A DNA stretch of 64,000 nucleotides, from assembly GCA_963851265.1 (NCBI GenBank), contig CAWKNZ010000002.1, forward strand, positions 576,001-640,000, given 5' to 3'. The stretch comes from an uncultured Gemmatimonadales bacterium (GTDB lineage Bacteria > Gemmatimonadota > Gemmatimonadetes > Gemmatimonadales > Gemmatimonadaceae). A model generated the notes under the pieces. That model searched no databases and was not told the DNA's origin. It saw only the letters and a program-made list of their open reading frames with translations. This document shows positions 1-64,000 of the stretch, in pieces (positions within the stretch are counted from its first letter, which is position 1; every line of letters begins with the position of its first letter). The position numbers and the translations under genes were made by a program.

Positions 1-346
1 GCACCGCCTTGAGCAAGCCCTCGTTGCCGATCGCGACGAGGTCGGCCAGTTCGAGGCCGCGTCCCTGGTAGCGCTTCACGTACGAGATCACGAACCGCAA
101 GTTCGCGGTGACGAGGCGTTCTGCGGCGGCCGTGTCGCCCAGGCGCGCGAGGTGGGCGAGTCGCCGCTCCTCCTCGACGTCGTTGATGAGCGGCAGACGC
201 TGGATGTCGCTCAGGTACTGGTCGAACGACGTGCTCGCGGCGAAGGGGGAGGGGAGCGTCGTTCGGCCCGAGGGCGCGAGGGGGCGCGACATCGACCGGG
301 CGGGAAGGGACGCCGTGGGGCGGGACGCGGCGGGCACACGCTGCAT
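1..346 (-). CDS. Sigma-70 family RNA polymerase sigma factor (RpoD/RpoS-like regions 1.2-2), 5' part only; runs off the window
   Basis: Manual translation (not in ORF track): ...FDQYLSDIQRLPLINDVEEERRLA...LVTANLRFVISYVKRYQGRGLELADLVAIGNEGLLKAV; ATG at 346 preceded by GAGAGG. Confidence 0.92.
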   Translation of the reverse strand, partial: MQRVPAASRPTASLPARSMSRPLAPSGRTTLPSPFAASTSFDQYLSDIQRLPLINDVEEERRLAHLARLGDTAAAERLVTANLRFVISYVKRYQGRGLELADLVAIGNEGLLKAV

Positions 347-430
347 GAACACCTCTCACGAGGGCGACGGCAGGTGGCGGGCGGCGCCGGGGTGGGGAGG
401 ACGGGGCGCGCCCAGGGCTAGTGCGGGAGC

Positions 431-445
431 GCCACGGTAATGCCA
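431..445 (-). promoter_or_regulatory. Candidate sigma-54 (-24/-12) promoter upstream of the sigma factor gene
   Basis: Minus strand TGGCATTACCGTGGC; GG and GC at canonical spacing versus TGGCACG-N4-TTGC. Confidence 0.35.
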
Positions 446-480
446 CGATTGGAGCCGGTCAATAGTGACCGGCCGGGCGC

Positions 481-654
481 TCAGCGACGCCGCGTCGACC
501 GCGGGCGCGCGGACGCGACGGCGAGCGCGCCCGCGACGGCGACGAGCACGAGAGCCGCCGTCCAGAGCGGTGGAACGTTGAGCAGCACGGCGCCGACGGC
601 GACGCCCGCGAGCAGCAGGGCGAACAGGGCCAGGTAGATGGCGGTCGGCGTCAT
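481..654 (-). CDS. Small two-helix membrane protein (57 aa)
   Basis: MTPTAIYLALFALLLAGVAVGAVLLNVPPLWTAALVLVAVAGALAVASARPRSTRRR; GGAGA upstream; follows the 3D-domain gene. Confidence 0.65.
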   Translation of the reverse strand: MTPTAIYLALFALLLAGVAVGAVLLNVPPLWTAALVLVAVAGALAVASARPRSTRRR

Positions 655-661
655 GAGGAGC

Positions 662-1474
662 TCAGTCTCCGAGGGCGACGAGGGACGCGATCCCCGGCCG
701 AGTGCCGAACCGTTCGGCGTCGGCGCAGTCGGGCGTCCAGATGTCGAGGTGGGTACCGTGGACCGCGCCTCCGGTGTCCTCGACGCGAAAGCGGCCGAGG
801 TAGCGACCGGCGGCAAAGACTTCGACGTGACGCAACATCGGAAAGATTCGCGGATCGGCGGCGACGATGCCGGCGCGCGTGGGGGTGCCCTGTCGCGTGG
901 TGCCGCGCAGGCAGTACGCCGTGAGCGTGACGGTGACGGGCTGCCCGGGACGCGCCCGCGCGGCGAGCGCGCGCAGGATCGGGAAGTCGGGCGTGAGCGC
1001 GCGGGGAAGACTGAGCCGCGGCATGATGAGTGGCGAGGCGAACGTGCGGAGCGCCGCGAAGGGCTTGGGCAGGCGGTCGCGCCAGGCGGCCGCGGCACCG
1101 GCCGCGCTGTCCGCGGGCGACGCGAGCACCTCGACCGGGTCGTGCCACCACTCGCTGAGCACGGTCACTGGCGCGTGGCGTGCGACGGTGTCGGCCGGCG
1201 GCGGTGCCGGTGCAGTACCGACCGGAGCGAGGATCGGGGCCGCGGGTGCGTCGCGGTCGGCGTGGCGGGTGGCCGCACGTCGGCTGAGGACGATCATCGC
1301 GGCGACCGCCAGCCAGCCGACGGCCAGCGCCGGGTGTGGCGTCGAGGACCGCCGGCGCGGTAACCGTTGCGGTAATACCTCGCGGCGGTCCCGCGGCTCG
1401 GGGTCGACCGGCTGTTCGTCCTCTTGCGGGCGATGGCCGAATGGCTGGTCGCCGAACCACTCGCGCTCGGTCAC
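662..1474 (-). CDS. 3D-domain (three-aspartate, MltA-like) cell-wall protein with N-terminal membrane anchor
   Basis: LTAYC...GIVAADP...VEDTGGAVHGTHLDIW; GTG overlaps aroB stop (GTGA). Confidence 0.8.
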   Translation of the reverse strand: MTEREWFGDQPFGHRPQEDEQPVDPEPRDRREVLPQRLPRRRSSTPHPALAVGWLAVAAMIVLSRRAATRHADRDAPAAPILAPVGTAPAPPPADTVARHAPVTVLSEWWHDPVEVLASPADSAAGAAAAWRDRLPKPFAALRTFASPLIMPRLSLPRALTPDFPILRALAARARPGQPVTVTLTAYCLRGTTRQGTPTRAGIVAADPRIFPMLRHVEVFAAGRYLGRFRVEDTGGAVHGTHLDIWTPDCADAERFGTRPGIASLVALGD

Positions 1475-2571
1475 GCGCTGCAGGCGGCCAGGGCGTCGCG
1501 AACGACCTGATCGGAGAGCGGCACGGTCCACCGTCCGCCGCCTTCGGCCATCGCGCCGATGCGAGTGGGGAGCGCGTACTCGATCGTGCCGCGCCGCGCC
1601 TTCTTGTCGAGGCGCATGCAGTCGAGGATGGCGTCTGCGCTGATCGCGGCCGGCGCCGTGATGGGGAGCGCGCCAGCGACGAGCGCATCGCGGATCCGGC
1701 CCGCGGTGCCCGACTCCGCGACATCCGCCAGTTCGGCGGCGGTGGCCTCGACGACCATCCCGATCGCGACCGCCTCGCCGTGGCGGAGGGCATAGCCGCT
1801 CAGCGCTTCCACGGCGTGGCCGATGGTATGGCCGAGGTTGAGCACGTGGCGTCGGCCTCGCTCGCGCGGGTCGTCGGCGACCACGCGCGCCTTGACGGCG
1901 ATGCTCGCGGCGATGAATTCGGCGAGCGTCGCGGTGTCGTGCGTCGGGTCCGCAGCCGCGAGCAGCGCGCTGGCGGCGGCGAAGTGGGAGGCGCTCGCGA
2001 TGACGCCGTGCTTCAGTGCCTCGACGGCTCCCGCCCGCAGGTCGGCGATGGGCAGCGTGGCGAGCGCGTCGGGGTCGACGACGACGAGTGCCGGCGGATG
2101 GAAGGCGCCGACGAGGTTCTTCCCCGCGGTCGTGTCGACGGCGACCTTGCCGCCCACGCTCGCGTCGACCATGGCGAGCAGCGTCGTCGGAACCTGGACC
2201 ACGGGCAGGCCGCGCATGTAGGTGGCCGCCACGAATCCGGCGAGGTCGCCGACGACGCCGCCGCCGAGTGCGAGAACGGCGGTGTCGCGCCCGCAGCCGG
2301 CGGCGAGCATCGCGTCCGTGAGCGCGGCCCACTCCTCCCGGGTCTTGTGCGCTTCGCCCGGCGGCACGGTGAGGAGCAGGGTCGGCCGGGTTCCCACGCC
2401 GTCGAGTTGCGCGACGACGGTGGCCGCATGGTGCGTTGCGACGGTCGCGTCGGCGATGACCACCCAGCGGTCAGCGCCGATGCCGTCGACGAAGGTGTGG
2501 AGGGCGCGGAGTGCGCCGGGTCCGACGAGGACGCGGTAGGAGAGGAGACCCGCCGCGGCGTCGCTTACCAC
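1471..2571 (-). CDS. aroB: 3-dehydroquinate synthase
   Basis: GEAHK, LGGGVVGDLAGF, PTTLLAMVDASVGGK, LNLGHTIGHAVE, HGEAV. Confidence 0.95.
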   Translation of the reverse strand: MVSDAAAGLLSYRVLVGPGALRALHTFVDGIGADRWVVIADATVATHHAATVVAQLDGVGTRPTLLLTVPPGEAHKTREEWAALTDAMLAAGCGRDTAVLALGGGVVGDLAGFVAATYMRGLPVVQVPTTLLAMVDASVGGKVAVDTTAGKNLVGAFHPPALVVVDPDALATLPIADLRAGAVEALKHGVIASASHFAAASALLAAADPTHDTATLAEFIAASIAVKARVVADDPRERGRRHVLNLGHTIGHAVEALSGYALRHGEAVAIGMVVEATAAELADVAESGTAGRIRDALVAGALPITAPAAISADAILDCMRLDKKARRGTIEYALPTRIGAMAEGGGRWTVPLSDQVVRDALAACSA

Positions 2572-3116
2572 GTCGCCTCGTCGGCCCCCGCCCGGTGGTT
2601 GGCGACGCGCGCGAGCACGAAGAGCAGGTCGGACAGGCGGTTGAGGTACATGACCACGAGGGTCGGCACCTCGACCTCGCGCGCGAGTGCGACGACGCGG
2701 CGTTCGGCGCGGCGGCACACGGTGCGGGCGACGTGGAGCGCCGCCGCCTTGGGCGTGCCGCCAGGGAGGATGAACGCGCGCAGCGGCTCGAGCTCGCGGT
2801 CGCCGTCATCGATCGCCTGTTCGAGCTGGGCGACGCGCGCCTCGCCGAGGTCGGCCTTGGTGAGCTGTTCGTGCATCCGGTCGCGGTCGGGCGTGGCCAG
2901 CAGGGCGCCGATCGCGAACAGGTCGCGCTGCACGGGGACGAGCACCTCGTCGATGCGCGGCATCAGTTCGATGGCACGCGCGAGGCCGAGTGCGGCGTTG
3001 AGTTCGTCGACGTCGCCGTACGCGTCGACGCGGACGTCGTCCTTGCCGACGCGGCCGCCGCCGAAGAGGGCGGTGTCGCCGCGGTCGCCCGTCCGGGTGT
3101 AGATCTTCAGGGTCAT
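2565..3116 (-). CDS. Cob(I)alamin adenosyltransferase, PduO type
   Basis: KIYTRTGDRGDT, AYGDVDELN, FILPGG, RTVCRRAER, YLNRLSDLLF. Confidence 0.93.
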   Translation of the reverse strand: MTLKIYTRTGDRGDTALFGGGRVGKDDVRVDAYGDVDELNAALGLARAIELMPRIDEVLVPVQRDLFAIGALLATPDRDRMHEQLTKADLGEARVAQLEQAIDDGDRELEPLRAFILPGGTPKAAALHVARTVCRRAERRVVALAREVEVPTLVVMYLNRLSDLLFVLARVANHRAGADEATW

Positions 3117-3197
3117 GGGCCGGAAGGTAGTCGGGGCGGCGTTTGGGGCGCTCTTACTTTGCGAGATGCACACATCGGACGGAACACCTTGGACGGC

Positions 3198-4262
3198 ATG
3201 AACGCACAGACCGGCTCGAACGGCCAGGCCCACCCGCTCGTCGACATCACGGTCATCGGTGGGGGTCCTGCGGGGCTCTTCGCCATGTTCTACGCCGGGA
3301 TGCGGCAGGCGACCGCGCAGGTGGTCGACGCCCTGCCGCAGCTCGGGGGTCAGCTCACGGCGCTGTATCCCGAGAAGTACATCTTCGACGTCGCGGGCTT
3401 TCCGCAGGTGCTCGCGAAGGACCTCGTGAAGTCGCTCGCCGACCAGGCGTCACGCTGGGACTTTCCGACGCACCTCAACCGCCGCGTGACCGGGCTCCGC
3501 GAGGCGCAGGACGGCGACGGCCGGCCGCACTTCGTGCTCGAGACCACGGACGGCGAGTTCCCGACGCGTGCGCTGGTGATCGCGGCGGGGATCGGGGCGT
3601 TCTCGCCGCGCCGGCTGCCGCAGCCGGTCGCCGAGGGGTGGTACGGGCGCGGCATCTACGACGTGGTCACCAACCCGGACCACTACCGCGATCAGCACGT
3701 GGTGATCATCGGCGGCGGCGACTCGGCGTTCGACTGGGGCACGCAGATGGTCGGCAAGGCGGCGCACGTGACGATCGTCCACCGCAGCGACCGCTTCCGC
3801 GCGCACGGCGCGACGGTGGCGGAGTTCAAGGCGCACGCCGACGCGGGCCGCGCCACGCTGCTCACCTTCCACGAGCTGGCGGACATCCGGGTGCACGCGG
3901 ACGGCGAGCGGTTCAGCCACCTCGTGCTGAAGGACGTCAAGGCGAAGACGACGCGCGAGATCGAGGCCGACGTGGTGCTGCCGATGCTGGGCTTCGTGAG
4001 CGACCTCGGGCCGCTGGCCGAGTGGGGGCTCACGCTCGATAAGGACGAGATCATCGTCAACTCGCGAATGGAGACCGGGCGCGAGGGGATCTACGCCGCG
4101 GGCGATGTGACGACCTATCCGGGGAAGCTCAAGCTGATCGCGTCGGGGTTCTCGGAGGCGGCGATCGCGGTGAACCAGGCCGTGCACTGGATCCACCCCG
4201 AAAAGAAGGTCACGCCGGGTCACAGCTCGAACATGATCGTGTTCGGGCAGAAGGACGACTGA
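3198..4262 (+). CDS. Thioredoxin-reductase-type ferredoxin--NADP+ reductase (YumC-like)
   Basis: IGGGPAG, GGQLTALYPEKYIFDVAGFP, IGGGDSA, GDVTTYPGKLKLI, C-terminal HSS; no CxxC. Confidence 0.9.
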   Translation: MNAQTGSNGQAHPLVDITVIGGGPAGLFAMFYAGMRQATAQVVDALPQLGGQLTALYPEKYIFDVAGFPQVLAKDLVKSLADQASRWDFPTHLNRRVTGLREAQDGDGRPHFVLETTDGEFPTRALVIAAGIGAFSPRRLPQPVAEGWYGRGIYDVVTNPDHYRDQHVVIIGGGDSAFDWGTQMVGKAAHVTIVHRSDRFRAHGATVAEFKAHADAGRATLLTFHELADIRVHADGERFSHLVLKDVKAKTTREIEADVVLPMLGFVSDLGPLAEWGLTLDKDEIIVNSRMETGREGIYAAGDVTTYPGKLKLIASGFSEAAIAVNQAVHWIHPEKKVTPGHSSNMIVFGQKDD

Positions 4263-4295
4263 CGGCCCGGCCGTCCCGGGCGCGCGTCGGGCGCG

Positions 4296-5228
4296 TCAGT
4301 CGTAGCGTACGCGGGGGTCGGCCTTCGCGTACGCCACGTCGGTGAGCATGTTCACGAGCACGAACACGCCGCTCAGGAAGAGCACGCTCCCCTGGATGGC
4401 GGGCAGGTCGCGGCGGCTGATCGCGTTGACGACGTAGCGTCCGAGGCCGGGCCACGAGAAGATGGTCTCGGTGAGGATGCTGCCCGTCAGGTAATAGCCG
4501 AAGTCGAGGCCGAGCACGGTCACCACCGGGACGAGCGCGTTGCGGAGCGCGTGTTTGGCGACCACCGCGCGCTCGGCCAGCCCCTTCGCGCGGGCGGTGC
4601 GCACGTACTCGCCGCCCAACACCTCGAGCATCGCCGAGCGGGTGACGCGGGCGAGGAAGGCGACGGAGCGGGTGCCGAGGGCGAGGGCCGGGAGGACGAG
4701 GTACCGGGCGCCCGCGAGGCCGGGCGCGTAGCCCGAGGCGGGGAGCCAGCGGAGGCGGACCGCGAAGAGTAGGATCGCGAGCAGGCCGACCCAGTAGACC
4801 GGGAAGGAGATGCCGAGGTACGCGGCGCCCAACGCGATCCGGTCGGTCGCGCCGCCGGGGTTGCGGGCGGAGAGCACGCCGAGCGTGACGCCCGCGACGG
4901 TCGCGAAGAGCATCGCCGTGCCCGCGAGCAGCAGCGTCTTCGGGAAGCGCTCGGCCACGTCGCGCGCGATCGGGCGGTCGGTGATGAACGAGCGGCCGAG
5001 GTCGCCGCGGAGCACGCCGCCCGCGTAGTGGGCGAACTGCGCCGGGAGCGACTCGTCGAGGTGGAGGTCGTGGCGGAGGCGGGCGATGGTGGCGGGGTCG
5101 GCGCGCTCGCCGACCATCTCCTGCACCGGGTCGCCGGGGGCGACGAAGAGGAGAAGGAAGGTGACGACGACGACGCCCGCGAGCGTCGGCACGGCGAGGA
5201 GCAGCCGGCGGAGGAGGTAGGCGCCCAC
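4296..5228 (-). CDS. Peptide/nickel ABC transporter permease (DppB/OppB type)
   Basis: YLLRRLL, PGDP, EYVRTARAKGL...KHALRNA, ETIFSWPGLG, DPRVR. Confidence 0.93.
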   Translation of the reverse strand: MGAYLLRRLLLAVPTLAGVVVVTFLLLFVAPGDPVQEMVGERADPATIARLRHDLHLDESLPAQFAHYAGGVLRGDLGRSFITDRPIARDVAERFPKTLLLAGTAMLFATVAGVTLGVLSARNPGGATDRIALGAAYLGISFPVYWVGLLAILLFAVRLRWLPASGYAPGLAGARYLVLPALALGTRSVAFLARVTRSAMLEVLGGEYVRTARAKGLAERAVVAKHALRNALVPVVTVLGLDFGYYLTGSILTETIFSWPGLGRYVVNAISRRDLPAIQGSVLFLSGVFVLVNMLTDVAYAKADPRVRYD

Positions 5229-5250
5229 GGGGCTCGCGCCTAACGGCTCG

Positions 5251-6921
5251 TCAGCGCGCCGCTCCGGCCGCCGCGCCCGCCGACGGCGGGGTGGCGGGCG
5301 GCGGGGTGGCCGCGGCGCCGTTGCTGTGGTCGACCGTCACGCCGAGCCAGCGCTGGCCGTTGTAGATGGTGGGCACCTGGAAGTTGCGGATCCAGGGCTG
5401 CACGGCGTACAGCGCGTTGTAGTGGAACAGGTAGAGCATGGGCGCGTCGGCGAAGGCCGTCGAGTCGGCCTGGCGCGAGAGGGCGGCGCGCTGCTGGTCG
5501 TCGAGCGTGCGGCGGGCGAGGGTCACGAGTGAGTCGACGCGCCGGTTGGCGTAGAAGCTCAGGTTGCCGCCCGCGCCCTTGCTCGTGGAGGCGAGCAGTG
5601 GCGTGAGGAAGGCGTCCGCGTCGGGGTAGTCGGCGAACCAGTCCTTCACCACGAGGTCGACCTGCCCGTTGCGGGCGGCTTCACGCACGCTCGGCGCGTC
5701 GCGCTGCACGAGGGTGGCGCGGATGTTCGCGGCCTTCAGGTAGCCCTGGATGGATTGCGCGATGCGCGAGACCGTCGCCTGCTGCGACGACCAGAGTTGC
5801 ACGTCGATCCCGTTGGCGAACCCGGCGGCGGCGAGAAGCTGCCGCGCGCGCGCGGGGTCATAGGGGTAGGGCGCGCGGTCGTCGGCGAGCGAGTCGAGCG
5901 CGCCCGGAATCACGCCCGAGGCGCGCACGCCGCGCCCGGCGACGAGGCGGTCGAGGATCGCCTTCTTGTCGACGGCCATGTTGATGGCCTGCCGCACGCG
6001 GACGTCGGCGAGCGGGCCGCGCGTGGTGTTGATGGCGACGTAGTAGAGCCGCAGCGCGGGCGCGCTCTGGAGGCGGGCCTGGCGCTCGTCGGTCTGCTCC
6101 CAGGTGCGCGTCTCGCCCTCGGGCACCGCGAGCACGTCGACCGTGCCGTTCTCGAACTCGGCGACCGCGGTGGACTGCTCGGGGATGATGCGCGCGGTGA
6201 GCGTGTCGACCGCGGGCGGGCCGCCCCAGTAGCTCGTGTTGCGCGCGAAGCGCAGGTAGTCGTCGTGCTTCCAGTCGACGAAGCGCCACGGCCCGGTGCC
6301 CACGGGGTGCTGCCCGAAGTCCGCGCCGGCCGACGGCGCGACGACCGACGCGACGGGCATGGCGAGCAGCTTGGGGAAGATCGCGAGCGCCGTGTCGAGG
6401 GTGACCTGCACGGTGCTGTCGTCGAGGGCGCGCGCGCCGGTGAGCGTGGTGCCGCGGCCCGCGGCGAAGGCGCGGGCGCCCTGGATGGCGAAGAGCGGCA
6501 GCGCGTTGCCGCCCTTCGTGGACGGGCTCAGCGCGCGGGCCCAGCTCGCGACGACCTGCCGGGCGATCAGCGGCGTGCCGTCGTGGAAACGCACACCCGG
6601 GCGCAGGTGGAACGTGTAGACGCGCCCGTCGGGCGAGACTTCCCAGCGCGTGGCGAGCCCGGGGGCGACGCGCGCGTCGGGGGTGAAGCGCGTGAGGCCG
6701 TCGAAGACGTAGGCGACCGCGCGCCCGGTGGGTACGTCGGTGGCGAGCGCGGGATCGAGCGAGCGCGGGTCGTACTCGTCGCGCGAGTCGACGAAGCCGT
6801 GCCGGTTCGGCGCCGCGTCGCCGCCGCGGCACGACGCGCCGGCGAGCAGGGCGGTGGCGAGGACGGCGGCGGAGCGGGTGCGGGAGCGCGGGAACGACGC
6901 GAACGGGGACGGCGCGAGCAT
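5251..6921 (-). CDS. Peptide ABC transporter substrate-binding protein, family 5 (probable lipoprotein)
   Basis: Lipobox-like LAGASC; SLDPA, YTFHLRPGVRFHDG, GTGPW, VRQAINMAVD. Confidence 0.92.
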   Translation of the reverse strand: MLAPSPFASFPRSRTRSAAVLATALLAGASCRGGDAAPNRHGFVDSRDEYDPRSLDPALATDVPTGRAVAYVFDGLTRFTPDARVAPGLATRWEVSPDGRVYTFHLRPGVRFHDGTPLIARQVVASWARALSPSTKGGNALPLFAIQGARAFAAGRGTTLTGARALDDSTVQVTLDTALAIFPKLLAMPVASVVAPSAGADFGQHPVGTGPWRFVDWKHDDYLRFARNTSYWGGPPAVDTLTARIIPEQSTAVAEFENGTVDVLAVPEGETRTWEQTDERQARLQSAPALRLYYVAINTTRGPLADVRVRQAINMAVDKKAILDRLVAGRGVRASGVIPGALDSLADDRAPYPYDPARARQLLAAAGFANGIDVQLWSSQQATVSRIAQSIQGYLKAANIRATLVQRDAPSVREAARNGQVDLVVKDWFADYPDADAFLTPLLASTSKGAGGNLSFYANRRVDSLVTLARRTLDDQQRAALSRQADSTAFADAPMLYLFHYNALYAVQPWIRNFQVPTIYNGQRWLGVTVDHSNGAAATPPPATPPSAGAAAGAAR

Positions 6922-7056
6922 GACTTGGGGCTGAGGACGCGGCGGCGTAAGGTAATCCGCCGCGGACCCCGGGTCCGCGCGTTGACCGCTCCGGTCACGC
7001 CGGAGAACTTACGCGCCGCTCATGTCCACCGATCTGGCCGTCCACCCGCCCACGTT

Positions 7057-9291
7057 TTGACGCGCGCCCTCGCCGCGCTCGCCGCCGCCCTGCTCGCGGG
7101 CGCCGCGGTCGGCGGCCCGCGGCGCGCCGGCGCGCAGGACCTGCGGTGCGAGCGCGGGGATCGCGAAGTGCGCTCGCTCCGCTTCACCGGCAACCGCGCG
7201 TTCAGCGACGGCGAACTCGCGCGCGTGGTGGTCACCACGCCCTCGGCCCTCCTGAGCGGCATCGGGCTCGGGCCGCACCGCTGCCTCAACCCCGACGAGT
7301 TTCCGCGCGACGTGCTGCGCCTCGTTGCGTACTACCGCAAGCGCGGCTACCGCACGGCCAGCGTCGACACGATCGTGCGGCCGACGGGCGGCTCCGCGGC
7401 GCGGCCGCACGTCGCGGTCACCTTCGCCATCCGCGAGGGGACACCCGTGCGACTCGACTCGCTCACGGTGGCCGGCCTCGCCGACGTGCGCCCCGGCCCG
7501 CGGACCCGCGCGCGCGCCGCGATCCGGCTACGCCCGGGCGACGTGTTCGACCTCGTGGCGCTGGAGGCGGGGCGCGACACGCTCCGCGACCGGCTGCGCA
7601 ACGGCGGCTACCCGCGGGCCGACGCGCTCCTCTCCTACGACACCGACTCGACGCGCCTGCGGGCCGTGGCCCGGGTGACGGTCGTGCCCGGGCCGCTCAC
7701 GCGCATCGGGCGGATCGTCGTGAGCGGCACCGGTCCCGACGGCGGCGCGCCGCACATCCCCGACCGGGTGGTGCGCGGGACGCTCGGCATCCGTCCCGGC
7801 GATCCGGTGCGGCTCAACGATTTGCTCGAGGCGCAGCGCACGCTCTATCAGACGGACGCGTACCGGCGTGTGGACGTGCGGCTCGACACGGCCGCGCGCG
7901 CGCCCCGGGCGGACGGCGTGGTCTACGACGACCTGTTCGTCACCGCCGACGAGGGCCCGCTGCGCTCCGCGGAGGCGTCCGCGGGGTGGGCCACGCTCGA
8001 CTGCTTCCGGCTGCGGGCCGACATCACCGACCGCTACTTCATTCCGCAGGCGCAGCGGCTGGAGCTGTCGGGGCGGCTGTCGCGCATCGGGGTGGGGCAT
8101 CCGCTCGCCTTCGCGCCCGGGCTGTGCGCGCCGCCGGCGCGCAGCGACGCCTACGGCGACACGGCCAACTACTACCTCGGCGCCACGGTGCGCCAGCCGT
8201 CGTTCTTCCGGCTGCGGCGCGTGCCGAGCGTCACGGTGTTCACGTCGCGCGCCTCCGAGTACAACGCGTTCGAGCGCGTGACGCCGTTAGGCGCGCTCTT
8301 CTCGCTCGCCTCGCGCCCGGGCTCGCGCCTGCCGAGCACGTTCACGTACCAGCTGGAGCGGGGGCGCACGGGGGCGAACGCGGCGGTGTTCTGCGCGGTG
8401 TTCTCGGCGTGCGACGACCTCACGCGCTCCGCGCTCGACCGCAACCGCACGGTGGGCACGCTCGGCTACGCGCTCGTGCGCAACCGGGCCAACGACCCGC
8501 TCAACCCGACGGCGGGGAACGTCGAGCGCCTCACGCTGCGGCACTCCTCGGCGCTCACCGGATCGGAGGCGACGCAGCGCTTCAACAAGGCGGTGGTGGA
8601 CGCGACGTACTACCGGACGGTCGTGGGCGGCGGCGTGTTCACCGCGCACGTGCAGGGCGGCACGCTGCTCGGCGACGCGCCGCAGCAGGAGCGGCTGTTC
8701 GCGGGCGGGCCGACCACGGTGCGCGGCTTCCGGCAGAACGAGCTCGGTCCGCAGGTCTACCTGCTGACCAACGTGGTCGCGGACACGGGGCGGGGCCGGG
8801 ACACCACGTACCACGCGGCGCCGGGCGCGGGGCCGGAGCGCACCATCCCGGCCGGCGGGAACACCCTCGTGGTGGGCAACCTGGAGTTGCAGCTGCGAAG
8901 CCCCGTTCTCCCGGACCTGCTCGCGGTGGCGCTGTTCACCGACGCGGGCGAGGTGTTCAACCGCGGGAGCGCCGGGACGACGGCGACCGGCGGCTCGCGC
9001 AGCCTGCGCGTGACGCCGGGCGCGGGGGTGCGCGTGCGGTCGCCGTTCGGCGCGATCCGGGTGGACCTCGGGTACAATCCGTACGCGGCGACGGCCGGTC
9101 CGGCGTACTACATCACGCCCGGCGACGCGCAGTCGCAGCGGCTGTACTGCGTGTCGCCGGGGAGTACGGGCGGCATCGTGGGCACGTCGGGGGCGAGCGG
9201 CCGCGGGTGTCCTCCCACGTACCGGCCGCCGAGTAGCTCCAGCTTCCTGCGCCGGTTGAATCCGAGCATCTGGATCGGCCAGGCGTTCTGA
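7057..9291 (+). CDS. tamA: Omp85-family outer membrane protein (TamA/BamA-like) with POTRA domains; start approximate
   Basis: Signal peptide ending AGA-Q, FTGNRAFS POTRA, GGPTTVRGF, SPFGAIRVDLG, C-terminal IGQAF; directly upstream of tamB-like gene. Confidence 0.85.
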   Translation: MTRALAALAAALLAGAAVGGPRRAGAQDLRCERGDREVRSLRFTGNRAFSDGELARVVVTTPSALLSGIGLGPHRCLNPDEFPRDVLRLVAYYRKRGYRTASVDTIVRPTGGSAARPHVAVTFAIREGTPVRLDSLTVAGLADVRPGPRTRARAAIRLRPGDVFDLVALEAGRDTLRDRLRNGGYPRADALLSYDTDSTRLRAVARVTVVPGPLTRIGRIVVSGTGPDGGAPHIPDRVVRGTLGIRPGDPVRLNDLLEAQRTLYQTDAYRRVDVRLDTAARAPRADGVVYDDLFVTADEGPLRSAEASAGWATLDCFRLRADITDRYFIPQAQRLELSGRLSRIGVGHPLAFAPGLCAPPARSDAYGDTANYYLGATVRQPSFFRLRRVPSVTVFTSRASEYNAFERVTPLGALFSLASRPGSRLPSTFTYQLERGRTGANAAVFCAVFSACDDLTRSALDRNRTVGTLGYALVRNRANDPLNPTAGNVERLTLRHSSALTGSEATQRFNKAVVDATYYRTVVGGGVFTAHVQGGTLLGDAPQQERLFAGGPTTVRGFRQNELGPQVYLLTNVVADTGRGRDTTYHAAPGAGPERTIPAGGNTLVVGNLELQLRSPVLPDLLAVALFTDAGEVFNRGSAGTTATGGSRSLRVTPGAGVRVRSPFGAIRVDLGYNPYAATAGPAYYITPGDAQSQRLYCVSPGSTGGIVGTSGASGRGCPPTYRPPSSSSFLRRLNPSIWIGQAF

Positions 9292-9340
9292 CCGGTCGCG
9301 ACCGGCCGCTCTCTTAACTTCGTTCGACCCCCGCTCCGCC

Positions 9341-12300
9341 GTGCCTCGCTCCCGCCGCCGACTCGCCGCCTACCTCGCGGCTGGCACCCTCCTCGTCGTC
9401 GCCGGCGGGGCGGTCGGGCTCGTCGTCGCCGTGACCCAGACGAACGCCGGGCACGACTGGCTCCGCAGCAAGCTGCTGTCGACGGTCGCGCCGAGCGTGC
9501 GCGGGCGGCTGTACGTGGGCGCGATCAGCGGGGGGTTGTTCTCCGGCGTCACCGTCGATTCGGTCGAGTTGCGGAGTGCGGACGACTCGCTCGTGGCGGC
9601 GGTCGGACGGGTGCACGTCGCGTACGCGCTCCGCGACCTGATCGACAAGCGCGTGTTCCTCAAGCGCGTCGACCTCGACCGCCCGGTGATCCACCTACGG
9701 CAGTTCGAGGATGGGCACTGGAACTACAACGGCCTGTTCAGGACGAGTGCGGACAGCACGCCGAAGAGTGGGCCGGGGTTCGGGGATTTCATCGTCGCCG
9801 ATTCGGTGCGGGTGCGCGGGCTGCAGTTCGCGCTCACGCTGGCGTGGCACCCCGCCGATTCGCTGCGCGGCGCACGGCGCGACAGCGCGATCCGCGTCGC
9901 GCTCGCCGGTCGCACGCAGGGCGGGGCGGAGATCCGGCGCGTCGGGCGGTACTACAACCGCACGTACCGCTGGAGCGGCGACGCCGACCTGCCCGGGATG
10001 CGCATCGCGCGGCCGGACAGCGCGGGGCTCCGGTTCCAGGTGGCGCGGCTGGACCTCGACGAGACGGACCCGCCGTTCCGCTGGCGCAACATCCGCGGCG
10101 ACGTGCGGATCCTCGGCGACACGCTCCATGCCGACTTCCCGCACTGGGACCTCCCGGGGAGCACGGGGCAGGGGCACGCGACCGTGGTGTGGGGGAGCGA
10201 CCTGCCGATCCGGTGGGACATCCGCGTGCATGCCGATTCGATGGCGCTGGCGGACGTCTCGTGGGTGTACCCGACGCTGCCGACCACCGGCGGCGGCTCG
10301 ATGGACCTGTACATGCACAACCGGCGCGGCGACCTGCGCATCATGGAGTACGCGCTGTCCAACATGGACGTGCGTACGACGCGCTCGCACCTGACCGGGG
10401 CGATGACGTTCGCGGTGGGCGCGCCGGTGTTAGGCGTGCAGGACGTCGACGTCGCGCTGCAGCCGGTGAACTGGGACCTGCTGCGCACGTTCAACGGCAA
10501 GGCGCTGCCGTACGACTTCCAGGGCACGCTCACCGGCACGGTGAAGGCGCGCGGCGGCCCGGTGAACCGCTTCGCGGTGGACGACGCGCAGGTGACCTAC
10601 GACGACGCGCACGTGCCGGGCGCCGTGTCGCGCGTGCGGCTCGCGGGCGCGCTCGACATCCTCCGGCCGGCCGACACGCGCTTTCTCGGACTGCGGGTGA
10701 CGGACGCGTTCGTCGACCTGCGGACGCTCGAGTTCCTCAACCCGAGCTTCCCGCGGCTGCGCGGCGTGGTGACGGGGAGCACGACGCTCGACTCGCTCTA
10801 CACCGACGTGCGGCTGAGCGACGCGCGCCTGACGCACAGCGACGGCCCCGGCGCGGCGAGCACGTTCACCGGCGGTGGGCGGGTCACGTTTGGCGAGGGG
10901 CCCACGCCGACGCGCTACGACCTGACGCTGGCGGCGGAGCCGCTGTCGTTCACGACGCTGGCGCGCTCGTACCCACTGGTGGCGGTGCGCGGGTCGTACG
11001 CCGGGCCGCTGCGCATCACGGGCGCGACCGACAGTCTGGGGCTCGTCACCACGCTCACCGGGCCGGGGGGGACGCTCGCGTACGACGGGATCGTCAACGC
11101 GCTCGACCCGCGGTACGGGGCGACGGGCGCGTTCACGGGGACGGGGCTCGACCTGCGCACGCTGTTCGACGACCAGCGCCTGCCGCGCACGACGCTCGAC
11201 CTGCGCGCATCGCTCGCCCTCGTCGGTACGGGGCTGGCCGACCTCGCCGGCACGCTGCGCGCGGACCTCGGCCGCTCCGAGATCGGCGGCGTGCGCGCGT
11301 ACGGCGGCGCGGCCGCGCTGCGCTTCGCCGGTGGGCGCATGGCAGTCGACACGCTACGGCTCGAGACCGCGGCGGGGCAGGTGGCGGGCGCGGGCGGGCT
11401 CGGGCTGGCTGGGCCGGCGCGCGACTCGCTGCGGCTCGCGATCTCGATCGATTCGTTAGGCGGGCTGCGGCGGTGGCTGTCGCCGAGCGCGGTGACGGCC
11501 GAGCGCGCGGCGGTCGCGGGCGCGAGCCCGGCGGCGCGGGCGGCGGCGCGCGACCCCGTCGCGCGGCTGGTGGACGAGGCCACGCGGCGGCCGGTGGCGG
11601 GCGTGATCGCGCGCGTGGCCGGGACCGCCGGGACGGACCCGGCCGCCGCCGCGGCACCGGCGCGCGATTCGGCGGGCGCCCCCGCGGGAGGTGCCACGGC
11701 GGCGGCGCCGCCCGCGACCACCGACTCGCTCGCCGGCACGCTGCGCGCGACGGTCACGCTCGCCGGAACGCTCGACAGCGCGGCCGCCGACGGGCTCCGC
11801 GCGTCGGCCGCGGTCGACGGGCGCGGGCTCGTCTACGGCGGGTTCGCTGCGCGCGCGCTCACGCTGCGCGTGGGGGCCACGTCGCTCCGCTCGGTGCCGA
11901 ACGTGACCCTCGCGGCGACCGCGGATTCCGCGAGTGCTGGGGCGGTGACGTTCGCGAGCGCGGCGGCGCACTTCAGCGGGACGACCGCGGGCGGGCGCTA
12001 CGACGTGGCGATGGGGAGCGATTCCGGGCTGTCGCTCTCGGGCGCGGGGCACACGGTGAGCGTGGGCGACAGCACTGTGGTCGCGCTCGACAGCGCGCGC
12101 GTGGTGCCGCGCCCGGGGCACCTGTGGACGCTGGCGGCGCCGACGCGCTTCGTCGCGCGTGGCGGTACGGCGCTCGCGCCGGGCACGGGCGAGGCGGGCG
12201 GGGTCCTCGCGCTCGATCCGTTCACCCTGCGCGGCGAAGGCGAGGACCTGGGGTCGCGTCTGACGCTCGCGGCGACGCTGCCCGAGCGGGGCCCGGTCAC

Positions 12301-14209
12301 GGGCACGTTCAACGCGACGGCGGTGTCGATCCAGGACGTGGCCGAGGTAGCGGGGGCCGGGCGCGCGGTGCTGCCCGTGGACGGGCGGCTCGACGCGACG
12401 GTGCGGCTCACCGGCACGCGCGCCGAGCCGCTGCTCGTGGCGCGTGCGGGGGTGGGGGCGTTGCGGCTGGGCACCGGGACGGCGACGGCGCGGCTCGACA
12501 GCGCGACGCTCGCCGCGGACTACGGCGCGCACCGCCTGCAACTCGACCTCGGCGCGTTCGCCGCCGGGCGGCGGCTGCTCGCCGCCACGGGCTCGCTCCC
12601 CATCGACCTCGCGCTCGAGCCGTCGGCCGGGCGGCTCCCGCAGGGGACGGCGCCGTCGGACTCGCTGCGCGCGCGCGTGCGCGCCGACTCGCTCGACCTC
12701 GCGCTCGTGGCCGCGCTCGCGCCGGGCGTGCACGACGCGCGGGGCCACCTCGCGGCGACGTTCGACGTGGGCGGCACGTGGAAGGCGCCCCGGCTCGACG
12801 GAGAGCTGCGCATCCCCGCGGGCTCGCTCACGAGCGACGCGTCGGGCACGCGGCTCGAGGACGTGCGCGCCGACGTCGCGCTGCTCGGCGACAGCGTGGC
12901 GGTGCGGCGACTCTCGGTGCGGAGTGGGGGCGCCGGCGACACGCTCGCCGTCACCGGGTGGGTGAAGCTGGCGCCGGCGGACGACCCGGCGCTCGCGCTG
13001 CGCGTGACCGCACGCGACTTCCTCGCCGTCGACCGCGCGCGAGTCGCGACGCTGGCGATCTCGACGCCGACGCCGCTCGACATCCGGGGCACCTTCGGCG
13101 CGGCGCAGGTGAGCGGCGCGGTTCGCGCGGAGCGCGGCCGGATCTACATCCCGGAACTCGTCGACAAGCGGATCATCGACCTCAACGAGTACCGCGACGT
13201 CGTCGACACCACGGTGTTCCGCAACCGCACCCTGCTGCCCGGCGCGCCTGCGGCCTTCGTGGCGAACCTCGCGCTCAACGACGTGCGGCTCTCGGTGGGT
13301 GACGACGTGTGGCTGCGGAACGCGGAGGCGAACATCAAGCTCGGCGGGTCGCTCGCGGTGACGCGCGCCGTCGTGCAGGTGAACGGGCGCGCAGTCCCGC
13401 AGCTCGCGCTGCTGGGCTCGCTCGCGGTGGAGCGCGGGACGTACCGCCTCGACCTGCTGCCGCTGGCGCAGCCGAGCTTCGACGTGCAGCCGGGGACGCT
13501 GCGCTTCTTCGGCGCGGGCGACCTCAACCCGGTCCTCGACATCCGCGCGGTGCACGTGGTGCGGCAGACGCGGCAGTTCACCAACAGCCCCGACGTGCAC
13601 GTGCAGGTCGCGATCGGCGGCACGCTCAACCAGCCCACGCTGCAGCTGTCGAGCACCGACAACCCGCCGATCCCGGACACGGACCTCATCAGCTACCTCG
13701 TCACGGGCGAGCCCGCGGCGGCCATCTTCGGCAACGCGCAGTCGAGCGACCAGCTCGCGGCCGCGGCGTCGATCGTCTCGCGCCTCGCGGGCAGCCTCGT
13801 GTCGGGCGCGCTGTCGCGCGGCAACGGGCCTTTCGACATCATCTCGGTCGAGACCGGCGCGGTCACCGCCGACCCGGCGCTCGCCCGCTCGACCAACAGC
13901 TTCTCCAACATCCTCTCGAGCACGCGCCTGGGCGTGGGCGGCCAGCTCGGACAGAAGACGTTCTACACGTTCAGCACGGGGTTCTGCAGCTTCTCGCAGA
14001 ACAGCGACGCGTCCACCAACCTGTTCAACAACTTCACGCGCGGGCTCGGCGTGCGGGTCGAGCGGCGGGTGACGAACACGTTCTCGGTGCAGGTGGGCGT
14101 CGAACCCGCGCTGGCGCAACAGGCCTGCCTGACCAATGCGACCACGCGCTACTTCCAGCAGACGCCGTCGCAGGGAAGCCTCGACTTCACCAAGCGGTGG
14201 ACGTTCTAG
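9341..14209 (+). CDS. tamB: Translocation/assembly module TamB-like protein (1622 aa)
   Basis: N-terminal TM anchor, long beta-rich body, C-terminal DUF490-like segment (NPVLDIRA...IGGTLNQPTLQLSS...DLISYLVTG). Confidence 0.85.
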   Translation: MPRSRRRLAAYLAAGTLLVVAGGAVGLVVAVTQTNAGHDWLRSKLLSTVAPSVRGRLYVGAISGGLFSGVTVDSVELRSADDSLVAAVGRVHVAYALRDLIDKRVFLKRVDLDRPVIHLRQFEDGHWNYNGLFRTSADSTPKSGPGFGDFIVADSVRVRGLQFALTLAWHPADSLRGARRDSAIRVALAGRTQGGAEIRRVGRYYNRTYRWSGDADLPGMRIARPDSAGLRFQVARLDLDETDPPFRWRNIRGDVRILGDTLHADFPHWDLPGSTGQGHATVVWGSDLPIRWDIRVHADSMALADVSWVYPTLPTTGGGSMDLYMHNRRGDLRIMEYALSNMDVRTTRSHLTGAMTFAVGAPVLGVQDVDVALQPVNWDLLRTFNGKALPYDFQGTLTGTVKARGGPVNRFAVDDAQVTYDDAHVPGAVSRVRLAGALDILRPADTRFLGLRVTDAFVDLRTLEFLNPSFPRLRGVVTGSTTLDSLYTDVRLSDARLTHSDGPGAASTFTGGGRVTFGEGPTPTRYDLTLAAEPLSFTTLARSYPLVAVRGSYAGPLRITGATDSLGLVTTLTGPGGTLAYDGIVNALDPRYGATGAFTGTGLDLRTLFDDQRLPRTTLDLRASLALVGTGLADLAGTLRADLGRSEIGGVRAYGGAAALRFAGGRMAVDTLRLETAAGQVAGAGGLGLAGPARDSLRLAISIDSLGGLRRWLSPSAVTAERAAVAGASPAARAAARDPVARLVDEATRRPVAGVIARVAGTAGTDPAAAAAPARDSAGAPAGGATAAAPPATTDSLAGTLRATVTLAGTLDSAAADGLRASAAVDGRGLVYGGFAARALTLRVGATSLRSVPNVTLAATADSASAGAVTFASAAAHFSGTTAGGRYDVAMGSDSGLSLSGAGHTVSVGDSTVVALDSARVVPRPGHLWTLAAPTRFVARGGTALAPGTGEAGGVLALDPFTLRGEGEDLGSRLTLAATLPERGPVTGTFNATAVSIQDVAEVAGAGRAVLPVDGRLDATVRLTGTRAEPLLVARAGVGALRLGTGTATARLDSATLAADYGAHRLQLDLGAFAAGRRLLAATGSLPIDLALEPSAGRLPQGTAPSDSLRARVRADSLDLALVAALAPGVHDARGHLAATFDVGGTWKAPRLDGELRIPAGSLTSDASGTRLEDVRADVALLGDSVAVRRLSVRSGGAGDTLAVTGWVKLAPADDPALALRVTARDFLAVDRARVATLAISTPTPLDIRGTFGAAQVSGAVRAERGRIYIPELVDKRIIDLNEYRDVVDTTVFRNRTLLPGAPAAFVANLALNDVRLSVGDDVWLRNAEANIKLGGSLAVTRAVVQVNGRAVPQLALLGSLAVERGTYRLDLLPLAQPSFDVQPGTLRFFGAGDLNPVLDIRAVHVVRQTRQFTNSPDVHVQVAIGGTLNQPTLQLSSTDNPPIPDTDLISYLVTGEPAAAIFGNAQSSDQLAAAASIVSRLAGSLVSGALSRGNGPFDIISVETGAVTADPALARSTNSFSNILSSTRLGVGGQLGQKTFYTFSTGFCSFSQNSDASTNLFNNFTRGLGVRVERRVTNTFSVQVGVEPALAQQACLTNATTRYFQQTPSQGSLDFTKRWTF

Positions 14210-14309
14210 CCGGCGCGGGCGCGTCGAGCGCGCTCGCGCTCGAGGTGCCCCCGCTCGGCGCCGCCGCGGGGCGCGTTCCGGGGGGAGCGTTCCGGCGCGC
14301 TGCTCGCGC

Positions 14310-15227
14310 GTGCTGCTGGTCGTGAACCCGCTCGCACGCCGCTCGCCCGCGCGGGAGCGCGCGGCCGTCGCGGCGTTCGGCCGCGCAGGCGTCGCGTGCG
14401 ACGTGCGGCGGACCGAGGCGGCGGGCCACGCCGCCGTCCTCGCGCGCGCGCTCGTGCCGGGCGCGAGGGCCGACGCGGTGGCGCCGTACGACGCCGTGTT
14501 CGTGCTCGGCGGCGACGGAACGGCGATGGACGTGGTCGGCGCCCTCGCCGGGACGGGCGTGGCGGTCGGCGTCCTCCCGGGCGGGACGGGCAACCTCGTC
14601 GCCCGTACGCTCGGCATCCCGTTGGACACGGCGCGCGCCGTGGCGGCGCTGCTCGCGGGCGGGCGCGCGCGCGTGGACCTCGGCGCGCTGCGCGTGGCCG
14701 GCGCGCCGGCGGCGCGCCCGTTCGCGTTCGCGGCGGGGGTGGGGGTGGACGCGCGGATGATCGAGGGCACGTCGGCCGCGTGGAAGCGGCGCGTGGGCGT
14801 GTTCGCGTACGCGGTGACGGCCGCGCGCGCCGTGATCGCCGGCGAGCGCTTCGCCGTGCGCGTGGTCGTCGACGGCGAGGAGGTGCGGGCCAACGCGAGC
14901 GCGGTGATCGTCGCAAACTTCGGGGCCGTGCTCGGCGACTTGTTCCGGTTCGGCCCGGACATCCGCGAGGACGACGGGCGACTCGACGTCTGCATCTTCC
15001 AGCCGACGTCGTTCGCGAGTTCGGCGGGCGCGTTCCTGCGCCTGCTGCGGAAGGACTTCCGCCCGCACGCCGCGCTCGTCTACCGGGCGGGGCGCACCAT
15101 CGCCGTCGAGACCGACCCGCCGCGCCCCGTGCAGGCCGACGGCGAACTCCTGGGGCGCACGCCGTTCGTCGTCGACACGCTCCCGCTCGCGGCGACCCTC
15201 CTCGTGCCGCGTGCCCGCCATGTCTGA
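14310..15227 (+). CDS. Diacylglycerol/lipid kinase family protein (YegS/DAGK); start approximate
   Basis: VVNP, LGGDGT, LPGGTGN, GVGVDA, DDGRLDV, QADGE. Confidence 0.9.
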   Translation: MLLVVNPLARRSPARERAAVAAFGRAGVACDVRRTEAAGHAAVLARALVPGARADAVAPYDAVFVLGGDGTAMDVVGALAGTGVAVGVLPGGTGNLVARTLGIPLDTARAVAALLAGGRARVDLGALRVAGAPAARPFAFAAGVGVDARMIEGTSAAWKRRVGVFAYAVTAARAVIAGERFAVRVVVDGEEVRANASAVIVANFGAVLGDLFRFGPDIREDDGRLDVCIFQPTSFASSAGAFLRLLRKDFRPHAALVYRAGRTIAVETDPPRPVQADGELLGRTPFVVDTLPLAATLLVPRARHV

Positions 15228-16245
15228 CCTTCTCGCCGGGACGGGCGTACCGGTGGTGGACCTCGCCGCGTTCGGCCTCGCCGTCGGCCACGCGACCGAC
15301 GCGGAGGGCGCAACGGGGTGCACGGTCGTGCGCGGCCTCGACCACGCGCTCCGTGCGGCCGCGGCCGTCGTCGGGCGGGCGACGGGCACGCGCGAACTCG
15401 CCGCGATCGCGCCCGAAGGGCTCGTGGGACGGGCGGACGCCGTGCTCCTCACCGGCGGGTCGGCGTACGGGCTGGACGCGGCGGCGGGGGTGATGCGCTG
15501 GATGGCGGAGCGCGGGCGCGGCTTCCCGGTGGGCGCGGGCGTGGTGCCGATCGTGCCCGCGGCGGTGCTCTTCGACCTCGCTCCGTTGGGCAACTTCGAC
15601 GCGCGGCCGACGCCCGCGATGGCCTACGCCGCGTGCGACGCGGCCGCCGCGCGCGTCACCGAGCAGGGGAGCGTGGGCGCGGGCGCGGGGGCGACGGTGG
15701 GCAAGGCGATGGGCGCGGCCGGGGCGATGAAGGGCGGGGTCGGGTGCGCGGTGGCGGGGGAGGGAGCGCTCCGCGCCGCGGCAGTCGCGGCGGTGAACGC
15801 GTTCGGCGACGTGCGCGACGCGACGGGCGCGATCATCGCCGGGCTCCGGTCGCCCGACGGCGCGCTCGTCGATACGCTCGCCCTCTTGCTCGCCGGCGCG
15901 GCGGCCGCGCGGTCGTTCGCGGACGCCTCGCGGGCCGGCGCGAACACCACGCTCTGCGTCGTCGCGCTCTCGGCCGCGGTTGACCGCGTCGCGCTCGCGC
16001 AGGTGGCGCGGGCCAGCGCGGCCGCGCTCGCGCGACGGGTCACGCCGAGCGGAACGAGCTTCGACGGCGACGTCGTGTTCGCACTCTGTCCCGACGAGCC
16101 CGCCGCCGCGGCCGATCCGGCGTTCCTGCTCGCGGCCGAGGTGCTCGCGACCGCCGCACTCGAAACCGCGATCGAGCGCGCGGTGCGCTACGCCGTCGGC
16201 CGCGACGGGGTGCCGGGGCTCGCCGATCCCACTCCCGACGCGTGA
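15220..16245 (+). CDS. Peptidase family S58/P1 (DmpA-like aminopeptidase)
   Basis: VGHAT...TGCTV, LTGGSAYGL, GSVGAGAGA, VNAFGDV, NTT autoprocessing motif, DGDVVF. Confidence 0.9.
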   Translation: MSDLLAGTGVPVVDLAAFGLAVGHATDAEGATGCTVVRGLDHALRAAAAVVGRATGTRELAAIAPEGLVGRADAVLLTGGSAYGLDAAAGVMRWMAERGRGFPVGAGVVPIVPAAVLFDLAPLGNFDARPTPAMAYAACDAAAARVTEQGSVGAGAGATVGKAMGAAGAMKGGVGCAVAGEGALRAAAVAAVNAFGDVRDATGAIIAGLRSPDGALVDTLALLLAGAAAARSFADASRAGANTTLCVVALSAAVDRVALAQVARASAAALARRVTPSGTSFDGDVVFALCPDEPAAAADPAFLLAAEVLATAALETAIERAVRYAVGRDGVPGLADPTPDA

Positions 16246-17057
16246 CGCCGATGACCGAACCTATTCCAATGACGGGGTACGCCCTGGTGCGCGTCCCAGT
16301 CGCGCCCGTGCATGCGGAGCCACGCGTGTCGAGCGCGCAGACGACGCAGACCACGTACGGCCGGGTGCTCGTCGTCCGCGACCGCCGCGGCGACTGGTAC
16401 GACGCGCAGACGACGCCCGACGGCTACCGCGGCTGGATTCACGCCGGGTACGTCACGGCGGTCGACGACGAAGAGGGGGCGCCGGCTTCGGCGGCCGCCG
16501 CCACGCCCGGCGCGGGGCTCCGCGTCTCGCTCGGGTGCACCGTGCGCGCCGGCGCGCGCACACTCCGCCTTCCGTTGGGCGCGTGGGTCGGCGCGGACGC
16601 GGCGGTGCTCGACGGCGAGGCCGTCGAGATGAGCGCGCTCGCCGAGCGGTTCGAGCGCGATGGCGGGGCGGTCGTGGGCACGGCGTCACGCTATTTCGGG
16701 TCGACGAGTTACCAATGGGGCGGCGTCACGCCGTGGGGGGCGGACTGTTCGGGGTTCGTGCAGGCCGTGTTCGCGCTGCACGGCGTGGACGTGCCGCGCG
16801 ACGCGTCGCAGCAGATCGCCATCGGCGCCGACGCGGGGCGCGAGTTCGCCCTCCACGCGCCGGGCGACCTGCTCTTCTTTTCCGACCGCGACGACGGGCG
16901 CGCGACGCACGTCGGGCTCGCGGCAGGCGGCGGACGGATGCTGCACATCGCGCTCGGGCGCGGTGGGTTCGCCGCGGAAGACCTCGTGGGGGACGACGAC
17001 GCCTACGTGGTCGCGCTGCGCGCACGGTTCGTGGGGGCGCGGCGCGCGCTGCCCTGA
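16242..17057 (+). CDS. SH3 + NlpC/P60 (C40) peptidase, YkfC-like, no signal peptide
   Basis: DGYRGW SH3 motif; YQWGG...GADCSGFV, PRDASQQ, PGDLLFF, THVG. Confidence 0.9.
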   Translation: MTPMTEPIPMTGYALVRVPVAPVHAEPRVSSAQTTQTTYGRVLVVRDRRGDWYDAQTTPDGYRGWIHAGYVTAVDDEEGAPASAAAATPGAGLRVSLGCTVRAGARTLRLPLGAWVGADAAVLDGEAVEMSALAERFERDGGAVVGTASRYFGSTSYQWGGVTPWGADCSGFVQAVFALHGVDVPRDASQQIAIGADAGREFALHAPGDLLFFSDRDDGRATHVGLAAGGGRMLHIALGRGGFAAEDLVGDDDAYVVALRARFVGARRALP

Positions 17058-17118
17058 TCCCGTCACGCGGTGGGCCGCGGGGGTCCAGCAGCACGGGGGG
17101 ACCCGCTTAGGTTGCGGG

Positions 17119-18120
17119 ATGGCAACGACCGTGCAGGGCCTCGCGCCCGGCCCGTCGGACGTCGCGCCCGAGCCGGCGCCGACCCCGCGGCCGGGCGCGA
17201 CGCGCACCACCCCGCCCTCAGGCGCCCAATCCGCATCCGCCGCCGCCGGCACGCGCGCCGACCATGCGCTGCTCGTGCTCATGGCGCTCATCTGGGGCGT
17301 CAACTTCAGCGTGCTGAAGGTCGGGACGCGCTACGTCGACCCGGCCACGTTCAACGGCGCGCGCGTGCTGCTCGCGACGCTCGTGCTCGCGGTGGCCGCG
17401 GCGGTCCGCCGCGCCCCCGCCCCCTCGCGCGCCGACGCGCTGCGCCTCGTGCTGCTGGGCGTGCTCGGGAACGGCGTCTACCAGCTGTGCTTCATCGAGG
17501 GGCTCGCGCGCAGTGAGAGCGGGACCACGGCCCTGATTCTCGCGGGCGGGCCCGCCTTCATCGGCATCATCGGGCGGCTGGTCGGAACGGAGCGGCCGAG
17601 CGCGCGCGCGTGGGGCGGGATCGCGCTGCAGGTGGCCGGAGTCGCGGGCGTCGTGTTCGGCGCTGCGGCGGCGATGCCGGCTGCTGGAGCTACGAACGCG
17701 CCGGTGGGTGTGCTGCTCGTCGTCGCGGCGTCGCTCGCGTGGTCGGTGTACGCGGTACTGCTCAAGCCGCTCGCGCGGCGCGTGGATGGCGTGCAGGTCG
17801 CGGCGTGGACGCTCGCCGGCGGCGCGCTCACGCTCGGCGCCGCGGCCGTGCCGGCGATCGCGCGCGGGGCGCTCGGCGCGCTGCCGGTGCAGGGGTGGGC
17901 GGCGATGGCGTACAGCGGCGTGCTCGCCCTCTCGGTCGCGTACCTCTTCTACTACCGCGGCGTGCGCACGGTGGGCGCGGTGCGCACGGCGATGTACACC
18001 AACCTGCAGCCGGTGGTCGCGCTCGGCGTCGGCTTCGTGGCGTTAGGCGAACGGCCGGGCGGGTGGCAGCTCGTCGGCGCCGGGCTCATCGGCGCGGGCC
18101 TGCTTGCCTCGCGTGACTGA
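17119..18120 (+). CDS. EamA/DMT family transporter
   Basis: LIWGVNF, about ten hydrophobic helices, NLQPVVA...LGE. Confidence 0.9.
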   Translation: MATTVQGLAPGPSDVAPEPAPTPRPGATRTTPPSGAQSASAAAGTRADHALLVLMALIWGVNFSVLKVGTRYVDPATFNGARVLLATLVLAVAAAVRRAPAPSRADALRLVLLGVLGNGVYQLCFIEGLARSESGTTALILAGGPAFIGIIGRLVGTERPSARAWGGIALQVAGVAGVVFGAAAAMPAAGATNAPVGVLLVVAASLAWSVYAVLLKPLARRVDGVQVAAWTLAGGALTLGAAAVPAIARGALGALPVQGWAAMAYSGVLALSVAYLFYYRGVRTVGAVRTAMYTNLQPVVALGVGFVALGERPGGWQLVGAGLIGAGLLASRD

Positions 18121-18145
18121 CCACCGACCCGTGACCGACCGCGTG

Positions 18146-18841
18146 ATGACGACCCGCCTCGTCCTGTTCGACATCGACGGCACACTGATCCGCGGCAACG
18201 GGGCCGCCAAACGCTCGTTCGAGGCCTCCCTCGTGGCCGCGTTCGGCACCGCGGGCGACACGAGCATCCCCTTCGACGGCAAGACGGATCCGCAGATCGC
18301 GCGTGAGCTGATGCGGTCGGCGGGCTTCGACGACGCGGCCATCGACGCGCGCATGGACGCCGTCGTCGCCGGGTACCTCGAGCGCCTCCGGGCCGAGCTG
18401 GTCGCGGGCACCGGCACGTTCGAGGCGCTGCCGGGTGTGCCGGCGCTGCTCGACGCACTCGCGGCGCGCGACGACGTCGTGCTCGGGCTGCTGACCGGGA
18501 ACGTCGCGGCGGGCGCGGCGGTGAAGCTCGGGGCGGCCGGGATCGACGCGTCACGGTTTCCGGTCGGGGCGTTCGGGAGCGACGGCGAGCACCGCCCCGA
18601 CCTCCCCGAAATCGCGCGCCGACGCGGCGAGGCGCTCGTCGGCGAACCGCTGCGCGGCGGCGACGTGGTCGTGATCGGGGACACCCCGGCCGACATCGGC
18701 TGCGCGCGCCCGATCGGCGCGCGCAGCGTCGGCGTGGCGACGGGGCGCTACGGCGTGGACGAGCTCGCGTCGCACGCCGCGGCGGCGGTGGTCGCCGATT
18801 TCTGCGACACCGCTTCCGCCGTGGCGGCGGTGCTCGGCTAG
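18146..18841 (+). CDS. HAD-superfamily hydrolase
   Basis: LFDIDGTL, LLTGN, IGDTPADI. Confidence 0.9.
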   Translation: MTTRLVLFDIDGTLIRGNGAAKRSFEASLVAAFGTAGDTSIPFDGKTDPQIARELMRSAGFDDAAIDARMDAVVAGYLERLRAELVAGTGTFEALPGVPALLDALAARDDVVLGLLTGNVAAGAAVKLGAAGIDASRFPVGAFGSDGEHRPDLPEIARRRGEALVGEPLRGGDVVVIGDTPADIGCARPIGARSVGVATGRYGVDELASHAAAAVVADFCDTASAVAAVLG

Positions 18842-18844
18842 CGC

Positions 18845-19375
18845 GTGGACGACGGTTCGTACGCGATCCCGGAGCTGACGCGCGCACTCCGCACGTTCGC
18901 GTCGCAACGCGGCGCGCCGGGCTCGGACCACGACCGCTACTTCGCGCCGCTCGTCGGCGCGCTGCGCGCGGCCCGCGACGCGCTCGCCGCCGGAGATCCG
19001 GCGCCGTGGCGGGCCGCGGAACGCGTGGACGCGCAGGGAGTGGCCGACGCCATGCGCGAGGCCTGTGGCGCGCTGGCCGAGGCGCGCGCTGCCGGGTCGG
19101 CGACCGCGCGCCGGGCGCTCGAGGCGGAATTGCTCGAACTCGCCGAGCCCACCTTCGCCGCGCTGGGCGAGGTAGGCGCGCGCGCCCGCGCGCTCGCCGA
19201 CGCGGACGCGGACGCGCGGGCCGCCGCGTGGGGTGCGTGGACGGCGGCGTTGGGCCGCGCGTTCGCCGCCGCCGACGCGTCGTGGGAGGCGTCGCTGCCC
19301 GCGCTCGCCGACCCGCGCGGGGGCGTCGGGCGCCTCTGGCGCTCGATCCTCCGCCAGCGCGGCGGGCGCGCGTGA
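18845..19375 (+). CDS. Hypothetical Ala-rich helical protein
   Basis: Fills the gap between the HAD gene and acpS on the same strand with typical codon usage. Confidence 0.6.
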   Translation: MDDGSYAIPELTRALRTFASQRGAPGSDHDRYFAPLVGALRAARDALAAGDPAPWRAAERVDAQGVADAMREACGALAEARAAGSATARRALEAELLELAEPTFAALGEVGARARALADADADARAAAWGAWTAALGRAFAAADASWEASLPALADPRGGVGRLWRSILRQRGGRA

Positions 19376-19382
19376 GGCGGCG

Positions 19383-19775
19383 GTGATCCTCGGCGTCGGG
19401 TTCGATCTCGTCGACATCGCGCGCGTCGCGGCGCTCCTCGAGTCCAAGGGCGAGCGCGCGGTCACGCGGCTGTTCTCACCCGCGGAGGCGGAGTACGCGC
19501 GGGCCCGCGCGGAGCCCGCACGCCACTTCGCCGCCCGATTTGCGGCGAAGGAGGCCGTGTACAAGGCGCTCGCCGGGACTGCGGAGGCGCGCGGCATCGG
19601 CTGGCGCGATACGGAGGTCGTGACCGCATGGGACGGGCGCCCGCAGGTCGTGCTGCACGGGCGCGCGGCCGAATGCGCGGCCGCGTTAGGTGTCGTGCGG
19701 GTGCACCTGTCGCTCACGCACGCCGAACTCGTCGCCGGCGCGGTGGTGGTGCTGGAGGGCGCGCCGCCGGCGTAG
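19383..19775 (+). CDS. acpS: Holo-[acyl-carrier-protein] synthase
   Basis: GVGFDLVD, FAARFAAKEA, GRP, HLSLTH. Confidence 0.93.
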   Translation: MILGVGFDLVDIARVAALLESKGERAVTRLFSPAEAEYARARAEPARHFAARFAAKEAVYKALAGTAEARGIGWRDTEVVTAWDGRPQVVLHGRAAECAAALGVVRVHLSLTHAELVAGAVVVLEGAPPA

Positions 19776-20291
19776 CCGCCGGCGCACGCCCGTCTCGACG
19801 CGGCCCCCGCCGCCGAGGACGGCCAGGGTGAGCACGGTTCCCGAGAGCACTATCGCCCACGCCCCGACCCCCGCGGCCAGGCCGAGCCCGGCCGCGACCC
19901 AGATGGTCGTGGCGGTCGTGAGACCGCGCACCTCGCGCCGCTGGCGCGGTCGCGACCGGCCGGCGTCGGCGCCTGCGGGTGTCGCGCGAGCCCCGCGCGC
20001 GGCGCGCGGTGGTCGCACGGCGGGTGCGGGCTGTGGGTGCAGGATCACGCCCGCGCCGACGAAGCCGATCCCGGTGATCACGCCCTGCATCACGCGCGTG
20101 GCGCCGGCGGCGTCGGCCTGCGCGGCGGCGGCCGTGACGAGCGCCGCGCCTAACGCGACGAGCGCGTGCGTGCGCAGCCCGGCGGCCTTGCCGTGGAGGT
20201 TGCGGTTGACGCCTAGCGCCGCGCCGGCGAGCGTCGCGGCGGACAGCCGCGCGGCGATTTCGCCGAACGGCAGGAGACCGGACGCGATCAC
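19686..20291 (-). CDS. MgtC/SapB family membrane protein
   Basis: GAALGVNR...AGLRTHALVALG, GVITGIGFVGAGVI, GLTTATTIWVAAGLG; GTG overlaps DUF2252 stop. Confidence 0.85.
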   Translation of the reverse strand: MIASGLLPFGEIAARLSAATLAGAALGVNRNLHGKAAGLRTHALVALGAALVTAAAAQADAAGATRVMQGVITGIGFVGAGVILHPQPAPAVRPPRAARGARATPAGADAGRSRPRQRREVRGLTTATTIWVAAGLGLAAGVGAWAIVLSGTVLTLAVLGGGGRVETGVRRRLRRRRALQHHHRAGDEFGVRERQVHPHDT

Positions 20292-21409
20292 GGTGACGCG
20301 CTCACGGGTGCGACCCGCCATGCCGCCCAGTCGGCCCGCACCGCCTCCAGCATGTGCTCGGCCGAGTCGGCGAGCCAGTGCGCCCCGAGCGCATGGTCGG
20401 CGGCGCGCAGCTGCTCGGCGAGCACGCGCGGCGCGGTTCCGCCGAGGTGGACGTTCGCGGTCTCCCACCCCATCGCGTGCAGCAGGTGCCGCTCGTCGCG
20501 GCGCCGCGGAAGCTCGGCGAGGTCGAAGCGGCGCATGTCGGGCGCGAGGCGGCGCACGATCCACCGGCGCCGCGCGCGGTAGAACGGATCGACGCACCGC
20601 ACCGCGCCCTCGACCGTCTCGCGGATGCGAACGTCCGCCGCGCGCGGCGCGGACCCGGCGGCCCACGCGACCGCGCTCGGCGCGACGGCCTTCACCTCGC
20701 GCGCGATCCGCCCACCCTGCCACTGGGCGACGGCGACGAGCCGCGTGCGCCCGAGGCTCCCCACGCCAGCCACGCGCCGCGAGACGCGCGCGCGGAGTCC
20801 GCGCGCGGGCAGCGACGCGTCGAGCGCGCGGCACGCCCCGGGCGGCGGCCTGTCGTCCGCGGCGACTGCCGGGAGCGCGTCGAGCTTCGCCCAGAACGCT
20901 TCCGCGTCGGGCCGTTGCGCCTGCCACATCGCGCGGAGCCCCGAGTGCTGCTCCGCCAGCACGTACGGCATGCCGCCCGCGGCGAGCGCGTCGCGGTAGC
21001 CGCCGAGCACCGCGTCCGCCGCCGCCCGCGGGTCGCTCGCCAGCGCCTCGTGCTCGGCCGCGAGGTGCGCGCTCGCCGTTAGGCGCACGAGGTCGTGCGG
21101 CCAGGCGAGCGGCGCCGCCTCGTCGAAGTCGTTCACGCCCCACGCCAGCCGCCCCTCGGCGTCCCGCCACGTCCCGAAGTTCTCGACGTGCAGGTCGCCG
21201 ACGCTCGACACGCGGCGGAGTGCGGCGAGCTCGGGGCAGCGGCGCGGCCACCAGCTCGCCCAACGGTAGAACGTCGCCCGGAGGAACACGAACGGGCTCT
21301 CGCGCATGAGCGCGTGCTTGTGGACGAGGTCCGCCGCGATGAGGGGGGTGTAGCGGCCCAACCATGTTTCGTAGTCCGCGGTCGCGTCGCGGACGGTGCC
21401 AATTCCCAT
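20288..21409 (-). CDS. DUF2252-family (kinase-like fold) protein
   Basis: SPFVFLRATF, GDLHVENFG, VNDFDEA, RVAGVGSLG, EVKA. Confidence 0.8.
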   Translation of the reverse strand: MGIGTVRDATADYETWLGRYTPLIAADLVHKHALMRESPFVFLRATFYRWASWWPRRCPELAALRRVSSVGDLHVENFGTWRDAEGRLAWGVNDFDEAAPLAWPHDLVRLTASAHLAAEHEALASDPRAAADAVLGGYRDALAAGGMPYVLAEQHSGLRAMWQAQRPDAEAFWAKLDALPAVAADDRPPPGACRALDASLPARGLRARVSRRVAGVGSLGRTRLVAVAQWQGGRIAREVKAVAPSAVAWAAGSAPRAADVRIRETVEGAVRCVDPFYRARRRWIVRRLAPDMRRFDLAELPRRRDERHLLHAMGWETANVHLGGTAPRVLAEQLRAADHALGAHWLADSAEHMLEAVRADWAAWRVAPVSASP

Positions 21410-21507
21410 GACCGACGATGGCGACGGTGATCCGCGTGCGCCATCGTCTGGTACCGCTAACCTGCCGTTAAGGACGCGTCCGCCATGCGGGAACGGGCCC
21501 TACGGGG

Positions 21508-21666
21508 TCACGTCTTCGCCCAGTCCCCGGTGGCCTGCGACGCGGCGGTGCCGCAGCCGCAACCATCGCCACATCCGGCCTTGGCCGGGCGCAGCGTCTT
21601 CCACGCCCGCCGCGCGACGAAGGCGAAGGCGACGGCGACCACGAGTAGGATGATGAAGGTCTGCAT
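21508..21666 (-). CDS. FeoB-associated Cys-rich small membrane protein (52 aa; below the ORF-track cutoff)
   Basis: MQTFIILLVVAVAFAFVARRAWKTLRPAKAGCGDGCGCGTAASQATGDWAKT; AGGAG RBS; directly after feoB. Confidence 0.85.
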   Translation of the reverse strand: MQTFIILLVVAVAFAFVARRAWKTLRPAKAGCGDGCGCGTAASQATGDWAKT

Positions 21667-21699
21667 GCGCGCGTGCTCCTGCGGTCGTGAAGGTTCCGG

Positions 21700-23934
21700 C
21701 TACCCGAGTCCGAGCAACCGCCCACCCTGATACACCACGAACGCGGCGACCCAGGCGAGGGCGAGCATGTAGCCGAACTGCACCGCCGCCCAGCGCCATC
21801 CGGCCGAGCCGCCGCCGGTCTCGCGCACGGTCACCGCCACCGTGCTCATGCACATGAGCGCGTACACGTAGAACACCATCAACCCGATGGCGACGAGCGG
21901 CGTGTACACCGCACGCCCGGTGTGCGGGTCGCGGTCGGCGCGCAGCCGGTCGCGCAGCGCGGCGTCGACCTTGCCCGAGCCGTCGTCCTCGCCCACGCCG
22001 TAGATCGTGCCCATCGTCGAGACGAAGACCTCGCGGGCGGCGAAGCTCGCGGCGATCGACACGCCGATCTTCCAGTCGTAGCCGAGCGGCCGCACCGCGG
22101 GCTCGATCGCGTGGCCGATGCGGCCGAGCGCGGAGTGTTCGAGCTGCGCCTCCTTGCGCGCCGGCTCGGGAAGGCGCGCGTCGGCCGCGGAGCGGGGGTA
22201 AGTCGCCGCAGCCCACAGCACCACGGAGAGCGCGAGGATGACCGTGCCCGCGCGCTGCAGGAAGAGGCGCGCGCGCCCCGTGACCGAGATGGCGAGGCTC
22301 TTCACGCTCGGCCAGCGGTAGGGCGGCAGTTCGAGGATCATCGGGCGCACGGGGCCGCGCAGGAGCGTGCGCTTGAAGAGCGCCGCCGCGCCGAGCGCCG
22401 TGACCGTGCCGAGGAGGTACATCGCGAGCATCGTCGCGCCCTGCAGCGTGAGCACGCCGCCGAGGATCGCGGCCGGCGGCACGAACGCGCCGATGAGCAG
22501 CGTGTACACGGGCAGCCGCGCCGAGCAGCTCATGAGCGGCACGACCATGATCGTGGCGAGTCGGTCCTTCTCGTGCTCGACCGTGCGCGCGGCCATGATG
22601 CCGGGCACCGCGCACGCGTAGCCCGAGAGCATCGGGATGAAGCTCTTGCCGTGCAGCCCCACGCGCCGCATCACGCCGTCCATGAGGAACGCGGCGCGCG
22701 CCATGTACCCCGTGTCTTCCAGCACGCCGATGAACAGGAAGAGCATCGCGATCTGCGGCAGGAAGACGATCACGCTCCCGACGCCCGCGATGACGCCGTC
22801 GACGACGAGCGACCGCAGGTCGCCCGGCGGCATGAAGCTGCTCACCGTGTTGCCGATCCACCCGACGGCCGCCTGCATCGCGTCGCCCATCGGGCGCGCG
22901 ACCGAGAACACCGACTGGAACACGAGCGCCATCGTGACGAGGAAGAGCACCCACCCCCACACGCGGTGGAGCGCGACGGCGTCGAGGCGGTCCATCACCG
23001 TGCGGCCGCGCCGCGGCGTGCGCACCACCGCGCGCGCGAGCACTCCGCCGATCCAGCCGTAGCGCAGCTCGGCCTCGACGCGCTCCGGGGCGAGCCCCTC
23101 GGTGCGGAGCGCGGCGCGCGCCCCGTCGAGCGCGTCGAGCAGGCCCGGGACGGCGGCGAGGTGCGACTCCGGGATCGCGATGCCCAACAGGCGCAGCGCC
23201 TCCATCCCGGCCGGCGCGGGCGCGAAGCCCGCGCCGCGCAGACACGCCTCCACCGGCGCGAGCGCGGCGGCCACGGGCCCCGGCAACAGGAACTGGCGCC
23301 CCGAGCGCGGCAGCGTCGCGGCCCCGGCGATCGCGCGCTTGAGTTGCTCGACCCCCTCGCCGCGCTTGGCGACCGTCGGGATCACGGTCGCGCCCAGCTC
23401 GTGGATCAATTCGGGGACGTCGACGGTCACGCCCGCGGCGAGGGCCGCGTCGATCTGGTTGAGGGCGACGACCACGGGCAGCCCGAGCTCGAGCACCTGG
23501 CTCAGGAGAAACAGGTTACGCTCGAGGTGCTGTGCGTCGGCGACGACGACCACGACGTCGGGCACCGGCACGTCGCGCCCGCGGCCGAGCAGCACTTCGA
23601 GCGCGATGCGTTCGTCGGGCGATCCCGCCGACAGCGAGTAGCTGCCCGGCAGGTCGAGCACGCTCACGCGACGGTCGTCGGCGTTGCGGTAGTGCCCTTC
23701 GCTGCGTTCGACGGTCACGCCGGCGAAGTTGCCGACCTTCTGGCGCAGCCCCGTCAGCGCGTTGAAGAGGGTCGTCTTTCCCGTGTTCGGGTTGCCGATC
23801 AGGGCGACGCGGAGCGGGGCGGCGTTCGTCGGTGCGCCCGCGGATCCGGTCCCGGCGGCCGGCACCCGGCCGGTCCGACGACCTGCGAGGGGCGCGTCGG
23901 CCGCGCCCGGCGCCGTGGGCGCGGGCGAGGGCAT
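21700..23934 (-). CDS. feoB: Ferrous iron transporter B
   Basis: GNPNTGKT, GVTVE, DLPGSYS, LEDTGYMARAAF, PLMSCSARLPVY, ELPPYR, AREVFVS. Confidence 0.96.
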   Translation of the reverse strand: MPSPAPTAPGAADAPLAGRRTGRVPAAGTGSAGAPTNAAPLRVALIGNPNTGKTTLFNALTGLRQKVGNFAGVTVERSEGHYRNADDRRVSVLDLPGSYSLSAGSPDERIALEVLLGRGRDVPVPDVVVVVADAQHLERNLFLLSQVLELGLPVVVALNQIDAALAAGVTVDVPELIHELGATVIPTVAKRGEGVEQLKRAIAGAATLPRSGRQFLLPGPVAAALAPVEACLRGAGFAPAPAGMEALRLLGIAIPESHLAAVPGLLDALDGARAALRTEGLAPERVEAELRYGWIGGVLARAVVRTPRRGRTVMDRLDAVALHRVWGWVLFLVTMALVFQSVFSVARPMGDAMQAAVGWIGNTVSSFMPPGDLRSLVVDGVIAGVGSVIVFLPQIAMLFLFIGVLEDTGYMARAAFLMDGVMRRVGLHGKSFIPMLSGYACAVPGIMAARTVEHEKDRLATIMVVPLMSCSARLPVYTLLIGAFVPPAAILGGVLTLQGATMLAMYLLGTVTALGAAALFKRTLLRGPVRPMILELPPYRWPSVKSLAISVTGRARLFLQRAGTVILALSVVLWAAATYPRSAADARLPEPARKEAQLEHSALGRIGHAIEPAVRPLGYDWKIGVSIAASFAAREVFVSTMGTIYGVGEDDGSGKVDAALRDRLRADRDPHTGRAVYTPLVAIGLMVFYVYALMCMSTVAVTVRETGGGSAGWRWAAVQFGYMLALAWVAAFVVYQGGRLLGLG

Positions 23935-23936
23935 GG

Positions 23937-24350
23937 TCAGCGCGCGGGCGCTGCGGCCGGCGTGGTCGTGCCGAGCGCGCCGCCGTCGATCGGGCGAACG
24001 GTGATACCCGTCCCGAGGGCGCGACCCAGCGCGATGCGGGTGCCGCGCACCTCGATGAGCACCGCGTTGCGCGCATCGACGACGTTCACGTGGGCGCCTT
24101 CGCAGAGCCCGATGGCGCGGAGGCGGCACGCCTCCTGATCGCCGCAACGCACTTCCATCACCATCGCCCACGAGCCCGCGCGACAGCTCGCGAGCGTGCA
24201 CGCGCCGCCGGCCGGAGCGGACTCGGTTGCCGACATGTCGACGACCGGCAGTGCGCGACGTGGCCGGCGGTCCTGCGAGCGACGAAAGAGGTTCAGCACG
24301 GACGGGTGCGGCGGAAGAGCGACGCCTCGCGAGTGCGGGGCGGGTCGCAT
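23937..24350 (-). CDS. feoA: FeoA (SH3-like) protein; alternative start at 24236
   Basis: RLRAIGLCEGAHV...IEVRGTRIALG; immediately upstream of feoB. Confidence 0.85.
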   Translation of the reverse strand: MRPAPHSRGVALPPHPSVLNLFRRSQDRRPRRALPVVDMSATESAPAGGACTLASCRAGSWAMVMEVRCGDQEACRLRAIGLCEGAHVNVVDARNAVLIEVRGTRIALGRALGTGITVRPIDGGALGTTTPAAAPAR

Positions 24351-24356
24351 GTACGC

Positions 24357-24385
24357 AATCTGACGGCCGGCGACAATCCCGTCAA
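24357..24385 (-). promoter_or_regulatory. Sigma-70-type promoter of the feo operon
   Basis: TTGACG-N17-CAGATT; ATG 24350 lies 6 nt after the -10. Confidence 0.65.
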
Positions 24386-24439
24386 TCGGGTTCGGAATTC
24401 TGCGGCGTGGCTGTGGCGATTCGCCGGCCGGCGCTACCG

Positions 24440-25303
24440 TCAGGCCGCGAGCGGCTCCGACATCGGCTCGGCGTACACGCCGGGGCGGCCGGGACCGGGG
24501 GCGCGGCGCAGCTGCATCAGCGTCACGCCGACGAGCACGACGAGCACCGAGATCCCCTGCGCCGTGGTGAACGGGCCGAGAAAGCGGTCGTCCTTGGCGC
24601 GGAAGAACTCGACGATGAACCGCTCGACGCCGGCCAGCACGCAGTAGAGCCCGAACAGCCAGCCCTCGGCGTGCCGGTGACCGCGGAAACGCCAGAGCAC
24701 GGCGAACATGAGGAGCCCCATCGTCACCTCGTAGAGCTGCGTGGGGTGCACCCCGATCACGGCATCCGGGGGAGTGCCGGGGGGAAGGTGCGCGCCGAAC
24801 ATCTGCGTCATGGTCGCGGCGGTGCTGGGCGGCGCACCATTGGGGAACGAGACCGCGAGCGGGCCGTCCCACGGGCGCCCGTAGTCGTCGCCCACCGCCC
24901 AGCACCCCGTACGCCCCACCGCGTAGCCGGCCGCTATCGCGATTCCCGCGACGTCCGCGTAGCGCGCGAACGACAACCGCTTGAAGCGCACGGTCGCGTA
25001 GCAGAGCGCCACCGACCCGATGAAGCCACCCCAGAACACGAACCCGCCGCGGCTGAACAGCGCGTGCCAGTCGCGCATGAGGACGACGTAGTAGAGCTTC
25101 GCGCCGATCATCGTGCCGAGTAGCGCGGCCAGCACGATGTCCGGGGCGGACGCGGCGTGGTCGAGGTGTCCGCGGCGCGTGAGTTCGCGCACGACGATCA
25201 CCTGCGAGATCGCGAACGCGGCGAGCACCGCGAGCCCGAACCCGGTGAACTGGAGCGGCCCGACGTTGAACTGGAACGGTTGGGCGACGATCGGATGAGG
25301 CAT
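24440..25303 (-). CDS. lgt: Prolipoprotein diacylglyceryl transferase
   Basis: GAKLYYV, GGFVFWGG, GRTGCWAVGDDYG, HPTQLYE, RFIVEFFR. Confidence 0.92.
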   Translation of the reverse strand: MPHPIVAQPFQFNVGPLQFTGFGLAVLAAFAISQVIVVRELTRRGHLDHAASAPDIVLAALLGTMIGAKLYYVVLMRDWHALFSRGGFVFWGGFIGSVALCYATVRFKRLSFARYADVAGIAIAAGYAVGRTGCWAVGDDYGRPWDGPLAVSFPNGAPPSTAATMTQMFGAHLPPGTPPDAVIGVHPTQLYEVTMGLLMFAVLWRFRGHRHAEGWLFGLYCVLAGVERFIVEFFRAKDDRFLGPFTTAQGISVLVVLVGVTLMQLRRAPGPGRPGVYAEPMSEPLAA

Positions 25304-25312
25304 GCGAGGAAG

Positions 25313-26383
25313 CTAGTGCGGGCGGAGCCCGGGGATCGGCAGCGACGCGTGCGCGCCGAGCCCGAGGCCGGCCACGTCCCCGCGCGCGAGGCGGAACTGC
25401 CCGGCGCGCGCGATCATCGCGGCGTTGTCGGTGGCGAGGCGCGGCGAGGGCGCGTACACCCGTGCGCCGCGCGGCCCGAGCCGCGCGCCCATCGCCCGCA
25501 CGAGCGCGCCGTTGCACGCGACGCCGCCGCCGAGCACCACGCGCGTGCGCCCGAACGCGCGGGCCGCGCGGTACGTCTTCTCGACCAGCGTCTCGACGAG
25601 CGCGTCCTGGAACCCGCGCGCGATGCCCGCACGCTCCGCGTCGAGCGTGCCGCGGGCCTCCGCCGCGCGCACCGCGTGCAGCACCGCGGTCTTGAGGCCG
25701 CTGAACGACACGTCGTAGTAGTCGGGGTCGTCGGGCTGCTGGTTGGCGCGCAGCATCGGGCGCGGGAAACGCGGTCCCGCGTCAGCTGCACCCCCGGCGG
25801 CGGCCAGGCGCTCGACGTGGCGCCCGCCGGGGTAGGGAAGCCCGAGCAGTTTGGCGACCTTGTCGAACGCCTCGCCCGCGGCATCGTCGCGCGTGGCGCC
25901 GAGCAGCGTGTACTCGCCCCACGCCGCGACGTCGAGGAGCAGCGTGTGCCCGCCCGAGACGAGCAGCGCGGTGAACGGCGGTTCGGCCTCGGGGTGCTCG
26001 AGCGCCGTCGCGAACAGGTGCCCTTCCATGTGGTGCACGGGCACGAGCGGCACGCCGAGCGTGTAGGCGAGCGCCTTCGCGTAGCTCACGCCCACCAGCA
26101 GCGCGCCGACGAGCCCGGGCGCGTGGGTGACCGCGACCGCGCCCACGTCGCGCACCGCAAGGCCGGCGTCGGCCAGGGTGCGCTCGACGACAGGCACTAC
26201 CGCGGTCAGGTGCGCGCGGCTCGCCAGCTCGGGGACGACGCCGCCGAAGATGCGGTGCACGTCCTGCGAGTAGATGACCAGCGAGCGGAGCGCCGGGCCC
26301 TCGACGACCGCGGCGGAGGTTTCGTCGCACGACGTCTCGATGCCGAGCACGCGGGTCGCGGCCGCGCCTGGCGCCGCGGTCAC
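25313..26383 (-). CDS. tsaD: tRNA N6-threonylcarbamoyltransferase
   Basis: LGIETSCDET, GGVVPELASRAH, HHMEGH, VSGGHT, DDAAGEAFDK, SFSGLKT, DNAAMI. Confidence 0.96.
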   Translation of the reverse strand: MTAAPGAAATRVLGIETSCDETSAAVVEGPALRSLVIYSQDVHRIFGGVVPELASRAHLTAVVPVVERTLADAGLAVRDVGAVAVTHAPGLVGALLVGVSYAKALAYTLGVPLVPVHHMEGHLFATALEHPEAEPPFTALLVSGGHTLLLDVAAWGEYTLLGATRDDAAGEAFDKVAKLLGLPYPGGRHVERLAAAGGAADAGPRFPRPMLRANQQPDDPDYYDVSFSGLKTAVLHAVRAAEARGTLDAERAGIARGFQDALVETLVEKTYRAARAFGRTRVVLGGGVACNGALVRAMGARLGPRGARVYAPSPRLATDNAAMIARAGQFRLARGDVAGLGLGAHASLPIPGLRPH

Positions 26384-26736
26384 GGGCGGTCGCCGACGGT
26401 CACGCCGCGCACCGCGAGCCCCGAGAGGCCGCGCGGGAGGATCACGTCTTCGGGACGCGGCGTGGCCGAGCGGGGCCCCGCGGCCGCGGCACGCGCGCGC
26501 AGCACCGGTGGCCGCACGGCGAGCAGGGCGATCGTCCCCGCGGCGCCGTCGACGAGCGCATACACGCCCCCCGCGGCCGCGTACGCGCCGGCCGTGCGCC
26601 CGAACACGCGCACCGGCACGTACGCGCGCGCCGGCTCCAGCGCGCGCACGAACAGCCAGAGCGCGACCGCGACCACCGCGCCCGCGAGCTTCTGCGGCAC
26701 GTGCCGCGCGTACCATGCGTTAGGCGGCGTCGCCAC
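26380..26736 (-). CDS. Small membrane-anchored protein, possibly a reduced YbbR/CdaR-like protein
   Basis: KLAGAVVAVALWLFV N-terminal helix; stop overlaps tsaD start. Confidence 0.5.
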   Translation of the reverse strand: MATPPNAWYARHVPQKLAGAVVAVALWLFVRALEPARAYVPVRVFGRTAGAYAAAGGVYALVDGAAGTIALLAVRPPVLRARAAAAGPRSATPRPEDVILPRGLSGLAVRGVTVGDRP

Positions 26737-26757
26737 GGGCCGGTCGTCCGCCGCGGG

Positions 26758-27342
26758 TCAGCGCGCGCCCGACTCGTCGAGCAGCCGGCCGATGAGCGCG
26801 CGGTTCTCGGGCGAGTTCCAGTCCTGCGCGTACGCCTTCTTGCGCACCACGCCGTCGGTGCCGATCACGAAATTCTCGGGCACGCCGGTCGACTGGTAGA
26901 CCTTCTGGATCGTCCCCGCCGAGTCGTGCAGCACGTCGTAGGTGACGTGGTACGGGGCGAGAAATTCGCGGATCTTCTTGGGCGCGTCGGCGCCCTCGTC
27001 CACGCTCACGGCGACGATCTTGAAGCCGCGCGGCGCGAAGTCGCGGTAGAGCGCCTCCAGGCTCGGGATCTCCTCGCGGCAGGGCGCGCACCACGTCGCC
27101 CAGATGTTGACCAGCACCACCTGCCCGCGGTAGTCCGCGAGCCCGCGCACGCCCGACGCCGGGCGCGCCGCGGCGCCGCGCGCGTCCGAGGTCTGCACGG
27201 CGTTCGCCGTGAACGCGGGCGCGGGGCCGCCGACGCTCACCGGGAAGAGTTCCTCGCCTAACGTACGCGAGGCGACCCAGAGGCCGCCGCCCAGGAGCGC
27301 GACGATCGCGGCGATGATGGTCCACTGCTGCCGTACCGTCAC
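26758..27342 (-). CDS. TlpA/ResA-like thiol-disulfide reductase
   Basis: N-terminal anchor; VNIWATWCAPCREEIP, AVSVD, GVPENFVI. Confidence 0.92.
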   Translation of the reverse strand: MTVRQQWTIIAAIVALLGGGLWVASRTLGEELFPVSVGGPAPAFTANAVQTSDARGAAARPASGVRGLADYRGQVVLVNIWATWCAPCREEIPSLEALYRDFAPRGFKIVAVSVDEGADAPKKIREFLAPYHVTYDVLHDSAGTIQKVYQSTGVPENFVIGTDGVVRKKAYAQDWNSPENRALIGRLLDESGAR

Positions 27343-28016
27343 GCGATCGCCTCGGTCGCGCGGGCCGCGGCGTCGCGCAGCGCGTGCAGCGCCGCGGCCG
27401 GGTCGGCCGCGGCGAACACGGCGTTGCCGGCGACGAAGGTGTCGGCCCCCGCGCGGCGGCAGCGCGCGATCGTGTCGGGCGCGATGCCGCCGTCGACCTC
27501 GAGGTGCGCCGCGCTGCGCGCCGCGTCCAGCAGCTGTCGCGCGCGCGCGATCTTTCCCTCTGTGTAGCCGATGAACTTCTGCCCGCCGTAGCCCGGGTTC
27601 ACCGTCATCACGAGCAGCAGGTCCAACTCGCCGACCACCTCGCTCACGTGCGCGAGCGGCGTGGCCGGGTTGAGTGCGACGCCCGCGCGGCAGCCGGCCT
27701 CGTGAATGTGCGCGAGCTGGCGGTCGAGGTGCGGCACCGCCTCGGCGTGGATCGTCATGCCGGTCGCGCCGGCCGCGGCGAACTCGTCGAAGTAGCGTTC
27801 GGGGAACTCCACCATCATGTGCACGTCGATCGGCAGCGCGGTCGAGCGGCGCACGGCGTCGATGACCTTGACGCCGAAGCTGAGGTTCGGGACGAAATGC
27901 CCGTCCATCACGTCGACGTGGATCTGGTCGGCGCCGCCGGCCTCGACGCGCGCGATCTCGTCGGCGAGACGGGCGAAGTCGGCGGCGAGGACGGAGGGGG
28001 CGAGGCGGATGGACAC
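27339..28016 (-). CDS. rpe: Ribulose-phosphate 3-epimerase
   Basis: APSVLAADF, HVDVMDGHFVPN, MTVNPGYGGQ, VDGGI. Confidence 0.96.
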   Translation of the reverse strand: MSIRLAPSVLAADFARLADEIARVEAGGADQIHVDVMDGHFVPNLSFGVKVIDAVRRSTALPIDVHMMVEFPERYFDEFAAAGATGMTIHAEAVPHLDRQLAHIHEAGCRAGVALNPATPLAHVSEVVGELDLLLVMTVNPGYGGQKFIGYTEGKIARARQLLDAARSAAHLEVDGGIAPDTIARCRRAGADTFVAGNAVFAAADPAAALHALRDAAARATEAIA

Positions 28017-28099
28017 GGAGAGGGCGGTGCGGTTGACGGAAGATCGGTCGCGGCGGTCGCGACGACGGCACGCGGCCACGCCGCGTCGGTCCTACCCCG

Positions 28100-28429
28100 C
28101 TACGGCTGCGCCGCCACCACGATGGTGACCGTCGCCCCGCGCGGCTTCTGCGTGGTGGGCGCGGGCGACTGGTCGAGCACGGTCCCGGCCGGAACCGACG
28201 CGTTCACGCGCGGCGTGCCGGTCTGCGGATCGAACCCCGCCGCGCGCAGCGTCGACTCGGCGTCGTCCACCAGCTGCCCACGCACGTCGGGCACGGGACG
28301 GTCGTCGGGTACGAGGCGCGTCGGGAAGACGAACAGATACACCAGCACGTACGCCAGCAGGAACCCCGATGCCGCGACGATCGCATAGGGGATCGACCCG
28401 CGGACGGCGCTCCGAAACCCTCCGCTCAC
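28100..28429 (-). CDS. Single PASTA-domain membrane protein
   Basis: TM helix then VPDVRG...AESTLRAAGF...GTVLDQSP...VTIVV. Confidence 0.8.
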   Translation of the reverse strand: MSGGFRSAVRGSIPYAIVAASGFLLAYVLVYLFVFPTRLVPDDRPVPDVRGQLVDDAESTLRAAGFDPQTGTPRVNASVPAGTVLDQSPAPTTQKPRGATVTIVVAAQP

Positions 28430-29850
28430 GCGGCCTCACCCGCGACCGCCCCCGCGCGCCGCAGCCGCGCCGCGAACGCGCCGTCCACGCCGTGCCGCTG
28501 CGGCAGCACGCGCAGCCGTCCGGCGTCGAGCACCGCGTCGGGCACCACGCCCGCCGGGGGCGGCTCGAGCGTCCACTCGCCCGCGTGCTCGCCGAGGAAG
28601 CGGTCGACCACGCCGTCGTTCTCCTCGGCTTCGATCGAACAGGTCGAGTACACGAGCAGCCCGCCCGGCCGCACGAGCGCCGCGGCCGCGCGTACGATCG
28701 CGTGCTGCGTCGCGCTCGTCACCGCCACGTTGGAGGGCTTGAGGCGCCAGCGCGCGTCGGGGTGCCGGCGGAACGTGCCCGTGCCCGTGCACGGCGCGTC
28801 GACCAGCACGCCGTCGACCGCCCGCAGCGGCGCGTCGAGCACGTCGCCGGCGTACGGAAACACGTTCGACGCGCCGAGGCGCACGAGGTTGGCCCGCACG
28901 CGCGCGAGGCGAGGCGGCGAGCGGTCGCCCGCGTAGACGGCCGCGGCCGTCCGCGCGAGTTCGAGCGCCTTCCCGCCCGGCGCGGCGCACACGTCGGCCA
29001 CGTGCGCGCCGCGAGGGAACGCGGCGTACAGCGTGACGAACGTCGATGCCGGGTCCTGGACGTGCAGGTGTTGGCCGAGCGCGGGGCCGCCCGCGTCGGC
29101 GTCGCGCCCGATACGTGGCCCGATCAGCGAGCCGATGCCCGAGCCGCGGGCGAGCCGCACGCTGTCGGCGGGCCACGCGGCGCCGGGCGGGGGCGCTTCG
29201 GTGGCCACGCCCGCCGCGTGCAGCTCCTCGATCAGCGCCGCCGCACTCACGCCGTAGGGCCGCGCGACGACGGGCGCCTCGCCGTTGTTCGCGCGGAGCA
29301 GCGCGGCGGTGGCGTCCACGCCCCAGCGCTCGGCCCAACGCGTGACGAGCCAGAGCGGGTGCGAGAACTCGAGCGCGAGCCGCTCGAGCGGGTCGTCGGG
29401 CATCGCGACCGGCGGCGCTCCGTCCGGCCCGCGCTCGCGGTCCACGCGGCGCAGCACGGCGTTGGTCAGCGCGGCCGCGCCGTGCCCGGCGCGCGCCTTC
29501 GCCAGCTCGACCGTCTCGCCGATCGCGGCGTACGCGGGCACGCTCGTCATCCCGACGAGCTGGTAGACGCCGAGCCGCAGCAGGTCGACCACGTCGGGGT
29601 CGAGGCGCAGCAGTCCGCCGCGCACGCGGTCGGTGAGGATGGCGTCGAGCCACGCGCGTCGACGGAGCGTGCCCCACACCAGCTCCTGCAGCCAGCGGCG
29701 GTCGCGCGCGTCGAGCGCGACGGCGCGGCGTTCGAACGCGGCGTCCAACAACAACCCCTCGCCCAGGTCGGCGAGGATCGCGGCGGCAGCGACGCGCGAC
29801 GGCGTGACCGCGAGGCGGCGCCCCCCGGCGACCGACGCGCGCGCGGTCAC
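28426..29850 (-). CDS. rsmB: 16S rRNA m5C967 methyltransferase (Sun)
   Basis: NusB-like N-terminus ([14 protein letters not shown]), [30 protein letters not shown]. Confidence 0.93.
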
Positions 29851-30404
29851 GGCGCGGCGCCGAGCTGGCCGAGCCAGATGCCGACGGCGAAGACGATCCC
29901 GCCGCCCACGATCACCTGCGCGACCGTGCGGCCGAGCGGGCTCTCCATGAAGTGGTAGCGGATGTAGGCGATCACGAGCAGCTCGACCACCACGACCCCG
30001 TAGGCCACCCAGAGGGCCGTGTGCAGGGTGCCGATGAGGAAGGGGAACGTGTGCCCCATGCCGCCGAGCAGGGTGCCGAGCCCGGTGACCGCGCCGCGCG
30101 TGAGCGGGCTGCCGCGCCCCGAGACCTTGCCGTCGTCGGAGAGGGCCTCGGCGAGCCCCATGCTGATGGCCGCGCCCACCGAGGCCGCGAGGCCGACGAA
30201 GAACGCGTCGTGCGCGCTGTTGGTCAGGCGGGCCGTGGCGAAGATCGGCGCGAGCGTGCTCACCGAGCCGTCCATGAGCCCCAGCAGCCCCGGCTGCACC
30301 ACCTGCAGCACGAACCGGTGCTCGTCCGGCGGCGTCGGAATCGGCGGCGCGTCGGCCGCGACCGCGAGTTCGTCGCGCGCGGGACCGGCGAGGAGGTCAG
30401 ACAT
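29847..30404 (-). CDS. VIT1/CCC1-type membrane protein resembling the membrane domain of the iron exporter MbfA
   Basis: [50 protein letters not shown]. Confidence 0.8.
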
Positions 30405-31362
30405 CGGGAGTCGCGCTGGAAGGAGAATCGAACACGTCGCCGAGCTCGACGCCGCGGCCGCGCACCCAATCGGCCGCGGCGAGCCGTGCGCGGCCGGCGG
30501 GCTGCACGTGCGACACGCGCACCGCGTCCTCCCCGCACCGTACCACCAGGCCGTCCTCGCCGAACGCGATCACCTCGCCCGGCGCGACGTCGGGGCGCTC
30601 CTCGACGAGCGTTGGGCGTGCGCCGAACAGCTTCACCTCCGCGCCGCGCAGCACCGCGTACGCGCCGGGCCGCGGGTCGTACGCGCGCACCGCGCGCGCG
30701 ACGTCCTCCGCGGGGCGCGTCCAGTCGACGCGCGCGTCGGCCCGCGTGATCTTGGGCGCGTACGTGGCCGCCGCGTCGTCCTGCGGCGTCTCGCGTGCGG
30801 CGCCCACCTCGATCAGCGTCAGTGCCTCGATCAGCGCCTGCGCGCCGAGCTCCGCGAGGTGCTCCCACAGCTCGCCGTAGGTAGTGTCGGTGGCGATCGG
30901 CGTCTCGAGCGAGTGGATGACCGGGCCCGCGTCCAGCGCCGGCACCATGCGCATGATCGACACGCCCGTAGACGCGAGGCCGTGCAGCAGCGCGGCGCGG
31001 ATCGGGTCGGCGCCGCGGAAGGCGGGAAGGAGCGAGGCGTGGATGTTGAGCGTGCCGAGGGGCGGCAGGTCGATCACCGCCCTCGGCAGGATGTGGCCGT
31101 ACGCGACCACCACGGACAGGTCGGGTGCGAGGGCGGCGACTTCCGCGAGGAACGCGTCGCCCCTCGGCTTTTCCGGCTGCAGCACCGGCAGCCCCTCGGT
31201 GAGCGCGAGCGCCTTCACCGGCGACGGATCGAGCCGCGAGCGCGAGCGGCCGCGCGGCTTGTCGACGCCCGTCACGACGCCGACCACGTCGTATCCCTCG
31301 CCGAGCAGCGCGCGGAGCGGCGGGACCGCGAAGTCGGGGGTACCCCAGAAAAGGACGCGCAC
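30397..31362 (-). CDS. fmt: Methionyl-tRNA formyltransferase
   Basis: [32 protein letters not shown]. Confidence 0.96.
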
Positions 31363-31381
31363 GGTGCCGGGGCGGGCGCTG

Positions 31382-31942
31382 CTAGAGCGCCTCGTCGTTG
31401 TGCTGCGCGGCGAGGTCCTTGGCGGGCACCGTGAGCGCGCGGCGGAGGGCGGGATATTTCGTCTTCTCCCGTTCCCATTTCGCGAGCGCGGAGCGGCGCT
31501 TGAACGGACTCAGGTAGTCGAGAAAGAGGCGGCCGTGCAGGTGGTCGATCTCGTGCTGCAGGCAGCGGGCGAAGAGCTCCGCGGCCTCGATCTCGACCGC
31601 CTCGCCGTCGCGTCCGGTGCCGCGCACGACGACGCGCGCCGCGCGTTCGACGTCGGCGTACACGTCGGGGATCGACAGGCACCCCTCCTCGCCCTTCACC
31701 AACCCCTCGGTCTTGACGATCTCGGGGTTGAAGAGCGTGACGACCTGGCCGTCGACGTCGGCCACGAAGAGTCGCTCGCGGCGTCCCACCTGCGGCGCGG
31801 CCAGGCCGATGCCGCGCGCGGCGTGCATCGTCTCGTGCATCTGGTCGGCGAGCGCGCGCAACTCGTCGGTGACCTCGCGCACGGCGACCGTCGGCTGCCG
31901 GAGGGCCGGCGCGCCGAGCACGTGGATGTCGAGCAGGGCCAT
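31382..31942 (-). CDS. def: Peptide deformylase
   Basis: [22 protein letters not shown]. Confidence 0.97.
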
Positions 31943-31955
31943 CGTGCCGGTCGCT

Positions 31956-32327
31956 TCAGGCACCCGGGCGCGCCGCCGCGGCGGCCGGTCCGCCAACGCG
32001 CACGATGCGGCCGCGCTCGACGATCAGACGCGACTCCGCGCTCTTGATCGTGATGCGGTCCTCGTCGGCCGGCTGCCCCGACGTGCGCTCGGCCACGTGC
32101 ACCACCTGCCCGACGATCCCGCCTGCCGTGAGCACCTCGTCGCCGGGGCGGATCTTGCGCACGGTGTCTTGCTGCTGCTTGCGCTGCTGCGCGCTCGGGC
32201 GCCAGACGATGAAGTAGAAGATGGCCGCGATCGCGATCGGCGGCAGCAGGTTGGCGAAGATCGCGTTCGGATTACCGCCGAGCTGGAGCAGGGCGAGCGA
32301 GGCGACGAAGGGGGCGGGCACGGACAT
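31956..32327 (-). CDS. yajC: Preprotein translocase subunit YajC
   Basis: FYFIVWRP...GDEVLTAGGIVG; downstream of tgt. Confidence 0.88.
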   Translation of the reverse strand: MSVPAPFVASLALLQLGGNPNAIFANLLPPIAIAAIFYFIVWRPSAQQRKQQQDTVRKIRPGDEVLTAGGIVGQVVHVAERTSGQPADEDRITIKSAESRLIVERGRIVRVGGPAAAAARPGA

Positions 32328-32336
32328 GCGCGGAAT

Positions 32337-34621
<2,285 letters not shown>

Positions 34622-34707
34622 GGCGCGCAAGTTACCGGGTCGGGCGAGCCACCGACCGCGCGCCGCCCGTATTGTGCGCGGCGGCGGCGGGACGTAGCGT
34701 GGGCGGC

Positions 34708-35646
34708 ATGTCGGCCGCGGTCGTTCCCGTCTCCGTCCATGCGGCGCCCGCTGCTCACGAACCGCCCGCGCCGTCGGACGCCCGTCTTCACGCCGCGGGG
34801 GTCGCGGACGTGTGCGTGACCTGTGGGCAGCCCGCGGGCGCGGCATTCTGTCCGCACTGCGGCGAGCGGCGTGCGTCGGACCACGCGTACACTCTCCACG
34901 CGCTCGCGGCAGACGTCTGGGACCACGTGACGCCCGCCGACGGGCGCACGGTTCGCTCGCTCTGGACCCTGGTCCGTCATCCGGGCGCGCTCACGGTGGC
35001 GTACATGCGGGGCGTGCGTCGGCCGTACCTCGCGCCGCTCGGCGTCTTCCTCTTCGTGAACACGGCGTACTTCGTGTACGTCGGCGTGACGCACCAGCGC
35101 ATCTTCAACACGCCGCTCCAACTGCAACTGACGAGTCAGCCGTACTCCGCACTCGCGACGCGGCTCGTCACCGCGCGACTCGCGGCGCGGCACGTCTCGT
35201 ACGCGGTCTACGCCTCGCGGTACGACGCCGTCACCGACACGCAGTCCAGAACGCTCATCGCGGCGATGGTCCCCGGGTTCGCGCTGCTCGTCGCGTTGGT
35301 CTCGGTCCGCCGCCGTCGTGGGGCGCTTCACCATCTGGCGTTCAGCTTCCACGCGCTCGCGATGCTGCTCGTGGTGGTGATGGGCTTCACGCTGCTGGTC
35401 GGGTTCCCGGTGGCGTACGTGGCGGCGGCGCTGCACCGGCGCGCCGAGTGGGCCGGCAGCGACGTCATCGTGTCGTCCATCTTCGCGTTGCTCTTCGGGG
35501 CGTGGCTCGCCGTCGGGTTGCGTCGCGCCTACGGCGACGGGCGGGTCGCGGCGACATTCAAGGCGATCCTCCTCGCGAGCGGGGTCCTGCTCCTGCTCGG
35601 CGGCTACCGCCTGCTGCTCTTCTTCACGACGTTCTGGGCCACGTGA
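34708..35646 (+). CDS. DUF3667-like membrane protein with N-terminal zinc ribbon
   Basis: CVTC...FCPHCGE, PGALTVAY..G.R.PY..P..FL, several TM helices. Confidence 0.75.
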   Translation: MSAAVVPVSVHAAPAAHEPPAPSDARLHAAGVADVCVTCGQPAGAAFCPHCGERRASDHAYTLHALAADVWDHVTPADGRTVRSLWTLVRHPGALTVAYMRGVRRPYLAPLGVFLFVNTAYFVYVGVTHQRIFNTPLQLQLTSQPYSALATRLVTARLAARHVSYAVYASRYDAVTDTQSRTLIAAMVPGFALLVALVSVRRRRGALHHLAFSFHALAMLLVVVMGFTLLVGFPVAYVAAALHRRAEWAGSDVIVSSIFALLFGAWLAVGLRRAYGDGRVAATFKAILLASGVLLLLGGYRLLLFFTTFWAT

Positions 35647-35682
35647 CGCCGAGCGCGGGTGCCGAGCCCCGCGCCCATCCGC

Positions 35683-36822
<1,140 letters not shown>

Positions 36823-37249
36823 GCGCGCGAGGGATCGGCCGGCGGGGGGACGGGTCGCAATATACACCGAACAGGACCCGAAGATGCACCGTGCGGTCGT
36901 CCTCTGTCGGACCCGGACCGGATCTGTTCGCGGTCAGGTCCGCGCCCTATCTTGGCGCGCCGCCTTGAAGCGGCCGGGGCGACGACGCACGGTGGCGCGC
37001 TGCGTCCGGCCTCGCCGCCCGCTCTCCGATCCCCTCTCGCATGCGCGCGTTTTCTGCTCCCGCCGTCGCGCCGCCGAGCATCGCGTCGGGTCCGCGCCGC
37101 GCCACGGCGGGGGTGGGGCGCCATGCGCCCGCCCCGCCCGCACCGGCGCTGCCCCGCACGACGGCCGCGAATCGACCAGCGGGGGCTCCGGACGCCTCTC
37201 CCGTCGATGCCCGGCGCGCCGACGCCTATCCTGTGGCTGGGTAGGACGG

Positions 37250-38839
37250 ATGAGGGCGGACCGGGTTCGGGGGTCGCGCAGCCACGACCCGATGCTCACG
37301 ATCATGTGGGCCGCCGTCGAACAGGCGTCGGACGTCGTGATGATCACGGACGCAGTGCTCGAGCCTCCCGGGCCGAAGATCGTCTACGTCAATCCGGCGT
37401 TCACGCGGATGACCGGCTATTCCCCGGCGGAGGTTCTCGGCCGGTCCCCGCGGATGCTTCAGGGCCCGCAGACGGATCGCGCGATGCTCGATCGCCTGCG
37501 AGCCGCGTGCGCGGCCGGTGAATGCTTCGACGCGCGTACGGTGAATTACCGGAAGGATGGGACGACGTACCTGGTGCGGTGGCAGATCGCGCCGGTGCGC
37601 GCCGCCGCGGGCGCGATCTCGCACTTCGTCGCGATCCAGCAAGACGTGACGACGCTGGCCCAGCTCGAGGACCGCGTCCAGCACGCGCAGAAGATGGAGG
37701 CGATCGGGCGGCTGGCCGGCGGCGTCGCGCACGATTTCAACAACCTGCTCACGATCATCACGGCGGGAACGCGCTTCGCGGTCGAGGTGCTGCCGTCCGA
37801 CCACCCGGCCACCGCCGACCTCGCCGACGTGGAGGCCGCGGCGGCGCGCGCGGCCGCGCTGACGCGGCAGCTCCTCGCCTTCAGCCGGCAGCAGGTCCGA
37901 CGCCCCGAGACGCTCGACGTCAACGTGATCGTCGCGAACGTCGAACGGATGCTGACGCGCCTGATCGGCGAGGACGTCCGGCTCGTCACCGAACTCACCC
38001 GCGGCCCGGTGAGCGTCGTCGCCGACCCCGCACAGCTCGAGCAGGTGCTGTTCAACCTCGCCGTCAACGCGCGCGACGCGATGCCCGACGGCGGGACGAT
38101 GACCATCGGCACGCAGGTCGTCGCGGGCGCCGGGCTTCCAGACGGGCAGCGACCGACGGGCAGCGCGCCGGACGCCCCGTTCGCGATCCTGAGCGTCGCG
38201 GACACCGGCTGCGGGATGGACGCGGCGACGCTCGAGCGGGCGTTCGACCCGTTCTTCACCACCAAGGGCGTCGGGCACGGCACCGGCCTGGGACTCGCGA
38301 CGGTCCACGGCATCGTCGAACAGTCGGGCGGCGTGGTGCGCATCGAGAGCGCACCCGGTGCCGGCACGCGGGTGCGCATCGCGCTGCCCCTCGTCGAGCG
38401 CCGGGCCACGCCGCGGTGGGCCGGTCACGTCGTCCCGCCTGCCGGCGGTCTCGCGACGGTGCTCCTCGTCGAGGATGACCGGGCCGTCCGCGCCGTGACC
38501 AAGCGCGTCCTCGCGCGCGCAGGTTACGCCGTCATCGAGGCGCGCGACTCGGCGAGCGCGCTCGCGGCGTGGCACGACTCCGCCGACGGGGCCGGGATCG
38601 ACGCGCTCGTCACCGACGTCGTGATGCCTAACGGTGGCGGCTACGACCTGATGATGCAGCTGCGCGCGGCGCGGCCGCAGCTCCCCGCGGTGCTGGTCTC
38701 GGGCTACGCGCCCGACGCGCGCGTGCAGTCGCTGCTCGCCGCCGAGGGGGAAACGACGGCGTTCCTGGAGAAGCCGTTCCACGCCGGCGCGCTGTCCGAC
38801 CAGGTCGCGCGCGTGCTCCGGGCCGCCCGCGCGGTGTGA
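37250..38839 (+). CDS. Cytoplasmic PAS-HisKA-HATPase-REC hybrid histidine kinase (CckA-like); start approximate
   Basis: PAS (YVNPAF...PRMLQG...NYRKDG), GGVAHDFNNLL, NLAVNARDAM, DTGCG, FFTTK, GTGLGL, REC (VEDD, TDVVMP, KPF). Confidence 0.92.
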   Translation: MRADRVRGSRSHDPMLTIMWAAVEQASDVVMITDAVLEPPGPKIVYVNPAFTRMTGYSPAEVLGRSPRMLQGPQTDRAMLDRLRAACAAGECFDARTVNYRKDGTTYLVRWQIAPVRAAAGAISHFVAIQQDVTTLAQLEDRVQHAQKMEAIGRLAGGVAHDFNNLLTIITAGTRFAVEVLPSDHPATADLADVEAAAARAAALTRQLLAFSRQQVRRPETLDVNVIVANVERMLTRLIGEDVRLVTELTRGPVSVVADPAQLEQVLFNLAVNARDAMPDGGTMTIGTQVVAGAGLPDGQRPTGSAPDAPFAILSVADTGCGMDAATLERAFDPFFTTKGVGHGTGLGLATVHGIVEQSGGVVRIESAPGAGTRVRIALPLVERRATPRWAGHVVPPAGGLATVLLVEDDRAVRAVTKRVLARAGYAVIEARDSASALAAWHDSADGAGIDALVTDVVMPNGGGYDLMMQLRAARPQLPAVLVSGYAPDARVQSLLAAEGETTAFLEKPFHAGALSDQVARVLRAARAV

Positions 38840-38864
38840 TCGCGCGGGCGGCGCGCACCTCCGC

Positions 38865-40040
38865 TCAACTGGTGCCGGCGACGGCGAGGGTCGCGAGTCG
38901 CTCGACCGCGGCTTCGAGGGTCTCGGCGCGCTTGCAGAATGCAAAGCGTATCATCCGCGATCGCTCCTCCGCCGGCAGAAAGCTCGACACCGGCACGGTC
39001 GCCACGCCGACCTCGCGCGCGAGCCAGTGGGCGAAGGTCCGGTCGTCGTCGTCGGAGTGTGCGTCGTAGCCGGCGAGCACGTAGTACGCGCCCTCGGGCG
39101 GCGTGAGCGTGAAGCCGGCCTCGACGAGTGCGCCACAGAGCAGATCACGCCGCGCGCGGTAGTCGGCCGCGAGGTGGTTGTAGTAGTCGGCGTCGAAGGC
39201 CATCCCGACCGCGCCCGCGGCCTGCAGCGGAGCGGGCGCGCCGACGGTGAGGAAGTCGTGGACCTTGCGGATCGCGCTCGTCGCCGCGGCCGGGGCGATG
39301 GCGTAGCCGAGTCGCCAGCCGGTGCAGCTGAACGTCTTCGAGAGGCCGGAGATCGTCACCGTGCGCTCGCGCATCCCCGGCCAGGTCGCGACGGGGTGGT
39401 GGTGGCCGGTGTAGACGATGTGCTCGTAAATCTCGTCGGTGAACACCCAGGGCACGTCGTACTGCTGCACGAGGCGCGCGACGAGGTCCATCTCCGCGCG
39501 CGTGAACACCTTGCCGGTCGGGTTGTGCGGGGTGTTGAGCACGATGGCCTTCGGGCGCCGGGCGAGCGCGGCCGTGAGGCGTGCTTCGTCCAGCGTCCAC
39601 GGCCCCTCGCCGCCCGCAGGGGGGGTGAGCGGCACGTAGACGGGCCGCGCGCCGGCGAGGATCGCGTCGGGGCCGTAGTTCTCGTAGTACGGCGTGAGCA
39701 CGACGACCTCGTCGCCCGGGTCCACCAGCGCGAGGAACACCGACGCCATCGCCTCGGTCGCGCCGCACGTGACCGTCACCTCGCGGTCGGGATCGACCTC
39801 CATGCCGTACCAGCGGCGGTACTTCTCCGCAATCGCGAGGCGCAGGGCGGGGCTCCCCCACGTCACCGCGTACTGGTTGACGTCGCCGTGGATGGCCGCG
39901 CACGCCGCGTCCTTCATTGGCGCGGGCATCGGGAAGTCGGGGAAACCCTGCGCAAGGTTGATCGCGCCGTGCTGCTGCGCAACGCGGGTCATCTCGCGAA
40001 TGACGCTCTCGGTGAAACTCGAGGCGCGGTGTGAGGTCAC
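38865..40040 (-). CDS. PLP-dependent aminotransferase class I/II (YbdL-like)
   Basis: INLAQGFPDF, NTPHNPTG, DEIYE, SKTFSCTGWRLG. Confidence 0.93.
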   Translation of the reverse strand: MTSHRASSFTESVIREMTRVAQQHGAINLAQGFPDFPMPAPMKDAACAAIHGDVNQYAVTWGSPALRLAIAEKYRRWYGMEVDPDREVTVTCGATEAMASVFLALVDPGDEVVVLTPYYENYGPDAILAGARPVYVPLTPPAGGEGPWTLDEARLTAALARRPKAIVLNTPHNPTGKVFTRAEMDLVARLVQQYDVPWVFTDEIYEHIVYTGHHHPVATWPGMRERTVTISGLSKTFSCTGWRLGYAIAPAAATSAIRKVHDFLTVGAPAPLQAAGAVGMAFDADYYNHLAADYRARRDLLCGALVEAGFTLTPPEGAYYVLAGYDAHSDDDDRTFAHWLAREVGVATVPVSSFLPAEERSRMIRFAFCKRAETLEAAVERLATLAVAGTS

Positions 40041-40181
40041 GGCACGCGGGGTGAAGGGAAGCGCGTCCAGCGCACGGCGGCGCCGGCGCGACGCGGGAAA
40101 CGATCCCGCGGACGTGGAGCCGTCAAGCGCCCCGTCGCGCGCCCGGTTCGGCGTGCCGCGCTCTCACCGACTCTCGTTCCG

Positions 40182-41204
40182 ATGACGCTTCCCACCCGCC
40201 CATTCGGCCGCACCGGCCTGCAGATCACCACCGTCGGCTTCGGTTCGTGGGCGGCCGGCGGCCCCGGCTACGCCTTCGGCTGGGGTGCGCAGGACGACGC
40301 CGCGTCGATCGCCGCGATGCGGCACGCCGTCGAGCGCGGCGTCAACTGGATCGACACCGCGGCCGTGTACGGCCTCGGCCATTCCGAAGAACTCGTCGGC
40401 CGCCTGCTGCGCGAGCTGCCGGCGAACGAGCGCCCGCTCGTCTTCACCAAGTGCGGGCTCGTGTGGGACCCGGCCCACCCCGCGGGCGAGATCAAGCGCG
40501 ACCTCCGCCCCGAGGCGATCCGGCAGGGCTGCGAGGATTCGCTCCGCCGGCTCGGCGTCGAGGCGATCGACCTCTTCCAGTTCCACTGGCCCGACGAGAC
40601 GGGCACGCCCATCGAGGACTCGTGGGGCACCATGCTCCAGCTCGTGCGGGAGGGCAAGGTGCGCCACCCCGCAGTGTCCAACTTCGACGTGGACCTGCTC
40701 GACCGCTGCGAGCGCGTGGGTCACGTCGAGTCGCTGCAGCCGCCGTTCTCGCTCCTGCGACGCCAGGTCGCCGAGCGCGAGCTGCCGTGGTGCGCCGCGC
40801 ACCACACCGGCGTGATCGTCTACAGCCCGATGCAGTCGGGCATCCTCACCGAGCGCTTCTCGGTCGAACGGGTACGCGAGCTGCCCGACGACGACTGGCG
40901 CAAGCGCACGCCCGAGTTCCAGCCACCACAGGCCGAGAAGAACGTCGCGCTACGCGACGCGTTGCGGCCCGTCGCCGAACGCCACGGCGAAACGGTGAGC
41001 GCGGTCGCGGTCGCGTGGACGACGCACTGGCCCGGTGTGACGGCGGCCATCGTTGGGGCGCGGTCGGCCGAGCAGGTCGACGGGTGGATCGGGGCCGGGG
41101 CGTTGCAGCTGACCGCGGACGATCTCGAAGAGATCGCTGCGGCGGTGGAGCGGACGGGGGCGGGGAAGGGTCCGGTGCGCCCCGCGGTGGCGGCGAGGTC
41201 CTGA
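40182..41204 (+). CDS. Aldo/keto reductase
   Basis: NWIDTAAVYG, TKCG, IDLFQFHWP, VSNF, YSPMQSG. Confidence 0.93.
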   Translation: MTLPTRPFGRTGLQITTVGFGSWAAGGPGYAFGWGAQDDAASIAAMRHAVERGVNWIDTAAVYGLGHSEELVGRLLRELPANERPLVFTKCGLVWDPAHPAGEIKRDLRPEAIRQGCEDSLRRLGVEAIDLFQFHWPDETGTPIEDSWGTMLQLVREGKVRHPAVSNFDVDLLDRCERVGHVESLQPPFSLLRRQVAERELPWCAAHHTGVIVYSPMQSGILTERFSVERVRELPDDDWRKRTPEFQPPQAEKNVALRDALRPVAERHGETVSAVAVAWTTHWPGVTAAIVGARSAEQVDGWIGAGALQLTADDLEEIAAAVERTGAGKGPVRPAVAARS

Positions 41205-41230
41205 CGCCGCGCGACGACGCGACCGGCGGC

Positions 41231-41839
41231 CTACCTCCCGCCCAACTTCGCCAGCCCCGCCCGGATCAGCTCCGTCGCACTCAACTTTCCGCCGCCGTCG
41301 TCGATCGCCCCTTTCACCCCGCGCTCGGCGTCGGCGGTCGTATACCCGAGCGACACGAGCGCGCGGATCGCGTCGTCCGCCGCGTTCCCGCCGCCCGCCG
41401 CCCGCGCCGCACCCGGCCCCGTGTCGACCTGCACGTCGCCGAGCTTGTCCGCGAGGTCGAGCACGATCTGCTCGGCCTTCTTCTTTCCAACCCGCGGCAC
41501 GCTCTGCAGCGTGGCCACGTCCCGCTCCCGGATCGCGCGCGACAGGCGTTCGGCCGTGAGCGCCGAGAGCATGCCTAACGCGAGCGCCGGCCCCACACCC
41601 TTGGCCGTCATCACGCGCTGAAAGACGCGGCGCTCGAACGCGCTCGAGAACCCGTAGAGCTGCCACCCGTCCTCGCGCACGACGAGGTGCGTGTGCAGCG
41701 CGGCGTCCTCCCCGAGTTTGGGCAGCCCCTCGTACACCGACAGCGGGATCGCCAGCTCGTAGCCGACCCCGCCCTTCGTCAGGATCTCGACCCGGTCGAG
41801 ATCCTTCGCGACGACCCGCCCCGCGACGTGGGCGATCAT
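41231..41839 (-). CDS. ruvA: Holliday junction DNA-binding protein
   Basis: GVGYE, VREDGWQLYGF, GVGP, PRVGKKKAEQI, ALVSLGY. Confidence 0.96.
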   Translation of the reverse strand: MIAHVAGRVVAKDLDRVEILTKGGVGYELAIPLSVYEGLPKLGEDAALHTHLVVREDGWQLYGFSSAFERRVFQRVMTAKGVGPALALGMLSALTAERLSRAIRERDVATLQSVPRVGKKKAEQIVLDLADKLGDVQVDTGPGAARAAGGGNAADDAIRALVSLGYTTADAERGVKGAIDDGGGKLSATELIRAGLAKLGGR

Positions 41840-42417
41840 CGCGCCCCCCGCAGCGTGAACGCGTTCGGCAGCAGCGCGGGCGCGGGCAGCGCGGGCTCGG
41901 GCATCCGCGCCTCGCGGACGCGCGGCGCGGCGCGCGGCGCGGGCAGCGTCGGAGCCATGCAGAACGTGAGCGCCGCCGCCACGCCGTCGGCGGCGTCCGA
42001 CGGCGTGGGAACCGACTTGAGGCGCAGCAGGCGTGTCAACATGAACTGGACCTGCTCCTTGGTGGCCGACCCCGTACCGACGACCGCCTTCTTGATCTCG
42101 GCCGGCGGGAACTCGTGCACGTCCAGCCCCGCCAACTCGCCGGCGAGCAGGATCACGCCGCGAGCGTGGCCGAGGGTGACGGTGGTGCGGACGTTCTTGG
42201 CGTAGAACACACTCTCGACCGCCATCGTGTCCGGGCGGTGGCGGGCGATCAGCTCGGCGACCCCTTCGTACACCTCGCGCAGCCGCGCGGGGAGCGGGTC
42301 GCGTGCGCGCGTGCGCACCACCCCGCACTCCACCAGCCGCGTGAGCCCGCCGCGGTCGCGCTCGACGACGCCGTAGCCCGTGGCCGCCGTGCCCGGGTCG
42401 ATCCCGAGGACCCGCAT
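41836..42417 (-). CDS. ruvC: Crossover junction endodeoxyribonuclease
   Basis: VLGIDPG, AVESVF, HARGV, KKAVVG, KEQV, DAADG. Confidence 0.96.
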   Translation of the reverse strand: MRVLGIDPGTAATGYGVVERDRGGLTRLVECGVVRTRARDPLPARLREVYEGVAELIARHRPDTMAVESVFYAKNVRTTVTLGHARGVILLAGELAGLDVHEFPPAEIKKAVVGTGSATKEQVQFMLTRLLRLKSVPTPSDAADGVAAALTFCMAPTLPAPRAAPRVREARMPEPALPAPALLPNAFTLRGAR

Positions 42418-42437
42418 GGGATGGCCGGCCGTGCGGC

Positions 42438-43181
42438 CTACGCCTCCGCCATCGCGTCCGCGTCGATGTCGAAGTTGCCCTCGACCTTCTGCACGTCGTC
42501 CAGATCCTCGAGCGCGTCGAGCAGTTTGACCAGCTGCTGCGCGTCGGTGCCGGCGACGTGCACCGTGTTCTTGGGGACCATCGCGATCTGCGCCTCGGCC
42601 GTCGGGATTCCCTTCGCCTCGAGCGCCTCGCGCACCGTCTGCAGCGACGTCGGGTCGGTGGTCACGACGAAGAGGTCTTCCTCGCGCGCGACGTCCTCGG
42701 CACCCGCGTCGAGCGCGGCCTCCATCACCGTGTCCTCGTCGAACTTGGTCGCGTCCACCTGCAGCTGCCCGCGGCGGTCGAACATCCACGACACCGAGTT
42801 GCTGGCGCCGAGGTTGCCGCCGCCGCGCGAGAGCTTGTGGCGCACGTCGGCGACCGTGCGGGTGGGATTGTCGGTGAGCGCCTGGATCATGAGCGCCACG
42901 CCGCCCGGCCCGTACGCCTCGTACAGGACCTCCTGGTAGTCGACACCCTCGAGCTCGCCCGTGCCCTTCTTGACGGCGCGCTCGATGTTCTCCTTTGGCA
43001 TCGAATTCGCGCGCGCCGTGTCGATCGCGAGCCGGAGCCGCGGATTCCCGCCGGGGTCACCCCCGCCGAATTTCGCCGCGACCGTGATCTCGCGGATGAG
43101 CTTCGTGAACAGCGCCCCGCGCTTCGCGTCGGTGGCCGCCTTGTAGTGCTTGATCTGCTTCCATTTGCTGTGGCCGGCCAT
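42438..43181 (-). CDS. yebC: YebC/PmpR family protein
   Basis: MAGHSKW, NPRLR, YEAYGPGGVA, TDNPTRT, LEDLDDVQ. Confidence 0.95.
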   Translation of the reverse strand: MAGHSKWKQIKHYKAATDAKRGALFTKLIREITVAAKFGGGDPGGNPRLRLAIDTARANSMPKENIERAVKKGTGELEGVDYQEVLYEAYGPGGVALMIQALTDNPTRTVADVRHKLSRGGGNLGASNSVSWMFDRRGQLQVDATKFDEDTVMEAALDAGAEDVAREEDLFVVTTDPTSLQTVREALEAKGIPTAEAQIAMVPKNTVHVAGTDAQQLVKLLDALEDLDDVQKVEGNFDIDADAMAEA

Positions 43182-43273
43182 CGGGGCGTGCTCGTTCTCG
43201 GGTGTCGGGTGTGGGCGGTGGTACAAACACCAAACATATAGCCCGCTCCCGGCGACGGTTACATTCCCGCCCC

Positions 43274-45126
<1,853 letters not shown>

Positions 45127-45130
<4 letters not shown>

Positions 45131-46200
45131 CGCGCGTGCTCTTCTACCATCCCGACGGAACCGCCGACGCCCGTGCGCGCGCGTTCGTCGCCGCGGCGCA
45201 CGGGCTCGCCGCGACGGGCCGGCACGTGGCGTTCGCGACCGTCGCCCCGCGTGAGCCCGACGCGCGCCCGAGCGGGGCCGCAGCGCTCGCCGCCGCAGCC
45301 GGCGTGCCGGTCGTGGCGCTCCCCGCCGCCACGTCGCTGGTGGGCGCGACCGCCGAACTCTCGCGTGCCGTCCGCGCCGAGCTCGCCGAGGTCGTGTTCG
45401 TGCACGGCGCGCGCGCGCAGGTCGTCGCGGCGTGGGCCGCGTGGCGCGCTGGCCGCGCGGCCGTCGTGCGCCGCGTGGGCGCCGGCGACGCCGTCACACT
45501 CGGCACCGCGGCACGGGCGGCGCTCCGCACGACGGCCACGGGTTTTCTGTGCACCTGGCCCGACCAGAGCGCGGCCGTGCCGGCGGCGGCCAGGCTCGGG
45601 TCGGTGGTCGCGGACCTCGGCGTCGCCGAGCGGGCGCCCGCGCCGGACGGCCGGGGGTGTCACCTGCGGTGCACGGTCGCGCCTGGGGCGGAACAGCGCG
45701 CCGCGCTGGTGCTGCGTGCGGCCGCGATGATCGCGCCGCGCCACCGCGACCTGCAACTCGCGCTGGTTGGCTCGGGCGCGCACGACGAGTCGATCTCGAT
45801 GCACGCGGCCGCGCTCGGCATCCGCCATCTCGTCGCCTTCGACGAGACCGTCTCCGCAGGCACGCCCGACCCCGACGTCGCATGGGTCGTCGCCGACGGC
45901 GATGCGGGCGCGTTCGGCGCGCTCGACGCGATGGCGGCAGGGGTCCCGGTGCTCGCGGAACGGGGGAGCGCGCCGGCGCGCTACGTCGTCGACGGCGTGA
46001 CCGGGGTGCTGCTCGCGCCCGACGATGTCCCGTCGACCGCGGCCGTGCTCGCGCGACTCCTGGGGCATGCCGACGTGCGCGCGACGATGGGCGCCGCGGG
46101 TCGAAGCCGCGCGCGGCGCACGTACCCGGAATCGGCGATGATCGACGGTTTCGCGCGTGCCGCGGACGTCGCGCGCGACCGCGGGCGGTGGCGCGGGTGA
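45127..46200 (+). CDS. Glycosyltransferase family 4-like protein (divergent)
   Basis: DAMAAGVPVL...VVDGVTGVL...MGAAGRSRA; GTGA overlaps at both ends. Confidence 0.75.
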
Positions 46201-47189
46201 GTGCGGCGCCCACCGACGCCGCGCCGGCGCAGGCTCCGCGGCCCGCTGCCGACCCGCGCCCCGTGGTCGCCCGGCACCGGGCCGAGTTCGCGGCGCTCCG
46301 CGCCGCGCTCGCCGGCCTCGGGGTGCTGCCCTGGCCGCGCGCGACCGCCGTCGGCGCGGCGCTCGGCCGTGCGGGGTACCGCCCGTTCGGCATACGTCGC
46401 GACGTGGTCGAAGCGCAGATCGCCGCGGCGTTCCCCGACTGGGGGGCCGCGCGCGTGCGCGAGGTCGCGGCCGCCTCGTACGCCTCGCTCGGCCGCACGA
46501 CGATCGAGGCCGCGCTGCTCCCTGCGTTAGGCAGTCGCGGCGTGCTCGACCTGTTCGCCGAGGTGGACGGGTGGGAGGTGCTCGAGGCCGCGCGCGCGGA
46601 GGGGCGCGGCGTCATTCTCGTCACCGGGCACCTCGGCAACTGGGAGGTGGGCGGCGCGTACGTCGCCGCGCGCGGCGTCCCCATCGACGGCATCGCACGG
46701 CAGCAGGAGAACCCGCTGTTCGACCGCTTCCTCACGAGCACGCGCGAACGGCTCGGGATGCGGGTGGTGTGGGACGGCGACGCGGTGCGCCGCGCGCCGC
46801 GCGCGCTGCACGCCGGGCGCGTGGTCGCCTTCCTGGTCGACCAGGGCACGTTGGGGCTCGCGTCGACGTGGGTCCCGTTCTTCGGGCGCCCGGCCAAGAC
46901 GCCGCGCGGGCCGGCGGTGTTCGCGTTGCGCCTCGGCGCGCCGGTGGTGTTCGGCGCGGCCGTACGCCGTCCCGACGGCCGCTTCCGCCTCGGCTTCGAG
47001 CGCGTGCCGGTCGCGCCCACCGGCGACCGGGAGCGCGACGTCGACGCCATCGTCGCCGCCTACACCGCGACACTCGAGCGGTGGGTCCGCCGCACGCCCG
47101 AGCAGTACTTCTGGCAGCATCGCCGCTGGAAGCACCAGCCCGCGCCGGGCGACCGCGGCGCGGCCGTCCCGCAGGCGGTAGGCGCGTGA
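46197..47189 (+). CDS. Lipid A late acyltransferase (LpxL/HtrB family)
   Basis: GHLGNWE, LVDQ, VPFFG, PEQYFWQHRRWK. Confidence 0.9.
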   Translation: MSAAPTDAAPAQAPRPAADPRPVVARHRAEFAALRAALAGLGVLPWPRATAVGAALGRAGYRPFGIRRDVVEAQIAAAFPDWGAARVREVAAASYASLGRTTIEAALLPALGSRGVLDLFAEVDGWEVLEAARAEGRGVILVTGHLGNWEVGGAYVAARGVPIDGIARQQENPLFDRFLTSTRERLGMRVVWDGDAVRRAPRALHAGRVVAFLVDQGTLGLASTWVPFFGRPAKTPRGPAVFALRLGAPVVFGAAVRRPDGRFRLGFERVPVAPTGDRERDVDAIVAAYTATLERWVRRTPEQYFWQHRRWKHQPAPGDRGAAVPQAVGA

Positions 47190-48166
47190 GTGCCGGCGCC
47201 GGCCACGGGGCGGCCGGGTCCGGCGCCGCCGCACCGCCGTCGGCCCGCGCCTGGACCGCGCTCCGCGACGACGGCCGCGCCCGCGTCGGGCTCGTGGTGA
47301 TCGCGCTGCTGCTCGTGGCGGCCACCTGCGCACCGCTGCTCGCACGGCACGACCCGGCGGCCGGCGACCTCAGCATGGCGCTCGATCCGCCCTCGGCGGC
47401 GCACTGGCTCGGCACCGACGTGCAGGGGCGCGACGTCTGGGCGCGGCTGCTCTACGGTGCGCGCGTCTCGCTCGCCGTCGGCGTCGTGTCGCAGGCCATC
47501 GCCCTCGCCATCGGCGTCGCGCTCGGCCTCGTCGCGGGGTACTACGGGCGCCGCGTCGACGACGTCGTGATGCGGCTCGCCGACGTCACGCTGGCCTTCC
47601 CGACGCTGCTCCTGCTCATCGCCATGGCGGCCGCGTTCTCACCCTCGCTCGCGACGGTGATCGTGACCATCGGCGTCGTCGGCTGGGCGGGGATGGCGCG
47701 CCTCGTCCGCGGGCAGGTGCTCGTCGTGCGCACGGCGGAGTACGTGCAGGCCGAGCGCGCGTTGGGCGCGGCCGACGTGCGCATCATGGTGCGCCACGTG
47801 CTGCCCAACGTGATCGCGCCGGTGGTGATCGCCGCGACGCTCGGCGTGGCCGGCGCGATCATGGCCGAGGCCGCGCTCTCGTTCCTCGGCCTCGGGGTGC
47901 AGCCGCCCACCGCGAGCTGGGGCGCGATGATCGCCGACGGGCGCGACCTCGCGCAGCTGCGCGGCGCGCCGTGGACGTCACTCGCCCCGGGGCTCGCGAT
48001 CGGCGTCGCGGTGCTCGGCTTCAACCTCGTCGGCGACGCGCTGCGCGACGCGCTCGACCCGCGTGCGGCGGCGCTCAGCGGCACCGACCGACGGCGCGGG
48101 CGCGTGCGACTGCTCCGCCGGGCCGACGTCCCGACCGACGCGGGCGCCGTGCCCGCGCGCCGCTAG
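47186..48166 (+). CDS. Peptide ABC transporter permease (DppC/OppC type)
   Basis: HWLGTDVQGRD, EYVQAERALGA...RHVLPN, EAALSFLGLG, GDALRDALDPR. Confidence 0.93.
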   Translation: MSAGAGHGAAGSGAAAPPSARAWTALRDDGRARVGLVVIALLLVAATCAPLLARHDPAAGDLSMALDPPSAAHWLGTDVQGRDVWARLLYGARVSLAVGVVSQAIALAIGVALGLVAGYYGRRVDDVVMRLADVTLAFPTLLLLIAMAAAFSPSLATVIVTIGVVGWAGMARLVRGQVLVVRTAEYVQAERALGAADVRIMVRHVLPNVIAPVVIAATLGVAGAIMAEAALSFLGLGVQPPTASWGAMIADGRDLAQLRGAPWTSLAPGLAIGVAVLGFNLVGDALRDALDPRAAALSGTDRRRGRVRLLRRADVPTDAGAVPARR

Positions 48167-48180
48167 CGCTCGCCAGGCCG

Positions 48181-49356
48181 ATGTCTGCCACGTCCTACGA
48201 CCTCGACGCGCTGCGCGCGGCGGAGTTCCCCTGGGCCGCCCGCGGTGACGCGGTCTACCTCAACCACGCGAGCACGGGCCCGCTCCCCGGGCGCACCGTG
48301 ACGGCGGTGACCGAGTTCGTCGCGCGCCGCGCGGAGCCGCACCGCATCGCCGACGCCGAGCTGTTCGGTACGCTCGCGCGCGTGCGCGACGGCGTCGCGC
48401 GCCTCATCGGCGCCGAGCCCGGCGAGGTGGCCTGCATGCCGAACACGACGTACGGGCTCAACTTCGCCGCGCGCGCGCTGCCGTTGGGCAAGGGCGACGT
48501 GGTGCTCACGTTCGACGGCGAGTTCCCGGCCAACGTGTACCCGTGGATGGCGCTCGCCGCCCGCGGCGTGCGACTCGAGTTGCTCCCCAGCACCCCCGCG
48601 GGGCTGCCCGACGAGGCGGCGTTGCTGCGCGCGATCGCCGAGCGGGACGACGTGCGTGCCGTCACCGTGAGTTGGGTGCAGTTCACGAGCGGGTACCGGG
48701 TCGACCTGGCCGCGATCGGCCGCGCGTGCCGCGCGCGCGGCGTCTGGTTCGTCGTCGACGCGATCCAGGGCCTCGGCGCGTGCACCCTCGACGTCCGCGC
48801 GACGCCCATCGACGTGCTCGCCTGCGGGGCGCAGAAGTGGCTGCTCTCGCCGTGGGGCACGGGCTTCGTGTACGTGCGCCGCGAGCTCGTCGGGCGCCTC
48901 GTGCCGCAGGACGTGGGCTGGCTCGCGGTGCGCGGCGCGGACGACTTCGCGCGCCTCACCAATTACGACTACACGTTCCGCGACGACGCGCGGCGGTTCG
49001 AGGTGCTCACGCTCCCATTCCACGATTTCGCCGGTTTCGCGGCCAGCCTCGACCTGCTGCACGCGCTCGGGCCGGCGGCCGTCGCCGCGCACGTTCAGGC
49101 GCTGGCCGAGCGCATCGTCGACTGGGCCGCGACGCGCGGCATCGCGCTCCTCACCCCGTGCGAGGCCGCACGGCGTGCGGGCATCGTCTCGCTCCGCCTG
49201 CCCGACGCCGCTGGCGCGTCCGCCCGCCTGAGGGCGGCAGGCGTCGCGCACTCGGTGCGCGAGGGCGCGGTGCGCCTGTCCCCGCACGGTTACAATTCGC
49301 CCGCCGACGTGGACCGCGCGCTCGACGCCCTCGACGGGCAGCCCCGCGCGGGCTGA
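48181..49356 (+). CDS. PLP-dependent class V aminotransferase-fold enzyme
   Basis: YLNHASTG, VDAIQGLG, AQKWLLSPWG, VRLSPHGYN. Confidence 0.88.
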   Translation: MSATSYDLDALRAAEFPWAARGDAVYLNHASTGPLPGRTVTAVTEFVARRAEPHRIADAELFGTLARVRDGVARLIGAEPGEVACMPNTTYGLNFAARALPLGKGDVVLTFDGEFPANVYPWMALAARGVRLELLPSTPAGLPDEAALLRAIAERDDVRAVTVSWVQFTSGYRVDLAAIGRACRARGVWFVVDAIQGLGACTLDVRATPIDVLACGAQKWLLSPWGTGFVYVRRELVGRLVPQDVGWLAVRGADDFARLTNYDYTFRDDARRFEVLTLPFHDFAGFAASLDLLHALGPAAVAAHVQALAERIVDWAATRGIALLTPCEAARRAGIVSLRLPDAAGASARLRAAGVAHSVREGAVRLSPHGYNSPADVDRALDALDGQPRAG

Positions 49357-49420
49357 CGGCCGTTCCTCCGGCCGTCGGCCGTCGCCGACGACTCATTCTC
49401 GCCACCCGCCCGCTTCCGAC

Positions 49421-49735
49421 ATGCCGACCCTGCGTCGCGGCCGTCCGACCGCCGCCGCCAAGACCACGCTCGCCCTCTCGCTCGCGCTCGTGCTGACCGC
49501 CGCCTGCCACGGCCACAACGACGCCGAGCGCGACGGCGCGGGCGGCTCGAGCCTCGGCGCGGGCGGGCCAGGCCAGCCCGGACCGGCGGCGGGGATGAAC
49601 GCCGACACGACCAACTCGCCCACGGGCACCCCCGGGCCGACGCGCAACACGACGACCACCAACACGCAGACCAAGGCGCAGGCCGCCGCCGCTGCGGCGG
49701 CGAACGCGGCCAACTCCGACCCGCGGAACCATTAG
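49421..49735 (+). CDS. Small low-complexity lipoprotein
   Basis: Basic N-terminus, hydrophobic stretch, lipobox LTAAC, then G/T/N/A-rich tail. Confidence 0.7.
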   Translation: MPTLRRGRPTAAAKTTLALSLALVLTAACHGHNDAERDGAGGSSLGAGGPGQPGPAAGMNADTTNSPTGTPGPTRNTTTTNTQTKAQAAAAAAANAANSDPRNH

Positions 49736-49743
49736 CAGGCGAC

Positions 49744-49773
49744 GCGGCGGCGCATCCGGCGCCGCCGCTGTTT
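49744..49773. terminator. Hairpin between the convergent lipoprotein gene and tyrS
   Basis: GCGGCGGCGC-ATCCG-GCGCCGCCGC perfect 10-bp stem followed by TGTTT. Confidence 0.6.
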
Positions 49774-51086
49774 CACCCCTCGATGACGCGCACGAGCGCG
49801 TACTCCCGCGCGCCCTTGCGGAGGAGCAGGTACCGCCCGACGAGCAGGTCGCCGTCGGCGAGCGTCCGCTCCCCGGCCGACAGGCGCCGCCCGCTCACCG
49901 TTAGGCCGCCCTGCTCCAGCAGCCGCCGCGCCGCGCCCTTGCTCGGCGCGAGGCCGGCCGCCGTGAACAGCTCGGGCACGTCAGCCGCCGCGAGCCCCGC
50001 GGCCGGGCGGGCCAGTTCGGTGACGGGAAACTCCTTCGACAACGCGCCCACGGCCGCCGGCGACAGCCGGTGCGGGTCGCCCTTGGCGAAGAGCAGCGCC
50101 GAGAGCTCCTGCGCCACCCGCGCCCCCTCGGCGCCGTGCACGCGCCCGGTGACGTCGTACGCCAGCGCGTGCTGCGCCTCGCGCCGGTCCGGCCGGTCGG
50201 CCGTCGCCGCGTCCAGCGCCTCGATCTCCTCGCGCCCCATCTGCGTGTAGTAGCGCAGCAGCCGCCCCACGTCGCGGTCGTCGGCGTGCATCCAGAACTG
50301 GAAGAACTGGTACGCCGACGTGCGCCGCGGGTCGAGCCACACCGCGCCCGATTCGGTCTTGCCGAACTTCTGCCCGGCGGTCGTGGTGAGCAGCGGGAAG
50401 GTGAGGCCGTGCGCCTGCGCCCCGTCGATTCGCCGGATCAGGTCGGTGCCCGCCGTGATGTTCCCCCACTGGTCGCTCCCGCCCACCTGCACGGTCACGC
50501 CGTGCCGGCGCCGCAGCTCGACGAAGTCGTACGCCTGCAGCAGCATGTACGAGAACTCGGTGAACGAGATCCCGTTCTCGAGCCGCGCGCGCACGCTCTC
50601 CTTGGCGAGCATCACGTTCACCGAGAAGTGCTTGCCCACGTCGCGCAGGAAGTCGACCGTCCCCAGCGTGGTGAGCCACTCGGCGTTGTCGGCCACGGCG
50701 GCGGCGGCCGGTCCGTCAAACTCGAGGAAGCGTTCGAGCTGGGCGCGAATCGCGCGCGCGTTCTCCTCGACGACCTCGCGCGCGTTCAGCTGCCGTTCGG
50801 CGGTCTTGCCGCTCGGGTCTCCGATCATCCCCGTGCCGCCGCCGACGAGCGCCACCGGCCGGTGCCCGTACTGTTGCATCCGCACGAGCCCCATGATCGG
50901 CAGCAGGTTGCCCACGTGCAGGCTCGCGGCGGTGGGGTCGAAACCGCAGTAGGCCCGCACCGACCCCCCGCTGAGGTGCGCGGCGAGCCCATCGGTTGCC
51001 TGGTACAGGAGCCCGCGCCATGCGAGGTCGTCGAGGAGCGGATCGCCGTGCGCGGCGGGCGGGGGAGCGGCCGTGGTGTCGGTCAT
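49773..51086 (-). CDS. tyrS: Tyrosine--tRNA ligase
   Basis: GFDPTAASLHVGN, IGDPSG, YMLLQAYDF, GGSDQWGNI, KFGKT, C-terminal S4. Confidence 0.97.
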   Translation of the reverse strand: MTDTTAAPPPAAHGDPLLDDLAWRGLLYQATDGLAAHLSGGSVRAYCGFDPTAASLHVGNLLPIMGLVRMQQYGHRPVALVGGGTGMIGDPSGKTAERQLNAREVVEENARAIRAQLERFLEFDGPAAAAVADNAEWLTTLGTVDFLRDVGKHFSVNVMLAKESVRARLENGISFTEFSYMLLQAYDFVELRRRHGVTVQVGGSDQWGNITAGTDLIRRIDGAQAHGLTFPLLTTTAGQKFGKTESGAVWLDPRRTSAYQFFQFWMHADDRDVGRLLRYYTQMGREEIEALDAATADRPDRREAQHALAYDVTGRVHGAEGARVAQELSALLFAKGDPHRLSPAAVGALSKEFPVTELARPAAGLAAADVPELFTAAGLAPSKGAARRLLEQGGLTVSGRRLSAGERTLADGDLLVGRYLLLRKGAREYALVRVIEG

Positions 51087-51123
51087 AATCCCAAGATACT
51101 GCAAAGGTTAGCTTGCCTCGCGT

Positions 51124-53490
51124 ATGCCGTCCGCTCCGTCCCCGAAGTCGTCTCCGGCGCGCGCGCCACGCCGTGCCGTCCGCCGTTCCACCGGCTGGCT
51201 CGGCCGCCACGTCCGCCTCGTCCGCGGCGTCGCCCTCACGCTCACGTTTGGCGCCGCCGCGGCGTTCGGCGCGCTCTACGCCGGCTGGGTGCTCGTCTGT
51301 CAGAACGGGACGTGCCCGTCGGTGGCCTCGCTCGAAGGCTACAACCCGCGGCAAACGTCCAAGCTCTACGCCTCCGACGGCCGCTTCGTCGCCGAGATCG
51401 GGAACGAGCGGCGCACGCTCGTCAAGCTGCAGGACATCCCCGACGTCGTGAGGGAGGCGTTCCTCGTCACCGAGGACAAGCGCTTCTACGAACACAGCGG
51501 CATCGACTGGATGCGCGTCCCCGGCGCGCTCTTGCGCGACATCCGCTACCGGTCGTTCAAGGAAGGGTTCTCGACGATCACGATGCAGCTCGCGCGAAAC
51601 GTGTTCACCGACGACATCAGCCGCGAGAAGACGCTCGTCCGCAAGCTGCGCGAGGCGAAGGTCGCCCGACAGATCGAACAGCAGTACTCGAAGGACAAGA
51701 TCCTCGAGCTCTACCTCAACCAGATCTACCTCGGCGCGGGCGCCTACGGCGTCGAGACGGCCGCGCACCGCTACTTCGGCAAGAGCGTGCGCGATCTGAA
51801 CCTGGCCGAGGCGGCCACGCTCGCCGCGCTGCCGAAGGGGCCGGAGCGCTACAACCCGCGCCGCTACCCCGACCGGGCCACGCAGCGGCGCAACACGATC
51901 ATCGGCCTCATGGGGCGCGCCGGCATCGTGAGCGACGCCGACGCGCGACTCGCGCAGGCCTACCCGCTCGAGATGGCCGGCAAGGAGGAGAGCGGCGAGA
52001 GTGCGCCGTACTTCGTCGAGTGGGTGCGGCAGCAGCTCGAGGCCAAGTTCGGGCGTCAGCTGTACGAGGACGGACTGAAGGTCTACACCACGCTCGACCC
52101 CGACATGCAGAGCGCGGCCGAGCGCGCGCTCGAGGCGCAGCTGCGCGCGATCGAAGCCGGGCGGTACGGCGCGTACAAGCACCCGTCGTTCGAGCAGTAC
52201 GCCGCGCACGGCGCCGGCGACGAGCCGCAGACCGGCGCGTCGAGCCCGTACCTGCAGGGCGCGTTCGTGGCGCTCGACCCGCGCTCGGGCGCGGTGCGCG
52301 CGCTCGTCGGCGGCCGCGACTTCGACGACTCCAAGTTCAACCGCGCCACGCAGGCGCTCCGGCAGCCCGGGTCGAGCTTCAAGCCGATCGTCTACAGCAC
52401 GGCCGTGCAGAACGGCCGCGGTCCGGCGACGATCGTCGACGACGACCCGATCACGTTAGGCGACTGGTCGCCGAAGAACTTCGACGGGAAGTTCATGGGG
52501 CCGATGCCGATGCGCCGCGGGCTCTACCTGTCGCGCAACCTCGTCGCGGTGCGGGTGGGCTCCGAACTCGGCGCGCAGGCCGTGATCGGCGAGGCGCGCC
52601 GCTTCGGCATCACGTCGCCCATCCCCCCTTACCCATCCATCTTCCTCGGCTCCGCCTCGGTGTACCCGCTCGAGATGGTGGCCGCCTACACGACGTTCGC
52701 GTCGCTGGGCACGCGGTCGGCGCCGTTCGCCATCCTCCGCGTCGAGGACCGCCGCGGCGACGTGCTGTGGCAGCCGGAGCCCAAGCGGGACCCCGTGCTC
52801 TCGCCGGAGGAGGCGTACCTCATGGTGAGCATGATGAAGGACGTGAACCAGCACGGCACGGCCTACGGTGCCGTGTGGGGCGCGGGCTTCCAGGTGCCGT
52901 CCGGCGGCAAGACGGGCACCACGAACGACGGCGCGGACGCGTGGTACATCGGCTACACGCGCGACCTCGTCGCCGGCGTCTGGGTGGGGCTCGACCGGCC
53001 GCAGCCGATCAAGCACAACGCGCAGGGCGGCGAACTCGCCGCCCCCGCGTGGACCGCGTTCATGACCGAGGTCTACCGGCGCCGCCCCTCGCCGGGCGAC
53101 TGGGAGCAGCCGGCGGGCGTGGTCGAACGGCAGATCGTGGCCGGCACCGACAAGCTGTGGCTCCCGGAGTGCGTGGGCGCGCCGGTCACCACCGAGCTGT
53201 TCATCTCCGGCGCCGAGCCCACCGACACGTGCGTCCCCGGCGAGAACTACGGCGCGCCGGGCGACTCGGTCCGCGCGGCCCCGGACACGGCCGGCGCCGC
53301 CGAGTTCCCGCTCGACGGCTCCCGCCCGGTGCGACGCCCGACGGTGCCCTTCGACAGCGGCCCGGGCGGCGCGTCCGACTCGGCCGCCGCGGCGCGCCCG
53401 CGCCCGCGTCGTCGGCGCGCCGTGCCCGACAGCTTCGGCATCCCGACCACCGCGCCCGCCACGCCGCGTGCGACGGTGCCCTTCCCGTGA
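51124..53490 (+). CDS. Class A penicillin-binding protein (PBP1A family)
   Basis: EDKRFYEH, STITMQLARN, RKLRE, LELYLN; SSFK, SRN, KTGT. Confidence 0.95.
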   Translation: MPSAPSPKSSPARAPRRAVRRSTGWLGRHVRLVRGVALTLTFGAAAAFGALYAGWVLVCQNGTCPSVASLEGYNPRQTSKLYASDGRFVAEIGNERRTLVKLQDIPDVVREAFLVTEDKRFYEHSGIDWMRVPGALLRDIRYRSFKEGFSTITMQLARNVFTDDISREKTLVRKLREAKVARQIEQQYSKDKILELYLNQIYLGAGAYGVETAAHRYFGKSVRDLNLAEAATLAALPKGPERYNPRRYPDRATQRRNTIIGLMGRAGIVSDADARLAQAYPLEMAGKEESGESAPYFVEWVRQQLEAKFGRQLYEDGLKVYTTLDPDMQSAAERALEAQLRAIEAGRYGAYKHPSFEQYAAHGAGDEPQTGASSPYLQGAFVALDPRSGAVRALVGGRDFDDSKFNRATQALRQPGSSFKPIVYSTAVQNGRGPATIVDDDPITLGDWSPKNFDGKFMGPMPMRRGLYLSRNLVAVRVGSELGAQAVIGEARRFGITSPIPPYPSIFLGSASVYPLEMVAAYTTFASLGTRSAPFAILRVEDRRGDVLWQPEPKRDPVLSPEEAYLMVSMMKDVNQHGTAYGAVWGAGFQVPSGGKTGTTNDGADAWYIGYTRDLVAGVWVGLDRPQPIKHNAQGGELAAPAWTAFMTEVYRRRPSPGDWEQPAGVVERQIVAGTDKLWLPECVGAPVTTELFISGAEPTDTCVPGENYGAPGDSVRAAPDTAGAAEFPLDGSRPVRRPTVPFDSGPGGASDSAAAARPRPRRRRAVPDSFGIPTTAPATPRATVPFP

Positions 53491-54305
53491 CCTCGCCGAT
53501 GCCCGACGTCGCGATGCCACACGGGACGCCGGCCGCCGCAGGGTGGCGTCCGCGCGACTGCCACGCCCACACCACGTTTTCGGACGGCGCGCTCACGCCC
53601 GCCGCGCTCGTCGGCGTCGCGGGAGAGCGCGGGGTTCGGCCGAGCGTCGCCGACCACTGTTCGCGAGACGTCGCACTCGCGATCAAGGACGTCGACGCGT
53701 TCCGCCGATACCTGACCACGCTCGAAGCGGTGCGCGGGGCGCACCCGGAGCTCGCCATCAGCGGCGAGTTCTGCTGGCACGACGGGCTGTGGCGCGAGAT
53801 CCCTCGCGCGCTCTGGACGCGGCTCACGCACGCGGTCGGCTCGCTGCACGCCATCTTCCTGACGGACGGCACCCGGCTGCACATGTTCTCGCGCCAGTGG
53901 CCCGACGGCCTCGATGTCGACGCCTACATGGACGCCCACGTGGCGAACGTCGAGCGGTTCGCCGCCGAGATGCCGGTCGACATCCTCGCGCACCCGACGC
54001 TCCTGCCGCTTCCCATCCGCGGGCACCCGATCGAGGAGCTGTGGACCGAGCCGCGCGAGGAGCGCGCCGTGTCCGCGCTCGCGGCCGCCGGGATCGCGTT
54101 CGAGGTCAGCAACCGCTATCGCCCGCACGAACGCTTCGTGCGCCGCGCCGCCGCGGCGGGCGTACGGCTCGCTCTCGGTTCGGACGGCCACAGTGTCCAG
54201 CAGGTCGCCGACCTGGCGTGGCCGCTGGAGGTCACGCGCACGCTGGGCGTGCCGGACGAGGAGCTGTACGACCCCGCCTCGCACGGGCGGCGGGGGCAGG
54301 CGTAG
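53487..54305 (+). CDS. PHP-domain metal-dependent phosphoesterase
   Basis: DCHAHTTFSDG, ADH, GE, GSLH, LAHP, GSDGH. Confidence 0.85.
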   Translation: MTSPMPDVAMPHGTPAAAGWRPRDCHAHTTFSDGALTPAALVGVAGERGVRPSVADHCSRDVALAIKDVDAFRRYLTTLEAVRGAHPELAISGEFCWHDGLWREIPRALWTRLTHAVGSLHAIFLTDGTRLHMFSRQWPDGLDVDAYMDAHVANVERFAAEMPVDILAHPTLLPLPIRGHPIEELWTEPREERAVSALAAAGIAFEVSNRYRPHERFVRRAAAAGVRLALGSDGHSVQQVADLAWPLEVTRTLGVPDEELYDPASHGRRGQA

Positions 54306-54419
54306 TCGCGTCCGACGTGACGGTCCGCCCCGGCGCGTCCGGCCCCGCCACCCGGGTGTGTGGGTTCCGCGCTCCGCGCGCGGCGACGGGCATCCGTTAG
54401 GCACGCGACGAGCGGCTTC

Positions 54420-55514
54420 GTGCGCCTCCACACCGCCCGCTGGGTCGTCCCGGTCGCCAGCGCGCCCGTCGTGCGCGGCGCCGTCGCGGTCGACGACGCC
54501 GGCCGTATCGCGTACGTCGGCCCGGCGGTCGACGCCCCGCCGGGCGAACTCCACGACCACGGCGACGCCGTGCTCCTCCCCGGCCTGATCGCGGTCGCCG
54601 CCGGTCCGTCAGGCAATGCGTCCGTCGGCGCGCGCCCGCGCGACGCCGGCGTGACCACGCTCGTCGCCCCGGTCGGTCACCCGTCCGACGTCCCGGCCTT
54701 CGTGGCCGCCTATCGAGGCGTCGCGACCGGCACGGCCGGCGCGGGGCTCGGCGCGTTGCGCGCCACCATCGGCGGGCTTCGCGCCGACCTTCGCGCACAC
54801 GGCGCGGCCGACCGCGTGCGCCCCGGGGTCGCGCTGCCCCCACTCGACCAGCTCGATGGCGACGACGCCCTGCTCGACGCGTGCGCATGGGCCGTCGGCG
54901 AGTCGCTCGCGCTCACCGTTCCCGCCGGCGCGAGCGCGCACGAGGTCGCCTACCTGCGCGACGGCGCGGGCCCGCTCGCCGACGCGCGCCGCGCCGCGGG
55001 CGCCAGCGTCGTCCGCCGCGCCCACTCGACGGTCCACCTGCTCGCCGAACTCGGCGTGGCCGCCGTCGCCCGCCCGCTGCTCGTCGGCGGCGCTTGGTTC
55101 GACGAGAGCGACGTGGCCCTCGCGGCCCACTACGAGTGCCCGGTCGCTTACGTCGCGTCGTCCACGGCGACGGGTCCTACCCCGCTCGCCGCGTTGCTCG
55201 ACGCCGGCGTTCGCGTCGCCCTCGCCTTCGGCGACCGCTTCGTCGCCACCGCGGCTGCCGTCACGCGCTCCCCCGAGGAGGCGCTCCAGCTCCTCACCCT
55301 CGGCGCGGCCCGCGCTCTCGAGCTCGACGCCGCGGTGGGCTCGCTCGAGGTCGGCAAGCTCGCTGACCTGTGCGCGTTCGTCCTCTCGCCGGCCGCGGTC
55401 GCCGTTGCCGATGCGAGCGGGCCCGTCCACGCTCTGCTCGCCCACGCGCCGGCGCGCGACGCGTTCACCGCCGTCCAGGGCCGCCCCGCCCCGCGCGACC
55501 GGTGCCCCGGGTAG
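54420..55514 (+). CDS. Amidohydrolase-superfamily protein, apparently lacking metal ligands
   Basis: GAVAVDDAGRIAYVG, VLLPGL, TLGAARAL...GSLEVGKLADL; no HxH. Confidence 0.7.
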   Translation: MRLHTARWVVPVASAPVVRGAVAVDDAGRIAYVGPAVDAPPGELHDHGDAVLLPGLIAVAAGPSGNASVGARPRDAGVTTLVAPVGHPSDVPAFVAAYRGVATGTAGAGLGALRATIGGLRADLRAHGAADRVRPGVALPPLDQLDGDDALLDACAWAVGESLALTVPAGASAHEVAYLRDGAGPLADARRAAGASVVRRAHSTVHLLAELGVAAVARPLLVGGAWFDESDVALAAHYECPVAYVASSTATGPTPLAALLDAGVRVALAFGDRFVATAAAVTRSPEEALQLLTLGAARALELDAAVGSLEVGKLADLCAFVLSPAAVAVADASGPVHALLAHAPARDAFTAVQGRPAPRDRCPG

Positions 55515-55561
55515 CTTTCCGCCACGCACCGGCAGACCAGACCCCACACCGCGAGACCCCA

Positions 55562-56515
55562 GTGTCCGACCGCACGAACGGCCGCACCACCGTTATCTGG
55601 CGCGACGGCCAGCTCATTCCTTGGGAGCAGGCCACGCTCCACGTGATGAGCCACGTCGTGCACTACGGCTCGAGCGTCTTCGAAGGCATTCGCTGCTACG
55701 AGACCCCGTCCGGCCCCGCAGTTTTCCGCCTGCGCGAACACATGCGTCGCCTGATGGACTCGTGCAAGATCTACCGCATGCCGATGCGCTGGTCGCTCGA
55801 CGAGCTCGTTCAGGGCACGATCGACCTCGTCGCGGCCAACGAGCTCCGCGCCTGCTATCTCCGCCCGGTCGTCGTGCGCGCCGGCGAGCAGATGGGCGTG
55901 CTCGGCATCGGCGTTCCGGTCGAGACCTTCCTCATTGCCTGGCACTGGGGCGCGTACCTCGGCCAGACCGCGCTCACCGACGGCGTCGACGTCTGCGTGT
56001 CGAGCTGGCGCCGCCCAGCACCGGCCACCATCCCCGCCCTCGCCAAGGCCGCCGGCAACTACCTCAACTCGCAGCTCTCCAAGATGGAGGCGCGGGCCGA
56101 CGGCTACTCCGAGGCGATCGTCCTCGACAACTTCGGCTACGTGAGCGAGGGGAGCGGCGAGAACCTCTTTCTCGTCCGTGACGGCGTGCTCTGGACGTCG
56201 GGGCTCGAGTCGGGGATCCTCGAAGGCATCACGCGCGACACGGTGCTCACGCTGGCGCGCGACATGGGCCTCGAAATCCGCGCCGCGCGCATCCCGCGCG
56301 AGATGCTCCTGCTCGCCGACGAGATGTTCTTCACCGGGACTGCCGCCGAGTTGACGCCCATCCGCTCGGTCGACCGGCAGCCCGTGGGCGAGGGGAAGCC
56401 GGGACCCATCACGATGGCCATTCAGGATCGCTACATGGGGACCGTCACCGGGCGGTACCCCGACGATCACGGCTGGCTCACCCCCGTCCCCGTACGCGAG
56501 ACTGCCGGGGTGTGA
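55562..56515 (+). CDS. ilvE: Branched-chain amino acid aminotransferase
   Basis: HYGSSVFEGIR, AKAAGNY, EGSGENLF, LEGITR, GTAAE. Confidence 0.96.
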   Translation: MSDRTNGRTTVIWRDGQLIPWEQATLHVMSHVVHYGSSVFEGIRCYETPSGPAVFRLREHMRRLMDSCKIYRMPMRWSLDELVQGTIDLVAANELRACYLRPVVVRAGEQMGVLGIGVPVETFLIAWHWGAYLGQTALTDGVDVCVSSWRRPAPATIPALAKAAGNYLNSQLSKMEARADGYSEAIVLDNFGYVSEGSGENLFLVRDGVLWTSGLESGILEGITRDTVLTLARDMGLEIRAARIPREMLLLADEMFFTGTAAELTPIRSVDRQPVGEGKPGPITMAIQDRYMGTVTGRYPDDHGWLTPVPVRETAGV

Positions 56516-56540
56516 CCGCCGGGCTTGGCGTGCGGTGTAT

Positions 56541-56562
56541 GTTGTAGGAGAGTTGTAGGAGA
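56541..56562. repeat. Perfect 11-bp tandem direct repeat
   Basis: GTTGTAGGAGA-GTTGTAGGAGA in the ilvE-HNH intergenic region. Confidence 0.9.
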
Positions 56563-56658
56563 ACCGACCGGCGCGACCGCGCCGCCGGACCGGCGTCCCC
56601 GCGGCCGGGGCGACGGTGCTTTGCGTGCCGCGCGGCGCCACTCGCGCCGGAGGTCATC

Positions 56659-56742
56659 GTGAAGGTCACGCCGACCGCCCGGAGGCTGGGCATCATACGC
56701 AGGCTGAGCCACGCCGGGGCCCTTCATGGGAGGACGGCATGA
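56659..56742 (+). other. Candidate 27-aa leader ORF whose stop overlaps the HNH start (ATGA)
   Basis: GGAGG at 56649-56653, GTG at 56659, MKVTPTARRLGIIRRLSHAGALHGRTA*. Confidence 0.45.
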
Positions 56743-56749
56743 AGGGCCC
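56717..56749 (+). promoter_or_regulatory. 12-bp hairpin occluding the HNH start codon, with the SD in the loop
   Basis: GGGCCCTTCATG-GGAGGACGG-CATGAAGGGCCC. Confidence 0.75.
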
Positions 56750-57290
56750 GGCATGCCTCGCGCTCAACGCGTCCTACGAGCCGCTCACCGTCACGCCGAT
56801 GCGCCGCGCCGTGCGCCTCGTGCTCGAGGGCAAGGCCGAGATCGTCGAGCAGGATGGCGCCGACGTCCGCGCCGGCCTGCTGTCGATGCCGCGTCCCGCC
56901 GTGATCCGCCTGAAGAAGTTCGTCCACGTGCCGCGCAAGTTCCGCCGGCAGGTGACCAACGTCTTCCTGTTCTCGCGCGACCGCCGCACCTGCCAGTACT
57001 GCGGCCGCCCCGAAGCCGAACTGCGCCCGCGCGAGTTCCTCACGCGCGACCACGTCACGCCGCTCTCCCGCGGCGGCGCCAACACGTGGGAGAACTGCGT
57101 CACGGCGTGCAGCACGTGCAACACCCGAAAGGGCAGTCGGACGACGGTGGAGGCGCACATGCCGCTGCTCTCCACGCCCACCGAGCCACACCTGGTCTAC
57201 CTGGTGTGGGCCGTGCGGCGTCTGACGCCGCTTCAACGGCAGTACATCGTGCAGTTTTTCGGAGACGACGTCGCCGCGCTGTTGGAGTGA
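56739..57290 (+). CDS. HNH endonuclease (McrA/HNH_5 type)
   Basis: LALNASYEPL, RDRRTCQYCG, DHVTPLSRGG, WENCVTACSTCNTRKG. Confidence 0.93.
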   Translation: MKGPACLALNASYEPLTVTPMRRAVRLVLEGKAEIVEQDGADVRAGLLSMPRPAVIRLKKFVHVPRKFRRQVTNVFLFSRDRRTCQYCGRPEAELRPREFLTRDHVTPLSRGGANTWENCVTACSTCNTRKGSRTTVEAHMPLLSTPTEPHLVYLVWAVRRLTPLQRQYIVQFFGDDVAALLE

Positions 57291-57340
57291 TGCGGCGTAG
57301 CGCGGCCGGCCGGGCGGGGCGTCGCGCGCCCGCCGGCCCT

Positions 57341-58030
57341 CTACGGTCGGAACGTCTCCGACCGCACCTCGAAGTGCCTCGTCTCCCCGCCCAGCACCCG
57401 CTCCGCCAGCACCTTCAGCCCGTTGCCTAACGCCGTGCCCGGGCTGCGACGCCCGCGCACCGCCGGCCGCAGCTCCCCGCGCAGCCAGCGCTCGACCTCG
57501 TCGAGGTCCGAGAGCGACAGCGTCTCGACGTCGATCACGACGTTGTAGTACGCCCGCTTCCCCCGCGGCGCGACGATCGCCGGGCGAAACGGCCGCTCGG
57601 CCGCCGCCGCCGCCTCGTCCAACTCGGCGAAGCGTCCCAGAAACGTGATCTGGTCGTCGACGATCCGCGCCACGTCGTACACCTTGGCCAGCGGGTCCAG
57701 CCGCACCACGACGTCCCACTCGCGCGTAGCCTGCAGGTCGTTGAACACGCGCCCCACCGTCCACAGCTCGGTCTTGTAGTGGATGCGCACGGGGAAGCTG
57801 TGGCCCAGCAGATCGCGCAACTCCCGGTCGTCCAGCACGCGTACGACGCGCACGAGCGGGCCCTCCGCCGCGAGCGACGCCTGTGCCGGCAGGCGGATCT
57901 CCGCACCCGCGCGCTGCGCGCCGGCCCGCGCCGGCCCGACCGCGGCGAGCGCTACGAGCAGCACTGCCAGCCCGAAGGCGAGCGAACGCCAGCGGCGCAC
58001 GTCGCGCCATCCCAGGACGGTCCGCCGCAC
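57341..58030 (-). CDS. Exported protein, DUF4390-like; start approximate
   Basis: Signal peptide ending ARA-GAQ; VRIHYKTELW...VRLDPLAKVYDV; last gene of a two-component operon. Confidence 0.55.
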   Translation of the reverse strand: MRRTVLGWRDVRRWRSLAFGLAVLLVALAAVGPARAGAQRAGAEIRLPAQASLAAEGPLVRVVRVLDDRELRDLLGHSFPVRIHYKTELWTVGRVFNDLQATREWDVVVRLDPLAKVYDVARIVDDQITFLGRFAELDEAAAAAERPFRPAIVAPRGKRAYYNVVIDVETLSLSDLDEVERWLRGELRPAVRGRRSPGTALGNGLKVLAERVLGGETRHFEVRSETFRP

Positions 58031-58035
58031 GTCGC

Positions 58036-61000
58036 CTAGAATCGGCGCTGCAGTCGCAGGAACACCGTCAACGGCCGGTCGGGCGCGGTCACGCTCTTGG
58101 CCAGGTACACGCCGAACGCGCCGATGTCGCGGCTGCCGTGCGGATGCCCGAAGTCGATGCCCGCGCCGAGATCGGCCAGCGTCGTCCCGAGCGCGGGGAG
58201 CGTGCCCGCCGCGTACTCGATCGACCCTTGACGCGGGCCGACGAGCCAGCCGCGCCCGGCGTCCGCGAACACCACCCACGTGAACTCGGTACGCAGCCCG
58301 CGCCGCACGCGCTCGCCACCCTCGTCGCCGGTGAACAGCCCCACACGCACGTCCGTCCGGTACTCGACCTGCCCGAGCGCGATCCGCTCGCACTGGGCCG
58401 GGTCGCCCGAGGGTTGCAGGCCGCGCACGCTGCAATCGGCCACGTCGAACCCGCCCGTGCCTGCGGCCTGACGGAAGCTGTACCCCGCAATCGCCCCCGG
58501 CCCGCTCACCGACAGACGTCGTTCCAGGGGCAGCGCGTCACCGTGCAGCCTCCCGCCCGCGACGAGTCGGAGGTTCAACTGCGCGTCGGGCGTGAGCCGG
58601 TTGTAGCGCCGCACGTCGAGGAAGCCGCGCCCGTACGCGCGGTGTCCGGGCGTCTCGTCGCGCGCGCCGGGCACCGGGCGCGTGCCGCGCTCGGCGATGT
58701 CGGCCGAGACCGGGGCGAAGTCGTCGAGCGTGCCCGTCCCGTACTCGTAGTCGGCGGCGACATACCATCCCGCCCACGGCCGGTTCACGTCGTTCCGCGT
58801 GTCGATCCGCACGTTGGCCGTGATCAGGTGCATGCGCCCCTCGTCCACCGCCGGATTCGGGCGCCACACCTCGCGGCCGCGCAGGATCGTCGCGGGGTTG
58901 AGCTGCGGGCGCGTGCGCCAGCGCTCGTCGGCGTAGCCCAGGGTCAGCGACGCGTCCGGGCCGAGGTCGGCGCCAGCCGAGACCGCCGCGCCGTGCCGCC
59001 CGTACCAGTCGCGGAAGTCGCGCCGCAGCAGGAATGAAGAGAGCCCCGTCTCCGTCGGTGACAGCTGCCAGTCCTCCACCGGCACGACGACGTCATACAG
59101 TCGGCCGCCCAAGCGCACGTGGCGCCTGCGCCCGACGCGCAGCTCCGCGCGCGCATCGTGTCCGCGGTGTTGCCGGTCCCACTCGAATTCGCCGGCCGTG
59201 CGGTACAGCCCCAGCACGTCGACCGAGAGACGCGCGTCGCGAGCGACCTGCGCCTCGAGCGTGGGCCCGACCACGATCGGAAGTCCTTCGGCCCGGTTGT
59301 ACGCGCCGCCCGACGCGAGCATGAACCCGGCATACGTGCGCGCGCTCGGCGCGCCACCCAGGCGAAAGCGCGCGCGCCGCTCGTCGGTCGCGTCGGGCGC
59401 CAGGGCGTCGGCGTCGCGGACGAGGGTGTCGCCGCGCTGCGCGACCGTCGCCGGCCGCCGGTCGATGCGCAGCTCGCCGCCGAGGAGGGCTTCCCGGCGT
59501 CCGTCCACCAGACCGCCGACGACGAGCACGTCGCCGTCGATCCGCGCACCCGGGCGAAAGGTGAGGTCGCCGTTCACCACCGTCAGTCGGCCCGTGACGC
59601 GCCCCGCCACCGTCACCGGCCCGCTCATAACGGCCACGTCGCCCGCGACCGTGCTGCCGGCGGGCACCACGAACCGGCCGCGCACGCGGAACGTCCCGGG
59701 CGCGTTGTACCGCGCGATGGCATCGGCGATACCGTCCGACGCGGCGTCCGGCACGGTGTCCGGACGTGCGGGCGCCGCGGCCGGCGACGTGGGAGGGTGC
59801 GCCTGGGCGTGCGCGGCCCGCGCCGGCGTGCCCGCGACTCCGACGGCGATGGCGCAGCCGAGCGTGATCGCCAGCCGCCGCATCCGTCGGTAGAGGTTGG
59901 GCCGATCGGTCCTGAGCCGCCGCGCCGCGTCGGCCACGTTGCCTCCCGCGGCCGACAGCGCGCGCACGATCAGCGTGCGTTCGTACGCGTCGAGCGCGTC
60001 GGCGAGCGCGATGTCGAGCCCGGCCGAGTCGGGCAGGGGACCGAGTTCACGCGGCGAGACGTCGGGGCCGCGCTCGTCCGCGTCGCCCGCCCCACCGCCG
60101 GCCCCGAGCACGCGGCGCGCATCCACCGCGCGCACCTCGCCGCCCGGTTGGAGGATCGCGAGCCGCTCCACCACGTTCGCCAGCTCGCGCACGTTGCCCG
60201 GCCACGGGTGTCGCTCCATCACCGCGAGCGCGTCGTCGCTCCACACCGGCGCGGGGCGCCCCGTCCGGGCGCGGTACAGGGACGAGAAGTGCCGCACGAG
60301 CAGGGGGACGTCGCCCGGTCGCTCGCGCAAGGGCGGCAGGTGGATCGGGATCACGTTGAGCCGGAAGAACAGGTCCTCGCGGAACGCGCCCTCGGCGACG
60401 GCGCGCGCGAGCTCCTTGTTCGTGGCCGACACGATCCGCACGTCCACCCGGATCGGCCGCGCGCCGCCCACGCGCTCCACCTCGCCCGCCTCGAGGGCGC
60501 GCAGCAGCTTCGCCTGCGCCTCCGCGCCGAGGTCGCCCACCTCGTCGAGGAACAGCGTGCCGGTGTGGGCCAGCTCGAAGCGCCCGATCCGTCGCTCGGT
60601 GGCGCCGGTGAACGCGCCGCGCTCGTGCCCGAACATCTCGCTCTCGACGAGGTCGCGCGGGATGGCTGCGCAGTTGACGCGCACGAACGGCCGCTCGCGC
60701 CGCGCGCTCGCGGCGTGCAGGCCGGCCGCGACCAGTTCCTTGCCCGTGCCGCTCTCGCCGGTCACCAGCACGCGCGCGTCGGTCGGCCCCACGCGCGCGA
60801 CCATCCCGCGCACCGCGGCCATCGCCGGGCTGTCGCCGATCATCGCCCCGCCGAGCCCGATCTCCTCGCGCAACGCGCGCGCCTCCCGCCGCGCGCGCCG
60901 CAGCTCGAGTGCGCTACCTAACGCCAGCAGGACGCCCTCGGGGGTGAGCGGCTTCTCGAGGAAGGTGAACGCCCCGAGCTTCGTCGCGCGCACGGCGTCG

Positions 61001-61260
61001 CCGAGCGCGGCGCGCCCGCTCATCATCACCACCGGCAGGTCGGGCAGCTGCTCGCGAAGGCGCTCCAGCATCCCGAGCCCGTCGATCGCGCCGGGCATCA
61101 TCAGATCCACGAGCGCGACGTCGGGCTCCGCGGCGCGCACCGCGGCGAGGCCCGCCGTCGCGTCGGGCGCGTCGCGCACGTCGTACCCTTCGCCCGCGAG
61201 CAGCGCGCCGACCATCCGCCGGATGTTCGGCTCGTCGTCGACGATCAGGACACTCGGCAC
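58036..61260 (-). CDS. Sigma-54-dependent response regulator (NtrC/NtrX type) in frame with a beta-helix + outer-membrane beta-barrel protein
   Basis: VDDE/DLMMP/EKP, GESGTGKE, GAFTGA, FLDEV, WPGNVREL, Fis-type HTH; then MRRLAITLG...AHA-Q, GDV/VNGD/IDGDV repeats, YNRAEG, VFADAGRGW, C-terminal F. Confidence 0.85.
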   Translation of the reverse strand: MPSVLIVDDEPNIRRMVGALLAGEGYDVRDAPDATAGLAAVRAAEPDVALVDLMMPGAIDGLGMLERLREQLPDLPVVMMSGRAALGDAVRATKLGAFTFLEKPLTPEGVLLALGSALELRRARREARALREEIGLGGAMIGDSPAMAAVRGMVARVGPTDARVLVTGESGTGKELVAAGLHAASARRERPFVRVNCAAIPRDLVESEMFGHERGAFTGATERRIGRFELAHTGTLFLDEVGDLGAEAQAKLLRALEAGEVERVGGARPIRVDVRIVSATNKELARAVAEGAFREDLFFRLNVIPIHLPPLRERPGDVPLLVRHFSSLYRARTGRPAPVWSDDALAVMERHPWPGNVRELANVVERLAILQPGGEVRAVDARRVLGAGGGAGDADERGPDVSPRELGPLPDSAGLDIALADALDAYERTLIVRALSAAGGNVADAARRLRTDRPNLYRRMRRLAITLGCAIAVGVAGTPARAAHAQAHPPTSPAAAPARPDTVPDAASDGIADAIARYNAPGTFRVRGRFVVPAGSTVAGDVAVMSGPVTVAGRVTGRLTVVNGDLTFRPGARIDGDVLVVGGLVDGRREALLGGELRIDRRPATVAQRGDTLVRDADALAPDATDERRARFRLGGAPSARTYAGFMLASGGAYNRAEGLPIVVGPTLEAQVARDARLSVDVLGLYRTAGEFEWDRQHRGHDARAELRVGRRRHVRLGGRLYDVVVPVEDWQLSPTETGLSSFLLRRDFRDWYGRHGAAVSAGADLGPDASLTLGYADERWRTRPQLNPATILRGREVWRPNPAVDEGRMHLITANVRIDTRNDVNRPWAGWYVAADYEYGTGTLDDFAPVSADIAERGTRPVPGARDETPGHRAYGRGFLDVRRYNRLTPDAQLNLRLVAGGRLHGDALPLERRLSVSGPGAIAGYSFRQAAGTGGFDVADCSVRGLQPSGDPAQCERIALGQVEYRTDVRVGLFTGDEGGERVRRGLRTEFTWVVFADAGRGWLVGPRQGSIEYAAGTLPALGTTLADLGAGIDFGHPHGSRDIGAFGVYLAKSVTAPDRPLTVFLRLQRRF

Positions 61261-61273
61261 CGTCTACGCCGCG

Positions 61274-61909
61274 TCACCCATGGTCGGCCCGCAGCGCGGC
61301 CGACACGGCCGGCGCGGTCGGCGCGGGGGCTGCGATCCGGTCGGTGAGCAGTTGCGCCGAGTAGCGCTGCGCCTCGGAGATCCGCTCGACCTCGATCGCG
61401 ACTGCCTCGACCGCCTGCTCGATGCGCGCCAGGCGTGCCGCGGCCTCCGGCGCGAGCGCCGCCGTCGTCCCCGCGACGACGCGCCGGCCCGCGATCGCGC
61501 GCGAGATCACGAGCGCGATGAGAAACAGGAACGAGAAGACGATCGCGACCACCGGCACGACGCCGTCCGGCACGCCCTGCGGCCTGCGGTCGTGGTCCGT
61601 CGGCTGGAGCGTGGTTCGCACCATCTCCTGGATCTGGTCGCCGTCCAGCCCGACCTTCGGGTCGATCGTGATCGTCTTGCCGTCGGGGCCCGTCACGACG
61701 ATGCGCCCGCCGGGCTCCTTCACGACGCCCGTGTTCGTCCCCGCCTGCGACAGGTCGCGCGCGGCCTGCGCGGCCAGCCTCCCGGCCTCCCGCCCGGCTT
61801 GCGCCGCGTCGTGGGTCGCCTGGGCGAGGTCGGCCCGATCCTGCGTGCTGATCACCGGGGCCTCGGGACTGGCGGGAGGTGTTGGTTGCGAGATCAGACG
61901 AAAGTTCAT
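61274..61909 (-). CDS. Hypothetical single-TM protein with C-terminal coiled coil
   Basis: VVPVVAIVFSFLFLIALVI; RLARIEQAVEAVAIEVERISEAQRY; start overlaps kinase stop. Confidence 0.75.
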   Translation of the reverse strand: MNFRLISQPTPPASPEAPVISTQDRADLAQATHDAAQAGREAGRLAAQAARDLSQAGTNTGVVKEPGGRIVVTGPDGKTITIDPKVGLDGDQIQEMVRTTLQPTDHDRRPQGVPDGVVPVVAIVFSFLFLIALVISRAIAGRRVVAGTTAALAPEAAARLARIEQAVEAVAIEVERISEAQRYSAQLLTDRIAAPAPTAPAVSAALRADHG

Positions 61910-63192
61910 GTACGTGTCTCTGAATGGTCGCCGTCCGGGACTGCCGGGGCACCGTGCACCGGCAGAATGAAACGGATCTCCGTCCCGCGCCCTACGGCAC
62001 TGACCGCGTCAACGTGTCCGCCGTGCGCCAGCACCGTCTGCCGCGCGATCGCCAGCCCCAGCCCCGTCCCGTGCGCCTTGTGCGTGACGTAGGGATCCCA
62101 GATGTGCGCGAGCTGCTCGGGCGCGATGCCGGCGCCCGTGTCACGCACCGCGAGTTCGACCGTTCCGTCCACGCGCCCCACGCGCACGTCCACCCGGCCC
62201 CCCGCCGCCGTCGCCTCGACGGCGTTGAGCAGCACGTTCGTGAGCGCCCGCGCCAGCGCGTCGTAGCGCCCCGGCACCAACGGCACGTCGGGCGCGACCT
62301 CCACGGACGCCTGCAGCGTCTCGGGCACGGTGGTCGCGGTCGCCCACCTCGCCAGCTCGCCCAGATCGACGTCGGCGAGCGGTCCATCGGGGAGCCGGCC
62401 GAACTGCGCGAACCCGCGGGCCATCGCCTCTAACCGCGCGGTCTCCGCCGCCAGCACCTCGACCGCCTCGGCCTGGCCGGGAACGGCGTCGCGCCGCAGC
62501 CGGTCCACCGCGAAGCGGATCGGCGTGAGCGGATTCTTGAGCTCGTGCGCCACGCGCCGCGCCGCCTCACGAAACGCCTCCGCCCGCTCGGCTTCGAGCG
62601 CGCGCTCGCGCCCCGCGGCCAGCTCGCGCGCCATCGTGCGCATCCGCCGTCGCAGCACGCGAAACTCCGGCGCGCCACGCGGCTCGGGCTCCTGCGGCAG
62701 CGGCGCCCCCTCCTGGACGAGCCCCGTCCAGCGCACCAGTTGCCCGAGCGGCCGCGACAGCTGCCGGCTGAGGTGCCCCGCCACGCGCGACGCGACGAGC
62801 GTGAGTCCGGCGACGAGCAGCGCCCCGCCCGCAAGCAGCACGCGCGCCACTCGCGGGGCCACGTAGCTGTACCGGCGGGACAGCTCGAGCGACGCGCGCA
62901 GCTCCTGCGCGTGCGCGTCGACCGCCCGGTCGAGCGCGCGGCGCTCGACCGGGGTGAGCGGGCGCGTCCTCCGCGGGTCGGCCGCGGCGCGCGCCGCGGC
63001 GAGCGCCACCTCGCCCGTGGCCGCTGCACGCTCCCACGCGACGCCGCCGCTCAGGAGCGGCACCGCGCGCGCGATCGCGCCCGTCCACGCGAGGGTTAAC
63101 AGCACCGACGGGCAGACGGCGAACAGCAGCAGGATGGCGAAGAGGCGCGCCCGATACGACAGCCGGAGCGGGCGGAGCCGAGTGCGGATCAC
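61906..63192 (-). CDS. Membrane sensor histidine kinase (2 TM, HAMP-like, HisKA, HATPase; NtrY-like H box); start approximate
   Basis: RRVAHELKNPLTPI, NVLLNAVEA, DTGAG, GTGLGL. Confidence 0.9.
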   Translation of the reverse strand: MIRTRLRPLRLSYRARLFAILLLFAVCPSVLLTLAWTGAIARAVPLLSGGVAWERAAATGEVALAAARAAADPRRTRPLTPVERRALDRAVDAHAQELRASLELSRRYSYVAPRVARVLLAGGALLVAGLTLVASRVAGHLSRQLSRPLGQLVRWTGLVQEGAPLPQEPEPRGAPEFRVLRRRMRTMARELAAGRERALEAERAEAFREAARRVAHELKNPLTPIRFAVDRLRRDAVPGQAEAVEVLAAETARLEAMARGFAQFGRLPDGPLADVDLGELARWATATTVPETLQASVEVAPDVPLVPGRYDALARALTNVLLNAVEATAAGGRVDVRVGRVDGTVELAVRDTGAGIAPEQLAHIWDPYVTHKAHGTGLGLAIARQTVLAHGGHVDAVSAVGRGTEIRFILPVHGAPAVPDGDHSETRT

Positions 63193-63405
63193 GGGCGGAC
63201 GCGGGGCAGACGCGGGGGCGACCGCGCGGCAGCGCGCGGCAGCGCGCGGCAGCGCGCGGGGCCAACGGTGCAGGCAACTTAGGGTTCGGACGCCGCGTTC
63301 GGACCGGACCGTGCAGGGGCGCGCGTGTCGCGCTTTACCCCACTCTGGCACGGGGTTACCCTTCGCACGCGATATGGCACGCTTCCGTCCGCGCACGACC
63401 ACCTG

Positions 63406-64000
63406 ATGGCCGACCAGCCGACGCTCGACCAGCTCTTCGCTCAGCGCGCCATCACCCGGGCGGAGCGCCCGCTGGTCGTCGCCGGTGCGCGCACGCTCAC
63501 CTACGCCGACGTCGACCGGCGGGGCGCCGCGCTCGCCGCCGCGCTCGCCGACCTCGGCGTGGCCCGCGGTGACCGCCTCGCCATCGCCCTGCCCAACCGC
63601 GCCGAGTGGATCGTCGTCCTGCGCGCCGCCGCGGCCCTCGGCGCGGTCGTCGTTCCGGTCAACCCGCGGCTCGGTCCGCACGAGCTCAAGTACCAGCTCC
63701 GGCACGCGGGCGCGGCGTGCCTCGTCGTCGCCGACCGCGACGACGGGCTCGACACCCTCACGCTGTACGAGGGCGTGCTCGCCGATCTGCCGGCGCTCCG
63801 CCTGTTAGTCACCGTCGGCGACGAGACGGAGCGCTGGTACGACGACCGGATCTTCCGCCTCGAAGACCTGGTCTCCAAGGGCGAGGGCCGCCGCCCGCCG
63901 ACACCCGACGTCGGGCCCGACGTCGATCTCGCCCAGCTCTACACGTCGGGCACGATGGGCAATCCGAAGGGCGTCCGGTTGAGCCACCGCGCCGTCATCC
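63406..64000 (+). CDS. AMP-binding acyl-CoA synthetase family protein, 5' part only
   Basis: Manual translation: LTYADVD, GVARGDR, VPVNPRL, YTSGTMGNPKGV. Confidence 0.93.
   Translation, partial: MADQPTLDQLFAQRAITRAERPLVVAGARTLTYADVDRRGAALAAALADLGVARGDRLAIALPNRAEWIVVLRAAAALGAVVVPVNPRLGPHELKYQLRHAGAACLVVADRDDGLDTLTLYEGVLADLPALRLLVTVGDETERWYDDRIFRLEDLVSKGEGRRPPTPDVGPDVDLAQLYTSGTMGNPKGVRLSHRAVI

Follow-up and report, generated by a model that had tools for sequence, protein, structure and literature searches.

We identified a single open reading frame (ORF) in which an intact sigma-54 activator is joined in frame to an Omp85-fold barrel, in a window of 64,000 nucleotides (i.e., the whole stretch of DNA analyzed) from an uncultured Gemmatimonadales bacterium. 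The ORF (positions 58036 to 61260, minus strand; 1074 aa) starts with GTG at 61260, ends at 58036, and has no internal stop; it runs from a receiver domain (REC) through an AAA+ core and an HTH/signal segment to a linker, a beta-helix, and the barrel. Judged from its sequence, it is probably a natural bacterial polyprotein, i.e., one precursor that uses an internal signal for export and is cleaved by signal peptidase I (SPI). Because the activator has no stop codon, it is made only as part of the 1074-aa chain. A single chain combines a transcription factor with an outer-membrane protein, and a few shared residues would act both as the DNA-recognition helix and as the beginning of the export signal. 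Signal peptides are taken as N-terminal, and bacterial polyproteins are considered rare.

The receiver domain (residues 4 to 110; 60931 to 61251, minus strand) matched Pfam PF00072 above the cutoff. Motif inspection located its acidic residues (DDE, 8 to 10) and the phospho-acceptor Asp52, the motif of which was kept in 32 of 32 fused proteins. It is followed by the sigma-54 AAA+ core and lid (residues 140 to 380; 60121 to 60843, minus strand; PF00158 and PF25601), with Sigma54_activat at residues 140 to 307 (E = 5e-68) and the AAA lid at 312 to 380. Walker A (GESGTGKE, 168 to 175), Walker B (LFLDE, 236 to 240), and sensor II (WPGNVREL, 353 to 360) were present in all 32 fused proteins, and a GAFTGA-type loop (here, GAFTGA at 215 to 220) was present in 31. 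The Fis-type HTH (residues 426 to 462; 59875 to 59985, minus strand) matched PF02954 (HTH_8). The stop-free ORF with intact REC, AAA+, and Fis-type HTH that a preliminary description of this DNA had reported was therefore confirmed, with Pfam matches and motifs all in place. The genome (G000) also carries rpoN (domain E = 5e-64), two SPI genes (Peptidase_S26), RseP, and three other Omp85 genes. With the receiver Asp, the AAA+ motifs, the Fis-type HTH, and rpoN, the fused activator has the features of the NtrC family and is predicted to activate sigma-54 promoters. Its top Foldseek matches (36 to 40% identity) were Brucella abortus NtrX (5m7n, 5m7o, and 5m7p) and Aquifex NtrC1 (4l4u and 1ny5); NtrX was the top fold match and is the name given by JGI, with NtrC1 and NtrC4 about as similar. 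The layout (REC-AAA+-Fis HTH) and the adjacent kinase are common to the fusion and to NtrC-family sigma-54 enhancer-binding proteins. However, NtrX and NtrC1 are soluble and end after the HTH, whereas in the fusion the chain runs on from the HTH as an export signal followed by an outer-membrane protein.

The last HTH helix (DRPNLYRRMRRL) is the dual-use part of the fused ORF. In each of 54 distinct fused junctions, this helix (M-R/K-R-L) continued as a hydrophobic stretch, in agreement with the signal-like continuation first noticed here, with its ATG at 59883 (Met460) and an AHA-Q in which Gln486 lies at 59805. The putative internal Sec/SPI-type signal peptide (residues 460 to 485; 59806 to 59883, minus strand) comprises an n-region (MRR) taken from the HTH, a hydrophobic h-region, and a c-region (AHA), and Gln486 (59803 to 59805, minus strand) is the predicted first residue of the mature barrel. 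Its position differs from the classical one at the chain N-terminus, since it begins at ORF residue 460, unless translation also starts internally. We scored the junctions with simple scripts rather than a trained predictor (12-residue window of ≥1.8 after the HTH Met). All 54 fused junctions contained such a window, compared with 10 of 136 split activators when translation was extended beyond the stop codon, and an AxA-Q/E site was found in 50 of the 54 (the exceptions being P0097, L175, L178, and L180) compared with 24 of the 136. The hydrophobic junction after the HTH Met is thus more than chance. Hydrophobicity at the fused junctions (median, 2.47) was at least equal to that at split-barrel N-termini (median, 2.32). 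Gln486 was nearly invariant among 26 aligned fusions, and the pattern x.[AG]Q followed 165 of 365 signal-like N-termini in this genome, compared with 47 of 893 others. The predicted signal character of the junction is retained while its sequence drifts. A lipoprotein signal was rejected because the Cys located 9 residues past the Met has no consensus lipobox ahead of it and is absent from several fusions. The junction is also not the simple stop loss that had been suggested, because the spacer and the barrel's own start and n-region are gone; the HTH tail supplies the n-region.

The part beyond the signal was described at the outset as a bactofilin-like beta-helix followed by an Omp85-like barrel ending in Phe, and weak Pfam matches, a structural model, and fold matches all agree with this. 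The beta-helix (residues 524 to 600; 59461 to 59691, minus strand) is indicated by a weak Bactofilin match (PF04519; residues 522 to 579; E = 1e-3, below the cutoff) and by a model pLDDT of >90. The 16-stranded barrel (residues 642 to 1074; 58039 to 59337, minus strand) had a weak Omp85 match (residues 730 to 1042; E = 1e-3, below the cutoff), and PF01103 was found in 27 to 52% of the members of barrel-related Atlas clusters. All 32 fusions ended in Phe. The AlphaFold2 model of the fused protein, based on a 120-row alignment (mean pLDDT, 75; pTM, 0.54; AAA+ core poorly modelled), predicted one unbroken helix (residues 453 to 475) spanning the HTH/signal junction, then the beta-helix, and then 16 barrel strands (residues 642 to 1069); a model of the barrel half folded without an alignment (pLDDT, 37) was discarded. 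The barrel model matched the folds of Sam50, BamA, and TamA (Z, 22 to 23; rmsd, 3.9 to 5.1; 303 to 326 aligned), including Sam50 with Z of 23.2, rmsd of 3.9, and 324 aligned.

The 16-stranded barrel and the terminal Phe are common to the fusion and to the Omp85 superfamily (BamA, TamA, and Sam50), although the identity of Omp85 proteins to the fused barrel was only 10 to 19%. BamA and TamA have POTRA domains, whereas the fusion has none: the beta-helix occupies their place in clade A of the fused proteins and is missing, with nothing in its stead, from clades B and C. The Omp85 loop-6 motif is VRGF/Y. The likely loop-6 position of the fused barrel, assigned by eye, reads IAGYSFR (residues 924 to 930) and has no Arg, so that the motif is at best degenerate. 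Unlike BamA, TamA, and Sam50, the fused barrel forms the C-terminal half of a protein whose N-terminal half is a transcription factor.

Of the four options offered earlier for the junction, a polyprotein cut by signal peptidase fits best. According to this explanation, the N-terminal domains would fold in the cytoplasm while the signal (residues 460 to 485) engages the Sec translocon, and residues 486 to 1074 would cross the inner membrane. SPI would cut after Ala485, the terminal Phe would direct the barrel to the outer membrane in the manner of split relatives, and the activator (residues 1 to 485) would be left tail-anchored by the spent signal. Given that no break separates the DNA-recognition helix from the membrane segment, trimming of the anchor (RseP being a candidate) would probably be required for free DNA binding; otherwise, the activator would work tethered. 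The upstream kinase would phosphorylate Asp52, and the activator would then drive sigma-54 promoters. We infer both the tethering of the activator and its coupling to export. A stronger version is rather improbable: transcription may be gated by export, with DNA binding only after translocation, the SPI cut, and intramembrane release of the recognition helix. If so, sigma-54 output would report Sec and outer-membrane assembly capacity, the barrel serving as a built-in test substrate, and selection would have favored this covalent substitute for an older promoter link on two or three occasions.

A nested start is rather unlikely. In that case, most of the barrel would come from ribosomes starting at the HTH Met, as an ordinary pre-protein, and the long product would serve only as a source of activator, its tail being cut or degraded as a by-product. 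The Met was kept in 54 of 54 fusions but nearly as often in split loci (130 of 136). With the h-region, M-R-R-L would make up an entire signal peptide, the length of which is normal (median cut at 30). The context of the ATG is intermediate between those of real starts and internal ATGs, being more start-like than the latter (start-PWM median, 0.45 to 6.2 vs −3.3). The lack of an obvious SD there, as originally noted, means little because only 19 to 27% of the predicted starts in this genome carry one (i.e., about three quarters or more do not). Also in line with a nested start, the n-region of another fusion of this genus, TetR-TolC, has a GTG or ATG in 4 of 5 genomes. However, the context of the junction ATG is the same in split orthologs, in which it is no start (dG, −12.4 to −14.8 in fused loci vs −14.8 in split loci); thus, no start signal was gained, and selection for one was not seen in this fused-versus-split comparison. 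An SD would not fit among the HTH codons. We rejected a GTG in frame farther upstream, with GGAGG, as an internal start, since it occurs in just 1 of 5 clade-A genomes. Furthermore, the long product would have to be processed anyway. Since the Met is kept, its context is start-like, and SD use is low, a large share of the barrel could come from internal initiation. The internal start put forward earlier may be an additional route to the barrel, but it cannot explain the activator, which has no stop.

An uncleaved trans-envelope protein (i.e., a cytoplasmic activator, an inner-membrane helix, a periplasmic linker and beta-helix, and an outer-membrane barrel, with mechanical signalling), as was also proposed, is very unlikely because the AxA-Q site is conserved. 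The ORF is continuous, and the uncharged run is longer in the fusions than in split barrels (median, 23 vs 20 residues) and sufficient for a membrane span. However, the distance from HTH to barrel, signal included, was 196 to 216 aa in nine clade-A proteins and only 79 to 126 aa in 22 of the 23 proteins outside clade A (one was not measurable); without a beta-helix, clades B and C would be short for the periplasm. The linker is, in addition, variable and low in complexity.

Both halves of the fusion are under purifying selection. Across the three fused clades, dN/dS was 0.04 to 0.13 for REC, AAA+ core, and HTH (AAA+ core, 0.04 to 0.11; HTH, 0.04 to 0.13) and 0.11 to 0.25 for the barrel. These values and the retention of the catalytic motifs and the terminal Phe make it highly improbable that one half is dead weight (the barrel never exported or the activator inactive) in a decaying fusion. 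Frameshifts away from the junction in some fused assemblies (L061/L143, L144, L147, L148, and L151) would fit such decay, but close relatives in other assemblies are intact (e.g., P0129 and P0115). Both halves are single copy in this genome: the next activator is 46% identical, and no second barrel was detected at E ≤ 1e-20.

The fusion is not private to this assembly. The in-frame junction was found in 27 genomes from four Gemmatimonadaceae genera, comprising all five genomes of this genus (g1) and 22 genomes of three others (g57, 10 of 10; g18, 2 of 2 with an ortholog; g86, 10 of 11), compared with 137 other loci with two genes. Independent assemblies agree: 32 nearly full-length proteins with sources in NCBI, JGI, ENA, and Logan have the same junction. 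An assembly error, or a stop loss private to this genome, can thus be practically dismissed. Among 28 homologs of the activator region, a different kind of C-terminal continuation was seen only in P0128. In one g86 genome (G408), a one-base shift separates the two halves; the fusion may therefore be dispensable.

Given that most orthologs in the family are two genes, the fusion is the derived state. Three changes were required on both the activator tree and the barrel tree, and a single origin of all fusions was rejected by each (p-AU, 0.006 and 1.4e-7, respectively); one origin for clades B and C was compatible with the activator tree (P = 0.137; activator tree only). On the basis of these trees, the fusion arose at least twice and probably three times, the arrangement having become fixed independently in separate lineages. 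A metagenome scan for the split sister group of clade A (P0010 to P0016) recovered one locus, which was itself fused. The locus is pre-adapted for fusion, in that the HTH already ends in Met and basic residues and the genes often overlap.

Upstream of the fused ORF lies a sensor histidine kinase with two hydrophobic segments, HAMP, HisKA, and HATPase (61906 to 63192, minus strand; start from the gene call and uncertain, the longest ORF beginning at 63705), which, by its position, is the probable cognate kinase of the activator. Between them is a small protein that contains a single hydrophobic segment and has a helical C-terminal part (61274 to 61909, minus strand), which had no Pfam match and only unnamed Gemmatimonadota clusters in the Atlas; its gene was present in 31 of the 63 loci whose upstream DNA was long enough. 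An exported protein with a signal ending in AGA-Q is encoded 3′ of the barrel (57341 to 58030, minus strand; start uncertain) and was present in 114 of the 116 loci that extended far enough downstream. A sigma-54 motif was present between the activator and barrel genes in 33 of 52 long-spacer split loci, whereas a sigma-54 promoter in or near the fused junction was found in 1 of 25 and 1 of 26 loci. The promoter link would thus be lost in fused lineages, with activator and barrel made one to one. Promoter loss needs no fusion, however, because 66 of 67 short-spacer split loci also had no such motif.

Some known systems resemble parts of this arrangement. In Bradyrhizobium japonicum, one gene (FbcH) yields cytochromes b and c1, with an internal signal sequence that is cleaved. 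The likeness is that of one bacterial gene, two proteins, and a signal between them; however, the FbcH products are subunits of one inner-membrane complex, and there is no transcription factor, no outer-membrane product, and no overlap of the signal with a functional helix. IutY of Pseudomonas putida is an ECF sigma joined to its own periplasmic anti-sigma, with Prc making the first cut in response to a signal (PMC5411451). Like the fusion, it places a cytosolic transcription factor in one chain with an extracytoplasmic domain, to be freed by proteolysis ending in RseP; the fusion differs in joining a sigma-54 activator to an outer-membrane barrel via an SPI-type site overlapping the HTH. In the PlrP-PlrS-PlrR system of Bordetella (NtrYX family), a kinase, an NtrX-like regulator, and a small exported protein occur together, as here, while the abstract of that report names no barrel in the six-gene cluster, and no fusion (PMC13001219). 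The exported protein of our locus had no Pfam match, including PF14334 (DUF4390), in our scans, and no PF14334 match was found in this genome either. Within a largely open-access literature (titles and abstract starts among the matches listed), neither this fusion nor another transcription factor-outer-membrane polyprotein in bacteria was found.

The fusion offers natural tests of the ability of Sec to accept a signal preceded by 460 folded residues, of the fate of a spent signal peptide still attached to a working protein, and of the gating of transcription by export. NCBI and JGI annotate the fused proteins as regulators. Where an ORF takes its name from the cytoplasmic half in this way, the exported protein within it goes unnoticed. 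Other internal export signals are retained in this genus (TetR-TolC, redoxin-Tat-2Fe-2S, and creatininase-DUF6134), with no conserved start codon adjacent to them, which also speaks for the polyprotein explanation; if the stronger, export-gated version is true, the genus would use internal export signals generally to encode cytoplasmic and exported partners in one gene.

The stop-free ORF of 1,074 amino acids reported in the preliminary description (window 61260 to 58036, minus strand) was confirmed, with no internal stop. The receiver, sigma-54 AAA+, and Fis-type helix-turn-helix (HTH) domains described there as intact, together with a lid domain, all exceeded Pfam cut-offs, and a fold search with the front half returned NtrX and NtrC1; the activator half is a full NtrC-family activator. 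The bactofilin-like segment and Omp85-like barrel had weak Pfam matches, below cut-offs, and were recovered in an AlphaFold2 model of the fused protein (120-row alignment; AAA+ core poorly modelled) as a beta-helix (residues 524 to 600) and 16 barrel strands (642 to 1069). In this model, a single helix (453 to 475) spans the HTH and the hydrophobic segment. The barrel matched Sam50, BamA, and TamA in the fold search (Z, 22 to 23); judged by domain content, it is an Omp85-fold barrel that is neither BamA nor TamA. Catalytic motifs and the terminal Phe were conserved among the fusions, and no second close copy of either half was found in the window's genome (G000).

The stop-free junction extends beyond one assembly, being present in 27 fused genomes versus 137 loci (not fully de-duplicated by genome) in which activator and barrel are split into two genes. 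Among the best 30 loci from 61 genomes, the window genus was fused (5 loci) and other genera were split (25 loci, with a stop 15 to 29 residues past the HTH motif). Protein searches yielded 32 near-full-length fusions, and 80 record-titled loci comprised 1 fused locus, 75 with a stop, and 4 without the motif. Next, 70 Gemmatimonadaceae genomes were hand-picked, mostly as single-match genomes in a prior search; they are not a random sample. For the other fused genera, the junction was in frame in 10 of 10 (g57), 10 of 11 (g86), and 2 of 3 (g18) genomes, the third g18 genome returning no ortholog with the query used. Five fused assemblies contained frameshifts away from the junction, which we read as probable assembly errors because close relatives from other assemblies were whole. 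Three genomes that contributed split loci are marked unpublished (G011 for L017, G160 for L038, and G061 for L050); these three loci are included in the activator tree (147 rows) and the split-locus counts, and no conclusion rests on them alone. Another read-through, a single-member protein of 601 amino acids (P0128), keeps the activator tail and the barrel's own Met and signal, has an ending unlike that of the barrel, and is probably an assembly error.

All 54 distinct fused junctions had the same join (i.e., DRxNLYRR-M(R/K)RL, a hydrophobic stretch, and then AxA-Q/E). The hydrophobic stretch scored at least 1.8 in 54/54 and AxA-Q/E was present in 50/54 (median position, 30). Under the same tests, split barrels gave 83/92 and 79/92, and split activators read beyond their stop gave 10/136 and 24/136, respectively. 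The junction segment had a dN/dS of 0.36 to 0.51, its sequence drifting while signal properties were kept; the values were 0.04 to 0.13 for the receiver, AAA+ core, and HTH and 0.11 to 0.25 for the barrel (5, 5, and 9 genomes in three clades; clade C was close to saturation at synonymous sites). The pattern x.[AG]Q followed signal-like N termini in 165 of 365 G000 proteins versus 47 of 893 others, and Gln after the predicted cut is thus typical of putative exported proteins of this genome. This habit resembles, outside Bacteroidetes, the Bacteroidetes Q-rule (PMC5837995); a term search of the available text of that article found no mention of "Gemmatimonad."

The explanation that we favor, and consider fairly probable, is that the internal signal directs the export of one precursor and that signal peptidase I cleaves this precursor after Ala485. 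The activator would be left with a tail anchor starting where the recognition helix ends, and RseP is a candidate, by analogy, for freeing it from this spent anchor. Available accounts state that RseP degrades spent signal peptides and frees membrane-held regulators (10.1101/2023.06.02.543501, PMC10202637), including the sigma domain of IutY, a precedent for the logic of one chain freed by proteolysis (PMC5411451). G000 carries two signal peptidase I genes, RseP, rpoN, and three other Omp85 genes. FbcH of Bradyrhizobium is a further precedent for polyprotein logic. Among the papers listed in a search of mainly open-access literature, none described this activator-barrel fusion. Internal-signal polyproteins are already known; the features that we regard as new are the overlap of the recognition helix with the signal and the repeated origin.

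Alternatively, ribosomes might initiate at the junction ATG (Met460, 59883) and so produce most of the barrel, which we regard as less likely. The structure around this ATG is weaker than that around most internal ATGs, but the counterpart ATG in 131 split orthologs shares this property, and retention of the Met in split loci (130/136) almost matches that in the fusions. A nested start would affect where the barrel comes from and nothing else; the activator has no stop codon of its own and must still be made as a long chain. As first described, no obvious Shine-Dalgarno (SD) sequence was seen at this ATG, but its absence carries little weight because SD-like words are rare before predicted starts in G000 (398 of 2,135 ATG starts [19%] and 27% of 477 coupled starts versus 7.5% of internal ATGs; our own gene calls). 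Leaders in G000 show low SD use and are C-rich and weakly structured.

Internal signals for export are plausible in this lineage because a scan of G000 gave three further cases, which come from related genomes and are not independent tests. A TetR domain is followed by an internal signal (ending VRA-Q) and a TolC-type outer-membrane protein (L192, G000:C2:233357-235954, plus strand), a design that matches the activator-barrel fusion. The frame continues through the signal in four genus genomes, and in G003 it stays open as far as the contig end. An AhpC/redoxin-like domain precedes a twin-arginine signal (WSRRAFV) and a 2Fe-2S subunit (L246, G000:C1:58885-60150, plus strand); this fusion occurred in all four genus genomes with a match, and no start codon lay 20 residues or less from the signal. 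In two of five genus genomes (G000 and G003), an internal signal (ending ARA-Q) links a creatininase-family enzyme with a DUF6134-like exported protein (L193, G000:C2:1723571-1725010, plus strand). This fusion appears young because the locus is split by a stop, wherever the junction was readable, in G001, G002, G004, and other genera. In L194 (G000:C6:106868-108397, minus strand), a spacer-like linker lies between a methyltransferase-like N terminus (by eye; no domain found by a Pfam scan of the stretch) and an exported protein that has a Met and signal of its own; this open frame is probably a chance read-through.

Fusions fell into three groups on the activator tree. In IQ-TREE analyses of subsets picked after viewing that tree (45 activators and 52 barrels; simple LG+G4 model), three changes, forced by starred branches, were needed on both trees. 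A single fused clade was rejected (p-AU, 0.006 for activators and 1.4e-7 for barrels), a grouping of clades B and C remained acceptable on the activator tree (P = 0.137), and the outgroups were split; these results indicate at least two, and probably three, origins. The beta-helix is kept in clade A (the window genus) and absent in clades B and C. G408, the sole split member of g86, is placed inside clade C (support, 100/99), although a one-base shift divides its locus (L179, G408:C39, about 2374 to 2440) and leaves a stop and a start that overlap, with a GGAGG ahead of them; this is either a reversion or an assembly error. A barrel-frame start codon overlapped the activator stop in 46 of 119 split loci; fusion would therefore be a small step. 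Its repeated fixation suggests benefit or pre-adaptation, and the possible G408 reversion and many split relatives suggest that it may be neutral.

Of 52 long-spacer split loci, 33 had a sigma-54 motif (GG[CT]A[CT]N6TGC, relaxed after the data were seen) within 260 bases past the activator stop; none of 204 control windows from these loci had it. Because of this frequency, the activator probably drives the barrel gene in many split relatives. The motif was present in 1 of 67 short-spacer split loci and, for fused loci, in 1 of 25 before and 1 of 26 after the junction; fused and tightly coupled loci probably coproduce the two proteins. Within 200 bases upstream, the relaxed motif precedes 83 of 3,629 predicted G000 genes, including some resembling clpB, dps, and transketolase by eye; these genes are candidate targets of sigma-54 activation in general.

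The operon around the fused gene is similar to PlrP-PlrSR, as far as the available text describes it (PMC13001219). A DUF4390 match for the downstream exported protein was not reproduced by a PF14334 profile search of G000 and the protein. Between the kinase and the activator lies a small membrane protein (window 61274 to 61909, minus strand; only unnamed Gemmatimonadota clusters in Atlas) whose helical C-terminal segment may resemble PspB. Elsewhere in the window (7057 to 14209, plus strand), a gene whose Omp85 match exceeds the Pfam cut-off is followed by one encoding 1,622 amino acids; the two are probably tamA-tamB, tamB being named by position only.
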